From positions 2,560,001-2,624,000 of the forward strand of contig CAWKDB010000010.1 in the NCBI GenBank assembly GCA_963848295.1: a DNA stretch of 64,000 nucleotides. The letters are read 5' to 3'. The translations under genes and the position numbers were made by a program. How positions within the stretch are numbered: the first letter of the stretch is position 1; the number at the start of each line of letters is the position of its first letter. This DNA comes from an uncultured delta proteobacterium. Its GTDB lineage: Bacteria; Myxococcota_A; Polyangia; Haliangiales; Haliangiaceae. Of the stretch, positions 1 to 64,000 are shown one piece after another. The notes under the pieces are model-generated. The model saw only the letters and a program-made list of their open reading frames with translations, searched no databases and had not been told where the DNA came from.

Positions 1-1374
1 GCGCAGCTCAACCTCGGCGATTGCCGGGCGAAGCTCGGACAGGTCGCCACGGCGCGCGCGGTGTTCCTCGAGGCGGCGGCATCGTCGCGAGCGGCGGGCG
101 ACTCCGAGCGCGAGGCCGAAGCCAACCGGCAAGCCTCGCTGCTCGAAGCGAAGCTGTCTTATCTGACGGTCGACGCGGCAGCCGAGACCCGCGCGTTGCC
201 CGGACTCGCGATCGATCTCGACGGTCGCGTGCTGCCGATGACCGCGCTCGACGTGTCGATGCCGATCGATCCCGGCGAGCACACGATCACCGCGGCGGCT
301 GCGAAGCGCACGCAGTGGCAGGGCAAGATCGTGATCGGCGCCGGCGAGCGCACCGCCGAGATCGCGATTCCGGCGCTCGTCGCGGTCGCACCGCCGCGAC
401 CGCCCGCCAATCCCGGCGACGCGGAGCTGATCGCGCAAGCGATCGCCGCGCACCAAGCGGACGTGGCCGAACACGGAGATGCTCCGGCCGTCGCTGCGGC
501 TCCGGACGTGGCGGTCTACGGCGGTGCTCCGGCGGTCGCTGCTCCAGCCGCCACTGCGGCTCCCGCGATCGTGGCGGCTCCGCTCGTCGCGGTAGCTGCT
601 CCAGACGTTGCAACCGCTCGAGAGTCTCCCGCGGTCGATCCGCGCTGGAGCTCCGAGATCGGTAATCGCCCGCTCGTCACGCCACACGGCAAGATCGAGA
701 TCCACAACGGGCTGCCGATCTTCGCGGAACCGACCTACGACGGCGCCGCGTTCGAAGGCTACGTCACGAACGAGGCGATCGGCGTCGGTGCTAGCTACGG
801 TCTCGTCGATCGCCTCGAGATCGGCCTCGACACGATGCAAGTGCTCGGTACGGGCGGCAATAGCGCGGTGTCGTTTCACGCCGCGTATGATGCGGTCGAG
901 ACCGATGCGCTCGATCTCGTCGCGGACGCGAACCTCGCGTTCATGACGGTTCCAGGCTCCACCGATGCCAACCTCGAGCTCGGGATCGGGCTCCGCTACA
1001 GGATCGACGACATGTTCTCGCTGTTCACCGGTCGCAACGGCGCGCCGACGATGCCGCTGCCGGTCGACTTCTTCAACCACTACCAAGCCAACATCGGGCT
1101 CGATAACGGTCAGGCGATCGTCATTCGCGTCCCGGTTGGATTCGCCGTGCAGGCGACGCCGAATATCTACGCGTCGGTGTCGACGACGCTCGCGGCGTTT
1201 ACGGTGAGCGATCCGATGGCGTCGGCGTTCATCGGCGTCGATGCGATTCCGGTCTCGGTCGGCGCGTACTTCTCGACTCGCATGTTCGATGCCGGGTTGC
1301 AGTTCACCGACGATCTCGAGAACGCGAACAACGGCTACGTCGCATCGCTCGCGTTCCGTTACTACGTCCACTGA
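1..1374 (+). CDS. 5'-truncated protein: TPR-like N-terminus, PEGA-like segment, Ala/Pro linker, C-terminal outer-membrane beta-barrel-like domain
   Basis: Frame is open from base 1 (AQLNLGDCRAKLGQVATARAVF, TPR-like). IDPGEHTITA resembles PEGA. C-terminal half has alternating hydrophobic strands ending ...LAFRYYVH. Confidence 0.6.
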   Translation, partial: AQLNLGDCRAKLGQVATARAVFLEAAASSRAAGDSEREAEANRQASLLEAKLSYLTVDAAAETRALPGLAIDLDGRVLPMTALDVSMPIDPGEHTITAAAAKRTQWQGKIVIGAGERTAEIAIPALVAVAPPRPPANPGDAELIAQAIAAHQADVAEHGDAPAVAAAPDVAVYGGAPAVAAPAATAAPAIVAAPLVAVAAPDVATARESPAVDPRWSSEIGNRPLVTPHGKIEIHNGLPIFAEPTYDGAAFEGYVTNEAIGVGASYGLVDRLEIGLDTMQVLGTGGNSAVSFHAAYDAVETDALDLVADANLAFMTVPGSTDANLELGIGLRYRIDDMFSLFTGRNGAPTMPLPVDFFNHYQANIGLDNGQAIVIRVPVGFAVQATPNIYASVSTTLAAFTVSDPMASAFIGVDAIPVSVGAYFSTRMFDAGLQFTDDLENANNGYVASLAFRYYVH

Positions 1375-1382
1375 GCTCAACC

Positions 1383-2935
<1,553 letters not shown>

Positions 2936-2939
<4 letters not shown>

Positions 2940-3142
2940 CCCGGGTAGCGGCAGGGCGCGGTGTGGACCGTGCCAGTCGGGCGAACGCAACGGACCGCGG
3001 CGGCCGCGGCGATCGTCGGGCGCACGATCAAGATCGTGTGCGTGTTGACTCCGGCGCCGCCCGCGCCGTCGAGTTGTTCGCCGTCGAGCACGCGCACGGT
3101 CGAGGTGGAGAGCGACAGCTTCTTGTGGCTGAGTTTCTTCAT
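2936..3142 (-). CDS. 68-aa RiPP-precursor-like peptide (KKLSL..TVRVL leader, GG site, Thr/Cys core)
   Basis: ATG at 3142 gives MKKLSHKKLSLSTSTVRVLDGEQLDGAGGAGVNTHTILIVRPTIAAAAAVRCVRPTGTVHTAPCRYPG. Confidence 0.65.
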
Positions 3143-3194
3143 ATCCGGCAGAGCCACGAGCCCGCAGCTTCGGCTCACTCGAACCGCATCGAGA

Positions 3195-3216
3195 TGTCTC
3201 GGGACAGTCCGGGACA
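3195..3216. promoter_or_regulatory. Putative enhancer (UAS) palindrome plus adjacent half-site
   Basis: TGTCTCGGGACA at 3195-3206 followed by GTCCGGGACA; the same motif recurs at 5221, 5840 and 9385. Confidence 0.7.
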
Positions 3217-3268
3217 CGATCGAACCGGCCGAGTCGCGTCGCTAGGTGGTCGTGACGCGGTTCGCGCG

Positions 3269-3284
3269 AGGCACGGCAGTTGCT
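3269..3284 (+). promoter_or_regulatory. sigma54 -24/-12 promoter
   Basis: AGGCACGGCAGTTGCT, GG-N10-GC, close to consensus TGGCACG-N4-TTGCW; ATG at 3298. Confidence 0.8.
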
Positions 3285-3297
3285 GTCGTGACGATCC

Positions 3298-3819
3298 ATG
3301 CAAACGACATCTGTTCGCACCCCCGCTGCCCTCCTTGCCATCGCGCTGTGCGGAACGGCGTGTGGTCCCTCCGTCGTCCCATACGTTCGCGCCGGCGCTC
3401 CGGCACCGGTTCACTTCACCGACAATGACGATGGTGGCGCCTACTCGGTCACCGTCGTCGACGCGAATGGTGCGACGATGCCGGCGTGCAAGCTGCCGTG
3501 CGACCAGCAGGTCGCGACCGGCACCGCCACGGTCATCTTCTCGAGCCCGGAGGATCGCGCCGTGTCCGGACGCGCGGTGATTCCAGCCGGGCAGAGCAAG
3601 GTGTCGTTTCACAAGAAGCGGAAGGGCATGGTCATCGCCGGTGCCATCGTCGCTGCCTCGGGTGAGCTGCTCGCGATTCCGATGGAGGTCGAGGCGGAGG
3701 GCGGCGGTGACGTCGATGCGGGCAGCCTCGGGCTCGGCGTCGTCGGCCTCGGCGCTCTGATCGTCGGCACCGTGCTGATGATGGCGTCGGGCCACGACGG
3801 CGTCGATGTCGACCAGTGA
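3298..3819 (+). CDS. Hypothetical exported (lipo)protein with C-terminal hydrophobic helices
   Basis: Signal/lipobox-like LLAIALCGTAC; CKLPC motif; two Gly-rich hydrophobic segments at the C-terminus. Confidence 0.65.
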   Translation: MQTTSVRTPAALLAIALCGTACGPSVVPYVRAGAPAPVHFTDNDDGGAYSVTVVDANGATMPACKLPCDQQVATGTATVIFSSPEDRAVSGRAVIPAGQSKVSFHKKRKGMVIAGAIVAASGELLAIPMEVEAEGGGDVDAGSLGLGVVGLGALIVGTVLMMASGHDGVDVDQ

Positions 3820-3849
3820 AGAAAACAACCGCGCTCGCGACGCCGTGAT

Positions 3850-5202
3850 CTAGCGGCGCAGGCCCAGTCGCTTCATCCAGCGCCGGATCTGCGTGCGATC
3901 CTTGCCGAGCTCGCGTGCGACGGTCGCGAGGTTGCCGCCGTGGCGCTCGATCGACGCCGCGAGCTGGTCGCGGAGGGCACGGTCGGCTGGGGTCAGCGCG
4001 GCTTCGTCGACGACGGGCTCGACCGCGAATACCGAGTGCATCGCGGCGGGTAGGTCGGCCAGCTCGACCCGATCGCGCGGCAGCGCAGTCGCCGAGCCGA
4101 GCGCGCGCTCGAGCTCGCGGATGTTGAGCGGCCATTCGTACGCGTAGAGCGCGGCGAGCGCATCGATCGAGAACGCGACGCGACGCGAGCGCGGCACTCG
4201 ACCGAGCAACGCGGCGACGAGCAGCGACAGGTCTTCGCGCCGGTCGCGCAGCGGCGGCATCTTGAATTGAAACCCGAGCAAGCGCGCGCGCACGTCGGCG
4301 CGGAACCGCCCGGCCGCGACGGCGGCATCGAGGTCCTGATGCGTCGCGGTCACGATGCGTACATCGACGCGGATCGGCCGATCACCGCCGACCGGCGTGA
4401 CCTCGCCTTCTTGCAGCACCCGGAGTAACGCCGCTTGTGATACCGGAGGGAGCTCGGCGATCTCGTCGAGGAACAGCGTGCCGCGATCGGCGGATCGGAT
4501 CAGCCCGGGCCGATCCTCGGTTGCGCCGGTGAACGCACCCTTGCGATGGCCGAACAGCTCGGCTTCGAGCAGCGTGCCCGGGATGCCGCCGCAATTGACC
4601 GCGACGAACGCGCCCGGGCGCTCCGACAATGCGTGCACGCTGCGCGCGATCAGCTCCTTGCCCGTGCCGGTCTCTCCGGTGACCTCGATCGCGACCTGCG
4701 CCTTCGCCGCGAGCGACAGGTCCGCGAAGCTCGTCGCGAGCGCAGGCGAGACCGTTTGCAGACCGGGCAACGTCGCGGCGAGTGACGTCGTGAGGTTCGG
4801 CGCTTCGCCGCCGGCCGAGCGATAGATCAGCGCGGTGTGGCCGACGATGATCACGTCGCCGTCGTCGAGCTCTTGGCTCTTGATCCGCCGCCCGCCCGAC
4901 CACGAGCCATTCTTCGAGCTCAGATCCTGGAACGTCCACGTCGACCCGCTGCACGTCAGCCGCGCATGCCCTTGCGACAGTCGCGCGTCGGCGAGCGCGA
5001 CCACCGCGACTTCGGCATCCTCGACCCGATCATAGGTGATGCGGCGCGCGTCGGCTCGCCGGATGTCGACCCGGTCGAGCCCGGTCAAGCTGATCCGCAC
5101 CGGCGGCGTCTCCGGAGCATCTGCGTTCAGCCCCACGTAGAGCGCCGGTTGCTCGCGCCGGGTGCGCGGGCTCGCGATGACCGCGCTGAGGGTGTCCGAC
5201 AT
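3850..5202 (-). CDS. FHA-domain sigma54-dependent enhancer-binding protein (FHA-AAA+-Fis HTH)
   Basis: LSQGHARL...DLSSKNGS (FHA), GETGTGKE Walker A, GAFTGA, FLDEI, WPLNIREL, C-terminal HTH (GNLATVARELGKDRTQIRRW). Start moved to ATG 5202. Confidence 0.93.
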   Translation of the reverse strand: MSDTLSAVIASPRTRREQPALYVGLNADAPETPPVRISLTGLDRVDIRRADARRITYDRVEDAEVAVVALADARLSQGHARLTCSGSTWTFQDLSSKNGSWSGGRRIKSQELDDGDVIIVGHTALIYRSAGGEAPNLTTSLAATLPGLQTVSPALATSFADLSLAAKAQVAIEVTGETGTGKELIARSVHALSERPGAFVAVNCGGIPGTLLEAELFGHRKGAFTGATEDRPGLIRSADRGTLFLDEIAELPPVSQAALLRVLQEGEVTPVGGDRPIRVDVRIVTATHQDLDAAVAAGRFRADVRARLLGFQFKMPPLRDRREDLSLLVAALLGRVPRSRRVAFSIDALAALYAYEWPLNIRELERALGSATALPRDRVELADLPAAMHSVFAVEPVVDEAALTPADRALRDQLAASIERHGGNLATVARELGKDRTQIRRWMKRLGLRR

Positions 5203-5220
5203 TGGCGTCAGCTTAATCGA

Positions 5221-5232
5221 TGTCCCGAGACA
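5221..5232. promoter_or_regulatory. Putative UAS palindrome, also in the spacer of the activator's own promoter
   Basis: TGTCCCGAGACA. A minus-strand TAAGCT -10 box at 5210-5215 lies 7 nt before the EBP ATG. Confidence 0.7.
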
Positions 5233-5272
5233 CCGCGTGACCCGCTGCACGCAACCGATGACGAGCAACGCG

Positions 5273-5288
5273 TGGCACGAGCATTGCC
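5273..5288 (+). promoter_or_regulatory. sigma54 -24/-12 promoter
   Basis: TGGCACGAGCATTGCC, near-perfect consensus; ATG at 5301. Confidence 0.85.
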
Positions 5289-5300
5289 TCAGCCGACTAG

Positions 5301-5837
5301 ATGTCCGAAGGCCACGAACCGCCTCACCGGGCGAGCATTCGTGCGCTGCGCGCGGCGCTGGAGCGGTCATCATCGCTTGCGGCCCGGCTCGCGCTGTTGC
5401 CGACGCTCGTCGCGACCGCCGAGACGTTCGCCGCGAATCACGGCGAGCCGATCGCCGCGACCGCGTACATGTCGCCGGAACAAGCTCGCGGCGACGCGCT
5501 CGACGAACGCAGCGATGTCTATGCGCTCGGCGCCCTGCTCTATCACCTGCTCGTCGGCGAGCCACGGGATCGCAACGCGCGGCTCGACGAGGATCGTGCA
5601 CCGCCCGAGCTGGTCAGCATCGCGCACAAGGCCATGGCGCGCGGCCCGGCGTGGCGTTACGAGAATGCCGCCGAGCTCGTCGACGAGCTGCGCCGCTATC
5701 AGGATGGGCGCGATGTCGCCGCCCATGCGTACTCGCGGGTCGAGCTCGCGCGTCGGTGGTGGAGCCGGCATCGGTTGGTCGCGCTCTCGGTCGTGGGCGC
5801 GATCATCGCGATCGCGGTCGCCCTGGTCGCGTTCTGA
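5301..5837 (+). CDS. Minimal pseudokinase (kinase C-lobe fragment plus TM anchor)
   Basis: TAYMSPEQARGDALDERSDVYALGALLY aligns with the kinase at 6595-9321. N-lobe, HRDLKP and DFG/DWG are missing. C-terminal TM helix. Confidence 0.75.
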   Translation: MSEGHEPPHRASIRALRAALERSSSLAARLALLPTLVATAETFAANHGEPIAATAYMSPEQARGDALDERSDVYALGALLYHLLVGEPRDRNARLDEDRAPPELVSIAHKAMARGPAWRYENAAELVDELRRYQDGRDVAAHAYSRVELARRWWSRHRLVALSVVGAIIAIAVALVAF

Positions 5838-5839
5838 GC

Positions 5840-5851
5840 TGTCCCGGGACA
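5840..5851. promoter_or_regulatory. Putative UAS, perfect palindrome
   Basis: TGTCCCGGGACA. Confidence 0.7.
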
Positions 5852-5895
5852 CTCGATTCGCGCACCTGCTCGCAGCGGTTTCGCGGTGTTCGGCG

Positions 5896-5911
5896 CGGCA
5901 TGGCACGTGCT
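5896..5911 (+). promoter_or_regulatory. sigma54 -24/-12 promoter (degenerate)
   Basis: CGGCATGGCACGTGCT, GG-N10-GC; ATG at 5925. Confidence 0.6.
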
Positions 5912-5924
5912 CTTCGTCGCGACC

Positions 5925-6614
5925 ATGGAAGCCATCTCACCGCTCACTCGATCGTTCTTGCTCGTGTCTCTCGGTCTCGGCCTCGCGGCGTGCGGAGGTA
6001 TGAACCAGCAAGAGCCGCCCGACGGCGGTTCCAACCACAGCTGCGGTGCCGGAAGCAACGCGTGTGAGACCTGCGGCGACGAGAGCTGCTGTTCCGAGCT
6101 GCAAGCCTGCGCGGACAATGCGTCGTGCCAGGCGGACATCGACTGCGTGGCCGGCTGCGGTAGCGATACGGCGTGCATCAACACCTGCGCCGCCGACCAC
6201 TCCGCCGGCGTCGCAGATGCGAACGCGCTCGCGACTTGCGTCAACAGCTACTGCAGCGAAGCATGTGCCGCCGCGCCGGCCGATTTCAGCCCGGTCGGCA
6301 CGTGGAACCTCGACATGAGCTTCGCCGAGAGCAGCTGTGGCAACCCCGCCTCGTTCAACACCGAGAGCCTCACGATCTCGCAGGCGGCGAACGGCTACAA
6401 CGTGGTCTCCGGCAGCGCCTCGATCACCGGAACGACGTCGTGCACCGCCTCGGGATGCTTGGTCTCGCTCGTCCTCGACTTCACGGTCAATAGCACCGCG
6501 TATCAGCAGACGTTGAACCTCTCGCTCGGGTCGACCGGCTCTCTCTCCGGTTCCGGGATCGAGAGTTGGAGCACGTGCTCGCAACAGATGTCGATCACGG
6601 GCTCGAGGCTGTAG
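5925..6614 (+). CDS. Cys-rich lipoprotein
   Basis: Lipobox GLAAC; CETCGDESCC...C Cys-rich module; C-terminal beta-rich domain starting GTWNL. Confidence 0.75.
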   Translation: MEAISPLTRSFLLVSLGLGLAACGGMNQQEPPDGGSNHSCGAGSNACETCGDESCCSELQACADNASCQADIDCVAGCGSDTACINTCAADHSAGVADANALATCVNSYCSEACAAAPADFSPVGTWNLDMSFAESSCGNPASFNTESLTISQAANGYNVVSGSASITGTTSCTASGCLVSLVLDFTVNSTAYQQTLNLSLGSTGSLSGSGIESWSTCSQQMSITGSRL

Positions 6615-9321
6615 CCGCCCGCGCGTTCTTCAGCCTCTTGTCGAGATCGGTCAGGTCTTGAGCGAAGTTATTGGTCAGCTTGCCGTCCTCGCCGAGCTTG
6701 CGGAGCGTCGCCAGCATCGTCGCCATCATCGCGAGGCCTTCGGCGCGCTTCGGCTGCTGAGCCGCGAGCGTCTCTCCAACTGAAAACTTCGTCGCTAGCG
6801 CGTTGATCTGGAGCCGTGCATTGGTCGGGTCGCCGCGCAGTAAGTCCTCGTCGATCGTGAGGCGCGCGCGATAACTCGCTTCCGACTTGATCCAGTCGCC
6901 GCTCAGCCGGAAGGCGTCCCCGAGGTAGTCGTCGATCGAGGCGACGCTCGACGCGTATTGCGTGTTCGTCGGCGCCACGCGACTCGCCGACTGCGCGAGC
7001 TCGAGAGCGCGCTGCAGCAGGGGAATCGCGGTCGCGGTGTCGTGGATCTCGAGCAGATAGCCAGCGCGATGGCAGAGCGCATCGGAGAGGTCGATCGCCC
7101 GCGACACGTTCGTCTTGTCGCGCGCTGCGATCGCCTCGGTCACCGCGATCGACTTCACCATCCTCTTGGCAGCCTCGCTGGAGTGACCCATCGCGGCTTC
7201 GAGCTCGGCGAAGCGCTGGTACCCGTTGGCCAAGCTGCGTGCCCACTCGGCGTTGTCGGGGTCGAGGCTGACCAGCGGTTCGGCCGCGGCAACGAGCTCA
7301 TCCGCGTCGACCTTGGCGTCCGCGAGCTTCTCCGCCGAGATCGCGAGCTCGAACAGCTTGTCCCAGCTGACCACGATGCCGTGGCGAACGTCGAGATCAC
7401 CCGGGTCATCGCGAGCGATGTCCTGACGTAACGCGAGCGCGCTGCGCGCCGCTTGGTCGGCGGCGGCCCAGTTGTCGCGCCCCGACTCCGCGTCGCTCTC
7501 GCGATCGTAGCACTTCGCGAGCTCGAGGCGCGCGGCGCGACGCTGCGCCGGATCGTCGATCACCGAGCGAGCCGCATCGAAGCAACGCGAGAGCTCGGCG
7601 ACCGCGTCGTCCAGCTTACCGCTCAAGAACGCGCCGGTGGACAACCGGCGGTGGACCATCGCGAGCAGGATCGCGACGCTCGCGTGATCGGGAATCGCTT
7701 CCAGCGCGGTGCGTGCGTGGCCGAGTAGCGCGTCGGCCTCGTCGACCTTGCCGGCCTCGAGCAGCGATGCCGCGTACTCGTTCTGCGCCCGCGCGAGTGC
7801 AACCGCAGCTTCGCGATCGTGTGCAGCGAGCGGCGTGGCGCGTGCGATCGCCTGCTCGTACGACCGGTTCGACGCCTCGGAATCGCCGCCGGAGTAGAAG
7901 ACATCGCCGAGCACCTGGAGCGCGGCGATTCGGCGCAGCTCTTCATCGCGGTCGAGTGTCTTGGCGCGCGTCGCGAGCGAGTTGTAATAGCCCTCGACGT
8001 GCTTCGCCACGCCTTGCATCACGTCGAGCCGACCGACGCGCTCGAGCTGAGGCTTGAGCTCGGTGAGCATGAACGAGACCAGGCCCTCCGCGCCGCCGCG
8101 CTCGGTGTCCGCCCGCGTCTGCTCGGTCTCGGCCCGCGTCCGCTCGGCTTCGGCGTCGCGCCGCGCCGCTTGCGCGGTATCGCGCTCGTCGACGATGCGC
8201 GCGACCGACACACCGGACAAGACGGCGATCGCGATCGTCGCGACCGCGATCACGGCGACGACAGCGCGGTGCTTCGCGATGAACCGCCATGCTCGCTGCA
8301 GGAACGTATAGCGCCGCGCGCCGACGAGCTGGCCGGTCTGAAACCGCCGGAGATCGCCCGCGAGCTCGCGGGCATCGCGATAGCGGTTGTCCGGGACCCG
8401 CGACATCGCCTTGCCGACGATCGCTGCGAGGTCGCGCGGCGTCTCGGGGACGAGGTCCGACAGCATCCGCGGTCGCTGGTCGATCACGCGATCGAGGATG
8501 ATGTCGGCGCTGTCGCCGTCGAACGGCGGGCGACCCGCGAGCACGGTGTACAGCATCGCGCCGATCGCATAGACGTCGGCGCGCTCGTCGACGCGATCGC
8601 CGCGCGCTTGCTCCGGAGGCATGTACGCCGGCGTGCCGACCACTGCGCCGTAGGCCGTCTCGCTGGTCGCGCCGCGGACGTGGGGCAGCGGCGTGTCATT
8701 CGCCGGGCTCGCGCGCAGGTCCTTCGCGAGCCCCCAATCGATCACGACGGTCTCGCCGAACTCGCCGACGAGCACGTTCGCCGGCTTGAGGTCGCGATGG
8801 ATCACGCCACGCGAGTGCGCGTAGGCCAACGCTTCGGCGACCGCGATCACGTGCGGCACGAGCGCGAGTCGGTCGGTCGTGCTGGTCGTGTCGCGCACGA
8901 CCGCATCGAGCGCGCGGCCGCTGACGAGCTCCATCGCGTAGAACGGCTCGCCGTCGCGCCACGTGCCCGCTTCGTGGATCGTCACGATCGACGGATGCTG
9001 CAGCGTCGCGGTGATCCGGACCTCGCGCGCGAACCGCGCCGCGAGCTCGGGCGACGGCTTGATCAACTCCTTGATCGCGACGTCGCGGCCGAGCCGACGG
9101 TCTCGCGCGCGCAACACGCGGCCCATCCCGCCCTGCGCGACGGTTCCGGCGATGACGTAGTCCCCCGGTGCGACCTCGCGGAGCGAGTCGTAGTCCGGTT
9201 GGTCCCCCGCCGGCCCGGCGAGCGTATCGTCGAAGCTCGCGCGATCGTCCGGCGCGGAGGGCTTGCCCGTCGCCGAGGGGTTGCCCGTCACGGTCGGCTC
9301 GTCCGTTCCACGCCGCTCCAC
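6595..9321 (-). CDS. Membrane Ser/Thr protein kinase with extracytoplasmic TPR repeats
   Basis: QGGMGRV, VAIK, HRDLKPAN, DWG and GTPAYMPPE motifs; TM; coiled coil; TPR-like helical repeats. Start placed at GTG 9321. Confidence 0.92.
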   Translation of the reverse strand: MERRGTDEPTVTGNPSATGKPSAPDDRASFDDTLAGPAGDQPDYDSLREVAPGDYVIAGTVAQGGMGRVLRARDRRLGRDVAIKELIKPSPELAARFAREVRITATLQHPSIVTIHEAGTWRDGEPFYAMELVSGRALDAVVRDTTSTTDRLALVPHVIAVAEALAYAHSRGVIHRDLKPANVLVGEFGETVVIDWGLAKDLRASPANDTPLPHVRGATSETAYGAVVGTPAYMPPEQARGDRVDERADVYAIGAMLYTVLAGRPPFDGDSADIILDRVIDQRPRMLSDLVPETPRDLAAIVGKAMSRVPDNRYRDARELAGDLRRFQTGQLVGARRYTFLQRAWRFIAKHRAVVAVIAVATIAIAVLSGVSVARIVDERDTAQAARRDAEAERTRAETEQTRADTERGGAEGLVSFMLTELKPQLERVGRLDVMQGVAKHVEGYYNSLATRAKTLDRDEELRRIAALQVLGDVFYSGGDSEASNRSYEQAIARATPLAAHDREAAVALARAQNEYAASLLEAGKVDEADALLGHARTALEAIPDHASVAILLAMVHRRLSTGAFLSGKLDDAVAELSRCFDAARSVIDDPAQRRAARLELAKCYDRESDAESGRDNWAAADQAARSALALRQDIARDDPGDLDVRHGIVVSWDKLFELAISAEKLADAKVDADELVAAAEPLVSLDPDNAEWARSLANGYQRFAELEAAMGHSSEAAKRMVKSIAVTEAIAARDKTNVSRAIDLSDALCHRAGYLLEIHDTATAIPLLQRALELAQSASRVAPTNTQYASSVASIDDYLGDAFRLSGDWIKSEASYRARLTIDEDLLRGDPTNARLQINALATKFSVGETLAAQQPKRAEGLAMMATMLATLRKLGEDGKLTNNFAQDLTDLDKRLKNARAATASSP

Positions 9322-9384
9322 GCCGGCGATGCAACCGCATGAACTGACCGAAGTCAATTCCGTGAGGTCCGGGGCAGCGAACGA

Positions 9385-9396
9385 TGTCCCGGGACG
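9385..9396. promoter_or_regulatory. Putative UAS palindrome
   Basis: TGTCCCGGGACG (11/12 match to the perfect palindrome). Confidence 0.7.
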
Positions 9397-9436
9397 AGGC
9401 CGGTGCTCTCCGTTAGGACCGGAACCGCGATAGCGT

Positions 9437-9452
9437 TGGCACCCGGGTTGCT
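9437..9452 (+). promoter_or_regulatory. sigma54 -24/-12 promoter
   Basis: TGGCACCCGGGTTGCT; ATG at 9465. Confidence 0.85.
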
Positions 9453-9464
9453 GAGTAGCCGACC

Positions 9465-10043
9465 ATGAGCTTCCGAGCGCTGATCGCACTCGCCATCCTG
9501 TCGTTGCCTGCCGTTGCACGGGCCGATGACGCGGCCCCCGCGGGCGCAGCGCCGGTCGAGATCGCAGCGCCCGCCCAGATCGCAGCACCCACCAAGGTCG
9601 AGAAGGGGCTGTTCCTTTCGATCGGCTTCGGGTACCTACCGGGAGGAATCGACGGCCCGGGCGACGCGGCCGCCGGCATCACGCAAGTTGGCTAGCGCAT
9701 CCGCGCGAACCGGATCGAGCTGCGGTTCTCCGGCGTCGCCGCGTACGAAGAGACCTATTACCAGACGTCGTTCCACGCGCTCGGGCTCGCACAGTTCTTC
9801 GACTACGCCGGAGAGGTCTACAGTTTCGGCGCCGGCGTCGGCCTCGGCAGCTACTCGCCGATCGGCGACTACAACGCTGACAACGGCACCTCCGCCGAGC
9901 TGTTGCTCGTCACGACGCCTGCGACGTTGCACGTCGGCCCCGGCCATCACATCGAGCTCGGGGTGGATGTCGGGGCGCTCTACCTGGTCGCGTTCAGCGA
10001 GACCGATCCGTTCTTCCAGCTGCGCGGCGGCTACGCATTCTGA
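9465..10043 (+). pseudogene. Small outer-membrane beta-barrel protein interrupted by an in-frame TAG (9693-9695)
   Basis: Signal peptide. The frame continues after TAG (RIRANRIELRFSG...FQLRGGYAF*) and ends in a YxF barrel signature. Confidence 0.7.
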
Positions 10044-10062
10044 ATCGATCTATCGTGTAGCC

Positions 10063-11187
10063 ATGCGCTCGATCCTCGTCGTCTCGCTCGTTTGTGCGTT
10101 CCCGGCGTGGGCAGAGCCGAATCAGCAAGCGACCGACCTGCTCCGCAAAGGCCGGGCAGCCGAAGCCAAGGGGAAGCACGCCGACGCCGCGGCCGCACTC
10201 GAAGCCGCGGCGAAGCTCACACCCGAGGATCCGGCCGTGCTCGCCGAGCTCGGCTGGGTCGATTTCGAGCTCCACGATCTGACCGCGGCCGAGATGAACA
10301 CGCGCGGTGCGGTCGGGCGGCTGCCGCTCGTCACGGATGACCTGTTTCGCAACGACAAGACGAACGCGCTGCGCGGCGCCGCGCTCTACAACCTCGGCCA
10401 GATCCTCGAGGCCCGCGCGAACAAGGAGGGCGCGATCGTGGCCTACTCCGACTCGCTGAAGGCGCGAACGAACCCGGTGGTGTCGGCTCGGTTGCGCAAG
10501 CTCGATCCCGCCGCGGCCGATGCAGCCGATCCGCTCCGACCCACGGCCATGCAGGGTCCGTTCGCGTCGGTCGGCGAGTTCTGCAAGAAGGTAGCGGCAC
10601 CCGGTAGCTCGATCGGCGGCGACGACGCCGACTGCCGATGCGGTGAGGCGCTCGCGAACGAGGGCGCGAAGAAGCTGTCCCGCGGGTTCGATGACATCGC
10701 GGTGTTCCCGCGTCACGGTTGTGCCGACGGCGTCGATCAAGAGCTCGACGTCGCGGTCAAGCACGGCCGCAGTTGGTACGTCACGGCGGTCGGCACCGGC
10801 ACCGTGAACGACGGGAGCGGACACTGCGGTCAAGCGGAGTGGCACTTCGCCGGGGTCACGTTTCAGCCACTCGCGAGCGGCGGCGCGATCGCTCGGGTCG
10901 AGTACGCGACGTCGGGGTCGTGCAGCCACCTCGCCAACGAATGGGGCTGGGACAACCGCTCGGTCGTCGCGATCGGCATCGGCCCGTCGGACAAACCGTC
11001 CGCGACGCCGGACATCGCGGAGAAGCTCGTCGACACCGACGGCGGGACCACGACTCGCAAGCCCCAGGTCAACGACACGCTCGCGTGGTCCAAGGACGGA
11101 TCGCTCGTGATCACCGGGACGTTCGCGAACACCGGACTCGCGCTCGGCGGCGACCTGCGCGGCGCGCATCACCTCGTGTTTCCCTAA
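10063..11187 (+). CDS. Secreted TPR-containing protein
   Basis: Signal peptide ending AWA; TPR motifs (VLAELGWVDF, ALYNLGQILE); Cys-containing C-terminal domain. Confidence 0.75.
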   Translation: MRSILVVSLVCAFPAWAEPNQQATDLLRKGRAAEAKGKHADAAAALEAAAKLTPEDPAVLAELGWVDFELHDLTAAEMNTRGAVGRLPLVTDDLFRNDKTNALRGAALYNLGQILEARANKEGAIVAYSDSLKARTNPVVSARLRKLDPAAADAADPLRPTAMQGPFASVGEFCKKVAAPGSSIGGDDADCRCGEALANEGAKKLSRGFDDIAVFPRHGCADGVDQELDVAVKHGRSWYVTAVGTGTVNDGSGHCGQAEWHFAGVTFQPLASGGAIARVEYATSGSCSHLANEWGWDNRSVVAIGIGPSDKPSATPDIAEKLVDTDGGTTTRKPQVNDTLAWSKDGSLVITGTFANTGLALGGDLRGAHHLVFP

Positions 11188-12431
11188 GGCTTGTAGATCG
11201 CGGTGCTCGGTGGCTCTTTCGCGAGCGACACGCGCGTCGCTTCGACCCGGCCGAGGAACGCGAGGAAGTTCTCGCCGAGGATCTTCTTGATCTGCTCGTC
11301 GCTGTGACCACGGCGCAACAGCTCGTCGGTCAGCTTCGGCAACATCGAGACGTCGTCGAGCCCGATCGGCGGATCGGGGATGCCGTCGAAGTCGGTCCCG
11401 ATGCCGACCGCGTCGTCGCCGGCGATCTGGATGACGTGCTCGATGTGGTCGACGACCTTCGTCCAATCGGCGCGTGGCGGCGGCCCGAGCTTGTCCATCA
11501 GCGCGCGAAACTCTTTGAACAGCTTTGCCGGGTCCTTCGCATACTTCTTCTTGAGCACGAGATAGGCGGGCTTGACCTTCGCGAGCCGGGCTTGGAATTC
11601 GTCCCACACCTTCTGATCGACGAACGTCGATGCGACGTTGATCATGATGACCCCGCCCTTGGCGGCGATCCGCTTGATCTGATCGTCGGTGAGGTTGCGC
11701 GGCATGTTTGTCAACGCGCGACACGACGAGTGCGATGCGAGCACCGGCGCGCGAGAGACCTCGAGCACCGCATCGACGGTCGCATCCGACGTGTGCGAGA
11801 TGTCCACGATCATCCCGAGCCGATTCATCTCCTTGACGACCTCGCGGCCGAACTCGGTGAGGCCTTTGTGCTCGACGTACGACTTCGGATCGAAGTCGGG
11901 CAACATGTAGAACCCCGACGAATCGGCCCAGTGGTTCGTGTTGACGTGGGTGAGCGTCATGTAGCGGACGCCGGCGCGATACATCTCGCGCAGGACTCCG
12001 AGCGAGTCCTCGATCGCGTGGCCACCCTCGATCCCCATCAATACGGCGATCTTGCCGGCCTTCTTCGCCGCGCGAATGTCGGCGGCGGTCGTCGCGAGCA
12101 CCATGTCGTTCGGATGGGCCGCGACGACTCGACGCGTGAGGTCGATGAGCTCGAGCGCTCGCCGAGCGGCCCCGTGATTCGCGAACGTCGGCGAGACGAA
12201 GATCGCAAAGAACGCCGCGGTCAGCCCGCCTTCTTTCGCGCGCGGCAAGTCGAAGTGAGGAGTCGCGCCACGAGTCGCCACGTCGGCCCATTTATCGGAC
12301 AGCGCATCGGGAACGTCCTCGTGGGTGTCGATGACGATTGCCGCCTGATGCAGCTTCTTTGCGCGCGCTGCCAGATCGTCCGCACGAGCGGTGGCGGCGA
12401 GACAGGCGACCAGGCACGCGATTCGGAGCAT
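11184..12431 (-). CDS. Membrane dipeptidase (peptidase M19)
   Basis: DTHED, GIEGG, VDISH, SHS and GTDFDG motifs; signal peptide. Confidence 0.92.
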   Translation of the reverse strand: MLRIACLVACLAATARADDLAARAKKLHQAAIVIDTHEDVPDALSDKWADVATRGATPHFDLPRAKEGGLTAAFFAIFVSPTFANHGAARRALELIDLTRRVVAAHPNDMVLATTAADIRAAKKAGKIAVLMGIEGGHAIEDSLGVLREMYRAGVRYMTLTHVNTNHWADSSGFYMLPDFDPKSYVEHKGLTEFGREVVKEMNRLGMIVDISHTSDATVDAVLEVSRAPVLASHSSCRALTNMPRNLTDDQIKRIAAKGGVIMINVASTFVDQKVWDEFQARLAKVKPAYLVLKKKYAKDPAKLFKEFRALMDKLGPPPRADWTKVVDHIEHVIQIAGDDAVGIGTDFDGIPDPPIGLDDVSMLPKLTDELLRRGHSDEQIKKILGENFLAFLGRVEATRVSLAKEPPSTAIYKP

Positions 12432-12509
12432 CGGCCGGGAGCCTACCAGGCATGACCGAGCTCTGCCGTTGCTCCGGGGCGTACGGATGGTGCATGGTCG
12501 CGGACCGTC

Positions 12510-12785
12510 ATGACCAAGATCGCGATCGCATTCACCTTCGCCCTCACGTTCGGCTGTACGACGAAGCTCCCCGCCGGCGCAGAATGCACCGAGTCGTCGG
12601 CGTGCGAATCCGGGCTGAGCTGCCTCGATGTCGCGCAGGTCACCGGGACGTCGTGCACGGTCGTCGGCATGGCGTGCTCGATGGTGTGCGCCGGCGACGG
12701 CGATTGCGCATCACTCGGCTCCAACTTCAAGTGCTTCGCCGGCTGTGGCTCCGATATGACCTGCGGTGAGGTCGGCACGCCCTGA
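12510..12785 (+). CDS. Small Cys-rich lipoprotein
   Basis: Lipobox TFGC followed by many cysteines in a 91-aa protein. Confidence 0.65.
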   Translation: MTKIAIAFTFALTFGCTTKLPAGAECTESSACESGLSCLDVAQVTGTSCTVVGMACSMVCAGDGDCASLGSNFKCFAGCGSDMTCGEVGTP

Positions 12786-12877
12786 CTCGAGCGTCACAAC
12801 CGCCCTGCGACATGCGAACATGTCCGGGTGCGGTGCCCTCCGTTGTTCGCGACGTGGGTGGGCTGCTACCCCTCGCC

Positions 12878-14365
12878 GTGACGACCGACGCGACGCCACC
12901 GACGCACCACGACCGCATCGTCGGGTGGATCAAGAACGGCCTGATGGTCGCGATGTTCGGGGTGATGTTCTTCGCGATCGATCGGTTGCTGCGCGCGTAC
13001 AGCTACGCCGAGATCGTCGCCGCACTGACGCGGATCTCGCCCGCGTTGATCGTCACCGCGATCGGAGTGCTCGTCGTCCAGCACGGCTGCCTCGTCATCC
13101 GCGAGTGGCTCGCGGTCGGCTACGCCGGCAAGTCCGACGTCGGGCTCGGCCGGATCGCCATGGCGTCGATCGTGACGCGGTCGCTCGGCTCGCTCGGGTT
13201 CGCGTCGATCACCGGCGTCGGCTTGCGGCTGCACATCTATTCTGGCTGGGGCCTGACGTCGAGTGATGTCGCGGAGATCTCGATCTACGACAGCACGGTC
13301 TTCCTCGTCGGCATCGCGTCGCAGTTCGCGCTGACGTTCACGGTGCTGCCGGTTCCCGTGATGCTCGAGCATTCGCTCGGAGTCGCCGGCGTCCGGTTGA
13401 TCGGAGGGCTCGCCGTAGTGCTCCTCGGCGCTTACCTGTTGTGGACGCGGCGCGGCCACGAGCTGCACATCCGCAAGTTCGTGATCCCGGTCCCGAACGC
13501 CAAGCAGCTCGCGGGCCAGATCTTGCTGCCGATCGCCGATCTCGCGCTGACCGCGTTGATCGTCGAGCTCTGCCTGCCCGGCGGACTGGCCCTGACCTAC
13601 TTCGACGTGATGGTCGCTTGCGTCGTCGCGAGCATCGCGAGCTCGATCACCCAGGTTCCGGCGGGCATCGGCGTGCTCGAAGCCACGATGCTGTTGTTCA
13701 TCGACAAGCCCGATGTCGCGCCGTCGGTGATCGCCGGACTCTTCGTGTGGCGCCTGATCACGAATCTGCTGCCGATCGCGGTCGGCGCGGTCTTGCTCGT
13801 GATGATGGAGGTGCGGCGCCGGCCGTCGGTGGCGCGCCCGCCGTTCCATGCCGAGGCGACGGCGACGATGCTCGCCGCGCTGATGTTCCTCGCCGGTGCA
13901 GTCGTGATGATCGTGTCGGCGTCGCCGCTGGGCGACCGGCTCGGAAACCTCGGCCAGGTGCTCGCCGTCGCCGCCGGCAGCGGCATGCTGTTCGTCGCGC
14001 GTGGCTTGCAGCGCCGAACACGGATGTCGTGGTGGATCGCGCTCGGCTTGCTCGTGATGCGCGTGGCGATCGGGCTCGCGATCCAGCCGGCGCTCTACGT
14101 GATCATCGTGCTCGTCGTGGTCGGCGCGCTGCTCGTGCTGAGCCGTTCGGTGTTCACCGCCGATACGCACTTCCTCGATGCGTCGCCGCGCTGGTGGATC
14201 GCCTCGGCGACCGTGCTGGTCGCGACGATCTGGATCGCGTTCGTGGCGAGTGGCCGCGTGATCACGGCCGGCATCGATGCGGACGTCCTCGCGATCGTCG
14301 GTGTCGCGGTGCTCGCGACTGCTAGCGCGGTGACCAGCTTCGTTCGTCGTCGGCGCAAGCGCTAA
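12878..14365 (+). CDS. MprF-type lysylphosphatidylglycerol flippase-like membrane protein (no synthase domain)
   Basis: GLRLHIYSGWG and VPAGIGVLEA motifs of the LPG synthase TM family; polytopic; ends without a cytosolic GNAT domain. Confidence 0.75.
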   Translation: MTTDATPPTHHDRIVGWIKNGLMVAMFGVMFFAIDRLLRAYSYAEIVAALTRISPALIVTAIGVLVVQHGCLVIREWLAVGYAGKSDVGLGRIAMASIVTRSLGSLGFASITGVGLRLHIYSGWGLTSSDVAEISIYDSTVFLVGIASQFALTFTVLPVPVMLEHSLGVAGVRLIGGLAVVLLGAYLLWTRRGHELHIRKFVIPVPNAKQLAGQILLPIADLALTALIVELCLPGGLALTYFDVMVACVVASIASSITQVPAGIGVLEATMLLFIDKPDVAPSVIAGLFVWRLITNLLPIAVGAVLLVMMEVRRRPSVARPPFHAEATATMLAALMFLAGAVVMIVSASPLGDRLGNLGQVLAVAAGSGMLFVARGLQRRTRMSWWIALGLLVMRVAIGLAIQPALYVIIVLVVVGALLVLSRSVFTADTHFLDASPRWWIASATVLVATIWIAFVASGRVITAGIDADVLAIVGVAVLATASAVTSFVRRRRKR

Positions 14366-16470
14366 TCGCGGGAGCCATGCGGCGCCGGGTAGAGCTCGAG
14401 CCCGAGATACTTCGCGAAGAACGCGATCAGCTCGGTGTCCTGCTCGAGCTCTTGCGACTTCAGGCCGCCGCCGCCGTGCCCGGACTCGGTCTCGACCCGC
14501 ATCAAGATCGGCGCGGGTCCGGCCTGGGCCGCTTGCAGCGCCGCGCCGAACTTGTACGAGTGCAGCGGCGCGACGCGGACATCGTGGTCGGAGGTCACGA
14601 CGAACATCGCGGGATAGTAGGTACCCGCGCGGACGTTGTGCAGCGGCGAAATCTTGCGGAGGTATGCCGCTTCGGCCGGAACATCGGGGTGACCGAGGTC
14701 GGCTTGCCAGCCCGCGCCTTGACCGAACAGATGGAACCGCAACAGGTCGAGCACGCCAGCGATCGGCGCGACCGCACCGAACAGATCCGGCCGCTGGACG
14801 ACGACCGCGCCGACGAGCAGTCCGCCGCCCGACGCACCGTACGCCCCGAGGTGAGCCGCCGAGGTCCAGTGATGCGCGATCAGCCATTCCGCCGCCGCGA
14901 CGAAGTCGTCGATCTTGACCTGCTCGTGCTCGCGCCATGCGGCGTGATGCCAGGCGTCGCCGTATTCGCCGCCACCGCGCACGTTCACGGTGACCGCGAC
15001 GCCGCCACTCTCGAGCCACGCGATGACCTCGGGATCGAACGCAGGCGTCAGCGACACGCCGCCGAAGCCATAGCCGGTCATGATCGTCGAGTGCGTGCCG
15101 TCGAGCACGATGCCGCGCTTCGCGGTGATGAACATGGGCACCTTCGTGCCGTCGACGCTCTCGAAGAACACCTGCTGGGTCTCGAACGCCGATTCGTCGA
15201 GGCCCGGCGGCATGCGGCGCCAAGGCGTGCTCTTGCCGGTCGCGAGGTCGAGGTCGTAGGTCGCGCCGCGCGTCGTGAAGCTCGTGTAGTAGTAGAACGC
15301 GTCGCGATCGCCGGGACCGCCGGTCAGCGCGTAGACCGCCCCGAGCCCGGGCAGTGCGATGTCGTGCAGCTTGGCGCCGTTCGGATCGTACGCGGTGAGC
15401 GCCGAGTGGGCGTCGCGGAGCTCGACCACCACGAGCTCGCCGCCGACGAGCTCGGCGGAAGCGATCGCGCGCTTGCCCTCGGGCACGATGTCGCGCCACG
15501 TCCCGGGGGTTGCAACGTCGATGGCCGTGATCTTCTTGTTCGGTGCGTGGTCGTTGGTCTCGAAGTAGAGCTGCGAGCCGACATTGCCGACGAACACATA
15601 CTCCGCGGTGTAAGCGGGGACGAGCGGCACGATCGCGGCACCGGGCGCGCCGAGATCTTGAACCGCGACTTGCTCGAGGCTGCTGTCGCCGACCTCGCCG
15701 TCGCCGATCTCGATCACGAGGTACTTGCCGTCGAGCGTGACGTGGGGCTCGAACTGCCAGGTCGGCTGATCCGGACGCTCGTAGACCACGCGGTCGTCGG
15801 TCACCGGCGTCCCGAGCTCGTGCAAGTACAGCTTGCAGTCGTGGTCTGGCTCGGTGAGCTCCTTGCCCTTCGCCGGCTCCGGGAACCGGCTGTAGTAGAT
15901 GCCGGTGTGGTCGGCGGTGAACGCCGGCGAATAGTACTTGATGTTCGCGAGCTCGTCGGGGAGATCCTTGCCGGTCGCGACATCGCGCACGCGCCACCGC
16001 GTCCAGTCGCCGCCGCCCGATGACAAGCCGTACGCGATCAACGCGCCGTCTTGGCTCGGGATCCACCCGGCGAGCTGCAAGCTGCCATCTCGCGCGAACT
16101 CGCTCGGATCGAGCAACGTCTTCGCGGTGCCGTCGCTGCTCGCCGCGACCTGGATCGTCGGCTGATCGGCGTTGGCCTCGCGCCGGGTCCAGAAGTAGCG
16201 GTCGCCGCGGTGCACCGGCACGAACGAGACGTCGTGGCTCAGCAGCTCGCCGAGCCGGCGGTGCAAGGCGTCCTTGCCGGGGACGTCCGCGAGCGCCGCC
16301 GTGGTCAGCTTGTTCTCGGCGGCGACCCACGCCTGGGTCTGGGGCGATGCCATGTCCTCGAGCCAGCGATAGGGATCGTCGACGAGCTTGCCGCGCGGTG
16401 CCGGCGGAAACGCCGGGTGACTGACGGTGGCCGAGCAACCGATGAGGATGGCGAACCAGGCCGCGCGCAT
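14362..16470 (-). CDS. Prolyl oligopeptidase (S9A)
   Basis: DPYRWLED, YGFGG, NVRGGGEYG, GASGGG, DVRV and GHG motifs; lipoprotein-like signal. Confidence 0.93.
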   Translation of the reverse strand: MRAAWFAILIGCSATVSHPAFPPAPRGKLVDDPYRWLEDMASPQTQAWVAAENKLTTAALADVPGKDALHRRLGELLSHDVSFVPVHRGDRYFWTRREANADQPTIQVAASSDGTAKTLLDPSEFARDGSLQLAGWIPSQDGALIAYGLSSGGGDWTRWRVRDVATGKDLPDELANIKYYSPAFTADHTGIYYSRFPEPAKGKELTEPDHDCKLYLHELGTPVTDDRVVYERPDQPTWQFEPHVTLDGKYLVIEIGDGEVGDSSLEQVAVQDLGAPGAAIVPLVPAYTAEYVFVGNVGSQLYFETNDHAPNKKITAIDVATPGTWRDIVPEGKRAIASAELVGGELVVVELRDAHSALTAYDPNGAKLHDIALPGLGAVYALTGGPGDRDAFYYYTSFTTRGATYDLDLATGKSTPWRRMPPGLDESAFETQQVFFESVDGTKVPMFITAKRGIVLDGTHSTIMTGYGFGGVSLTPAFDPEVIAWLESGGVAVTVNVRGGGEYGDAWHHAAWREHEQVKIDDFVAAAEWLIAHHWTSAAHLGAYGASGGGLLVGAVVVQRPDLFGAVAPIAGVLDLLRFHLFGQGAGWQADLGHPDVPAEAAYLRKISPLHNVRAGTYYPAMFVVTSDHDVRVAPLHSYKFGAALQAAQAGPAPILMRVETESGHGGGGLKSQELEQDTELIAFFAKYLGLELYPAPHGSRD

Positions 16471-16575
16471 GCGTGCACGATAACCGGGTTATCGACGCGG
16501 CCGGCGGTTGTTGCATCGCCGCGACGCGGTGTTTCGTTGGTGACGCCGAGCGCGGACCGTGCTTGCATCCGGGCC

Positions 16576-17538
16576 ATGCGACTCGCCGCCGCTCTCGCAC
16601 TCGCGACGGTGGTCACGCGCGCCACGGGTGTAGCCGCCGGGGACGCAGCCGCACCCGCGAGCGATGCCGAGCCGATCCAGCTCGCGTACTCGGCGCCCGA
16701 CGGCTGCCCCGACGACGGCGCGTTCTTCGCGCAGCTGCAGCACCGCGCGCGGGCGATCCGCGTCACCGACCCGAGCGCGCGATCGTTTCGCGTCGAGATC
16801 ACCGCGGACGGCGACGGCTTTCGCGGCCGGCTCGAGGTCAGCGCGGTCGATGGCGCTACGACGACGCGCGACGTGCACGGCGCGACCTGCGTCGAGACGG
16901 TCTCCGCCTTGGCGTTGATCAGTGCGCTCGCGCTCGACGATCGGGGCAGCGCCGCCGCAGGACGGCGCGGTTCCATCGAAGACCGCGCCGGGGTCGCTCG
17001 CGTCACGACGTCGGAAGCGCGCCAGGTTCGACCGTTGCACCTAGCGCTCGGCACCGGCGTCGAGGTCGACGGTGGCATCGCGCCCGCCGGGATCTACACG
17101 GTCGGCGCGTTCGCGGCGCTGCGCCGGACGAACGGCTGGCAGCTCCGCCTCGGCTTCGCGCGCAGTGCCCGCAGCGATGTCACGATGCCCGAGGGCGACG
17201 CGAGCTTTCGTTGGACGATCGCGACGCTCGATGCCTGCCCGCTCGCGTTCACGATCGGGCGCTGGTCGGCGGCGCCGTGCGCCGGTGTCCAAGGCGGAGT
17301 GTTGACCGCGATCGGCAGCGACGTCGGGATGGCGTCGAACGCCGACCGGCCGTGGCTGGCGCCCGATGCGACGGTGCGCCTGCGCGTCGCGATCGGCCGG
17401 TTCGCAGTCGAGCTCGCCGGCATGGTCGCCGCGCCGTTGATCCGCGATCGGTTCTATATCGCGCCCTCGACGACGGTCGATCACGTCCCGCCGGTGACCG
17501 CAGGTGCCCAACTCGCGCTGTCGGTGGATTTGCTGTGA
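16576..17538 (+). CDS. Hypothetical exported protein with C-terminal beta-barrel-like region (ECF-locus associated)
   Basis: Signal peptide; APDGCPD and TCVETVSALAL motifs; amphipathic strands; lies directly upstream of the ECF sigma gene. Confidence 0.65.
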   Translation: MRLAAALALATVVTRATGVAAGDAAAPASDAEPIQLAYSAPDGCPDDGAFFAQLQHRARAIRVTDPSARSFRVEITADGDGFRGRLEVSAVDGATTTRDVHGATCVETVSALALISALALDDRGSAAAGRRGSIEDRAGVARVTTSEARQVRPLHLALGTGVEVDGGIAPAGIYTVGAFAALRRTNGWQLRLGFARSARSDVTMPEGDASFRWTIATLDACPLAFTIGRWSAAPCAGVQGGVLTAIGSDVGMASNADRPWLAPDATVRLRVAIGRFAVELAGMVAAPLIRDRFYIAPSTTVDHVPPVTAGAQLALSVDLL

Positions 17539-17591
17539 CCGCGCGGACGGTTAGCGATTCGCGTGATCAATTCCTCGCGCCGTTGCCATTC

Positions 17592-18277
17592 ATGAACGAT
17601 GGCGAGGCCAGCGGTCACCAACGCGCGCAAGCCGTGCCCCGAACGATCTCGAGCGAGCCGATCGAACCGCACCGCTCTTCGGTGCGGCCGGCCGGGGGCG
17701 AGCTCGGTCTGGTCGAGCCCGCGGCGCCGTCGCGTCTCGCGACAGGGACCGGATCGCCGGCGAGCGTGCCAGCGACGGCGGAGCTGAGGCTACGCCACAT
17801 GTTCGACGCGAATGTCGACTTTGTATGGCGCTCGCTGCGGCGGCTCGGCGTGCCACCGCTCACCGTCGACGACGCGGTCCAGGAAGTGTTCATCGTCGCG
17901 AATCGGCGAATCGCGGACATCGAGCTCGGACGCGAGCGGTCGTTCCTGTTCGCGACCGCGCTGCGCATCGCGTCGGAGCAGCGGCGGCGGGTTCGCCACC
18001 GCGAGCTCGTCGACGAGGTGGCGATCGCCGACGCCGCCGACGCGGCGCCGACACCCGACGAGGTCGCGGATCAGCAGCGCCGACGACAAGTGCTCGATCG
18101 CGTGCTCGCGAGCCTCGAGCTGGACGTGCGGGCGGTGTTCGTGCTCTACGAGCTAGAAGAAATGACGATGGCCGATATCGCCGTGACCCTCGATCTGCCG
18201 CCCGGGACGGTCGCCTCGCGACTGCGCCGCGGTCGCGACGAGTTTCAGGCGGCGGTCGCCCGGCTGCGGAGGGCGCC

Positions 18278-18281
<4 letters not shown>
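17592..18281 (+). CDS. ECF RNA polymerase sigma factor
   Basis: FVWRSLRRLGV..DDAVQEVF (region 2) and RAVFVLYELEEMTMADIA..PGTVASRLRRGR (region 4). True start may be further downstream. Confidence 0.9.
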
Positions 18282-19245
<964 letters not shown>

Positions 19246-19249
<4 letters not shown>

Positions 19250-19809
19250 TCCGGATCGTCGCGGCGCTCGTGTGCGGCGCAGTCGCGTGCGGCAACGACA
19301 TTCGCCTCGGCACCGCGATCGATGCGGCGACGATCGATGTCCCGATCGATGGCAACGGCAATCCGTTCGCCGCGGGCTCTTACGCGGTCCAGTTCCTCGA
19401 TCCAGCGGTCGCCGACTGTACCGGTACGCTCGCCGGCAGCGAGAACGACTTCATGGGGCTGACCGCCGCGAGTGTCGGATACATCGGTGGCACCGTGATG
19501 CTCGCCACACCGACCGCGACGACCTTGGTAGTCACCGGCGCGCCGATCACCTCCGGCTGGGGCGAGACCGAGCTCGATCTGCTCGCGAACCAACCGGGCG
19601 CACCAATGGGCTTCTGGATCTCGCAGACCACCGCGATCGCGACCGCCGGGCCCGACAGCACCACGCGAGCCGTGAATCTGCTCGCCGCCGACAGCACGAC
19701 CGCGAGCTCGGCGAGCGGAATTCAGGGCGAGGCGGGCGCGGCCTATACGACCGCCGACACCAGCGGCACGTGCAGCGTGACGTTCGGCGCACTGCTGACC
19801 GAACAATAA
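19246..19809 (+). CDS. Lipoprotein, uncharacterised beta-rich domain
   Basis: Lipobox AVAC; homologous to the C-terminal domain of the next gene. Confidence 0.75.
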
Positions 19810-19877
19810 TTCGCGTCGCGTCGATTTGCTGATCAGACCGCGCGGCTCACCGCCATCTCTCGGCAAGCAAAGAGGAG

Positions 19878-21008
19878 ATGGCAATGAAGATTCAAATGAC
19901 GGCGTTGGCGATCACCCTCGCCGCAGCGTGCACCAGCGACACGACAAAAGATCCGGGCAACCAGACCGTGACGTTGCCGCCAGGAGGTGGCATTCCGACG
20001 ATCCATCGCGCGCCGCAAGGCATGGGCAGCGCTCCGCAGCTGTTCGACGGCGGCGGCTCGTTCACGTTCACCGGTCCGACCGCACCCGGCAACGCGACGT
20101 ACACCAACGCGCCGGTCGCCGATACGAGTCAGATGATGAGCCCCGCGACCGGGACCGGCTCGGTCGACGTCACGATCAGCGGCACCGAGTACGCCTCGAC
20201 CGCGCTCGAGACCATCGGGTTCGTGATGGCCGATGACTCGGGCACGAACTACGCGGTCGTCGACGGCGCCTATCCGTACGCCGGCCCGGGTGGCACCGAG
20301 CTCATGACCGAGGTCACCGTGATCGTGCTCGCGTCCGACTTCGCGATCGGTGTGCCGATCGCACTCGATGGCGTCGATCGCGTGGCGCTGTTCGCGAACG
20401 GCGACCCCGACGCGGAACAGCCGACGGTCGAGGGCGCGGCGATCTCTGGAACGGTGACGTTCACCGCCGGATCACTCGCGACCGGCAGCCAGCTGTCGGC
20501 GACGATCACCGGCGACTTCGGGCCGATCGACTTCACAGGCGGTGGTGGCGGTGGCGGCGGCTCCGACTCGAGCTCGATCACGCCGGGCAACTACACGCTC
20601 GCGGTCACCGGCCCGTCGCAGGTCTACTGCGAAGGCGCGCTCGTCGGTCACGAAGCCGATTTCGCCGGGATCACGCAGGCGAGCCTCGGCCTGGTCGGCG
20701 GCTCGGTCGCGGTCGCGACGCCGTCGCTCGATGCGGTCACGGTCGCCGGCGGGGCGATCTCGTCGTCGTTCGGAGCGCCGTCGCTGGAGCTCGATGACAA
20801 CGTCGGCCAGCCCGGACTGTTCGCTGGCTTCACGAACACGACCGGCGCGGGCCCGGATGGCACGTCGTTCGTCGGCGAATACCTCGTGATCGATGCTTCG
20901 ACCGCGACCTCGAGCTTCATCAACGGCGGCGTCGGGGCCGGCTACGTCGCAGCCGACGGATCGAGTGACTGTACGGTCGCGTTCGGAGCGAGCCTGACGA
21001 ACCCTTAA
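19878..21008 (+). CDS. Two-domain lipoprotein
   Basis: SD GAGGAG; lipobox AAAC; Gly linker; C-terminal domain paralogous to 19246-19809. Confidence 0.78.
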   Translation: MAMKIQMTALAITLAAACTSDTTKDPGNQTVTLPPGGGIPTIHRAPQGMGSAPQLFDGGGSFTFTGPTAPGNATYTNAPVADTSQMMSPATGTGSVDVTISGTEYASTALETIGFVMADDSGTNYAVVDGAYPYAGPGGTELMTEVTVIVLASDFAIGVPIALDGVDRVALFANGDPDAEQPTVEGAAISGTVTFTAGSLATGSQLSATITGDFGPIDFTGGGGGGGGSDSSSITPGNYTLAVTGPSQVYCEGALVGHEADFAGITQASLGLVGGSVAVATPSLDAVTVAGGAISSSFGAPSLELDDNVGQPGLFAGFTNTTGAGPDGTSFVGEYLVIDASTATSSFINGGVGAGYVAADGSSDCTVAFGASLTNP

Positions 21009-23605
21009 AACGCGGTGGCGTGGCGCGCCGGCGCCGGCTTGTGGTCGTGCGCTGGCGCGCTCTTCACGTACTTGTCGAACCAGCGGATCATCTCGTAGAT
21101 CTCCTGCTCGTTCGACTCCATCGCGGAGTACCAGTGCGGTTCGTGCGGCAGCATCACGAGCCGAACCGTGCCGCCGTTGCCGCGGATCGCTTCGTAGAGC
21201 TTGACCGCTTGCAACGGTGTCGTACCCGGGTTCGCGTCGTCTTGGCCGTGCATGATCAGCAGCGGCAGCTTGATCTTGTCGGCGAAGAAGAACGGCGACA
21301 CCTTCAAGTACACCGACTGCGCTTGCCACACCGTGCGGCGCTCGTTCTGAAACCCGAACGGCGTGAGCGTCTTGTTATACGAGCCGCTGGTCGCTACGCC
21401 GGCGCGGAACAAGTCGGAGTGCGCGATCAAGTTGACGGTCATCAGCGCGCCGTGGCTATGACCGGTGACGCCGATCCGGTCGCGATCGACGACGCCGGTC
21501 TCGACCGCTTTGTCGACCGCGGCGCGGGCATCCTCGACGAGCTGCTCGAGGTAGGTGTCGTACGCCTTCTTCGGATCGCCGACGATCGGGAACGCGGCGT
21601 TGTCGATGATCGCGTAGCCGGCGAGCAACAGCAGCCGGTAGTCGTGGAGCTGCGTGAAGTACTGCTGCGAGCCGGTGACCTCGCCCGCCTTGGAGGCATC
21701 GGCGTAGTCGAGTGGATAGGCGTAGAGGATCGCGGGAATGCGCGTGCCCTCTCGGTAACCGGGCGGCGTGTACATCGTGAACGACAGGTCGACGCCGTCC
21801 TTGCGCTTGTACTTGACGAGCCGCTTCTTGATCTCGCGCACCGCGGGCGTCGGATCGGCGAGGTGAGTGACCGCGGTCACCGTCGAAGCGAAGCTCGCCT
21901 CGCCGGGGCTCGCGGGCGTCGCGGCACCGAGCGTTCGCAATAGCGCGTTCGGCGGATCGATCGGCGACTGGTGCCACGTTAGGAACGTGCGATCGGTCGC
22001 GCCGTTGAACGCGAGGAACGACTCGTACGCGGCCTTGTCGCTGCGAAACAGCCGCTCCGACTTTCGCGTCGCGGGATCGAAGCGATCGAGGAACGGCCGG
22101 TCGCCGTCGGGCGACGAGCCCCGGCCGCGAAGATAGATCGCACCGTTGCGGTCTTGGCGCGCGACCCAGGCGCCGTTCGGCAGCTCGCGCATCACGGGAT
22201 AGCCCGGATCCTTGTAGTGCTCGTCGCTCGATAGGTCCCACAGCACGCGCAGCGTGGGCTTCGGATCATCGACGTTCAACATGAACGTCCGCCGCCAGTG
22301 GCGATTGTCGTCGTACTCGTCGAGCAGCGCGAAGCTCGGGCGCTCGCCCCATTCGAAGCCGGCGTAGCGCTGTTCGGTCCGCGCGATCTCGACCGCCGGG
22401 CTCGTGAACGGTGCCTTCTGCATCATGATCTTGTCGCGCGCCGGGACCTTGACGTTCCAGTCGCCGCCGTCGAGCGCCTCCGCCCACACCAGCGTCGCCG
22501 GCTCGGTCGACCGCCACGACACGTCGCGCACACCGGTCGGCACGCCTTGGATCGGCACGCGATCCGCCAGCGGCAACGACGCGACGAGGTGTTTGTTGCC
22601 GTTGCGATCCCAGACCTCGATGTCGTGCGCGAACCGGTCGGCGGTCACGACATACGAGAACGGCTTGCGCAGCGTCGACACCAGCACGTGCTCGCCATCA
22701 GGTGCGACGTCGACATCATCGATCATCGCGGGCTGGCCGATCAGCGTCGTCGCGCCGGTCGCCGAGTCGACGATCGCGAGCTGGCTCGTCGCGTAGTACT
22801 CGAACAGATCTTCGTCGTGCTTGCTGTTCAGCGTGTCGCGCGCCTCGTACGTGCTGCTCTGTCCGGTCGCACCGTCGCTCTCCTGGATGCTCGGCCCGAA
22901 CGGCACGAGGGGTGCGGCGGGCGCGGGCCCGGCGTTCGCGGGGACGAGCTTGACGAGCAACGACCTGTGATCGGGGAGCCACGTCACCGTGCTGCCGAGC
23001 ATCGGGTTGAGCCGCCCGGTGCCGACCCGGTGGACCGCGCCGGTGGTCGCGTCGCCGATCCACAGCTCGACCGCGTCGCTCGACGTATTGTGGAACGCGA
23101 AGTGCTTGGCGTCCGGCGCCCAGTCGAAGCCATCGGCGCATCCGGGCGGCAGCGCGATGTGGCGGTCGTGGTCGGTCGCGACGTCGGCGAGCGCGAGATC
23201 GCGCGCGCACGGCGAGACTCCATAGCCGCCCGGCGTATCGTGCTTGCGCCGGGTGTTCGGCTCGAGCCGGATGCCGGCGAGCTTGAGGAACGGCTCGGCG
23301 ACCTGAGTCATCGGCGGGTACTCGACCCACGACACCAGCAGGATCGTCGCGCCGGTCGGGCTGACGTACGGCTGCGGCGGCGCCGGCGCGTACAGCACGT
23401 CGAGCACGTTCTTCGGCGGCTGGTCGTAGCCCGATGGCGGAGCGACCGCAGGCGGCGGGGGCGGAGCGACCGCAGGCGGCGGCGGGGTCACGACCGGCGG
23501 CGGCGATGCAGCCACGACCGGGGTCGGCGACACCGGGTGAGCCTGCGGGTTGGCACAGCTGACGAGGGCGGCGAGCGCTGCGAGCGCGAACGGCGAGCGA
23601 AGCAT
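21005..23605 (-). CDS. S9 family peptidase (beta-propeller plus alpha/beta hydrolase), lipoprotein
   Basis: GHSHG nucleophile motif, HGQDDANPGT and EPHWY; lipobox LVSC. Confidence 0.9.
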   Translation of the reverse strand: MLRSPFALAALAALVSCANPQAHPVSPTPVVAASPPPVVTPPPPAVAPPPPPAVAPPSGYDQPPKNVLDVLYAPAPPQPYVSPTGATILLVSWVEYPPMTQVAEPFLKLAGIRLEPNTRRKHDTPGGYGVSPCARDLALADVATDHDRHIALPPGCADGFDWAPDAKHFAFHNTSSDAVELWIGDATTGAVHRVGTGRLNPMLGSTVTWLPDHRSLLVKLVPANAGPAPAAPLVPFGPSIQESDGATGQSSTYEARDTLNSKHDEDLFEYYATSQLAIVDSATGATTLIGQPAMIDDVDVAPDGEHVLVSTLRKPFSYVVTADRFAHDIEVWDRNGNKHLVASLPLADRVPIQGVPTGVRDVSWRSTEPATLVWAEALDGGDWNVKVPARDKIMMQKAPFTSPAVEIARTEQRYAGFEWGERPSFALLDEYDDNRHWRRTFMLNVDDPKPTLRVLWDLSSDEHYKDPGYPVMRELPNGAWVARQDRNGAIYLRGRGSSPDGDRPFLDRFDPATRKSERLFRSDKAAYESFLAFNGATDRTFLTWHQSPIDPPNALLRTLGAATPASPGEASFASTVTAVTHLADPTPAVREIKKRLVKYKRKDGVDLSFTMYTPPGYREGTRIPAILYAYPLDYADASKAGEVTGSQQYFTQLHDYRLLLLAGYAIIDNAAFPIVGDPKKAYDTYLEQLVEDARAAVDKAVETGVVDRDRIGVTGHSHGALMTVNLIAHSDLFRAGVATSGSYNKTLTPFGFQNERRTVWQAQSVYLKVSPFFFADKIKLPLLIMHGQDDANPGTTPLQAVKLYEAIRGNGGTVRLVMLPHEPHWYSAMESNEQEIYEMIRWFDKYVKSAPAHDHKPAPARHATAF

Positions 23606-23656
23606 GCGCGGAGCCTAGCGCAACCCGTCCAACGTTGTTGAGCTACGCTAGCGGCG

Positions 23657-24337
23657 TTGTCGATCCACGACTTGATCGCGGCAGAAGCGCGCGCGCAGCA
23701 ATTGCTCGACGAGTGCGCGCGCCAGGGTGCGATCATCGCGGGGACGACCGAGCGCGCGCTGAGCGAGCGCGTGTTCGCGATCGCCGAGACGATGTTCGGC
23801 GTGAAGCGCTACTGGCACAAGCGCATCGTGCGCGCCGGCCGCAACACCGTGCTGCCGTACGCCGCGAACCCGCCGGACTCGACGATCCAAGCCGACGACA
23901 TCGTGTTCTTCGACTTCGGCCCGGTGTTCGGCGAGTGGGAGGCCGACGTCGGTCGCACCGTCGTCATCGGCGATGATCCGCGCAGACATCAGCTCGCCTC
24001 GGATGTCGCGCGCGGCTGGGACCTCGCGTCGGAATATTTTCGCGCGCATCCCGACCTCACCGCCGCCGAGCTCTACGGTCACGTCGGCGAGCTCGCGCGC
24101 GGCTTCGGCTGGGACCAAGGCCACGTCCACTGCGGCCACGTCGTCGGGCGATTTCCGCACGAGCAAGAGCTCGACGACGACACGGTGTACCTGCGCGCCG
24201 ACAATCCGCGCCCGCTGCGCCGGCTCGGCCTGACCGGTCAACCGCTGCGCTGGATCCTCGAGATCCACTTCGTCGATCGCGCGCGCGAATTCGGCGGCTT
24301 TCAAGAAGCTCTGCTGCGCGAAGCCGACGAGCTCTGA
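23657..24337 (+). CDS. M24 family metallopeptidase (aminopeptidase P-like catalytic domain)
   Basis: DFGP..EADVGRT, GHVVG.FPH and LEIH motifs. Confidence 0.85.
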   Translation: MSIHDLIAAEARAQQLLDECARQGAIIAGTTERALSERVFAIAETMFGVKRYWHKRIVRAGRNTVLPYAANPPDSTIQADDIVFFDFGPVFGEWEADVGRTVVIGDDPRRHQLASDVARGWDLASEYFRAHPDLTAAELYGHVGELARGFGWDQGHVHCGHVVGRFPHEQELDDDTVYLRADNPRPLRRLGLTGQPLRWILEIHFVDRAREFGGFQEALLREADEL

Positions 24338-24367
24338 GCGAAGCTCTCTTCTGGCTCGCGGCGATAC

Positions 24368-24685
24368 TCAAGCCGAGACGTGTCGCTTCTTCTCGAGCAG
24401 GCGCTTCGCTCGTATGCGTACGCGTTCGACGTCTCGATGCTCGGGACGCACATAACCCTGAGGGAACAGGATCTGGTGAGGCTCGATCCCGAGAGCGGCG
24501 GCCAGAAGAACCGCTCGGCGCACGCCTACATCGATCCGGTCATGCTCGATCGCCGATAGATTTGTGTAGCTAACGCCGGTGATCTGCTCGAGCTCCTTAA
24601 GGGTGAGGCCGAAATTCGTGCGAAACGCGCGGACGATTCGTCCGGGCGTTGCCTTGACCTGCGCTAGATCAAAAAAGTTCTTCAT
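24368..24685 (-). CDS. XRE-family HTH antitoxin (HigA-like)
   Basis: TPGRIVRAFR..LTLKELEQITGVSYTNLSAIE; ATGA overlap with the toxin gene. Confidence 0.8.
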   Translation of the reverse strand: MKNFFDLAQVKATPGRIVRAFRTNFGLTLKELEQITGVSYTNLSAIEHDRIDVGVRRAVLLAAALGIEPHQILFPQGYVRPEHRDVERVRIRAKRLLEKKRHVSA

Positions 24686-24984
24686 TTCTTTCTCCGGTAG
24701 TCGTGATCGGTCGTGATGCGAACCACTGCGACGGTCACGACTTGTTGTTCGACCTTGTAGATGATTCGACCTACATGACTGAAGCTCGAAGCGCGGTGAC
24801 CACGCCATTCACCGTAGAGCGCATGGTCTGCCCACATGCCGGGGCGCGCGGCTAAGCATTCTGGTCCGAGATCACGCACGAGCTCGGCCCATTTCTGAAT
24901 CACGATCTTGTCGTCGGTGGTGAGCGCTTTGCCTTGGAATACGAGGGACGCCTCGTGTGTGATGTTCACCGTCCACTTGGCCAT
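24682..24984 (-). CDS. RelE/YafQ-superfamily toxin
   Basis: DHALYGEWRGHRASSFSHVGRIIYKV motif; 100 aa; upstream of an HTH gene. Confidence 0.8.
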   Translation of the reverse strand: MAKWTVNITHEASLVFQGKALTTDDKIVIQKWAELVRDLGPECLAARPGMWADHALYGEWRGHRASSFSHVGRIIYKVEQQVVTVAVVRITTDHDYRRKK

Positions 24985-24994
24985 CTCTCGCTAG

Positions 24995-25023
24995 ATTATA
25001 TCAAAATAAATACTGTATTGTAA
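24995..25023 (-). promoter_or_regulatory. sigma70 promoter of the TA operon with operator palindrome
   Basis: Minus strand TTACAA-N17-TATAAT with extended TG; palindrome AATAC-T-GTATT at 25009-25019. Confidence 0.7.
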
Positions 25024-25120
25024 CCGATACATCAACGAGAGACCATAGACATCCGCTGGCTCGCTTCGCGGAGAGGCGAGGACATGAAATTGCACGCAAA
25101 ACTGCTTTCGTGACTAATCT

Positions 25121-25714
25121 CTAACCGCGGGCCGTGCGCAGCGCGCGCGCCCACCAGGCGAGGTTGTCGATCATCGTCGTCGCGCCCACCTCGACCGGCG
25201 CGAACAGCTCGGGGCTCGCAGGCGCCGTCTCCTTCATCGTCGCGAGATAGATGTCGCGCGGCAGATGCACCGCGTGCCGGATCGGCGCCATCTCGAGCTC
25301 GATCGAGACCTGGCGCAGCTGCTCGATCGCGCGCGAGCCGCCGACGCCGCCGTAGCCGAGGAACGAGATCGGCTTGCGATGCCATTCGCGAAACGCCCAA
25401 TCGAGCGCGTTCTTCACGACCGCGGTGTAGCCGTGGTTGTACTCGGCCGCGGTGATGACGAACCCATCCGCCGCCGCGATCTTCGCGGCCCAGCGGTTCG
25501 CGAGCGGGTTGCCGTAATCTCCGTCGGTGACGCGCGCGGGCGACTTCGGCTGGTCGAAGAACGGCAGCGGCCAATCGCGTAGGTCGACGAGCGTCGCGGC
25601 CAGCTCGGGGTGGCGATCGATTCGCCCCGCGATCCAGTGCGCCGGCTTGTCGCCGTAGCGACCTTCGCGCGTGCTGCCGATGATGACGAGGATCTCGAGC
25701 TTGGGGTCGGCCAT
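25121..25714 (-). CDS. NADPH-dependent FMN reductase
   Basis: GSTREGR, AEYNHGY..VKNALD and YGGVGGSRA motifs. Confidence 0.9.
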   Translation of the reverse strand: MADPKLEILVIIGSTREGRYGDKPAHWIAGRIDRHPELAATLVDLRDWPLPFFDQPKSPARVTDGDYGNPLANRWAAKIAAADGFVITAAEYNHGYTAVVKNALDWAFREWHRKPISFLGYGGVGGSRAIEQLRQVSIELEMAPIRHAVHLPRDIYLATMKETAPASPELFAPVEVGATTMIDNLAWWARALRTARG

Positions 25715-25733
25715 GTACTGCGCGGCGAAGATA

Positions 25734-26003
25734 CTACCGAGCGTCGCGCAACGCTGCCTCGAGCTCGGCGATCCGCTTGCGAGCCGCGGCGAGCTCGTCG
25801 CGCAGTCGCAAGATCACCTCGACCCCGGGCCAACCGACCTCGAGCTCGCGCACGAGCGTGTGCGCGACGAGCACGCGATCGACGTCGACCAGCGCGCGGT
25901 CGTCGCCGACCCGGGTGATCTCACCTTCCTCGACGAGGTGCGCGATCAGGTCGGCATCGCCGCCGACGAGCTCGACCAAGCGTTGATACGTGAACCGGGT
26001 CAT
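25734..26003 (-). CDS. cbpM: CbpM-like chaperone modulator (MerR-like)
   Basis: Overlaps the DnaJ-like gene; LVRELEVGWPGVEVILRLRDEL motif. Confidence 0.7.
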   Translation of the reverse strand: MTRFTYQRLVELVGGDADLIAHLVEEGEITRVGDDRALVDVDRVLVAHTLVRELEVGWPGVEVILRLRDELAAARKRIAELEAALRDAR

Positions 26004-26887
26004 AGCTTCAGCTCCTCGCGTAGCGGTTTGCTGTACGCGGTCGCGCTCGCGTGTAGCGCGGCGGCGAGTGCGGCATCTTCTTTGTCCGGCATCCGGACCT
26101 CGAGCGTCACGAGCAGATCGCCGCGCGCTTCCTTGCGCGCGATGCCCTTGCCGCGCAGCCGCAGCGTCGCGCCGTTCTGCGATCGCGGCGGCACCTTGAG
26201 CACGATCGCGCCGCCGAACGTCGGGACGTCGATGCTCGCACCGCTGTACGCCTCGTCGAGCGTCACCGGCAGCGTCATCTCGAGATCGAGGCCCTCGCGG
26301 CGTAGCCACGGATGCGGCATGACCTCGATCTCGATCACGAGATCACCGGGCGGCCCACCGCGCGCGCCCGGCGCCCCCTTGCCGGCGAGTCGGATCACCG
26401 ACCCGTTGTCGGCTCCGGGTGGGATCCGCACGCGCGTCTGGCCCTGGCCGGGAACGTCGATCGAGATCTCGGTGCCTTCGATCGCCTGGCGCAGATCCAT
26501 CTGCATCGCCGCGTGGACCTCGCCGCCGCGACTCGGTCCGCGCGCGCGGCCGAACAGCTCGGAGAAATCGAACTCGCGCTCGCCGGTGTCGTAGTGCTGG
26601 GCCTGCTGCTGCCGCGTGTCTTGCCAGCGCGCGTACTCGCGGGCCTTCGCAGCGTCGAACCCGCCTTGCAGCGAAGCGTCGCCGAACTCGTCGTACGCGG
26701 CGCGCTTCTTGTCGTCGGACAGCACGTCGTAGGCCGACGAGATCTGCTTGAACCGATCCTCGGCGGCCTTGTTACCCGGGTTGACGTCCGGGTGATGCTT
26801 GCGCGCGAGCTTGCGATACTTCTTGCGGATCTCGTCCGGGCTCGCGCCCTTCGCGACACCGAGCAGATCGTAGAGCGATTCGGCCAT
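26000..26887 (-). CDS. cbpA: DnaJ-class co-chaperone CbpA-like (J domain plus DnaJ_C, no Zn finger)
   Basis: HPD motif and PGDL C-terminal domain. Confidence 0.88.
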   Translation of the reverse strand: MAESLYDLLGVAKGASPDEIRKKYRKLARKHHPDVNPGNKAAEDRFKQISSAYDVLSDDKKRAAYDEFGDASLQGGFDAAKAREYARWQDTRQQQAQHYDTGEREFDFSELFGRARGPSRGGEVHAAMQMDLRQAIEGTEISIDVPGQGQTRVRIPPGADNGSVIRLAGKGAPGARGGPPGDLVIEIEVMPHPWLRREGLDLEMTLPVTLDEAYSGASIDVPTFGGAIVLKVPPRSQNGATLRLRGKGIARKEARGDLLVTLEVRMPDKEDAALAAALHASATAYSKPLREELKL

Positions 26888-26936
26888 CGCGCTGACCTTC
26901 CCGCGGCTCAGCCGGCAGTGCAATCGCGGGCGACGC

Positions 26937-26945
26937 TGCTATGAT
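26937..26945 (+). promoter_or_regulatory. Extended -10 promoter for the metG leader
   Basis: TGC-TATGAT, 6 nt before the uORF GTG. Confidence 0.6.
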
Positions 26946-26951
26946 GTAGGT

Positions 26952-27023
26952 GTGAACCCCGCGCTGCGAATGCCGATGCCCATGCGCTCTTCGAGAGCAT
27001 CGGGCATCCGTGCGCGCACGTAA
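26952..27023 (+). CDS. Met-rich leader peptide MNPALRMPMPMRSSRASGIRART
   Basis: GTG...ATG CCG ATG CCC ATG...TAA directly upstream of metG. Confidence 0.7.
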   Translation: MNPALRMPMPMRSSRASGIRART

Positions 27024-27095
27024 CTAACGACGCCGAGCGGCTGCCCTCGTGGCGGCTGCAACAACGCGCGAGGGCGGCCTCCGGCAAACCCGGAG
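26975..27095 (+). promoter_or_regulatory. Attenuator-like RNA leader with three hairpins, the last sequestering the SD
   Basis: Stems 26975-27008, 27040-27078 and CTCCGG-CAAAC-CCGGAG 27079-27095. Confidence 0.65.
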
Positions 27096-27101
27096 ATCGC
27101 C

Positions 27102-28640
27102 ATGACCACGTCCTTCATCACGACTGCCATTCCCTACGTCAACGCCCGCCCGCACCTCGGGTTCGCGTACGAGCTCGTCCTCGCCGACGTGCTCGCGCGC
27201 CATCATCGCCGCCGCGGCCGCGTCGTCCGGTTCATCACCGGCACCGATGACAACAGCCTGAAGAATGTCGTCGCTGCGCAGCGCGAAGGCCTGTCGCCGC
27301 GCGCGCTCGTCGACCGCAACGCCGCGGCATTCGCAGGGCTAGGGCCCTTGCTCGGCGTCGCGACCGACGACTTCATCCGGACATCGAGCGATCCGCGCCA
27401 CCTCGCGGCGGTCGATTGGTTGTGGCGCGCGTGCAGCGCGAGCGGCGATTTGTATGTCCAGCGCTGGCAAGGTCGCTACTGCGCCGGTTGCGAGGCGTTC
27501 GTCGACGACGATGTCGCGATCTGCGCCGAGCACGGCACCGCACCGGAGCCGGTCAGCGAGCCGAACTGGTTCTTCCGGCTATCGCGCTGGCGCGAACCGG
27601 TCCGCGACGCGATCGCCTCCGGCCGACTCGAGATCGTTCCCGACGCTGCGCGCGCCGAGATCCTCGGGTTTCTCGACGGCGAGGTTCGCGACCTCAGCGT
27701 GTCGCGCGTCGCGACTAGATCGAGCGGCTGGGGCATTACGGTCCCCGGTGACCCGAGCCAAGTGATCTACGTGTGGTTCGACGCGCTCGCGAACTACCTC
27801 GCCGCGCTCGGTCTCGGCGGTGATGCGGCGTTGCTCGATCGCTATTGGCGCGACGGCGAGACCACGCACGTGATCGGCAAAGGCATCACGCGATTCCACG
27901 CCGCGTACTGGCCGGCGTTCTTGCTGTCAGCCGGCCTGCCGCTGCCCGATCGCATCCTCGTCCACGGCTACCTCACGGTCGACGGCGACAAGATCAGCAA
28001 GTCCGGTCGCAACGTGGAGGTCGCGCCGGTCGTCGAGCAGGTCGGCGCCGATGCGTTGCGCTGGTACTTCGCGCGCCGGTGCCGGACGCGAGCCGACTCC
28101 GACGTCTCGCTCGCCGCGATCTGCGACGCGTACGATGGCGATCTCGCGGACCGACTCGGCAACCTCGTGCAGCGCTGCAGCGCGCTCGCCGCGAAGTTGT
28201 GCGCGGGTTGCGTGCCCGAGCCGAGCGACACGCCGGCCGCGACCGAGCTGCGTGCCCGTGCCGAGGCGCTACCGGCGCGGATCGACACCGCGCTCCGCGC
28301 GTTCCTACTCGACGATGCCGCGGCGGCGATCGTCGACGCGCTCGATGCCGCGAATCGCTACCTCGAGCAGATCGCGCCGTGGCGGTTGCAGCGCAGCGAT
28401 CCGGCCGCGGCCGCCGGCGCTCTCTACGCGCCGCTCGAGCTCGCGCGGTTCGTCGCAGGCGAGCTGTCGCCGTTCGTGCCGGGCGTCGCGCAGACCATCG
28501 CGGCGGCCCTGGGAACCGAGGATCTCGCCGCGCTCTGGGGCGTACTACGAGCGGGACACCCCTTGCGGATCGGTCCGCCGCCACTGCCCCGAAAGGGTGC
28601 GGTTCGCGAGAGATCAGCGACCGAGGCGATCCGGCGGTAG
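27102..28640 (+). CDS. metG: Methionine--tRNA ligase (short form)
   Basis: TTAIPYVNARPHLGF (HIGH), YCAGCE..CAEH knuckle, YVWFDAL and KISKS (KMSKS). Confidence 0.92.
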   Translation: MTTSFITTAIPYVNARPHLGFAYELVLADVLARHHRRRGRVVRFITGTDDNSLKNVVAAQREGLSPRALVDRNAAAFAGLGPLLGVATDDFIRTSSDPRHLAAVDWLWRACSASGDLYVQRWQGRYCAGCEAFVDDDVAICAEHGTAPEPVSEPNWFFRLSRWREPVRDAIASGRLEIVPDAARAEILGFLDGEVRDLSVSRVATRSSGWGITVPGDPSQVIYVWFDALANYLAALGLGGDAALLDRYWRDGETTHVIGKGITRFHAAYWPAFLLSAGLPLPDRILVHGYLTVDGDKISKSGRNVEVAPVVEQVGADALRWYFARRCRTRADSDVSLAAICDAYDGDLADRLGNLVQRCSALAAKLCAGCVPEPSDTPAATELRARAEALPARIDTALRAFLLDDAAAAIVDALDAANRYLEQIAPWRLQRSDPAAAAGALYAPLELARFVAGELSPFVPGVAQTIAAALGTEDLAALWGVLRAGHPLRIGPPPLPRKGAVRERSATEAIRR

Positions 28641-28660
28641 GCGATCGTCGTAGTTGTGGC

Positions 28661-29881
28661 GTGGGAGTCGCCTCTATCGGCCGAAGTCGCCGCAAGCTCG
28701 CCGTGTTCGCACTCGGGGCCATTGGCCTCGCGATCGCGCTGACCGCGACGGCGTTCGTCGCCCCGAATCGCACCGCGACCGCGGCGGTCGTGTACACGCC
28801 GCACGATCCGAACGCGGTCGTCGCTCGCGTGCCGACCCGCGACCCGAATGAGGTCGCGGCGCGCCAGGCCTTGTCGGCGTCACCGGATCGCGTCGAGCTC
28901 GCGGTCCAGCTCGCGCGCGCCGACATCCAGCGCTCGCGCGCGTTGCAAGATCCGCGTTACCTCGGCCGCGCGCAAGCGACGCTCGGCCGGTGGTGGAAGC
29001 TCGCGGCACCGCCGCCCGACGTCCTGCTGCTGCGCGCGACGATCGAACAGTCGCTGCACGATTTTCCCACCGCTCGCGCCGATCTCGATCAGCTGATCGC
29101 GGTGCGCCCGGGCGACGCACAAGCCCACCTCACGCGCGCCGTGGTCGCGACCGTGATGGCCGACTATCCCGCGGCGCGAGCGAGTTGCAACGCGCTCGTG
29201 CCGATCGCCCCGCCGCTCGTCGTCGCGACCTGTGTCGCGCCGCTCGACGCGCTCGCCGGCCACGCCGACGATGCGTATCGCTCGCTCGCCGCCGCGATCG
29301 CCGACCTCGGGCGCCGCCCCGATCCGACGCTGAAAGAGTGGGCGCTGACCACGCTCGCCGAGCTCGCGACCCAACGCGGCGACGATGCCGGCGCGGCCGA
29401 GGCGCTCGATCAGGCGCTCGCGCTCGACCCCGACGACGCGTATGCGCGCGCGGCGCGCGCCGATGTCGAGCTGTGGACCGGTCATCCCGCGGAGGCCTCG
29501 GCGCTGCTCGTCGGCACCGACGTGATCGACAACTTGCTCGTCCGCCACGCGATCGCCGAGCACCGCGCGCACGGTCCGGACGCGGCGCGGCTCGCCGGGT
29601 TGATGCATGCGCGGATCGCGGCTGCCGCCGAGCGCGGTGACCGCGTCCACATGCGCGAAGAAGCGCGGTTCACGCTCGAGGTCGACGGCGATGCGACCCG
29701 CGCGCTGCCGATCGCTCGCGACAACTGGGGCGTCCAGCACGAGCTCGCGGATGCGCGCTTGCTCGCCGAGGTCGCCGCCGCCGCGGGCGATGCCGACGCC
29801 GCCGAGCCGGTGCGCGCCTGGCGACGCGCGAACGGCGTCCACGACGCGCAGCTCGACCACTGGCTCGGAGGTGCACGATGA
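28661..29881 (+). CDS. TPR protein of the DUF4331/HupE-UreJ cluster
   Basis: DPRYLGRAQATL, QSLHDF and HMREEARF motifs; TPR-like repeats. Confidence 0.75.
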   Translation: MGVASIGRSRRKLAVFALGAIGLAIALTATAFVAPNRTATAAVVYTPHDPNAVVARVPTRDPNEVAARQALSASPDRVELAVQLARADIQRSRALQDPRYLGRAQATLGRWWKLAAPPPDVLLLRATIEQSLHDFPTARADLDQLIAVRPGDAQAHLTRAVVATVMADYPAARASCNALVPIAPPLVVATCVAPLDALAGHADDAYRSLAAAIADLGRRPDPTLKEWALTTLAELATQRGDDAGAAEALDQALALDPDDAYARAARADVELWTGHPAEASALLVGTDVIDNLLVRHAIAEHRAHGPDAARLAGLMHARIAAAAERGDRVHMREEARFTLEVDGDATRALPIARDNWGVQHELADARLLAEVAAAAGDADAAEPVRAWRRANGVHDAQLDHWLGGAR

Positions 29882-30972
29882 TCCGCAGCCTCGCGTTCGC
29901 ACTCGTCGGCGTCGCGCTCACCGCGACGTCCGCGTTCGCTCACAAACCGAGCGACGCGCAGCTCCATCTCGCGGTCGACGGCGATCGCCTGACCGGCCGA
30001 CTCGACATCGCGCTGCGCGACCTCGACGGCGCGCTCGGTCTCGACGGCAACGGCGATGGTGCGCTCACCTGGGCCGAGGTCACGACCGCCGCGCCGCGGA
30101 TCGCGACGTACGTCGAGGACCGGCTCCAGCTCGCCGCCGATGGCACGCCGTGCTCGCTCGCGCTCGGCACCGCCGCGCTCGTCGATCTGTCCGACGGCGC
30201 GTACTGGGCGCTGCCGGTCACCGCGACCTGCGCCGCGCCACCGCGCGAGCTCGCGATCACGTATCGCCTGCTGTTCGATCTCGACGCCCAGCACCGCGGG
30301 CTCGTTCACCTCGAGGCGAACGGCTCGACCCAGACCGTGATCGTGCGCAGCGCCGAGCCGGTGACCGTGACGATCGGCGCGGCGACGTCGTTCCGCGCGT
30401 TCGTCAAGGAGGGCGTCTGGCACATCTGGATGGGGCTCGACCACATCCTGTTTCTCACGTGTCTGATCTTGCCCGCGGTGTTCCAGCGCCGAACCGAGCG
30501 CTGGCAGCCCGCCGACTCGCTGCGCGACGTCGCGGTCGAGGTGTTCGAGATCGTGACCGCGTTCACGCTCGCCCATTCGATCACGCTCGTGATCTCGGCG
30601 GTCGGGTTGATCCGCTTGCCGTCGCGCTTTGTCGAGACCGCGATCGCGCTGTCGGTCGTCGCGGCCGCCGCCAACAACTTGTTGCGCGCGATCGATGCGC
30701 GCTGGGCGGTCGCGTTCGCGCTCGGCCTGCTGCACGGGTTCGGGTTCTCGAGCGTGCTGATCGATCTCGGCCTGCCGTCGCGCGAGCTGATCGGCGCCCT
30801 GCTCGGCTTCAATATCGGCGTCGAGATCGGCCAAGCGGCGATCGTGCTCGTACTGCTTCCGACGCTGTTCCTGATTCGCCGCTCGCTCGCCTACCAGGCG
30901 GTCCTGTGGGCGGGTTCCGCCACGGTCGCCGTGATCGCCCTGATCTGGTCCTACCAACGCTGTTTCGTATGA
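29878..30972 (+). CDS. HupE/UreJ family protein
   Basis: AHK after the signal peptide; GVWHIWMGLDHILFL, TAFTLAHSITL, GLLHGFGF and FNIGVEIGQ. Confidence 0.9.
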   Translation: MIRSLAFALVGVALTATSAFAHKPSDAQLHLAVDGDRLTGRLDIALRDLDGALGLDGNGDGALTWAEVTTAAPRIATYVEDRLQLAADGTPCSLALGTAALVDLSDGAYWALPVTATCAAPPRELAITYRLLFDLDAQHRGLVHLEANGSTQTVIVRSAEPVTVTIGAATSFRAFVKEGVWHIWMGLDHILFLTCLILPAVFQRRTERWQPADSLRDVAVEVFEIVTAFTLAHSITLVISAVGLIRLPSRFVETAIALSVVAAAANNLLRAIDARWAVAFALGLLHGFGFSSVLIDLGLPSRELIGALLGFNIGVEIGQAAIVLVLLPTLFLIRRSLAYQAVLWAGSATVAVIALIWSYQRCFV

Positions 30973-31514
30973 GGCCCACCATGACCAAACCAAGCCTGTT
31001 CCTCGCCGTGCTCTCGATCGCCGCTTGCCGCGGCAACGCCGTCGCGCCTACCGCCGCACCGGCGCCAACGCCCGAGGCGATCGCGGCTCCTGCGGCTGCA
31101 CCCACGGTCGTCAACGGCTCGATCAAGCCGGCGACCGACGTGCGCTCCCTGCTCGGCCATCTGCAATACGAGGCGCAGCATCGGCCGGCGACCGCGGTCA
31201 ACGCCGACCACGTGCTCGACGTCGTCGACCGAGCCGGGCTCAAGCTCGAGCGCCGTCGCCAGTACCTCGGCTCGACCGTCAAGGCCGCGTACTGCGTCGG
31301 CGGTACGACGAGCGACGGCGTCGCGGTGTCGGCGTGCGAGTACCCGACGCCGGCCGCTGCCGCCGACGGGCTCGCGTACATGAACGGCGCGTTCAAGAAC
31401 ACGCAAGTCGCCAAGCGCGAGCAACGCGCCGCGACCGTGCTGTCGATCGCGAACCACGACGCTCGCAGCGATGGGCTCGTGCACGACGCCTTCAATCAAT
31501 TCGCCGCGCTCTAG
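30969..31514 (+). CDS. Hypothetical lipoprotein
   Basis: ATGA overlap; lipobox IAAC; YC...CEY motif. Confidence 0.65.
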   Translation: MRPTMTKPSLFLAVLSIAACRGNAVAPTAAPAPTPEAIAAPAAAPTVVNGSIKPATDVRSLLGHLQYEAQHRPATAVNADHVLDVVDRAGLKLERRRQYLGSTVKAAYCVGGTTSDGVAVSACEYPTPAAAADGLAYMNGAFKNTQVAKREQRAATVLSIANHDARSDGLVHDAFNQFAAL

Positions 31515-31547
31515 GTCGATCACCAACCCCGGAAAAGGACAACCAGT

Positions 31548-33164
31548 ATGAAGCTACGGACGAAGTTACTCGGCGGCGCCACGGCGCTCGCCACGGTGTT
31601 GGCGCCGATCGCCGGCCTGGCGTCGAGCCACCGCGAGGCCCCGTTCATCTCGAAGAATCCGAAGGTCGACGGCACCGACTTCTACATCTTCAACAGCTAC
31701 GAGCCGGGACGCGCCGGGTACGTCACGATCCTGGCGAACTACGAGCCGCTGCAAGACGGCGCGGGTGGTCCGAACTTCTTCACGATGGATCCCGACGCGG
31801 TCTACGAGATCCACATCGACAACGACGGCGACGCGAAAGAGGACCTGACGTTCCAGTTCCAATTCCAGTCGACGCTCGCGAACGGCGGCGCCGGCCTCGC
31901 GCTCGACGTCGGTCCGACCGGCAACACGAAGTCGGTCGCGGTTCCGCTGACCAACATCGGCGGGATCACGAGCACGTCGTCGGCGGCGCAGAACGTGCTC
32001 GAGACCTACACGCTCGACCTGATCGCAGGCCCGCGCCGCTCTGGCACGGTCACGCCGATCACCGAGGACGGCACCGGCGCGACATCGTTCCCGAAGCCGC
32101 TCGACAACGTCGGCGGGAAGACCTTCTCGACGCAAACCTACGCGGCGTACGCGAACACGTTCATTCGCAACCTCGACATCCCGGGTTGCACGCCACCGAC
32201 CGGCACGCACCCGCGGGTGTTCGTCGGCCAGCGCCGCGAAGGCTTCTCGGTCAACCTCGGCCAGATCTTCGACCTCGTGAACTTCAACACCGATGGCAGC
32301 GGCGGGCTCGCGAACGTGATCGGCGCCGAAGACCAGAACCACAACACGCTCAACAACAAGAACGTGACGACGATCGCGCTCGAGGTCCCGGCGACGTGCT
32401 TGCAAAAAGCGCCGTCGACGATCATCGGCGCGTGGACGACCGCGAGCGTGCGCCAGGCGCGCGTGCTCAACCCGACGCCGACGTTCACCACGCCGTCGCG
32501 CGAAGGCGGTCCGCTCGTCCAGGTCTCGCGGCTCGGCATGCCGCTGGTCAACGAAGTCGTGATCGGCTTGCCCGATAAGGACAAGTTCAACGCGAGCGAG
32601 CCGAAGGACGACGGTCAGTTCGCGAGCTACGTCACGAACCCGACGCTGCCCGAGCTGCTCGAGATCCTGTTCGGCGGTGCCGGCGTGCGCGCGCCCAACA
32701 ACTTCCCGCGCGCCGACCTCGTCGCCGCATTCCTCACCGGGATCACCGGCTACAACGCGAACGGCTCGACCGCCGAGTACGTGCGGTTCAACAGCGCGTT
32801 CGCGGCGACGCCGGCGGCGATGCAGAATGACTTCGGCGCCGTCGGCTGCTTCGACGCGCCGACCGCGTCGGCCGGCGCCGTGCTCGACCCCGGCGGTCAC
32901 GCCGATTGTGATCCGGCCGGGTTCCCGAACGGCCGGCGCCCCGGTGACGACGTCGTCGACATCGAGATCCGCGTCGCGATGGGCGCGCTGGTCGACACGA
33001 CCGACGCGGTGACCGGCGGCTGCATCCACGCCGGTCAGTCGGGCTGCTTGCCGTACGGCGACGGCGCCGGCGTCAGCGCCCTCCAAGGCACCGGCAGCGC
33101 GAGCCTGGCGTACTTCGATACGACGTTCCCGTACCTGCGCTCGCCGAACAGCGGCTCGCCGTAA
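31548..33164 (+). CDS. DUF4331 domain secreted protein
   Basis: ASSHREAP, QVSRLGMPLVNEV, GFPNGRRPGDDVVD and FPYL motifs; SD AAAGGA. Confidence 0.9.
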   Translation: MKLRTKLLGGATALATVLAPIAGLASSHREAPFISKNPKVDGTDFYIFNSYEPGRAGYVTILANYEPLQDGAGGPNFFTMDPDAVYEIHIDNDGDAKEDLTFQFQFQSTLANGGAGLALDVGPTGNTKSVAVPLTNIGGITSTSSAAQNVLETYTLDLIAGPRRSGTVTPITEDGTGATSFPKPLDNVGGKTFSTQTYAAYANTFIRNLDIPGCTPPTGTHPRVFVGQRREGFSVNLGQIFDLVNFNTDGSGGLANVIGAEDQNHNTLNNKNVTTIALEVPATCLQKAPSTIIGAWTTASVRQARVLNPTPTFTTPSREGGPLVQVSRLGMPLVNEVVIGLPDKDKFNASEPKDDGQFASYVTNPTLPELLEILFGGAGVRAPNNFPRADLVAAFLTGITGYNANGSTAEYVRFNSAFAATPAAMQNDFGAVGCFDAPTASAGAVLDPGGHADCDPAGFPNGRRPGDDVVDIEIRVAMGALVDTTDAVTGGCIHAGQSGCLPYGDGAGVSALQGTGSASLAYFDTTFPYLRSPNSGSP

Positions 33165-33167
33165 GGT

Positions 33168-33199
33168 CGGACAGCCGATCGATCGATCCGCCTCGGAGC
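33168..33199. repeat. 32-bp palindromic repeat, copy 1 (inverted relative to 41181-41212)
   Basis: CGGACAGCCGATCGATCGATCCGCCTCGGAGC; its reverse complement matches copy 2 at 30/32. Confidence 0.8.
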
Positions 33200-33228
33200 C
33201 CGTCGCGCCACTGGTGCGGCGGGCTTTC
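33197..33228 (+). terminator. Probable intrinsic terminator after DUF4331
   Basis: AGCCCGTCGCGCCA-C-TGGTGCGGCGGGCT hairpin followed by a short T tract. Confidence 0.5.
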
Positions 33229-33249
33229 GCGCGTGGCAAGCTGCGGCGC

Positions 33250-33771
33250 ATGAAGCTCGCCATCCCGGTCTCGGCTCACGATCACGTTCACGGCGCGGCG
33301 ACGGCGGCGGTCACGCTCGTCCAGTACGGCGACTACGAGTGCTCGTACTGCGGCCGCGCGTATCCGATCGTCAAGGCGGTGCAGAAAGCGCTCGGTGGCA
33401 AGCTGCGCTTCGTGTTTCGCAACTACCCGCTGACCCAGAGCCATCCGCACGCGCTGCATGCCGCGGAGGTCGCCGAGGCGGTCGCGCTGCATCACGACTT
33501 CTGGGCGATCCACGACACGCTGTACCAACACCAAGCGGCGCTCGACGATCGCAGCCTGCTCGGCTATGCGCAGAAGCTCGGCCTCGATCCGGACAAGGTC
33601 GCGACCGACGCGTCGGGTGAAGCGGTGATGGCGCGGATCCGCGGGGACGTCGAGGGCGGCGATCGCAGCGGCGTCACCGGCACTCCCGCCTTCTATATCA
33701 ACGGCGTCCAGTACGCCGAGTCATGGGACTACGAGCCGCTGCTCGGTGCGCTCGAGCGCACACTCCGCTGA
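33250..33771 (+). CDS. DsbA family (thioredoxin-fold) protein
   Basis: YGDYECSYC, FRNYPL..HPHA and GTPAFYING motifs. Confidence 0.9.
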   Translation: MKLAIPVSAHDHVHGAATAAVTLVQYGDYECSYCGRAYPIVKAVQKALGGKLRFVFRNYPLTQSHPHALHAAEVAEAVALHHDFWAIHDTLYQHQAALDDRSLLGYAQKLGLDPDKVATDASGEAVMARIRGDVEGGDRSGVTGTPAFYINGVQYAESWDYEPLLGALERTLR

Positions 33772-33912
33772 CCTTCGACTGTCGATCTCGTCACGCTCTA
33801 AACTCCCGTATCGAACCGAGTTTTCCGTGGAGCTACGACTTTCTCGCGCGTAGATCGTGGTATTCCGATCGCCAAGTCGACCGTCGTCTCGACGGGGTCT
33901 CGGAGGATTTGG

Positions 33913-36912
33913 ATGCGCGCAAGAGTTGTCGCTGCTGCGTCTGTGTTTGCGTCGGTGATCGGGTGTGGATCGTCGAATCCCGGCCCGTCACTCACGATCT
34001 CGCCGTCGAATTCCGACGGCACGTACCAGGTGATGGGGCCCACCGACTTTGCCGCGACGCTGGTCAACAGCGACGAGGCCGTGACCTGGACGGTCACCGG
34101 CGGCGGAACGCTGTCGGGCGAGACCGGATTGCACACCGTGTTCGTGCCGCCGACCGGCTCCGGCGTGGAGACGTTGATCGCGACGACGCCCAGCGGACTG
34201 ACCGCGACGGTGATGCTGACCTCGTCGCCCGAGACGCTCACCGCCGAGACCATCCCCGTGCTGACCGCGCCGGTCACGGTGCAGTACGACGCCGAGGACA
34301 TCCCGCACATCAACTGCTCCGCCGCGAACGATTGCCTCGCGGTGCAAGGTTACCTCCAGGCGCGCGACCGATTGTTCCCGATGGACTTCCTGCGCCACGT
34401 CGCGCGCTCGAACCTCGCCGAGCTGATCGGAGTCGACGGCCTCTCGCAGGACGTCGAGCTCCGCACGATCATGATCACGCGCGCCGGCCATCGGCTCGAG
34501 GACGACCTGGTCGCCGCGATGGATCCGGCGACCGCCGCGTCGCTGTCCGCGTTCACCGCCGGCATCAACGCGTACTTCGCGCAGCTGCGCGCGACCTCGG
34601 GCACGACCCCGCTCGGCGGCGAGTACGCCCAGCTGCCGTATCGCATCACGCCGAACGATCTCGCGAACTGGACGAATCAAGACACGTGGGCGCTCGCCCG
34701 GCTGCAGCAGTTCCAGCTGTCGGAGACGCTCGACGAAGAATCGGCGTACGGCACGTTCGCCGCGGTCTACGGCCCGGGCGGCCCGCTCGCCGACCTCGCG
34801 AAGCTCAACGCGTGGATTCGCGCGGCGGCGCCGCCGACCGAGCAAGCGCACACGCTCGCTCCGCAGCCGTTCTCGTTCGCCGCGAGGCAAGCCCCGACCA
34901 CGCCGCCGGCGAGGTCGCTGGCCGGGTGGCAAAATCTTTTGTCGCAGACGCACGCGTCGTCGCAGGCGTTGCGTGCGGCGTTGCGGCCGATCGGCGCCGC
35001 GGTCGGCTCGAACAACTGGGTGGTCGCCGGCGCGAAGTCCGCGAACGGCTCCGCGATGGTCGCGAACGATCCGCACCTCGGCCTGCAGTACCCGCCGCTG
35101 TTTCACCTGTCGGTGATGACGTCGTCGAACCCGGCCGATAACTTGAACCTCGCGGGCGGCGCGTTCCCGGGCATCCCGGGCGCGCTCGTCGGCCGCGGCG
35201 CGAACGTCGGCTGGGGCGTGACCGTCGTCGGCTACGACGTCACCGATCTCTACCTCGAGCAGTTCCTGCCGCAGGTGGATTGCGCGACCGCCGCGCCGTG
35301 CGTGCTGTTCAAGGGCGCACCGGTGTCCACGATCATCGTGCCCGAGACGTTCAACGTCCGCGTCGCGGCCGGGCCGAACGGGCTCGTCGACGCGACCGCG
35401 CTCGGGATCTCGGTGCCGCCGTACGTGCTGATCGTGCCGCAGCACGGCCCGATCATCCAGGCGCCGGACGCGAGCGGCAAGGCGGTCAGCGTGCGGTGGA
35501 CCGGCCAGGAGGGCAACACCCAGGACCTGAAGGCGATCTATGGGCTCAACACCGCGACCGATGTCGACTCCGCGATCGCGGCGCTCACAAACTTCTCGAC
35601 CGGCGCGCAGAACTTCGTGCTCGCCGACGACAAGGGCCACATCGCGTACGATCCGCACGCGCTCGTCCCGGTGCGCAACTTCGCCGACGCGCGCGTCGTC
35701 GGCGCGAGCGTGATGCCGCCGTGGTTCCCGCTCCCCGGCGACGGCACCGCGGAGTGGGGCGATGGCACCTCCGACTGCGCATCGGCGACCGCGACCCCGG
35801 TGCCGGCGACGTGCTGGACCGCCGATGCGGTGCTGCCGCAGGGCAAGGATCCGGCGAAGGGCTACTTCTTCACCGCGAACGCCGATCCGACCTACCCGTC
35901 GGTGTCCGACGACAACAACCCGCTCGCGCACCCGCCGTATCTCAGCTTCGACTGGGATGACTCCAGCGGCTTCCGCGCGACGCGGATCGACCAGATGCTC
36001 GACGCCGCGATCACCGCGAACGGCAGCGTCGCGCTCTCCGACATGGAGGCGATCCAGTCGGATCACATGTCGCGGCCGGGCAAGGTGTTCACCGACCTGA
36101 TCGCCGCGCTGCCGGCCGCGACCGATCCGTCCGACATCGCCGCACGCGCGATCCTCGCGCAGTGGGCGACGAACGGCTGGGATTGTCCGTCGGGCCTGCT
36201 CGGCAGCGACCCGGTCGCGAGCCCGATCGATACGACGCCGGCGGTGATGCAGAACTCCGAAGGCTGCTTCTTGTTCCACGCGTTCCTGCGCAACCTCGTG
36301 AGCAACGTGTTCACCGACGACCTCGCGGTGATCGGCCAAGGCGTCGACGACCTGCTCGCGATCAAGTCGTTCATCTATATGATGTCGCTGCCGACGAGCG
36401 ATCCCGGCACCGCGTTCTGCAACGACGTCGATGGCAACGGTACGACCGTCACGACTCACACGTGTCCGGCACAAGTCGTCACCGCGCTGATCGAGACCTA
36501 CGACCAGCTGACCTCGCAGATCGGCCAGCCGACGGATTGGGTGTGGGGCAAGGTCCACACGATCACACCGGTGCCGCTGCTCGCACTCGTCACGACCAAC
36601 TACGAGCCCGGTCCGTTCGCGCGGCCCGGTGGCTCGTTCACCGTCGACGTCGGCTCGCCGTCGCTGTCGACGAGCTCGGGCTTGTCATTCCCGTACGGCT
36701 CCGGCGGCAACGTCCGCCACATCTCGGTGATGAATCCGACGACGCCGCAGGTCGAGATGCAGCTGCCCGGTCCCGAGCGCGACGGCCCGTACCTCAACAT
36801 CGGCCCCGATCTGCTCGGTCAGTGGGTCGCGAACACGTACTTCCAATTCGCCTTTGGCACGATGGCCGGCAACGCCGCCGCCGTCTCCACCCAGACGTTT
36901 AGCGCCCAATGA
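33913..36912 (+). CDS. Penicillin/AHL acylase family (S45 Ntn-hydrolase) lipoprotein
   Basis: IPHI, QARDRLFPMD, GSNNW (nucleophile Ser at 35008), ANDPHL and TANAD; lipobox VIGC. Confidence 0.9.
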   Translation: MRARVVAAASVFASVIGCGSSNPGPSLTISPSNSDGTYQVMGPTDFAATLVNSDEAVTWTVTGGGTLSGETGLHTVFVPPTGSGVETLIATTPSGLTATVMLTSSPETLTAETIPVLTAPVTVQYDAEDIPHINCSAANDCLAVQGYLQARDRLFPMDFLRHVARSNLAELIGVDGLSQDVELRTIMITRAGHRLEDDLVAAMDPATAASLSAFTAGINAYFAQLRATSGTTPLGGEYAQLPYRITPNDLANWTNQDTWALARLQQFQLSETLDEESAYGTFAAVYGPGGPLADLAKLNAWIRAAAPPTEQAHTLAPQPFSFAARQAPTTPPARSLAGWQNLLSQTHASSQALRAALRPIGAAVGSNNWVVAGAKSANGSAMVANDPHLGLQYPPLFHLSVMTSSNPADNLNLAGGAFPGIPGALVGRGANVGWGVTVVGYDVTDLYLEQFLPQVDCATAAPCVLFKGAPVSTIIVPETFNVRVAAGPNGLVDATALGISVPPYVLIVPQHGPIIQAPDASGKAVSVRWTGQEGNTQDLKAIYGLNTATDVDSAIAALTNFSTGAQNFVLADDKGHIAYDPHALVPVRNFADARVVGASVMPPWFPLPGDGTAEWGDGTSDCASATATPVPATCWTADAVLPQGKDPAKGYFFTANADPTYPSVSDDNNPLAHPPYLSFDWDDSSGFRATRIDQMLDAAITANGSVALSDMEAIQSDHMSRPGKVFTDLIAALPAATDPSDIAARAILAQWATNGWDCPSGLLGSDPVASPIDTTPAVMQNSEGCFLFHAFLRNLVSNVFTDDLAVIGQGVDDLLAIKSFIYMMSLPTSDPGTAFCNDVDGNGTTVTTHTCPAQVVTALIETYDQLTSQIGQPTDWVWGKVHTITPVPLLALVTTNYEPGPFARPGGSFTVDVGSPSLSTSSGLSFPYGSGGNVRHISVMNPTTPQVEMQLPGPERDGPYLNIGPDLLGQWVANTYFQFAFGTMAGNAAAVSTQTFSAQ

Positions 36913-39900
36913 GAGGTCTATCGATGAGCCGCCCCCTCCTCGCCACCGCGCTGGTCCTCGGCGCGTGCCAGCCGGATATCACGACCACGGCGCCGACGAC
37001 GTTCGTCACCGCGGTGTTCGATCCGACGACCGCGTCGATTCCCCTGCCGAACGACTTGGTGTTCCTCAACCCGTCGAACAGCGTGTGTCCGGCACCGGCG
37101 AACACGTTGCCCGCCGGTTCGCCGCCCGCGTGCGCGCAAGCCGAGTTGCTCGACGCGTTCAACGGCGCGTTCCCGAGTGACCAGGCGATCTCGGTCACGA
37201 TCGACTTCACCGAGACGTCGTTCGACTCGTCAGGCGTCGCGACGAACACCGCCCCCGATCTCGATCTGGCTACGTTCACGCCGACGACCTACTTCGTCTA
37301 CGGCCGCAACGGCGACGGCACCGGCGAGATCGCGATGGACCCGATCCAACCGACCGACTACGTCAAGTCCGCCGACCACGGCGAGCTGACGCTGCACCAC
37401 GCGAACAACCAGCCGTGGGCACCCGGGACGTACGCGGTGCTCGTGCGGGGCGGCGACAACGGCGTGAAGACGACCGATGGCCTGCCGGTCAATCCGTCGC
37501 AGATCTTCTACTTGCTGACCCAGGGCAAGGATCTGATCGATCCCGCGAACAACGGCCTACTCCGTGACGAGCTCGGCTCGGAAGCGGCGGCGCAAGCCGA
37601 GGGCATGCAGCTCAACGCGGTGATCAGCATGTACAACCAGGTCGCGTTCCCCGCCGCCGACACGCGGTTCCCGCACCAAGAGCTCGCGGTCCTGACGTCG
37701 TTCTCGATCGGCCCGCTGGTCACGAACGTGACGATCGATCCGGCGCGCAGCCTGGTGCCGCTGCCGATCGATCTGTTGCGCGATCCGACCTCGGGCAAGC
37801 TCAGCGCGCTCGCCGCGTGCACGTTCGCCGGCTCGTCGCTCGCCGCCGACGGCACGTGTCCGAGCTCGGCGGCCGCCGGGTTCGAAGCGCTCGACGGGTT
37901 CTCGACGACCGGCGCGATCCTCGCGCCGACCTCCGATCTGATCGACGCGACCACGGTCGACCCGACGTCGCTGATGCTGTTCGACCTGAGTGGCTCGAGC
38001 CCGGTGCAAGTCGATCCGAACAGCTTGGTGCTCGAGCCGTGCGAGTTCACGTCGGCGTGCGGTTCGCCTGCGCTGTCGCCGGTCATCGCGATCCAACCCG
38101 CGGGCGCGACCGCCGGCGATCAGACGTCGGTGTTCCGCACCAAGCCGCTCAAGGACAACACCGACTACGCGGTCGTGATCACGACCGGCGTGCTCGACAA
38201 GGCCGGCAACCCGATCGGGCCCGGCACGGTCGCGAAGATCTTGCACTTCACGAACCCGGTGCTCGTCGGCGGCCACTCGGCGCTGTCCGGCATCGATGAC
38301 GGCACCGCCGCCTCGCTCGAGAAGATGCGGCTGCAGCTCGCGCCGGTGTTCGCCTCGCTCGCCGCCGGTGGCACCGACTTCTCGAAGATCGGCATCGCGT
38401 ACACGTTCCACACCCAGACGATCCTCAGTCAGGCGCACGACCTCGCGGAGCTGCCGTACGATCCCGCGCTGTCGCCGGCGCTGTCCGGTGCACCGCTCAC
38501 CGCGATCAGCGCGCTGACGCCTTCGGGAACGCCGACGTCCGCGTTCACGAAGTACGGCGTCGATTCGGCGATAGTGCCGTCGAGCGACATCCAACAGGTC
38601 GTCGAGTTCGACATCGACACGCTCGACGCGCTCGATCCCCTGACCGGCGCGTTCATGCCCGATCCGACGAGCGCGCCCCAAGAGGTGATCCACGTCCTGC
38701 TCGCACTGCCCAAGCCGGGCACGGTACCGGCCTGCACCGGCGCCGCCGCGGGGCTCGGAACGCTCGGCCTCAATTGTGCGCCGCTGATGGTGTTCCGCCA
38801 CGGGCTCGGCGGCGGTCGCGCCGACATGCTGACCGTCGCGAACGAGTACGCGAAGGCCGGCATGGTGACGGTCGCGATCGATGCGGCGAAGCACGGCGAT
38901 CGCTCGTTCTGCACGCCGAGTGGACCGGCAGCACAGTGCGTTTCCCCGGCGGTCTGCACGACGAACCTCCCGGGCGGCGCGCAAGGCGATGCGTCGCCTC
39001 CCGGCACCTGCACCGACGGCAAGTTCCAATACCTGCCGGTCAGCCCGACGTGCTCGGCGCCGGGCTCGTGCGGCGGCTACGCCTACGCCGAGGGCATCCC
39101 GGCCGTATCCGGCAACTATCTCGTCAGCGCGAACTTCTTCCGCACGCGCGACTCGATGCGCCAGGATCTGATCGACGAGTCGCAGCTGATTCGCACGGTC
39201 GCGTTCGCGCCACCGGCTGGCTACACGGGCGGCCACAACCTGTTCGATTTCACGTCGACCACCCTCGGATACGTGGTCGATCCGACGACGATCTACTACT
39301 CCGGTCAATCGCTCGGCGCGATCCAGGGTGCGATGGACGTCGCGTCGAACCCGCGCATCACGAAAGCGGGCTTCAATGTCGGCGGTGGATCGATCGTCGA
39401 CATCTTCACGAACTCGCCGGCCTTCGTGAACCAGACCGACGCGCTGCTCGCCGGCCTCGGCATCGAGCCCGGAACCTCGGCGTATCTCCAGTTCCTCGTC
39501 GTCGCGAAGACCGTGATCGATCCGGCGGACCCGGTGAACTTCGTCGGCCACCTGACCGCGAACACGCTGAAGGACTGGACGAACGACGATCAGACCGACC
39601 AGGCGCCGAAGCGCATCCTGACCCAGATGGCGAACTGCGATCAGACGGTGCCGAATCCGTTCAACCTGATCTACGCGAGCAACGTGCCGACCGAGCCCGA
39701 GCCGTCGGCCCCCGCGACCTTCTTCGCGCCCGGCTCGACCGGGACGTTCCAGCTCTTCGTCGGCCCTGGCTTCAACCCGGTCTCGACGCCGTTCGGCACG
39801 TGCTCGGCGACCACCGCGGTCGAGCACGGGTTCATCACCGACTGGGTCACTCCAGCGCTCACCACCAAAGCTCAGGACGACATCGCGAACTTCGTCATGA

Positions 39901-39932
39901 ACGACACCCTGCCCCTCAGCGTCGAGCAGTAG
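36909..39932 (+). CDS. Extracellular lipase/phospholipase-like lipoprotein (VolA/Pla-1-like)
   Basis: Lipobox LGAC; P.PND and LDGFSTT N-terminal motifs; HGLGG, HGDR, GQSLG, DPADPVN, DQTVPN and HGF. Confidence 0.78.
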   Translation: MRGLSMSRPLLATALVLGACQPDITTTAPTTFVTAVFDPTTASIPLPNDLVFLNPSNSVCPAPANTLPAGSPPACAQAELLDAFNGAFPSDQAISVTIDFTETSFDSSGVATNTAPDLDLATFTPTTYFVYGRNGDGTGEIAMDPIQPTDYVKSADHGELTLHHANNQPWAPGTYAVLVRGGDNGVKTTDGLPVNPSQIFYLLTQGKDLIDPANNGLLRDELGSEAAAQAEGMQLNAVISMYNQVAFPAADTRFPHQELAVLTSFSIGPLVTNVTIDPARSLVPLPIDLLRDPTSGKLSALAACTFAGSSLAADGTCPSSAAAGFEALDGFSTTGAILAPTSDLIDATTVDPTSLMLFDLSGSSPVQVDPNSLVLEPCEFTSACGSPALSPVIAIQPAGATAGDQTSVFRTKPLKDNTDYAVVITTGVLDKAGNPIGPGTVAKILHFTNPVLVGGHSALSGIDDGTAASLEKMRLQLAPVFASLAAGGTDFSKIGIAYTFHTQTILSQAHDLAELPYDPALSPALSGAPLTAISALTPSGTPTSAFTKYGVDSAIVPSSDIQQVVEFDIDTLDALDPLTGAFMPDPTSAPQEVIHVLLALPKPGTVPACTGAAAGLGTLGLNCAPLMVFRHGLGGGRADMLTVANEYAKAGMVTVAIDAAKHGDRSFCTPSGPAAQCVSPAVCTTNLPGGAQGDASPPGTCTDGKFQYLPVSPTCSAPGSCGGYAYAEGIPAVSGNYLVSANFFRTRDSMRQDLIDESQLIRTVAFAPPAGYTGGHNLFDFTSTTLGYVVDPTTIYYSGQSLGAIQGAMDVASNPRITKAGFNVGGGSIVDIFTNSPAFVNQTDALLAGLGIEPGTSAYLQFLVVAKTVIDPADPVNFVGHLTANTLKDWTNDDQTDQAPKRILTQMANCDQTVPNPFNLIYASNVPTEPEPSAPATFFAPGSTGTFQLFVGPGFNPVSTPFGTCSATTAVEHGFITDWVTPALTTKAQDDIANFVMNDTLPLSVEQ

Positions 39933-39944
39933 GTCTTAACACCC

Positions 39945-41180
39945 ATGCGCAAGCTCATCATCATCGCGACGACCCTCGTGCCCGCCGCCGCGTTCGCGGG
40001 TGGCTACAACATCCCGGACGAGAACGCTCGGACGCTCGGACTCTCGCAGGCGAACCTCGCCGACGAGACCGGCGCCGAGGCGGTCATCACCAACCCCGCC
40101 GCACTCGCCGGCCCGCTCGGACTCGATATCTCGGCGAGCCTCGAAGCGCTCGACAACCGCACCGACTGGAGCGATCCCACGCTCGGCTCCGCGAAGCTCG
40201 TCAGTCATGTCAACACGCCGCCGCTCGTCGCCGTGTCGTACGGCGATGTGCTGTCGAACGGCATGAAGTGGGGCGTCGGGCTCGGCTTCGGCGTCCCCGC
40301 CGGTGGCTCGCTCAAGTGGCCGGACGGCTGGCAGGGCAAGGAATACATCCAGAGCGTCGACCAGAAGGTCTATCAGTTCGTCGCCGGCGCCGCGTTCCAG
40401 CCGGTGCCGTACCTCAAGATCGGCGCGACGTACGTGCGCTACCAAGGCGAAGAGGAGCTGCATCAAGCGCTCAACTTCCTCGATCACTACGGCGACGCCG
40501 ACCTCGGCATGTCGGGTGGCGCGAATTCGTTCGACGTCGCGGCCGAGGTCAAGATCCCGACGATCCCGCTCAAGCTCGCCGGCAACTATCGCTACAAGGG
40601 CTCGACGCAGATCGACGGCAACGTGCACTTCAGCGACGTGCCGCCGGCGTACCAGACGCTGCTCCAAGATCAGGCCGTCCACGAGCAACTGACGCTGCCG
40701 TCGGAGTTCGAGATCGGCGCCGCGTACTCGGTCGTGCCGAACCTCACCGTGATGGGTACGTTCACGTACGAGAACTGGAGCGTCTATCACACCGATACGT
40801 TCGTCGGCGACGGTGGCTTTCAGGTCGTCGTGCCGCGCAACTACAACAACGCGCAGGTCTACCGGCTCGGCGTCGAATGGGATCACGTGCCCTTCCTGTC
40901 GCAGCTGACGTTGCGCGTCGGGACGCTGCGCAGCATCTCGCCCCAACCGACGGATACGGTGTCGCCGTCGCTCACCGACGGCAACAGCTGGGCGGTTTCG
41001 GCCGGCGTCGGTTACGACGTGATGCCGTCACTGCGCATCGATGTCGGCTATCAGCACGCGATCTTCGACAACGTGGTCGCGACCGGTACGGAGACGTTCC
41101 CCGGCACGTACAAGACGCAAGTCGATCTGGTCTCGCTCGGCGTCAACTGGCGCATCGACCTGCTCGGCCACGGCAAGTGA
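39945..41180 (+). CDS. FadL/OmpP1-family outer-membrane transporter
   Basis: AGGYNI..ARTLGLSQA..NPAAL N-terminal hatch motif; beta-barrel strands. Confidence 0.85.
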   Translation: MRKLIIIATTLVPAAAFAGGYNIPDENARTLGLSQANLADETGAEAVITNPAALAGPLGLDISASLEALDNRTDWSDPTLGSAKLVSHVNTPPLVAVSYGDVLSNGMKWGVGLGFGVPAGGSLKWPDGWQGKEYIQSVDQKVYQFVAGAAFQPVPYLKIGATYVRYQGEEELHQALNFLDHYGDADLGMSGGANSFDVAAEVKIPTIPLKLAGNYRYKGSTQIDGNVHFSDVPPAYQTLLQDQAVHEQLTLPSEFEIGAAYSVVPNLTVMGTFTYENWSVYHTDTFVGDGGFQVVVPRNYNNAQVYRLGVEWDHVPFLSQLTLRVGTLRSISPQPTDTVSPSLTDGNSWAVSAGVGYDVMPSLRIDVGYQHAIFDNVVATGTETFPGTYKTQVDLVSLGVNWRIDLLGHGK

Positions 41181-41212
41181 GCCCCGAGGCCGATCGATCG
41201 ATCGGCTGTCCG
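41181..41212. repeat. 32-bp palindromic repeat, copy 2
   Basis: GCCCCGAGGCCGATCGATCGATCGGCTGTCCG, containing the perfect 18-bp palindrome GCCGATCGATCGATCGGC. Confidence 0.8.
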
Positions 41213-41255
41213 GCGCAGCAAGGACGCCCGACTCCGTGGGCCGAGGGGCCCCCGT

Positions 41256-42188
41256 TCACGGGGCCTCCGGCGCGGACGCCGAGAGGAACGGCGCGATCGC
41301 GGCGACGAAGCGGTGTGCCGCATCGACGTGCGCGAAGTGCGACGCGTTCGGTAAGCGGATGAAATCGGCCGCCGGCACGAGCGCGCGCAGGCGATCGCCG
41401 ACGATCGCCGGCACGACCGGATCGCGCTCCGCGTAGACCAGACACAGAGGGATCGGGAACGGCTCGGCCGCGAGTCGGGCGCGAAACCGCCGCATCTCGC
41501 CGAGATCGAGCGCGTCGTGCAAATGGCGATAGAACGCCTTGCGCCCCTCCGGCGTCCGCAACGGCGCGGCGAACTCGCGGTGTTCCTCGCGCGACTTGAG
41601 CGACTCGTCGTAGTAGTGGACGTTGCGATGGACCCAGCGCTCGGGGTTCCGCCGCACGAGCCGATCGACGATCCAGCGCGCCGGCAAGATCCGCGTCGCC
41701 CACGCGAGCGCGACCATCCGCGCGGTCGGCAGACCCGGCGAGTGCAGGTTGACGAGGCGACCGATCGCACCGACGTCGAGCTGCGCCGCGCGCATGCACA
41801 GGTAGCCGCCCATCGAGTTGCCGATCACCGGAGCGCCGCGAGCATCGAGCGCGTCGAGCGTCGCGATGATCGAGCGGGCGAGCACGTCGGGCGCGAGCCT
41901 GATATCGGGCATGTCGGAATGGCCCGCGCCCGGCAGATCGGGAATCAGCAGTCGATAGCGCGCACCGAGCAGCTCGAGCACGTAGCGAAAGCTATAGCCC
42001 GCGGTCATCAGGCCATGGACGAGCACGAGCGGCGGCCCCGAGCCGTACTCGCGCACCGCGAGGCGACACTCGCCGAGCTCGTCGGTGCGAATCGTGATGT
42101 CGCGCCGGATCGTGTCGGCCCAGCGATGCGGCACGGTCGGGAGCTCCGGCACATCCTCGAACCGCACCTGCGCGAACGGCTCGGCCAC
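41256..42188 (-). CDS. Alpha/beta hydrolase
   Basis: VHGL, DLPGAGHS, GNSMGG, DPVVP and SHF motifs. Confidence 0.88.
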   Translation of the reverse strand: MAEPFAQVRFEDVPELPTVPHRWADTIRRDITIRTDELGECRLAVREYGSGPPLVLVHGLMTAGYSFRYVLELLGARYRLLIPDLPGAGHSDMPDIRLAPDVLARSIIATLDALDARGAPVIGNSMGGYLCMRAAQLDVGAIGRLVNLHSPGLPTARMVALAWATRILPARWIVDRLVRRNPERWVHRNVHYYDESLKSREEHREFAAPLRTPEGRKAFYRHLHDALDLGEMRRFRARLAAEPFPIPLCLVYAERDPVVPAIVGDRLRALVPAADFIRLPNASHFAHVDAAHRFVAAIAPFLSASAPEAP

Positions 42189-42342
42189 GAGGCACGCTAA
42201 CACTCGGCTGATTCCGCTGCCTACACAGTCGTCAAGTTCGCTGGCGAATCAGCGTCGCATCGCGGTGCCATGGCGACGACCTGACCGGAAAGGCGGGGCG
42301 GCTCCGCTTGCGATGGCATCAGCTCCCGCAGACGCTCGCCAC

Positions 42343-43353
42343 ATGCCCAAGATGAAAGCCGCACAGGTTGCAAAGCCCAATGGCCCATTCGAGCTCGTCG
42401 AGCGCGAGATCCCGACACCGGGTCCGCACTGGGTCCGGATCAAGGTCGAAGCGTGCGGCGTGTGCCACAGCGACGCGTTCGTCAAGAGCGGCGCGTTTCC
42501 CGGCATGACGTTGCCGCGCATCCCCGGCCACGAGATCGCAGGCCGGATCGACGCGATCGGCGCGGAGGTCACGGCATGGAAGCTCGGCGACCGCGTCGGC
42601 GTTGGCTGGCACGGCGGCCATTGCTTCGAGTGCGACGCGTGTCGCCGCGGCCTGTTCCTCAACTGCGTCAACGCGAAGATCACCGGGATCAGCCACGACG
42701 GCGGTTACGCCGAGTACGCGGTCGTGCCGGCGGAGTCGGTCGCGCGCATCCCCGACAAGCTGTCCGCGATCGAAGCCGGCCCGCTGTTGTGTGCCGGCGT
42801 CACGACCTACAACGCGCTGCGCAACTCCGGCGCACGCGCGGGCCAGACCGTCGCGATCCTCGGCATCGGCGGGCTCGGCCACCTCGGCGTGCAATACGCG
42901 GCGCGCATGGGCTTTCGTACGATCGCGATCTCGCAAGGCGCGGACAAAGCGCAGCTCGCGCGCGAGCTCGGCGCGCACGAATATGTCGACACGAAGGCGA
43001 CGCCCGCGGCCGATGCGCTCGATAAGCTCGGTGGCGCGGATATCGTGCTCGCCACGGCGCCGAACAGCGACGCGATCACCGCGACGCTCGGCGGGCTCAA
43101 GCCGCGCGGCAAGCTCGTGCTCGTCGCGGCACCGTTCACGCCGATGTCGATCTCTGCGATGGGATTATTGAGCGGCAAGGCGATCGCGGGTTGGCCGAGC
43201 GGCAGCGCGATCGATTCGGAGGACGCGATGGCGTTCAGCGCGCTGACCGGCGTGCGGCCGCGCGTCGAGACGTTCCCGCTCGCGCAGGCCGACCAGGCGT
43301 TCGCGCGCATGATGGAGAACCGGGTGCGGTTTCGCGCGGTGCTCGTCCCGTAG
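42343..43353 (+). CDS. Zn-dependent alcohol dehydrogenase
   Basis: CHSD, GHE, CxxCxxC..C and GIGGLG motifs. Confidence 0.93.
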   Translation: MPKMKAAQVAKPNGPFELVEREIPTPGPHWVRIKVEACGVCHSDAFVKSGAFPGMTLPRIPGHEIAGRIDAIGAEVTAWKLGDRVGVGWHGGHCFECDACRRGLFLNCVNAKITGISHDGGYAEYAVVPAESVARIPDKLSAIEAGPLLCAGVTTYNALRNSGARAGQTVAILGIGGLGHLGVQYAARMGFRTIAISQGADKAQLARELGAHEYVDTKATPAADALDKLGGADIVLATAPNSDAITATLGGLKPRGKLVLVAAPFTPMSISAMGLLSGKAIAGWPSGSAIDSEDAMAFSALTGVRPRVETFPLAQADQAFARMMENRVRFRAVLVP

Positions 43354-43411
43354 AGTTATCGATCCGAGCACGGGCGGGTGGTGAACGACGATGTAGCGCG
43401 CCGCCCGCCGG

Positions 43412-45529
43412 ATGATGGTCGAAGTTGCGTATCATCGACGTGCGGTGCAAGACCGAACCGACGATAGGGTGCTCGTCCTCTCCGAGACGTTCCGCGCGTT
43501 CGCGGAGGTCACGACCGACTTCACCGCGTTGGTCGAGACCATCGCGCGCAAGCTGACCGAGCTGATCGGGGACGCGTGCGTCGTCGCGCTCGAGAATGAC
43601 GATGGCGCGCTGTTCGGGCCGAGTGGCGCGTACGCCGGAGACCCCGCGGCGCGGGCGGCACTGCGCGACGCGCTGAACCGACGCAGCGAACGCGACGGCT
43701 CCGGCCAGTCCAATCGAGTCGCGCGGACCGGCGAGCCGATGCTGATCCCGGAGATCGATCCGAACGAGCTCGCCGAACGCGCGGAGCCGGCGTTTGCCGA
43801 CGCGGTCCGCTTGCTCGGCATTCGCAGCTTTCTCTCCGTCCCGCTCGAGGTGCGCGGCCACCGACTCGGCGTGCTGTCGCTATTTCGCTATCTCCCGAGC
43901 AGTCCGCCGTTCGGTGACTACGAACGTGCGCTCGCGTTGAGCATCAGCGATCACGCCGCGCTCGCGATCTCGAACGCGCACCTCTTCGAGTCATTGCAAC
44001 GCGAGCTCCGCGAGCGCCAGAAGGCCGAGGAACGCGCCAAGACGTTCGTCGCGTTGATCGAGAACAGCACGAACTTCATCGCGATGGCCGACCTGACCGG
44101 CCGCGTAAACTTCATCAACGCCGCCGGACGCGCGCTCGTCGGCCTCGACCCCGAAGTCGACGCCCACACGTTGACGCTCGCGGACCTCCACACCGCCGAC
44201 GGCATGAAGCGACGCGAGCTCATTCGCGAGCTCGGCAGCTGGCAGGGCGAGGGCGTGCTGCGCCACGTCACGACGGGCGAGCTGATTCCCACGCAAGTCA
44301 GCTCGTTCCTGACCCGCGATACCGACGGCAAGCCGCTGTGCTTCGCAACCGTGCAGCACGATCTACGCGAGACCAAGCGGCTCGAGAGCGAGCTCCGTCA
44401 GGCCCAACGCATCGAAGCGCTCGGCAGACTCGCCGGCGGGGTCGCCCACGACTTCAACAACCTGCTGACCGTGATCCTCAGCTACAGCGCGATGCTCGCG
44501 AAGTCATTGCCGCGAGAAGGGCGCGGGCTGCGCGATGTCGAGCAGATCGAGCATGCTGCCGAACGCGCAGCAGAGCTCACGCGTCAGCTGCTCGCATTCA
44601 GTCGCCGGCAAGTGCTCGAGCCCAAGGCGCTCGATCTCGGCGCGACGGTGCGCGGCATGGACGCGATGATCCGACGGCTGATCGGCGAGGACATCGCGGT
44701 GCGGATCGTCACGTCCGATGCCGGCAGCCCGGTGGTCGCTGATGCCGGGCAGATCGAGCAAGTCGTCATGAACCTCGTCGTCAACGCGCGCGACGCGATG
44801 CGCGGCGGTGGTGCGTTGGAGTTGGTCACCGAGCGCGTCGAGCTCGATGCCGCCGCCGCCGCCGCGATCGGAATCGCGCCCGGCGCGTACAGCACGCTAT
44901 CGATCAGCGATACCGGCACCGGTATCGACGAGCAGACGAAGGCGCAGCTGTTCGAGCCGTTCTTCACGACGAAGCCGCGCGGCGAAGGCACCGGCCTCGG
45001 GTTGTCCACCGTCATGGGCATCGTCGAGCAGAGCGGCGGTCACATCCGAGTCGACAGCGAGCTCGGACGCGGCACATCATTTCGCATCTATCTGCCGGCG
45101 ACCACCGGCTCGCCTTCCGCGCGAGCCGCGACACCGCGCCCGAGTGCCGCGCCGCGCGGCATCGAACGCATCGTCGTCGTCGAAGACGAGCGCGAGGTCC
45201 GCGCGCTCGTCTGCATGGTGTTGCGCGACGCGGGCTACGATGTGGTCGAAGCGAACGATACCAACCATGCCCTCGAGCTTGCCGAAGACGGTGCCGACTT
45301 CGATCTGCTATTGACCGACGTGATCATGCCGGGGATGAGCGGACGCGAGCTCGCCGCGCAGGTGATGGCACGGCGCCCGACGACGCGCGTGCTCTACATG
45401 TCGGGTTACACCGACGACAAGCTCGGCCACCACGGCCTGCTCGATCCCGATGTCGAGCTGATCCAGAAACCGCTGACCCCCGACGCACTGCTGCGCCGCG
45501 TCCGCGCGGTGTTGACGCGCTCGACGTAA
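43412..45529 (+). CDS. Hybrid sensor histidine kinase (GAF-PAS-HisKA-HATPase-REC)
   Basis: AHDFNNLL, NARDAM, DTGTG, FFTTK..GTGLGL, LLTDVIMP and QKP. Start uncertain (possibly GTG 43445). Confidence 0.92.
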   Translation: MMVEVAYHRRAVQDRTDDRVLVLSETFRAFAEVTTDFTALVETIARKLTELIGDACVVALENDDGALFGPSGAYAGDPAARAALRDALNRRSERDGSGQSNRVARTGEPMLIPEIDPNELAERAEPAFADAVRLLGIRSFLSVPLEVRGHRLGVLSLFRYLPSSPPFGDYERALALSISDHAALAISNAHLFESLQRELRERQKAEERAKTFVALIENSTNFIAMADLTGRVNFINAAGRALVGLDPEVDAHTLTLADLHTADGMKRRELIRELGSWQGEGVLRHVTTGELIPTQVSSFLTRDTDGKPLCFATVQHDLRETKRLESELRQAQRIEALGRLAGGVAHDFNNLLTVILSYSAMLAKSLPREGRGLRDVEQIEHAAERAAELTRQLLAFSRRQVLEPKALDLGATVRGMDAMIRRLIGEDIAVRIVTSDAGSPVVADAGQIEQVVMNLVVNARDAMRGGGALELVTERVELDAAAAAAIGIAPGAYSTLSISDTGTGIDEQTKAQLFEPFFTTKPRGEGTGLGLSTVMGIVEQSGGHIRVDSELGRGTSFRIYLPATTGSPSARAATPRPSAAPRGIERIVVVEDEREVRALVCMVLRDAGYDVVEANDTNHALELAEDGADFDLLLTDVIMPGMSGRELAAQVMARRPTTRVLYMSGYTDDKLGHHGLLDPDVELIQKPLTPDALLRRVRAVLTRST

Positions 45530-45535
45530 CCGCGA

Positions 45536-45970
45536 TCATTCGTACGTGACCGCGATGACCTCGACCTCGCCGCCGCGCGGCAGCTCGACACGGTCGCCGA
45601 CACGCGCGCCCCACAGCGCACTCGCGAGCTCGGATTGGATACCGAGCCAACCGCGCTTGACGTCGGCCTCGATCGCACCCACGAAGCGATACGTGCGGCG
45701 CTCACCCGTTGCGGGCTCGATCACGACGGTGGCTCCGAGTCCTACCGTCTCGCGATCGCCGGGCCCGACGATCTGCGCGGTCGCGAGGTGCTCGGTCAGC
45801 TCGCGCACGCGATCCGGATCGCCCGACGAACGCAACAGCTGATCGAGCTCGGCGCGAGCGGCTATGGCACCTGCCGGCGTCAGGAAATTCGGGTCGGGTA
45901 CCGGAATTCCTCGTCGGCTCGACGGCCGTGCCGGGACATCGTCGTCCTCCTTGGTAAACGCCTTGCTCAC
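45536..45970 (-). CDS. GreA/GreB-family protein, short form
   Basis: SKAFTKEDD, LTPAG, VGLGATV and SELASALWGARVGD motifs. Confidence 0.8.
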   Translation of the reverse strand: MSKAFTKEDDDVPARPSSRRGIPVPDPNFLTPAGAIAARAELDQLLRSSGDPDRVRELTEHLATAQIVGPGDRETVGLGATVVIEPATGERRTYRFVGAIEADVKRGWLGIQSELASALWGARVGDRVELPRGGEVEVIAVTYE

Positions 45971-46029
45971 GAAGTGCATGGTAGCGCGCCACAGGAAGCC
46001 GCCCACTCGCGACTGCGTACTACCTCATC

Positions 46030-46878
46030 ATGACGATCTTACGCGCCCTCATCCTCATGCTGTGCGTCGCGTGCTCGGCGTCGATCGATCCGAACGGAGG
46101 CGATGGCGGAGGCGGCGGAGGCGGCGGCGGTGGCGGCGGTGGCGGCGGCGGCGGCAGCGACAGCGGTACACCGACGACGCTCGCGCCCGGTCAGTCGACG
46201 ATCTCGATGACCGTCGCCGGCCAAGCGCGCAGCGCGATCCTCTACGTGCCCGCAAACGCCACCTCGACCTCGCAGTTTGCGATCGCGTTGCACGGCAACG
46301 GCGACACCGACTCGAACTTTCTCGCGACGTCGGGCCTGAGGCAGCTCGCGGATGGGGACGGCACCGTGCTCGTCGTACCGCAAGGCATCACGCGCGACGT
46401 CGACGTCGTGCTCGTCGGTCAGACGATCCCGGGCATCGATTGGGACGCGTACAACTCCGCGGCGGACGGCAACATCGATCTGCCGTTCCTCGATGCGCTG
46501 CGCACGCAGGTCGTCAACACCCACCAAGTCGATGCGAACCACGTGTTCGTCTATGGCTACTCGCAAGGCGGCTACATGTCGTTCGAGTACGGGATGGACA
46601 CCGGCGCCTCGCTGTCGTGCGCCGCCGTGCTCGCGGCCTCGAGCCCGTACGGCGGCGGCTCCGGCGATCCGTTGATCGGCGGCGCGACCCGCCAGCTCGC
46701 GGTGGTCTTGCAGATCGGCACCGCCGACAGCGCGTACAGCGCGGCGCAAGCCACGGCGGCCACGCTGCAAAGCGACGGCTTCCCGAGCCAGCTCGACTCG
46801 ATCCAGGGCGCTGGCCACGTGCCGATTCCCGGAGACGTCTCGGTGCCTTGGGCCTATTGCCGCAGCAAGGCGCTGTAA
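46030..46878 (+). CDS. Esterase (PHB depolymerase/LpqC-like) lipoprotein
   Basis: Lipobox CVAC; poly-Gly linker; ALHG, GYSQGG, GTAD and GH motifs. Confidence 0.8.
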   Translation: MTILRALILMLCVACSASIDPNGGDGGGGGGGGGGGGGGGGGSDSGTPTTLAPGQSTISMTVAGQARSAILYVPANATSTSQFAIALHGNGDTDSNFLATSGLRQLADGDGTVLVVPQGITRDVDVVLVGQTIPGIDWDAYNSAADGNIDLPFLDALRTQVVNTHQVDANHVFVYGYSQGGYMSFEYGMDTGASLSCAAVLAASSPYGGGSGDPLIGGATRQLAVVLQIGTADSAYSAAQATAATLQSDGFPSQLDSIQGAGHVPIPGDVSVPWAYCRSKAL

Positions 46879-46970
46879 CAACGCGATCGCGACGCCGACC
46901 GAGCGCCCCCCGCGCAGTCACGGCTGGAATCGCTCGCGCCCGCACGGCGCGATGTTATATCCACGTGGTG

Positions 46971-47270
46971 ATGACGAAACGGAGCGAGAGGCGCGCTCAA
47001 GAGCGAGCGCTGCGCCAGCTCGTGCGCGATCGCGAGAAGCTAGCCGGCCTGGTCGCTGGCGGCTCTGCCGATCATCCCATCGAAGTCGCGTCCGCGTCGG
47101 TGATCGAAGGCCGCGCGACCGCGACGCCGTGCGTGCAATGCAAGGGCGAATACCGCGTCGTCGAGCATCGCTCGGTCGCGCCCGGCCTGCGCGCGGTCGA
47201 CGTCAGATGCCGGACGTGCCAGGTCGGCCGCACGCTGTGGTTTCGGATCGCGCCCGACGAGCCGAACTGA
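46971..47270 (+). CDS. Small Zn-ribbon hypothetical protein
   Basis: GGSADHPIEV..CVQC...CRTC motifs. Confidence 0.7.
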   Translation: MTKRSERRAQERALRQLVRDREKLAGLVAGGSADHPIEVASASVIEGRATATPCVQCKGEYRVVEHRSVAPGLRAVDVRCRTCQVGRTLWFRIAPDEPN

Positions 47271-47275
47271 TCGCG

Positions 47276-49324
47276 TTACTCCGGCAAGCTATCGACGCCG
47301 GGAGCGAGCGCGGAGGTCGCGCCGTTGTACGTGAGCGTCGCGCCGATATTCCCGCGCACGAACGCGACCGTGACCGTATCGCCGCTCGCGAGGCGAACGG
47401 TGACGGTCGAATCGTTCGCCGCGGTCGCCGAGACGACCGCGCCGTCGATGCCGATGACATGCAAGAATCGCTGATCGCCACCCGCGATCGTCTCATCGAG
47501 GCGATACCCGGTGCTGTAGTCGCCGCTCGGATCGTCGGCGTAATCGAACACCGAGGCGGTCGCTCCGGTCGGGGCGAGCCGTTGCACCGACAGCGCGTGC
47601 GCGCCGGTCGTCGTCGTCGTCGTGCCCGCGACGGTGGGCTGAGTGGGCAACGCGAGCTGCCACGTCTGTTGCGTGCTCGCGCCGGTGGTGACGCGGTCGT
47701 AGACGATCAGCGCGTTCGGTGGCAGGTACACGACCTCGCGCTGCATCAACGTGATCGCGCTATTGCCGTCATAGGAAGCGGTGACGTCAGCGGCCGCGTA
47801 TGTCCACCCCGTGCCGGTATGCAGCGCCGCGAGCTGCGACGTGGTCGAGCCGATTTGTGCGATCGGCGAGCCGCCGTTGTCGACCCGCACCAAGCTATGC
47901 GCGGTCGTCTCTTGGCGCAGCCCGGAGTGCGAATCGATCACCGAATCCATCGCGAGCCAACCATCCTTGTAGATCATCAGCGCGCCTTGATCTTGGTGCG
48001 CGTGGGTTTCGGTGTATGGCCCGGCGGTGAGGTTGACCCAGGTCGCGTGCGTGTCCCAACCGGAGCGCGCGTAGAGCTGGCCGATCCCGGAGGCGTAATA
48101 CGTCGGGTCGAGCTCGGACAGCGAGGTCGCCGCGACGTCGGCGTTGTCGTACAAGAAGTCATCCACGGCCATGAACTGCTCGCTCATCTCGGGCACGCTG
48201 CAGCCGGCGAGCAACGCTTGCACCGGACCGGCGAGCGTATCCCCCGGGTAGATCCGCACGAGCTCTTGGAGATACTGGCGGTGATAGTCGAAGAACGCGC
48301 CGGTCGATTCGCGCGCTTGGTCGCCGGTCGGTGCGACGTGATCCAGCGTGGGCAGTGTTTGATGCACGAATGCCAGCATCGACGCGCGCGTGTGCGGCGT
48401 CAGCGACGCCAGCGGCTCGCCCGTGGTCGCGTTCCAGAAGTCGTACAGCTGCCACAAGTTGCGCATCGACACGCCATAGCCGGTGCCCTCGCGCGACCCG
48501 CCGCCGACGAGCTGGCTATCGAACTCCGGCATCAATTGGTCGAGCACCTTGGTCTCGCGGAATTGCACGAGCCATTGGTCGGCCTGGCTGTCCTCGCCGT
48601 TCGCGGCGAGCCCGACGAGCATCGTCGCCTCGAGAAACGAATAGTAATAGTTGTCCAACGGATCGTTCGTCGCCCAGCCGTCCCACGGCATCGCGGTCGT
48701 CCCCCACTTTGCCGCTGGTGGATTCCACACGTTCCAGATCGCTTGATCCGCGTACGCGAGCCAGCGCGTCTTCTGCGAAGCGCTGAGCGATGCATTGCAC
48801 CAATCGTAGGTGAGCGCGACGTCGGCGAGCATCGGCCCGATCTGGAGATAGCTATCGCCGGCCACGCCCGGCGCGCTGCCCGCCGCGATCGCCGCTTCGG
48901 CCGCGCCGACCTGTGTCTCGACCGCGGCCACTGCGGCAGGGCAGTACTGCGGATCGTTCGTCAGCGCGCCGAGCAAGGCGGCGTTCCACGCAGAGAAGTT
49001 GTAGTACGCATCGCCCCCGACCCAATTGTCGACGAGCTGTTTGAAGCGCACCGCGGCCGGACGACTCGAGGCCAGCGCCGCCTGTAAGCGCGCCGCGTTC
49101 GGGCCGAGATAGATCCGCGGGTGTTGGGTTGGATAGACCGGCTGGACATCGACCCCCGAACCCGAACCTCCCGCGCCTCCGCCATCACTGCCGGAACCGT
49201 CGTCGCCGCCCGCGCCGCCACCGCCACTGCCGCCACTGCCGCCACTGCCGATCGAGCCGTTACATCCGCTGCCACCGAGCGCGAGCGCACTCGCGATCAA
49301 AACAACAACTCTTGCCTGTGTCAT
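47276..49324 (-). CDS. Heparinase II/III-like polysaccharide lyase, lipoprotein
   Basis: HPRIYL, EGTGY, RSGW and HAHQDQG motifs; Gly linker after the lipobox. Confidence 0.7.
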   Translation of the reverse strand: MTQARVVVLIASALALGGSGCNGSIGSGGSGGSGGGGAGGDDGSGSDGGGAGGSGSGVDVQPVYPTQHPRIYLGPNAARLQAALASSRPAAVRFKQLVDNWVGGDAYYNFSAWNAALLGALTNDPQYCPAAVAAVETQVGAAEAAIAAGSAPGVAGDSYLQIGPMLADVALTYDWCNASLSASQKTRWLAYADQAIWNVWNPPAAKWGTTAMPWDGWATNDPLDNYYYSFLEATMLVGLAANGEDSQADQWLVQFRETKVLDQLMPEFDSQLVGGGSREGTGYGVSMRNLWQLYDFWNATTGEPLASLTPHTRASMLAFVHQTLPTLDHVAPTGDQARESTGAFFDYHRQYLQELVRIYPGDTLAGPVQALLAGCSVPEMSEQFMAVDDFLYDNADVAATSLSELDPTYYASGIGQLYARSGWDTHATWVNLTAGPYTETHAHQDQGALMIYKDGWLAMDSVIDSHSGLRQETTAHSLVRVDNGGSPIAQIGSTTSQLAALHTGTGWTYAAADVTASYDGNSAITLMQREVVYLPPNALIVYDRVTTGASTQQTWQLALPTQPTVAGTTTTTTGAHALSVQRLAPTGATASVFDYADDPSGDYSTGYRLDETIAGGDQRFLHVIGIDGAVVSATAANDSTVTVRLASGDTVTVAFVRGNIGATLTYNGATSALAPGVDSLPE

Positions 49325-49619
49325 CGGTGCACGGAGTTACTGGAGCGCTCACCTCCAGTCGCTGTGTTTTTTCTCCGACACGACGGCACATTGGAGCACT
49401 GCGCGTAATCGCACGTGCGGTCCTCGACGGAGATGCCTCACTCGCGCGAGTGCGCGCGCGATCGCGGTTACGAATCTCGATCGCTCCGATCGAGAAGAAA
49501 AAGATCTAACTCACCGTCGGAATCGGCCTCATCCTCGAGCGGATCCCAGCAATTCGCGCGCGCGTCGTCGCGCGGATCATGCGATCAACCAGCAGCCGCT
49601 GCGGAGGTGTGGACCGCGG

Positions 49620-51053
49620 CTACGTGAACAGCTTGAACATCCACTTGAGCATGCGCGAGACCTTCGGGCCGTACGGCGGATAGACCGTCTTCAGCATATC
49701 GATGCGGCCTTGGCGCAGCACGGCGCGCTCGTGCGAGAACGCCTTGAAGCCATAGAACCCGTGGTAGTTGCCGGTCCCGCTCGGGCCGACGCCGCCGAAT
49801 GGCAGGTGCGGGTTCGCGAAGTGGATCAACGAGTTGTTGACGCAGGTCCCGCCCGCGGTCGTGTTGTCGATGATCTGGTCGACCGCCCGCGGATCGGTCG
49901 CGAACACGTAGAGCGAGAGTGGCTTGTCGCGCGCCGCGATGAACGCCGGCACGTCGGACAGCTTCTTGTAGGTCATCACCGGTAGGATCGGACCGAAGAT
50001 CTCCTCGGCCATCACCGGCTGCTCCGCCTTGACGTTCGTCAACACGGTCGGCGCGATGTAGCGCTCCGTCGCATCGGTCCCGCCGCCGATCTCGACCTTG
50101 GCGCCCTGGCCAACCGAGTCGTCGAGCATCTTCTTCAACCGATCGAAGTTGCGGGTGTTGATCACGCGGCACAGGTCGGGTGACTTCTTGCGATCGTCCT
50201 CGCTCGCGCCGTACATCGTGGCGATCGACTTGCGCAGCTCGCCGACGAGCTCGGCTTCGCGCTGTTCCGAGACGAACACGTAATCCGGCGCGATGCAGGT
50301 CTGGCCGGCGTTGACGAACTTGCCCCACACGATGCGGTTCGCGGTGAGCGCGATGTCCGCCGAGTCGTCGACCACGACCGGTGACTTGCCGCCGAGCTCG
50401 AGCGTGGTCGATGCGAGGTGCTTCGCGGCCGCTTCCGCGACGATGCGGCCGACCTTGGTCGAGCCGGTGAAGAAGAAGTGGTCGAACGGCAGCGCGAGCA
50501 AGCGCTGAGTCTCGGCCGGTCCACCTTCGACGACGGCAACTTCGTCTTCCGAGAACACCGCGCCGAGGAGCTCGACGATCACCTTCGCGGTGTGCTCGGT
50601 GAGCTCCGATGGCTTGCAGACCGCGCAATTGCCCGCGGCGATCGCGGCGACCAGCGGCGCGATGATCAACTGGAACGGGTAGTTCCACGGTCCGATGATC
50701 AACACGACGCCCCTCGGCTCGTAGTTGATCTGGCTCCTCGTGCCGAACAGCGCGAGCGGCGTGGTCACCGACTGCGGCTTCATCCACTTGCGCAGCGACT
50801 TGATCGCGTCTTTGAGCTCGACGAGCGACGCGTAGATCTCGGTGATATCGACCTCGGTCGGTGACTTGCGGAAGTCTTTGAACATCGCATCGCGGATCGC
50901 GGCTTCGCGCTCGACGATCGCGGCGCGCAACTTCTCGAGCTTCGCGATGCGCTCGGTCGCGGTCGAGCGCTTGACCTTCGCTTGGTTCGCGCGCTGCTTG
51001 TGGAACAGCTTCTCGATCCGGTCGTCGTCGCTAGCGATCGCATGGGTAGCCAT
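49620..51053 (-). CDS. Aldehyde dehydrogenase (ALDH3-like)
   Basis: PWNYP, FTGS, LELGGKSP, NAGQTCIAPD, EEIFGP and PFGGVG motifs. Confidence 0.95.
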   Translation of the reverse strand: MATHAIASDDDRIEKLFHKQRANQAKVKRSTATERIAKLEKLRAAIVEREAAIRDAMFKDFRKSPTEVDITEIYASLVELKDAIKSLRKWMKPQSVTTPLALFGTRSQINYEPRGVVLIIGPWNYPFQLIIAPLVAAIAAGNCAVCKPSELTEHTAKVIVELLGAVFSEDEVAVVEGGPAETQRLLALPFDHFFFTGSTKVGRIVAEAAAKHLASTTLELGGKSPVVVDDSADIALTANRIVWGKFVNAGQTCIAPDYVFVSEQREAELVGELRKSIATMYGASEDDRKKSPDLCRVINTRNFDRLKKMLDDSVGQGAKVEIGGGTDATERYIAPTVLTNVKAEQPVMAEEIFGPILPVMTYKKLSDVPAFIAARDKPLSLYVFATDPRAVDQIIDNTTAGGTCVNNSLIHFANPHLPFGGVGPSGTGNYHGFYGFKAFSHERAVLRQGRIDMLKTVYPPYGPKVSRMLKWMFKLFT

Positions 51054-51147
51054 ACGGCAAGCCTCACACTCGAAGGGCCGGCTGGCAATCGCGATCGCGC
51101 GTTGTCTCGGCGACGGTGCGGGTTACGGGCGCGCATGTGCGCGAGGG

Positions 51148-52152
51148 TCACATCGGATCGGCGCAGCATCGAAACCCGGTCGAGTAGTCGCGATAGCTGA
51201 CGTCGTGCGCGGTCGTCGCGTACAAGCAGCCGTTGCCGTTCTCGACCGTATCGACGTAATAACCACCGCGGAACGTGCCGGATGGATCCGCGGTCCACTC
51301 GTGGACGTTGCCCATCATGTCGTACGCGCCTTCGGCGGTGACGCAGCCGGGTTCGGCGCCGGTGCGATCGAGCCCGGCGGCCTCTTGGTTCAAGCACGGG
51401 CTGTCGAGGTGCGAGTAGATCCAGCTGTCGGTCGTGCCGTACAGCTCGATCGCGGGATGCACGGCACGCGCGTCGTTGCACACGCCCGGCTCGCGCGTGT
51501 TGCCGTAGGGGTACGTCGTCATCGTCGGGCCCTGACACGCGCGCAGCCATTCGGCGTCGGTGCACAGCCGCTTGTTCGAGGCGGCGCACGCCGCGCTCGC
51601 ATCGAGTTGCGAGATGTACGCCTGCGGCACCGCGCCACCCAGCGAGACCGCGCGCACGGTGTGGCCGGTCGGATCGAAGTACGGCGACCACGGTTGCTCG
51701 GAGCCGCTGACCATTTCGACGAGCGACGCCTCGAACCGGTCGACGCAGAACGCCGCGGTTCCGTCGACGTGCACCATCCCCGCCGGACAGCCGTTATCGC
51801 CAGGCTGTTCCACGAGGCACGCGTTCGGTTGCGGCACCGTGTCGGGATCGCATTCGATCGCGTCGGCGAACCGCGGCGAGCAACACTCGATGTTGACCGG
51901 GCCAGCGCATTGCCCGGCGACCGATTCGCGCGAGCCGTAGCACAGGCTGACGTCGAGGCACGAGCCCGGGATCGTGCCGTTCAGACATGCCGGTGCGCTG
52001 CTCGCGGGGGCGGCGTCGACGGTGATCGGCGGCTCGCATCCAGCATCGCCGATCGCATCGGCCGCGCCGTCGCTCGGTGCTGCGTCGTGCGGGGCGTTAC
52101 CGCGCCCGCCGCAGGCGACGAGCGCGACGACCAAGACAGCCCGCGTCACCAT
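51148..52152 (-). CDS. FGE-sulfatase (SUMF1-like) domain lipoprotein
   Basis: CPAGMV, RLCTDAEW, YPYG, DMMGNVHEW and TGFRCC motifs. Confidence 0.88.
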   Translation of the reverse strand: MVTRAVLVVALVACGGRGNAPHDAAPSDGAADAIGDAGCEPPITVDAAPASSAPACLNGTIPGSCLDVSLCYGSRESVAGQCAGPVNIECCSPRFADAIECDPDTVPQPNACLVEQPGDNGCPAGMVHVDGTAAFCVDRFEASLVEMVSGSEQPWSPYFDPTGHTVRAVSLGGAVPQAYISQLDASAACAASNKRLCTDAEWLRACQGPTMTTYPYGNTREPGVCNDARAVHPAIELYGTTDSWIYSHLDSPCLNQEAAGLDRTGAEPGCVTAEGAYDMMGNVHEWTADPSGTFRGGYYVDTVENGNGCLYATTAHDVSYRDYSTGFRCCADPM

Positions 52153-52261
52153 CGCTCCGCAGTATAGGCCCGCGTTCATGGGGCGCGGCGCCCCGTCGAC
52201 GTAGGCCTAGGTGGGACGGCGGTCCCTGACGAGCAACTCGGAATCTCCATACAATGATGGC

Positions 52262-53860
52262 GTGCGTTCGAACTATCTCGCGTCGTCGCTGTTGTTGCTC
52301 GTCGCGTGCGGTCACCACGGAGCGGACACCGGCGACGCGGGCGGGGCCGACGGCGTGACCACGCCCGATGCGTTTGCAGGACCGTGGGCCGACTTCCCGG
52401 TCGATCCGATCATCGACCCGAGCGCACCCGCGAATTCGGCGACGCTATTCGGCGCGGCGGGCACCGGCGCGACGACCGGCGGACCGTGCATGGTCGAGCC
52501 CGAGGTCGGCACGCTGTATCCGCAGAACTGGTTGCGGCCGCGGTTCTCGTGGATCGCGACCGGCACGGAGAACTTGTTCGAGATCCGGCTCACCGCCGCG
52601 AATCAGATCAACCCGCTCGTCGTGTACACGAGCGCGAGCACCTGGACGATGCCCGCCGATATCTGGGTCCGGCTCAGCGCCGACACGGTGGAGCAACCGA
52701 TCGCGATGACGGTGCGCGGCGCGACCTACGACGGCATGTCCGCGTTGACGAGTGGTCCAGAGATCGGGTCGATGGGCGACATCGCGGTCGCGAACGCGCA
52801 AGCGCCGGGCGCGATCGTTTATTGGACGACGAGCGGCGGCACCGCGTTGCGCGGCTTCCATATCGGCGACGAAACCGTCACGACGATCGTGCAGCCCGCC
52901 GACGATGCTCCGGCGACGAAGTGCATCGGTTGCCACTCGTCGACGCCCGACGGCACGTTCGTCGCGTACTCCGCGAGCCAGAACGCCGGCAATGGTGACC
53001 CGACCGCGCTCGGGTTCCTGAGCTCCGACGCGATGGGCACGCGGCCGAGCTTCATCACCGCGTCGGCACAGACGATGATGGCCCGATCGGGTCAAGAGTC
53101 GCCGACGTTCTCGAAGCAGCATTGGCAGCCGGGCGACCGCACCGCGGTCAACATGTTCACGGTCGGCGGCAAGTTCGAGATCATGTGGACCGATCTCGAG
53201 GCGAGCTCGACCGCGCAGAACACCGGGTGGGGCGTGGTCGCGCGCGGCGGCGACACCGGGGCCGCGGCCTACGCGTCGTTCGCGCGGACCAGCGATCAAC
53301 TGCTGTACGTCAGCGCACCGACGGTGGCCTCGGGCGTCACGGTCAGCCATGGCGACTTGATGACCGTCCCATATGGCGCGCGCGCGGGCGGCACCGCGAG
53401 CCCGCTCGTAGGAGCGAACACCGCGACGTACAACGAGTACTACCCGACGTTCTCGCCCGACGATAAGTACGTCGCCTACAACCGCGTGCCCGATGGCCAG
53501 TCGAGCTACGCGAACACGCAAGCCGAAGTGTTCGTGATCCCGACCGCCGGTGTCACCCCGACGCGCATCGCCGCAAACGATCCGACGGCTTGCAGCGGCA
53601 AGACCAGCCCCGGCATCGAGAACAGCTGGCCCAAGTGGGCGCCGCAAGCGACCGTCGACAACGCGACCGGCAAGACCTATTACTGGCTGACGTTCTCGTC
53701 GACGCGCACCGGCGGCATCCCGCAGTTGTTCGTGACACCGGTGATCGACGACGGTAGCGGCACGCTCCAGACCTATCCGGCCCTGTATCTGTGGAACCAA
53801 CCCGCGACCGACCACAACCACACGCCGGCCTGGGATAACTTCCAGCTCGTCATCCAGTAG
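52262..53860 (+). CDS. TolB/PD40-like beta-propeller lipoprotein with CxxCH motif
   Basis: Lipobox LVAC; CIGCH; YYPTFSPD, NSWPKWAP and FSSTR motifs. Confidence 0.78.
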   Translation: MRSNYLASSLLLLVACGHHGADTGDAGGADGVTTPDAFAGPWADFPVDPIIDPSAPANSATLFGAAGTGATTGGPCMVEPEVGTLYPQNWLRPRFSWIATGTENLFEIRLTAANQINPLVVYTSASTWTMPADIWVRLSADTVEQPIAMTVRGATYDGMSALTSGPEIGSMGDIAVANAQAPGAIVYWTTSGGTALRGFHIGDETVTTIVQPADDAPATKCIGCHSSTPDGTFVAYSASQNAGNGDPTALGFLSSDAMGTRPSFITASAQTMMARSGQESPTFSKQHWQPGDRTAVNMFTVGGKFEIMWTDLEASSTAQNTGWGVVARGGDTGAAAYASFARTSDQLLYVSAPTVASGVTVSHGDLMTVPYGARAGGTASPLVGANTATYNEYYPTFSPDDKYVAYNRVPDGQSSYANTQAEVFVIPTAGVTPTRIAANDPTACSGKTSPGIENSWPKWAPQATVDNATGKTYYWLTFSSTRTGGIPQLFVTPVIDDGSGTLQTYPALYLWNQPATDHNHTPAWDNFQLVIQ

Positions 53861-53861
53861 C

Positions 53862-54455
53862 TCAGCGCGCCGCGACGAGCGCACCGCGCGGAAGCCGCGC
53901 CGCCGCTTCGACCAGGCTGTACGGCGTCGCCGCGCGCAGCGCCTGCACCGCGACCTCGAGGCGGCCGTGGATCTGTCCATTCATCGCAGCGATCGCGAGC
54001 TGCGGCGAGAGCGTCGAATCGGCGTCGAGCCTCAGCACGCCTTGCACCATTGCGATCTCCGGCACGGTCAGGCCGGAGTCGAGCATCCACGCGAACAGCG
54101 GGCCGCTGTGGACGTCGGCGAGCCGCAGCTTGTTGTTCGTGCGCACGGCGGCATCGACCAGGTCGCCGCGCCCGGACTGAAAGATCAGCTCCGCCATCGG
54201 GCAGCGCACGCCGCGCTCGTCGCGAAGCTCGCTGACTGGATATGACGTCTTCGGATCGATCGGGAACACGCCGGCCTGCTCGTAGCGCTCGAGCGCCGTG
54301 ATCATCTCCGCGCGATGGACGCCGAGCGTCGCGATCGTGAGCGGCGATGCGCTCGCCGGTGCGGCCGGCGATGCGGTCGCCGGTGCGACCGGTTTCGGGA
54401 CCGCTGCGCATCCGGCAAGCACCGCCAACGCGAGACATGAAGCTTTGACCGTCAT
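53862..54455 (-). CDS. Hypothetical lipoprotein
   Basis: Lipobox LAGC; DERGVRCPMAELI..SG and SGLT..EIAMVQ look like conserved motifs. Confidence 0.6.
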   Translation of the reverse strand: MTVKASCLALAVLAGCAAVPKPVAPATASPAAPASASPLTIATLGVHRAEMITALERYEQAGVFPIDPKTSYPVSELRDERGVRCPMAELIFQSGRGDLVDAAVRTNNKLRLADVHSGPLFAWMLDSGLTVPEIAMVQGVLRLDADSTLSPQLAIAAMNGQIHGRLEVAVQALRAATPYSLVEAAARLPRGALVAAR

Positions 54456-54585
54456 GGCTAGACGATGCCGCATGGCTGCGCGCACGCGAGTAAGGCCTAC
54501 GTAAGCTCGCGAGCGCGCAGCGCGCAGCGCAAATGCTCGGCAGGAGCGGCAATGGGAACGACGACGCGAGGCCGTACTTGTTCTG

Positions 54586-55872
54586 TCAGGCGCGGTCGCC
54601 GGCGAGATCGAGGAACGTATAGCGATCGCGGATCTCGCGCGCGTGCGCGACCGCGGCGTCGAACAGCGCGTCGGGGTAGCCGAGCTCGATCGCCGTCGTC
54701 GGAGCACCGGCGGCGGTGAGGATCTGCACGATGCGGTCCGGCGTCGTCGAGATCGCGCCGAGGCGCGCGCGGAATTCGGGCCAGCGAACGGCGAGGCGCG
54801 CATTGACCTCGTCGGCCGCGGCGCGATCGAGCGCCTTGGCCGACAGCTCTGGCCAGGCCGCGTCGCCGAACGCCGGGCCGAAGTGCGCCACGACGCTGTC
54901 CCGCGTGATCGCGGTCGGCTCGACGTACGGCGGCTCGGTGCGAGCGAGCAGCTCGGCTTGGATGCGAGCGACCGCGATCGTCGCGACCCCGACCTGTTCG
55001 CCGTGCAGCGGCTCGGGGATGTGCGCCGGCCGCATCATCTCGAGGTAGTGGCTGATCATGTGCTCGCCCTGGCTCGCCGGGAAGCTACCGCCGACGAGCG
55101 TCATGCCGAACCCGGACAGCACGAGCGTGCGCGCGAGCGATCGCATCGCGGCCAGGTCGCCGCCGACGAGCGCCGCGGCATTGCCGAACAGCGTCGCCTC
55201 GTCTCCCGCGAGCAACTCGAACGGCACCGCGCGATACGGCCGATCGCGCAGCAGGTGCGCCATCAGCCAGTCGGCTTGCGCGGTCGGGCGACACACGCTG
55301 TCGCCGAGCCCGGCGCGAATCAACCGAGCCGGTGCCGCCGCGAGCACGCCGAGATCGAGAAATACGCCGACTGGGGTGCGCGCGCGCACCGAGCGCTTGA
55401 ACCCCGCCTCGCTCACCGATGCGCTGACCGAGGTGTAGCCGTTCATCGAAGGCGCGGTGCCGAACACGAGCTGCGGGACGTCGCGAGCGAGCGCGACCAT
55501 CTTCGACAGATCGTTGATCGTGCCGGACCCGACCGCGACGACCGCCGCGACGTCCGGCTCGAGCGTCGCGATCAACTTGTCGATCGTCGTGCGATCGCAG
55601 TGCGGATGATGTGGCAGCTCGATCCGCTGCACCGCGAACCGCGCCTCGAGCGCGGTGGCGACGCGCTCGCCGAGCGCCGCGTAGGTCTCGGGATCGCCGA
55701 TCATCGCGAGCTTGCCGGCGACCCCCGCGGCCGCCACGAGCTCGACCTCGCGGCCGGCGAGCGAATCTTCGATCGCGATCGCGCGCGATTCACACGCGAG
55801 CAGCTCGCCGGTGTCCGGATCGGGATACGCCCCCGCCAGCAGCCGCGCGATCGGGTCGCTAGCGGCAGGCAT
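54586..55872 (-). CDS. sn-glycerol-1-phosphate dehydrogenase-like (EgsA/AraM family)
   Basis: GSGTINDLSK, TAPSMNGYTS, AGLGD, SQGEHMISH and HGEQVG motifs. Confidence 0.8.
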   Translation of the reverse strand: MPAASDPIARLLAGAYPDPDTGELLACESRAIAIEDSLAGREVELVAAAGVAGKLAMIGDPETYAALGERVATALEARFAVQRIELPHHPHCDRTTIDKLIATLEPDVAAVVAVGSGTINDLSKMVALARDVPQLVFGTAPSMNGYTSVSASVSEAGFKRSVRARTPVGVFLDLGVLAAAPARLIRAGLGDSVCRPTAQADWLMAHLLRDRPYRAVPFELLAGDEATLFGNAAALVGGDLAAMRSLARTLVLSGFGMTLVGGSFPASQGEHMISHYLEMMRPAHIPEPLHGEQVGVATIAVARIQAELLARTEPPYVEPTAITRDSVVAHFGPAFGDAAWPELSAKALDRAAADEVNARLAVRWPEFRARLGAISTTPDRIVQILTAAGAPTTAIELGYPDALFDAAVAHAREIRDRYTFLDLAGDRA

Positions 55873-56524
55873 CGAGGATCGCTCTCAGCTGAGAGCGCAG
55901 CCCGCCCATGAGCGGTGAGAACGAGCCGTCGAACGCGGCGGAGCCGATCGTGAATGCGTCGGCGCCTGCGGCTGCGAGCGCGCGAATCTGCGCGGGCGTC
56001 GCGACGCTGCCGGCGACGAGCAGGTAACCGGGCGTGCCCCGCCGCGCCGCCCGCACCAGCTCGATCGGATCCGCTTCGGTCGCGCGATACGCGAGCAAGT
56101 CGACGCCGGCGCAGCCTTTCGCCGCGAACCGGCGACAATCGGCTTCGACGTCCTCGGGCGTGCCGCCGAGCTTCGTCGGATGGCCTACCGGCTTGCCAGG
56201 GAACGGGTGATATGTCGTGGCGCTGCCGGCGAGGATCTGCAGCACGTCGTCGACTTGGGTGCCGCCGAGCAGCCGCTCGACCCCGATGTCGCGCGCGACC
56301 CGCGCCGAATTCAAGCTCGCTTCGACCGACGTGCTGACGACCTCCATGTACGTCGTCGCACCTTGCGCGCGGATCTGCACGACGAGCTCGCGCAGCACCT
56401 CGGGTGGTACGCCGACATCCTTGAACCCGATGTGACCGAGGCCGATCGGCCGGATGTCTTCGAGCACCTCGAGACAGTCGGGGACCGTCTGGTCGGAGCG
56501 CGTCAACATGAAGACGAAGTCCAC
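55859..56524 (-). CDS. Phosphate-binding TIM-barrel protein of unknown function
   Basis: IGFKDVG and VAGSV...GADAFTIGSA (standard phosphate-binding barrel end); overlaps the G1PDH-like gene. Confidence 0.7.
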   Translation of the reverse strand: MDFVFMLTRSDQTVPDCLEVLEDIRPIGLGHIGFKDVGVPPEVLRELVVQIRAQGATTYMEVVSTSVEASLNSARVARDIGVERLLGGTQVDDVLQILAGSATTYHPFPGKPVGHPTKLGGTPEDVEADCRRFAAKGCAGVDLLAYRATEADPIELVRAARRGTPGYLLVAGSVATPAQIRALAAAGADAFTIGSAAFDGSFSPLMGGLRSQLRAILDACR

Positions 56525-56539
56525 GCAGCTCGGATCGTA

Positions 56540-57448
56540 TCACGTGCCGCGCGCTTGTTTGGCGCACAGCTCGACGAGCTGGTCGACGATCCAGCGATGG
56601 GCCGGGCCGAGCGTCGCATCGCGGCGGTAGATCACGGCGAGCCGCAGCACGTGCTCGTCGCGCGCCCAGTCAGCCGGGCGGAGCTCGACCAGCCGGTCGC
56701 GCTCGAGATCGCGACGCGCGAGGTGCTCGGGCAGATTCCCCCAGCCGAGTCCGGCGCGCAGCATCGCGTGCTTGGTATGGAGATCGTCGACCCGCCACGT
56801 CCGGGTCGACAGCACGGCTTGGTCCGGTACGCCGCTCGTCGTGCGCTCCGCGAGCACGATCTGGACGTGTTGCTCGAAGGCGTCGCGCGCGATCGCACCG
56901 CGCAGCTTCGCGAGCGGGTGGCGTGCCGCGGCGACCGGCACCATCCGGATCGGCGCCAGCGTTCGGCGCTCGAGGCTCGGCCCGGTCGCGAGCGGAGTCG
57001 CCACGCCGAGCGTCGCGCTGCCGTCGAGGACTCGCGCCGCGACCGCCGACAGCGTCTGAACATCGATGCGCAGGTCCACCGCCGCAAACTCGCGCGCGAA
57101 CCCTCGCGCCATCTCGATCAGCGCGGCGGTCGGAAAGATCGCATCGACGCACAACGCGACCGACGCCTCGACCCCGCGCACCATCCCGGCGGCGAGCCGG
57201 CGCAACGCATCGACCTCGCCGAGCACGCGCCGCGCCCTCCCGAGCACCGCCTCGCCTTCGCGTGTCAGCGTCGCGACGCGATGCGTGCGGTCCCACACCG
57301 CGACGCCGAGCTGGCTCTCGAGGTTCGCCATCGCGGTCGACACCGCCGACTGGACCCGCCCGAGCTTGCGCGCCGCGGCCGAGAAGCTGCCGCTGTCGAC
57401 CACGGCCGACAGCATCCGCAGCTGGTCCAGCGTGATCGGGTCGAGCAT
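56540..57448 (-). CDS. LysR family transcriptional regulator
   Basis: GSFSAAARKLGRVQSAVS..LE.QLGV HTH; divergent from the pirin gene. Confidence 0.92.
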   Translation of the reverse strand: MLDPITLDQLRMLSAVVDSGSFSAAARKLGRVQSAVSTAMANLESQLGVAVWDRTHRVATLTREGEAVLGRARRVLGEVDALRRLAAGMVRGVEASVALCVDAIFPTAALIEMARGFAREFAAVDLRIDVQTLSAVAARVLDGSATLGVATPLATGPSLERRTLAPIRMVPVAAARHPLAKLRGAIARDAFEQHVQIVLAERTTSGVPDQAVLSTRTWRVDDLHTKHAMLRAGLGWGNLPEHLARRDLERDRLVELRPADWARDEHVLRLAVIYRRDATLGPAHRWIVDQLVELCAKQARGT

Positions 57449-57450
57449 GA

Positions 57451-57469
57451 CCATCAATCTATCAGATGG
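57451..57469. promoter_or_regulatory. LysR T-N11-A box
   Basis: CCATC-N9-GATGG inverted repeat between lysR and pirin. Confidence 0.65.
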
Positions 57470-57546
57470 ATGTCATCTATCGATTACCGATTCCGTAGAT
57501 GCCACGCGATGGCCATGATTTCGCGCTACAGGAGCTATCGCAACCC

Positions 57547-58245
57547 ATGCTGACCATCCGCAAAGCCGCCGACCGAGGCCACGCCCGCCACGGTTGGCTC
57601 GATTCCCACCACACGTTCTCGTTCGCCGACTACTACGACCCGGACCACATGGGGTTCCGCGCGCTGCGCGTGATCAACGACGACCGGGTCGAAGGCGGCC
57701 GTGGCTTCGGCGCGCACCCGCACCGCGACATGGAGATCATCTCGTACGTGCTCGACGGCGCGCTCGCGCACAAGGACTCGACCGGCACCGGCGCGGTGAT
57801 CAAGCCCGGCGACGTCCAGCGCATGAGCGCCGGTACCGGCGTCACGCACAGCGAGTTCAACGCGTCGCCCGCGGACGAGGTGCACTTCTTGCAGATCTGG
57901 CTGATGCCGAACCAGCGCGGGATCGAGCCCGGCTACGAGCAGAAGACGTTCACCGACGCCGACAAGCGCGGCAAGCTCGTGCTCGTCGCCTCGCCCGATG
58001 GCACCGACGGCAGCGTGACGATCCACGCCGACGCGAAGGTCTACGCAGGCGTGCTCGGCCAGGGCGACACGACGACGTTCGCGCTACCCGCCGGCCGTCA
58101 TGCGTGGGTCCAGGTCGCGCGCGGCGAGCTGACGCTCAACGGCGAACCACTCGGCGAGGGCGACGGCGCCGCGATCAGCGACGTGCGCGACCTCGCGTTC
58201 GCCGGGGTCGACGAAGCGGAAGTGCTCGTGTTCGATCTCGGGTGA
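57547..58245 (+). CDS. Pirin family protein (YhhW-like)
   Basis: HGWLDSHHTFSF, HPHRDMEI, HSE and LQIW motifs. Confidence 0.93.
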   Translation: MLTIRKAADRGHARHGWLDSHHTFSFADYYDPDHMGFRALRVINDDRVEGGRGFGAHPHRDMEIISYVLDGALAHKDSTGTGAVIKPGDVQRMSAGTGVTHSEFNASPADEVHFLQIWLMPNQRGIEPGYEQKTFTDADKRGKLVLVASPDGTDGSVTIHADAKVYAGVLGQGDTTTFALPAGRHAWVQVARGELTLNGEPLGEGDGAAISDVRDLAFAGVDEAEVLVFDLG

Positions 58246-59866
58246 TCAGTTGCCCTTGATCGTGACGACGCCGTTGCCGGCCTGCACGCCGTCGCTGCCG
58301 GTCGGGTTCGCGCCGGGGTTGAAAGAGCCGCCGCCGCCGCCAGCACTCCAGTTGGGCTGACTGGCAGCCGCCACCGCCGCCCGAATAGCCACCACCACCG
58401 CCGCCAGCACCGGCGGTGTATCCGGGGAAGATGCTCGAACCGCCGCCGCCGCCGAACCCGCCGGGGGTAGCGCCGCTGCCGCCCGCCGCGCCGTCGGCAG
58501 GATCGAGCCCGCCATCGCCCGGAGTGCCGCCTGTCTCCACATCTCCATTGCCGCCGTCACTCAAGAACCCGGCGCCGCCGCCGGGTGTCGCGACGCTGTC
58601 TATCGGGTCGGTCGAGCAGCTAGCGCCACCGCTGCCGCCGGTGCCGCCAGCGCCAACGTTGCCATTGTCGCCGTCGGTCGAGGCCGTTCCGTCGGGCGTT
58701 GCTACGCCCGGCATGCCTGGCAACGGACCGGTGCAACAATTGCCCGCGCCGCCACCACCGCCGCCCGCCGCGATCACGAGCGAGCCGTCGGCGTGTAGAA
58801 CGAACGTGCCGCCGCCGCCGCCGTTGCCGCTCGCCGGCGTGCCGCCCACGATGATCGTGAGCGTCTCCCCCGGCGTCACCGCGATCGTGCTCGTCACGCT
58901 CGCGCCGTTGCCACCGGCGGTCGTCGCACTGCCGCCCGCAGCCCCAGCCGCGGTGAACGTGAGCGCGCCGCACGTGGTCGGTACCTGGAAAGTCACCGGC
59001 GCACCGCTGTAATCGATCTCGATGTCGACGTCGCAGAAGTACGGCGTACACACTCCCGCCAAGCACCCTTCGCCCGGCCCGCACTGCATGCCGACGTCGC
59101 CGCCCGCGCAGTCGGTCGCGCCACAGAAGTTCACGTCGGTCTGCGGATCGATGCACGCGCTGTTGCACTCGAGCCGGGTCGCGTCGCACGACAGCGCGCA
59201 GTTGCCGGTACCGTCGCACACGAAGCCGTCGGCGCACGCGGTGCCGATGTCTCCGCCCGCGCAGTCGGTCGCGCCGCAGAACCGGCGATCGGTCAGCGGG
59301 TCGACGCATTGCGCGCCGCACACGAGCTCGGTCGACACGCATTGCTGCGCGCAGTGGCCGGTGCCGTCGCACACACTGCCGGTCGGGCACGGTGTGCCGA
59401 CGTTCGCGCCAGTGCAATCGCCGCTCGCGCCGCAGAACTGATTGTCGGTCAACGGGTCGACGCATTGCGCGCCGCACTCGAGCTCGCCAGCGACGCACGA
59501 CACCGCGCATTGCCCGGCGCTGCACACTTCGCCGGTGGGACACTGCGTGCCCGCGTTCGCGCCGGAGCAGTCTGCGCTCGCACCGCAGTAGCGAGGGTCG
59601 GTCTCCGGGCTGATGCATTCGCCCGCGCATTCGACCTCGCTCGCCGCGCACGTCGCGGTGCACGCGCCGCTGCTGCACAGCATGCCGCCGGGACACACGG
59701 TGCCGCACGCGCCGCAGTTCTGGGTGTCATTGATGGTATCGGTGCAGGTCGAGCCGCACAGCTCGAACGGCGCCGGGCAGCTCGCGGCGTCGGGCGGCGC
59801 CAGTCCGTTATCTCCGCACGCCCACAGCCCGAAGACGCATGCGACGACCACGGAGATCCTGCTCAT
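58246..59866 (-). pseudogene. Cys-rich repeat plus glycine-rich domain lipoprotein, frameshifted near 58350-58365
   Basis: Lipobox LWAC; repeated C.D..TD..FCGA modules. The natural end of the Gly-rich domain (SAGGGGGSFN...GNGVVTI) is in another frame. Confidence 0.65.
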
Positions 59867-59974
59867 CGTCGATCACGTTATCAAACCGCCGCAACGAAGG
59901 AAAGCGAGGGAGCCCCGGGGATACCCGACGACAGTTGAGTCCCCATCGCGCGATCGATTAGGCTTTGCGGTCAA

Positions 59975-60442
59975 ATGCAGCGCAGTACTCTCGGATTGGC
60001 TGTCCTCGCCGCCTGCGGTGGTGGCGGATCTCACAAGCTCGCGGATGCGTGCCTCGCGAGCGGCACCGTCACCGCGACCATGACCGGGCCGAGCGACTAC
60101 GCTTGTCACGACCCGTATATGATGAGCCTCACGGTCGTCAACACCGGGTGCGATCCGGTCGTCGTCCAAGGCATCACGCTGTCGGCGACGACCTCTGGGA
60201 CCGGATGCGAAGCGCCCGGCGATTTCACGTACCAACCGCAAGTCGCGGTGGTCGAAGGCGGCCAGACGGCAGTCGTCTTGGCTTTCACCGGCAACCAGTT
60301 CTGCTGCCGCACGATGGACTGCCCGACGCCGTTTCAGTGCGACGACACGTTCACCGCGACGATCAACACCGACGGCGCACCGATCGTGGCGACCAACTCC
60401 GCCCACCTCTCGCTCGACGGCTGCGACGTGATCTGCCCGTAA
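59975..60442 (+). CDS. Cys-containing lipoprotein
   Basis: Lipobox LAAC; beta-rich with many cysteines. Confidence 0.65.
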   Translation: MQRSTLGLAVLAACGGGGSHKLADACLASGTVTATMTGPSDYACHDPYMMSLTVVNTGCDPVVVQGITLSATTSGTGCEAPGDFTYQPQVAVVEGGQTAVVLAFTGNQFCCRTMDCPTPFQCDDTFTATINTDGAPIVATNSAHLSLDGCDVICP

Positions 60443-60496
60443 GTCCTCGGGATCGTCGTCACGCAACTTTGGCGGCCCCGGGCCGATACCGCCCGC

Positions 60497-60898
60497 ATGA
60501 CGAACCCCGCGCTGGCGATCTACACCGAGCTACCGACCGAGCCATCTCTCGCCGCCACGTCGACGGCCGCGGCGGCGGAGCGAGCGCTTCGCACGACGGT
60601 GACCGAGAGCGTGTCGCCCGCCGCCGAGCGCGCGTTGCTCGCGATCCTCGACGCCCCGCCGCAACCCGGTGAGACCTTGAACGCCGCATATCACCGCAAG
60701 GAGCGCGAGCTCGGCACCGCGTTCGCCAAGCTCGCGGTGAGCGAAGCGCGTGCCTTGGTGCGCCGGCTGACGACGCGGCGAGTGGATGACGGGCTCGCGG
60801 TTCGATTCGGCCGTCTCGTCGCCGATCGCCGCCATCGCTTGCTCGCGTTCCTCGGCGATGCGCGCCGCCGCGAAGCGCTCGCGCGAATGATTCGTTAA
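60497..60898 (+). CDS. Hypothetical protein
   Basis: GC-type codon usage; helical; fills the gap between genes. Confidence 0.55.
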   Translation: MTNPALAIYTELPTEPSLAATSTAAAAERALRTTVTESVSPAAERALLAILDAPPQPGETLNAAYHRKERELGTAFAKLAVSEARALVRRLTTRRVDDGLAVRFGRLVADRRHRLLAFLGDARRREALARMIR

Positions 60899-62085
60899 GC
60901 CGCCGGCAAGTCGAACGTGAACACCGTACCGGTTCCGACGACGCTGCGCACGAGCAGCTGGCCCTGGTAGCTCTCGACGATCGCCCGCGCGACCGATAGG
61001 CCGAGCCCGGTGCCGAGCTCTTCCGGTTTCGTCGTGAAGAACGGCTCGAAGATCTTCGGCAGATCGGCGGGGTCGATGCCGCGACCGTTGTCGGCGACCG
61101 AGCACACGACGCGGCCCAGCGTCGCTTCGGGATCGACCTCGATCGTGATCGCGCCGCTGCCGGGCACGCTCGCGTCGCCGGCATTGAGTATGAGATTGAC
61201 CATGATCTGCTCGATCCGCGCGCGATTGACCGTGACCATGCACGGCGCCTCGCCGAGGCGGAGGTTCACGGCGATCCGATGGAGCTTACCCGCCCCTTCG
61301 AGCATCGCGACCACGCCACGCACGACGTCGCGCAGATCGAGCGGGGTGGCGTGATCGGGGCCGGGCCGCGCGAGCTGCATCATCCGGTCGCCGTGCATCT
61401 TGATGTGATCCGCGACGCGCTCGAGGTCCGGTAGGATCGTGCGCAGGATCGCCTCGATGTCGGCGTCGTCCTCGATCGCGATGCGTAGGTCATCGACCGC
61501 GCCGATCTGGATCTGGGCGATATTGCGCAGCTCGTGTCCGACCCCACCGGCGAGCGTGCCGAGCGTGGAGCGGCGCTCCGCGAGCAACAGCTGAGTCCGC
61601 GTGGTCTCGAGCCGTTCTCCGATCGTCGTGAGCGCGGCACGCAACTCGGCTTCCGCAGCACGCCGGCGTGCGATCTCGCGCTCGCGGTCATCGAGCAGCT
61701 GTCGCCTCTGGCGCGCATCGCGGCCGACGAGCACGATGCCCTTGAGCTCGCCACCGTCGCCGAGCACCGGCGCACCGGTCATCGACATCGGAATACGTTC
61801 GCCGGCCTTGGTCACCAACCAGGCGGTGTCGCGCCGCATGATGTCGCCATCGGCAATTCTCTTACGTGCGCCCGTCCGGATCCCGGACGACGCGTCATCG
61901 AGGATGCTCGCGATGGGCATCGCCGCGAGCTCGACGGCGGTGAAGCCGGTTAGCAGCTCGGCTGCGGCATTATGGTGCAGTAAGTGGCCCTCGACATCGA
62001 CCACGAAGACCACATCCACCATCGCCTCGAGGACGTGTTCGATCATCGTGCGTTCTCGTTCTCGGAATTCTTCTGAACCTACCAC
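60895..62085 (-). CDS. PAS-domain sensor histidine kinase
   Basis: PAS (NAAAELLTGF), GHELRN, NLILNA, DNGRG and FFTTK..GTGLGL motifs. Confidence 0.9.
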   Translation of the reverse strand: MVGSEEFRERERTMIEHVLEAMVDVVFVVDVEGHLLHHNAAAELLTGFTAVELAAMPIASILDDASSGIRTGARKRIADGDIMRRDTAWLVTKAGERIPMSMTGAPVLGDGGELKGIVLVGRDARQRRQLLDDREREIARRRAAEAELRAALTTIGERLETTRTQLLLAERRSTLGTLAGGVGHELRNIAQIQIGAVDDLRIAIEDDADIEAILRTILPDLERVADHIKMHGDRMMQLARPGPDHATPLDLRDVVRGVVAMLEGAGKLHRIAVNLRLGEAPCMVTVNRARIEQIMVNLILNAGDASVPGSGAITIEVDPEATLGRVVCSVADNGRGIDPADLPKIFEPFFTTKPEELGTGLGLSVARAIVESYQGQLLVRSVVGTGTVFTFDLPAA

Positions 62086-62119
62086 TGCTGGTGGATGAAA
62101 AAGCGAAGCTCCACCACGC

Positions 62120-62521
62120 GTGGCTAGAGAACAGGTCCCGGTTGGTCGATATGTGAAAAGAGTGTCTCTCTCCGAATCACTGGGGGCGTTAGGTGGCTTG
62201 ATCCGGATGACGCGGACCGCGAACGGGCTGACTCAGCAAGCGCTCGGGGAGCGCGCCGGTCTCGGAGGGAAGTACGTCAGCGAGATCGAGCGCGGCACGC
62301 GCGACTTGCCGTTCAGCACGCTGCACGCCTTGGTCGAGCACGGCCTCGCGTTGCGGCTCGAGATCTCGTTCCCGCATCGCAGTATCTCGCGCGCGAGCAG
62401 TCACCCGCCGCTGCCGCGCGCGATCGAAGAGCTCGCGCGCAAGCTGGCCGCCTTGCCTCGTGAACGGCAGCGGGCGGTCGTGGCGCTCGTCAAGGCCGTG
62501 TTGCGACTCGCCAGCGGCTGA
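62120..62521 (+). CDS. XRE-family HTH regulator
   Basis: LTQQALGERAGLGGKYVSEIERG; start uncertain. Confidence 0.8.
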   Translation: MAREQVPVGRYVKRVSLSESLGALGGLIRMTRTANGLTQQALGERAGLGGKYVSEIERGTRDLPFSTLHALVEHGLALRLEISFPHRSISRASSHPPLPRAIEELARKLAALPRERQRAVVALVKAVLRLASG

Positions 62522-62617
62522 CTTGACCGCCGGCAACTCGACTTGCCGGAGCGGTCGAACCTCCCGGGATCACATAGCTGCAACCTTGGTGCGCTGCGTG
62601 CAAATACGCTCCTCGCC

Positions 62618-63631
62618 ATGCAAATCAGCTCCAGCTTCGGCGGTTCGGTCGATGACGCCCAGTGGGCGCACGACACGCTCGAGCGCGAGCGCGAGTCGGT
62701 CACCCATATCTACTTCAAGCCGCCGACCGAGTCCGAGGAGCTGCCGCTCACCTATCCGATGGTTCGCAGCTTCGAGGTCAGCGACGACCGTTTCACGATG
62801 CCGACGTTCCGTCCGAATGCGACGCGGATCTCGCGAACCCACGCGATTCGTCGCGTGACCCCGCCGAGCTACCTGCGCATCGCGCTTGCCGCAGCGTGCG
62901 TCCTGTTCGGGATCATGATCGGCGGCCTGATCGCCTTCGGCGGTCACAGCAGCTCGAACGCCGAGGCCGCCCCGCTCGCGACACCCGCGGCGAAGCCGAT
63001 CGCTGCGAAGCCGACGCTCGCTCCTGCGCCGAAGCAAGTCGCGGTCGCGCCGGTTCCCGCTGCCACCGTCACACCGGCGCCGCCGTCTGCTCCGCCCGTG
63101 ACGCACCCGACGCTCGCCGTCGTGCGGGTCGAGACTCAGCCCGCCGGGGCGACCGCGATGCTCGTCGACGGTGGCAAGACGACGCTGATCGGCACCACGC
63201 CGGTCGACGCCGAGCTCGATCGCACTCGCGAGTACGACGTGATCCTCACGCTCGAAGATCACGAGACGCACATCGAGCATGTCGATCCGAGCACGAACCA
63301 ACACGTCCTCGTGGTGCTCGCCGCTGAAGCAGCCCCTGCGCCCGCGCCCGCACCGGTGCATCATCACCACAACGCGAAGAAGGTCGAGCACACCGTCGTC
63401 GCCGAGAAGCCGGCCGCGACCGGCTCGCTCAAGGTCTCGAGCAAGCCGCCGTGCTCGATCGTCATCGATGGCAAGACCACGGGCCTGACCACCCCGCAAG
63501 CGGCGCTCGTAGTCGCGGTCGGCCATCACGACGTGACGCTCGTGAACGCCGAACAGGGCATTCACCTGACCACCGAAGTCGAGATCAGCGCGGACCGCAC
63601 GACCCAGCTCGTTCAAGACTTCACGAAGTAG
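62618..63631 (+). CDS. Membrane-anchored PEGA-domain protein
   Basis: TM; Pro/Ala linker; two PEGA-like units (TQPAGA..GTTP and SKPPCSIVIDG..TTP). Confidence 0.78.
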   Translation: MQISSSFGGSVDDAQWAHDTLERERESVTHIYFKPPTESEELPLTYPMVRSFEVSDDRFTMPTFRPNATRISRTHAIRRVTPPSYLRIALAAACVLFGIMIGGLIAFGGHSSSNAEAAPLATPAAKPIAAKPTLAPAPKQVAVAPVPAATVTPAPPSAPPVTHPTLAVVRVETQPAGATAMLVDGGKTTLIGTTPVDAELDRTREYDVILTLEDHETHIEHVDPSTNQHVLVVLAAEAAPAPAPAPVHHHHNAKKVEHTVVAEKPAATGSLKVSSKPPCSIVIDGKTTGLTTPQAALVVAVGHHDVTLVNAEQGIHLTTEVEISADRTTQLVQDFTK

Positions 63632-64000
63632 ATTCGCCCACCGGGGTCGCCCCGATCGGAGCGACGTCGGCGCCGATGATCGCGAGCGCGCCCGCATGAG
63701 CTGCGCTGATCGCGAGATCCTGCACGTGCACCGCGGTGCCGGCGACGACGGCATGATCCGCGATCACCGACACTGTCGTCAGATCGTCGAGTAAGCCGAG
63801 GCCAGTCGCCTTGAGGCACGCTTCCTTGCGGCACCAGATGCGCAGGAACGCGCGGCGATCGGTGCAAGCGGCCTCTGCGGGCGAGAGCACGAGTGGGATC
63901 AGCGCCGTGACGTCGAGCGCCGCCGCGAACCGCTCGATGTCGACCCCAACCGGCGCGTCGTGCGCCACCGCGAGCAGCGCGAGGTCCTCGGCGTGCGACA
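63621..64000 (-). CDS. 4'-phosphopantetheinyl transferase (Sfp-type), 5'-truncated by the window edge
   Basis: SH, VGVDIE and WCRKEACLKATGLGL motifs. Confidence 0.88.
   Translation of the reverse strand, partial: SHAEDLALLAVAHDAPVGVDIERFAAALDVTALIPLVLSPAEAACTDRRAFLRIWCRKEACLKATGLGLLDDLTTVSVIADHAVVAGTAVHVQDLAISAAHAGALAIIGADVAPIGATPVGESTS

Follow-up and report, generated by a model that had tools for sequence, protein, structure and literature searches.

In classical leader-peptide attenuators such as trpL, hisL and pheM-pheST, codons for the cognate amino acid lie in segment 1 of the leader RNA, the choice is between helix 1:2 and helix 2:3, and aminoacyl-tRNA synthetases are among the targets. 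Control of metG and other met genes by methionine status at the RNA level is known from T-box elements and SAM riboswitches. In the ermC leader, stalling within ermCL rearranges hairpins and frees a sequestered Shine-Dalgarno (SD) sequence, in a manner that depends on the peptide sequence and on the drug. The trpRS1 gene of Streptomyces coelicolor reportedly has a leader as well, presented by Vecchione and Sello in 2010 under a title that calls it transcriptional. TrpRS1 itself is indolmycin-resistant according to the accessible text of PMC9437257. For Actinobacteria, the accessible part of PMC1262725 describes trp, cys, leu and trpS2 leaders and no conserved structure before the methionine operons. 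His leaders precede hisS paralogs in bacilli (PMC2965389, accessible part), and a genome-wide list of leader genes is given in PMC4833913 (accessible part). The mycobacterial polycysteine attenuator Ms5788A has a leaderless sORF that senses charged tRNA and controls access to the SD of the next gene (10.1101/834739, accessible text). A Met-codon attenuator was not found in titles and abstract openings of the full-text literature, where subscription papers or supplements may list one, and the accessible part of 10.64898/2025.12.02.691738 makes no mention of MetRS. Methionine is a gap among the leader-peptide attenuators found in print. It is also a hard case, since one synthetase supplies both the initiator and the elongator tRNA and a shortage should therefore slow the loading of the sensor ribosome too.

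We analysed a 64,000-nucleotide stretch of DNA (the window) from a Kofleriaceae-like myxobacterium, in which metG is preceded by a short Met-rich ORF and a series of mutually exclusive helices (Table 1). We propose, with moderate confidence, that this conserved Met-codon leader is a ribosome-operated attenuator that exposes the SD of an accessory metG under Met-tRNA shortage. The upstream ORF (uORF), its Met codons, the exclusive helices, the second gene copy and the Met-free protein are present in the sequence itself.

Table 1. Features of the metG leader; positions are those of the window.
Feature	Position	Strand	Evidence
Extended -10-like promoter element TGnTATGAT	26937..26945	+	Sequence; predicts leaderless transcript
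Leader ORF, 23 codons, GTG start, TAA stop	26952..27023	+	ORF; 20-27 codons in 37 relatives
Putative sensor codons Met7, Met9, Met11	26970..26984	+	Met in 34, 35 and 26 of the 37 leaders, respectively
Segment 1, 5' arm of helix 1:2, overlapping the Met codons	26975..26981	+	94.2% of cells paired, mostly one-sided changes
Segment 2, partner of segment 1 or, once freed, of 27037-40 and 27042-46 (helix 2:3)	27002..27011	+	
Segment 3a and 5' extension, predicted switch strand; three exclusive partners: segments 2, 3b and 4/5	27032..27049	+	
Segment 3b, pairs with 27037-45 to form blocking hairpin H3, loop CTCGT; predicted default, OFF	27051..27059	+	98.3% paired
Segment 4/5, two exclusive partners: 3a, or the RBS via 27073-84 (anti-SD)	27069..27085	+	
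Segment 6, SD (GGAG 27092-95) with spacer, masked by hairpin 27073-27101	27090..27101	+	Folds in 37/37 leaders
metG, accessory methionyl-tRNA synthetase, 512 aa	27102..28640	+	TIGR00398, 359.6 bits vs cut-off 336.35

The initial annotation had listed the -10-like element, the GTG-started ORF of 23 codons with its three clustered Met codons, and metG as the downstream gene, and all of these lie where it placed them. The element reads TGCTATGAT and lies 6 nt 5' of the uORF start; the ATG codons begin at 26970, 26976 and 26982. Judged from the -10 spacing alone, transcription would start at the GTG at 26952. A sigma-70 scan, whose pattern requires a -35 match, returned no site. The fold of the leader region has a z-score of -2.38, with 4/200 shuffles as good. 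Of the short ORFs in the same genome, 209 lie just behind a TAnnnT-like hexamer, and two of those have three Met in five codons; the second of the two overlaps the start of another gene on the opposite strand. Two other Met-rich short ORFs of this genome were rejected, as they overlap unrelated genes. A divergent cbpA-like DnaJ gene and a cbpM-like gene (25734-26887, minus strand) are common only to the closest relative, L001. About 50 nt separate the start of the cbpA-like gene from the leader -10, so the promoters must overlap. At 24368-24984 on the minus strand are two small overlapping ORFs that we take to resemble a RelE/HigB-like toxin and an HTH antitoxin.

Like the classical attenuators, the window leader has cognate codons within segment 1, and ribosome position is predicted to select between helices 1:2 and 2:3; it differs from them in its Met specificity, in the lack of a terminator in the window lineage and in an extra hairpin pair. 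The trpRS1 leader likewise places a cognate-codon leader peptide before an auxiliary aminoacyl-tRNA synthetase, but it uses Trp rather than Met and is transcriptional by title, and the window MetRS is likened to TrpRS1 by arrangement, not by sequence or resistance. With Ms5788A the locus would share the leaderless short ORF, charged-tRNA sensing and SD control; in the accessible account of Ms5788A it is the Cys tract that pairs directly with the SD region, and in the window leader the signal would travel 120 nt through three mutually exclusive helices acting as a relay. No T-box or SAM riboswitch was recognised: Rfam gave no gathering-score match in the window or in ten related loci (two chance matches in the window at E 1.9 and 9.2), no RNA holder is on record for the region, and the sensor here would be the translating ribosome. 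As in the ermC leader, stalling is proposed to free a hidden SD; in contrast to the dependence of ermCL on its peptide sequence, the peptide here is not conserved, and six leader peptides had no match in NCBIfam. New at this locus are the three-helix relay of the Kofleriaceae, the count across phyla and the Met-free regulated enzyme.

To establish how far the leader extends beyond the window, the best 80 of 542 confirmed relatives were retrieved, which together with the window gave 74 scorable loci (six lacked the anchor motif and one lacked upstream DNA). A uORF was counted if it had 8-40 codons and at least two internal Met within five codons. Such uORFs occur in 64/74 loci, 34 of them with three or more Met, as against means of 2.8 and 0.07 loci in 100 dinucleotide shuffles, and 4/72, 2/70 and 1/63 in control windows 600-1200 nt farther upstream. 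Under the same rule the next highest amino acids were Arg (58/20), Ala (48/9) and Pro (41/9), with many GC-rich codons. Among eighty metagenome loci, which partly repeat the first set, 66 of the 72 scorable ones carry the Met-cluster uORF. Met-rich uORFs before homologous metG genes, which the initial annotation had suggested looking for, do occur. Housekeeping metG genes carried a Met uORF at 0/19 scorable Kofleriaceae loci and at 1/7 in other phyla, there ending 22 nt before the start. The carriers belong to Myxococcota, Actinomycetota, Alphaproteobacteria and Chloroflexota, close kin among them not being independent. In 51/70 leaders the uORF start is preceded at 5-8 nt by a TAnnnT hexamer, compared with about 1% of control start codons, given one to six candidate starts per locus. 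Myxococcota and Actinomycetota commonly have the hexamer at this spacing, but it is rare among the relatives with terminators described below; at 6-8 nt it is found in 35/37 Kofleriaceae leaders.

Strong matches to the leader and gene start were found in 29/146 other genomes of the order. A gapped leader motif has a single occurrence in each of 21/147 genomes from the order, in every case before an accessory metG; neither these genomes nor 301 others sampled from the phylum have it at another gene, and no regulon was found. An 18-base leader motif had twelve matches in viruses, which were discarded as chance because segments 2 and 4 are missing there. Family members L078, L080, L047 and L026 have no Met uORF by the rule and are mostly basal in the tree; the MetRS core of L078 (Saccharibacteria) is still Met-free. 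Loci L190 and L191 carry a diverged second leader type about 150 nt upstream of metG, in which a Met-rich uORF is followed by a different long hairpin.

For the fine structure we used close kin of the window. From 56 rows, one partial locus, four leaders of other type and 14 duplicates were removed, leaving 37 leaders; one of them, L008, is identical to the locus of G037, a genome flagged unpublished, and no claim depends on it alone. Codon 8, between the Met codons, varies (Q, S, R, P, M or A), and the RNA after the Met cluster, although conserved, is translated in different frames, each of the three being used (20/10/7 of 37). This indicates that the codons and the RNA are conserved, not the peptide, in which M-M-P-like motifs recur. 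Helix 1:2 pairs GATGCCC (26975-81) with GGGCATC (27002-08). H3 has a median probability of 0.95 without a ribosome. Helix 2:3, with a 4-bp extension (27008-11 : 27037-40), is 97.0% paired with one two-sided change. The putative ON helix, 3a:4 (27039-49 : 27069-79, plus 27032-35 : 27082-85), is 99.8% paired with two two-sided changes, or three with the extension, a value reached by 2/500 shuffles; it is the only helix whose changes on both sides exceed the shuffles. Covariation is thin (0-2 two-sided changes per helix) because the helices are nearly invariant, and the 37 leaders are close kin. The SD hairpin (-19.6 kcal/mol in the window; -11.1 to -24.4 kcal/mol among the 37) spans the SD and spacer up to the ATG in every leader, and the SD is computed to be sequestered by default in all of them.

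Hairpins 26975-27008 and 27040-27078 (27040-49 : 27069-78) of the initial annotation are present, as is its pairing of CTCCGG (27079-84) with CCGGAG (27090-95) over the SD, which proved to be the inner part of the longer hairpin listed in Table 1. It did not contain H3 (27037-45 : 27051-59), the 2:3 extension, the second-copy status of the gene or the Met-free protein. Segment 2b and the linker that follows 3b seemed by eye to covary, but their pairing was rejected, being no better than cross-pairing (p = 0.11) with a control pair scoring higher; the linker is better explained as an H3 extension. Self-versus-cross pairing tests were blank for 1a:2b, extension:5, anti-SD:SD and 3a:3b. Extra GC-rich hairpins are inserted in L010 (between uORF stop and segment 3) and in L183 (in the linker), leaving the conserved segments undisturbed. 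Conserved Met codons, the -10 spacing, the SD hairpin in all 37 leaders and the lack of a U tract uphold the class that had been suggested, and we consider it very likely that the leader is a Met-codon attenuator.

More distant members of the family bear on the level at which the leader would act. Leaders of 18 relatives from the same protein clade end in a hairpin and U tract, not counting two actinobacterial loci whose T runs are broken; the terminator form is complete in the alphaproteobacterial and Chloroflexota relatives. In these terminator leaders, the 5' arm of the terminator is captured by uORF RNA before the 3' arm is made with a mean probability of 0.89 under stalling vs 0.41 without a ribosome. 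Switching under a strict kinetic criterion was seen in 10/18 and at equilibrium in 3/18. Among 40 other U-less leaders, stalling lowered the opening energy of the ribosome binding site (RBS) by more than 1 kcal/mol in 16 and raised it in 7; it falls by about 4-8 kcal/mol in an actinobacterial group with MMPR peptides. These computations on distant relatives suggest the direction of the switch, with stalling as the ON condition. L055, L069, L071, L072, L077 and their kin, which are actinobacterial, appear to have a plain domino arrangement, 1:2, 3:4 and 5:6 vs 2:3 and 4:5, with two Met codons.

The same Met sensor could have a transcriptional output in the window as well, with H3 or the SD hairpin causing termination or a pause, either U-less or through Rho, or with Rho ending untranslated metG RNA. 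The terminator-bearing relatives favor this, equilibrium folding shows no SD opening (below), and for the Cys system the accessible text of 10.1101/834739 describes polarity behind a translational attenuator. However, a U tract is absent from 12/12 Kofleriaceae leaders tested (the window and 11 others), no terminator-like site was found in the window, and the last hairpin covers the SD and spacer up to the ATG throughout the 37. We therefore regard a transcriptional output as unlikely, and output at translation in the Kofleriaceae lineage as likely.

With the full leader made, equilibrium folding gave the OFF state at every ribosome position and stalling brought no SD opening. On the single window sequence, folding with ribosome positions, akin to the constrained folding suggested in the initial annotation, yielded no clean switch; with a stalled ribosome the lowest-energy state is 2:3 plus the SD hairpin, which is OFF. 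RBS opening energy at the last Met relative to the stop was higher in 29/37 and lower in 3/37 leaders with the 5' part masked, and higher in 14/37 and lower in 18/37 with a footprint mask; relative to no ribosome it was higher in 18/37 and lower in 12/37. Since equilibrium folding alone leaves the SD closed, the route to the ON state would be kinetic, and it is one that we infer. Opening the RBS costs 3.5 kcal/mol in the window with 3a:4 formed (median 4.7 over the 37); the medians are 11.5 kcal/mol with 2:3 and 11.0 with H3. When 3a has just been made, helix 2:3 (counted over eight footprint settings) forms in 37/37 leaders with the ribosome at the first Met and in 34-36/37 at the last, but in 3/37 without a ribosome, 10/37 with an initiating ribosome and 0-5/37 with the ribosome at the stop. 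The responsive A-site codons, about 5-13, are centred on the Met codons, and the response closes at codon 15. With the linker behind 3b transcribed as well, equilibrium favors H3 again (0.87-0.89). The barriers, which are direct-path, nested, pseudoknot-free estimates with assumed ribosome footprints, have a median of 17.9 kcal/mol (range 12-22) from 2:3 to H3, and of 5.5 from 2:3 to ON vs 15.3 from H3 to ON, the former being lower in 37/37. OFF is the more stable state by 3-6 kcal/mol, and the barrier from ON to OFF is 12.7-22.2 kcal/mol, or about 13 with segment 2 free. These folding estimates make a kinetic ON route plausible, not proven.

The proposed mechanism is as follows. Transcription would start at the GTG and a ribosome would load on the leaderless uORF. 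With ample Met-tRNA, the ribosome would reach the stop, or leave so that 1:2 forms, and segment 2 would be unavailable; H3 (27037-59) would then fold first and lock 3a, and segment 4/5 would pair with the RBS, giving OFF. With Met-tRNA scarce, the ribosome would stall at codons 7-11 and the free segment 2 could pair with 3a before 3b is made. Helix 2:3 would pre-empt H3 and leave CTCG as an open toehold, from which segment 4 may invade to build 27032-49 : 27069-85 before the SD is transcribed, so that the SD emerges free in a metastable ON state. The enzyme could be translated during the shortage because it needs Met only at its start. We give this exact kinetic route, via 2:3 and 3a:4, a slightly better than even chance.

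The initial annotation had wired the same RNA differently: OFF would consist of 1:2, 27040-78 and CTCCGG/CCGGAG, and stalling would free the SD through GGGCA:TGCCC and GAGG:CCTC. All of these pairings exist, GAGG:CCTC is paired in 97.3% of cells across the 37 leaders, and the OFF state so defined ties for the lowest window energy (-48.4). However, with GGGCA:TGCCC formed, RBS opening costs 12.1 kcal/mol (median 11.5 over the 37), since GGCGG-CCTCC, once released, folds into the complete SD hairpin, and the ON state lies this far above 2:3 plus the SD hairpin; GAGG:CCTC has no two-sided, compensatory change and four unpaired cells. Helix 27040-78, there an OFF element, is instead the likely SD opener, as its formation removes the anti-SD, brings RBS opening down to the low cost given above for 3a:4 and leaves an SD hairpin weaker than -5 kcal/mol in 16/37 leaders. 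This wiring is very unlikely.

An inverse polarity, in which stalling at Met (2:3 plus the SD hairpin) is OFF and fast read-through gives 3a:4 and ON, would fit the competition of 2:3 with the SD-opening helix and the equilibrium opening energy, which is lowest with the ribosome at the stop and all 5' RNA masked. Against it stand the barrier of about 15 kcal/mol from H3 to ON, the classical direction taken by the terminator-bearing and actinobacterial relatives, and a Met-free enzyme that is sensible only if made during shortage; we consider it a distant possibility.

The enzyme behind the leader provides a further line of evidence for attenuation in response to Met-tRNA. The window MetRS is MetRS1-like (closest among solved structures), lacks the C-terminal tRNA-binding domain, and has its nearest relatives in Kofleriaceae (63-86% identical). 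A second MetRS, on contig C2, is 43% identical and about 680 aa long, with a C-terminal extra domain and no upstream Met uORF, which makes the window metG the accessory copy. Two MetRS over the cut-off were found in 13 of 20 other genomes checked and one in 7. The window protein contains one Met, at its start, and nine Cys. Met-free cores (up to 470 aa) occur in 22/23 Kofleriaceae proteins and 66/156 family members; the long ORFs of the genome have a mean of 8.3 Met, with 3/868 having zero, and Kofleriaceae housekeeping MetRS a mean of 6.8 (range 3-10, n = 19 of 20). As Cys is not reduced, sulfur sparing was rejected as the cause of the Met loss. At the level of sequence, the Met-free enzyme is independent protein-level evidence that appears to reflect selection for synthesis under Met-tRNA shortage.

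A FastTree phylogeny of the genome-collection cores, rooted on three MetRS of the other type, separated the family from the housekeeping enzymes as a single clade (support 0.91); within it, members with terminators branch outside the U-less ones of Myxococcota and Actinomycetota. The HIGH motif is HLGF in the window MetRS and HLGH in Kofleriaceae housekeeping enzymes; it ends in Phe or Tyr rather than His in 89/151 family members (HxGF 81, HxGY 8), including all Kofleriaceae copies. This alteration could bear on inhibitor or ATP binding, which is only a hint. In four Frankia genomes (L041, L060, L062, L070) and Crossiella (L058), the leader-bearing MetRS is the sole MetRS found, so the attenuator would control an essential gene; the 5-6 Met of the proteins in question look regained, as though under a relaxed constraint. 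Among 49 flanking ORFs from about 33 loci, no family was shared beyond three related loci, and no biosynthetic cluster or Met operon was found. The unrelated neighbors from locus to locus indicate that leader and gene travel as a unit. In L027:1-4392, the leader-MetRS cassette lies between selA and selB, apparently inserted into a selenocysteine operon. That the ATGs are kept for RNA pairing, alternative starts or peptide function, as Met9 inside helix 1:2 and the recurrent M-M-P-like motifs might suggest, is most improbable, since Met clusters recur in four phyla on RNAs of unrelated sequence, the A that opens Met7 has no partner in the window minimum-energy fold yet is at least 90% conserved, the peptide shifts frame after the cluster, and the regulated gene is a Met-specific synthetase.

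For the Met-codon attenuator, two causes of Met-tRNA depletion are about equally likely: an inhibitor of the housekeeping MetRS, as with indolmycin and TrpRS1, or methionine starvation, with an accessory enzyme of higher affinity. More tentatively, and as a whole rather unlikely, leader and gene may form a portable two-part Met-tRNA-shortage rescue cassette in at least four phyla, its attenuator rewired from termination to a kinetically gated three-hairpin translation switch and its MetRS purged of Met and altered in the HIGH motif, whose spread in soil bacteria would point to a natural MetRS-targeting antibiotic or toxin. If that is true, the leader would be a ready-made screening reporter for such an antibiotic or toxin; if the trigger is an inhibitor, it would serve as a biosensor for natural MetRS inhibitors. 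Relatives are carried by the culturable Rhizobium, Bosea, Frankia and Nocardiopsis, and a widespread natural solution would make the question of how the sensor ribosome loads under Met-tRNA shortage testable in culturable hosts.
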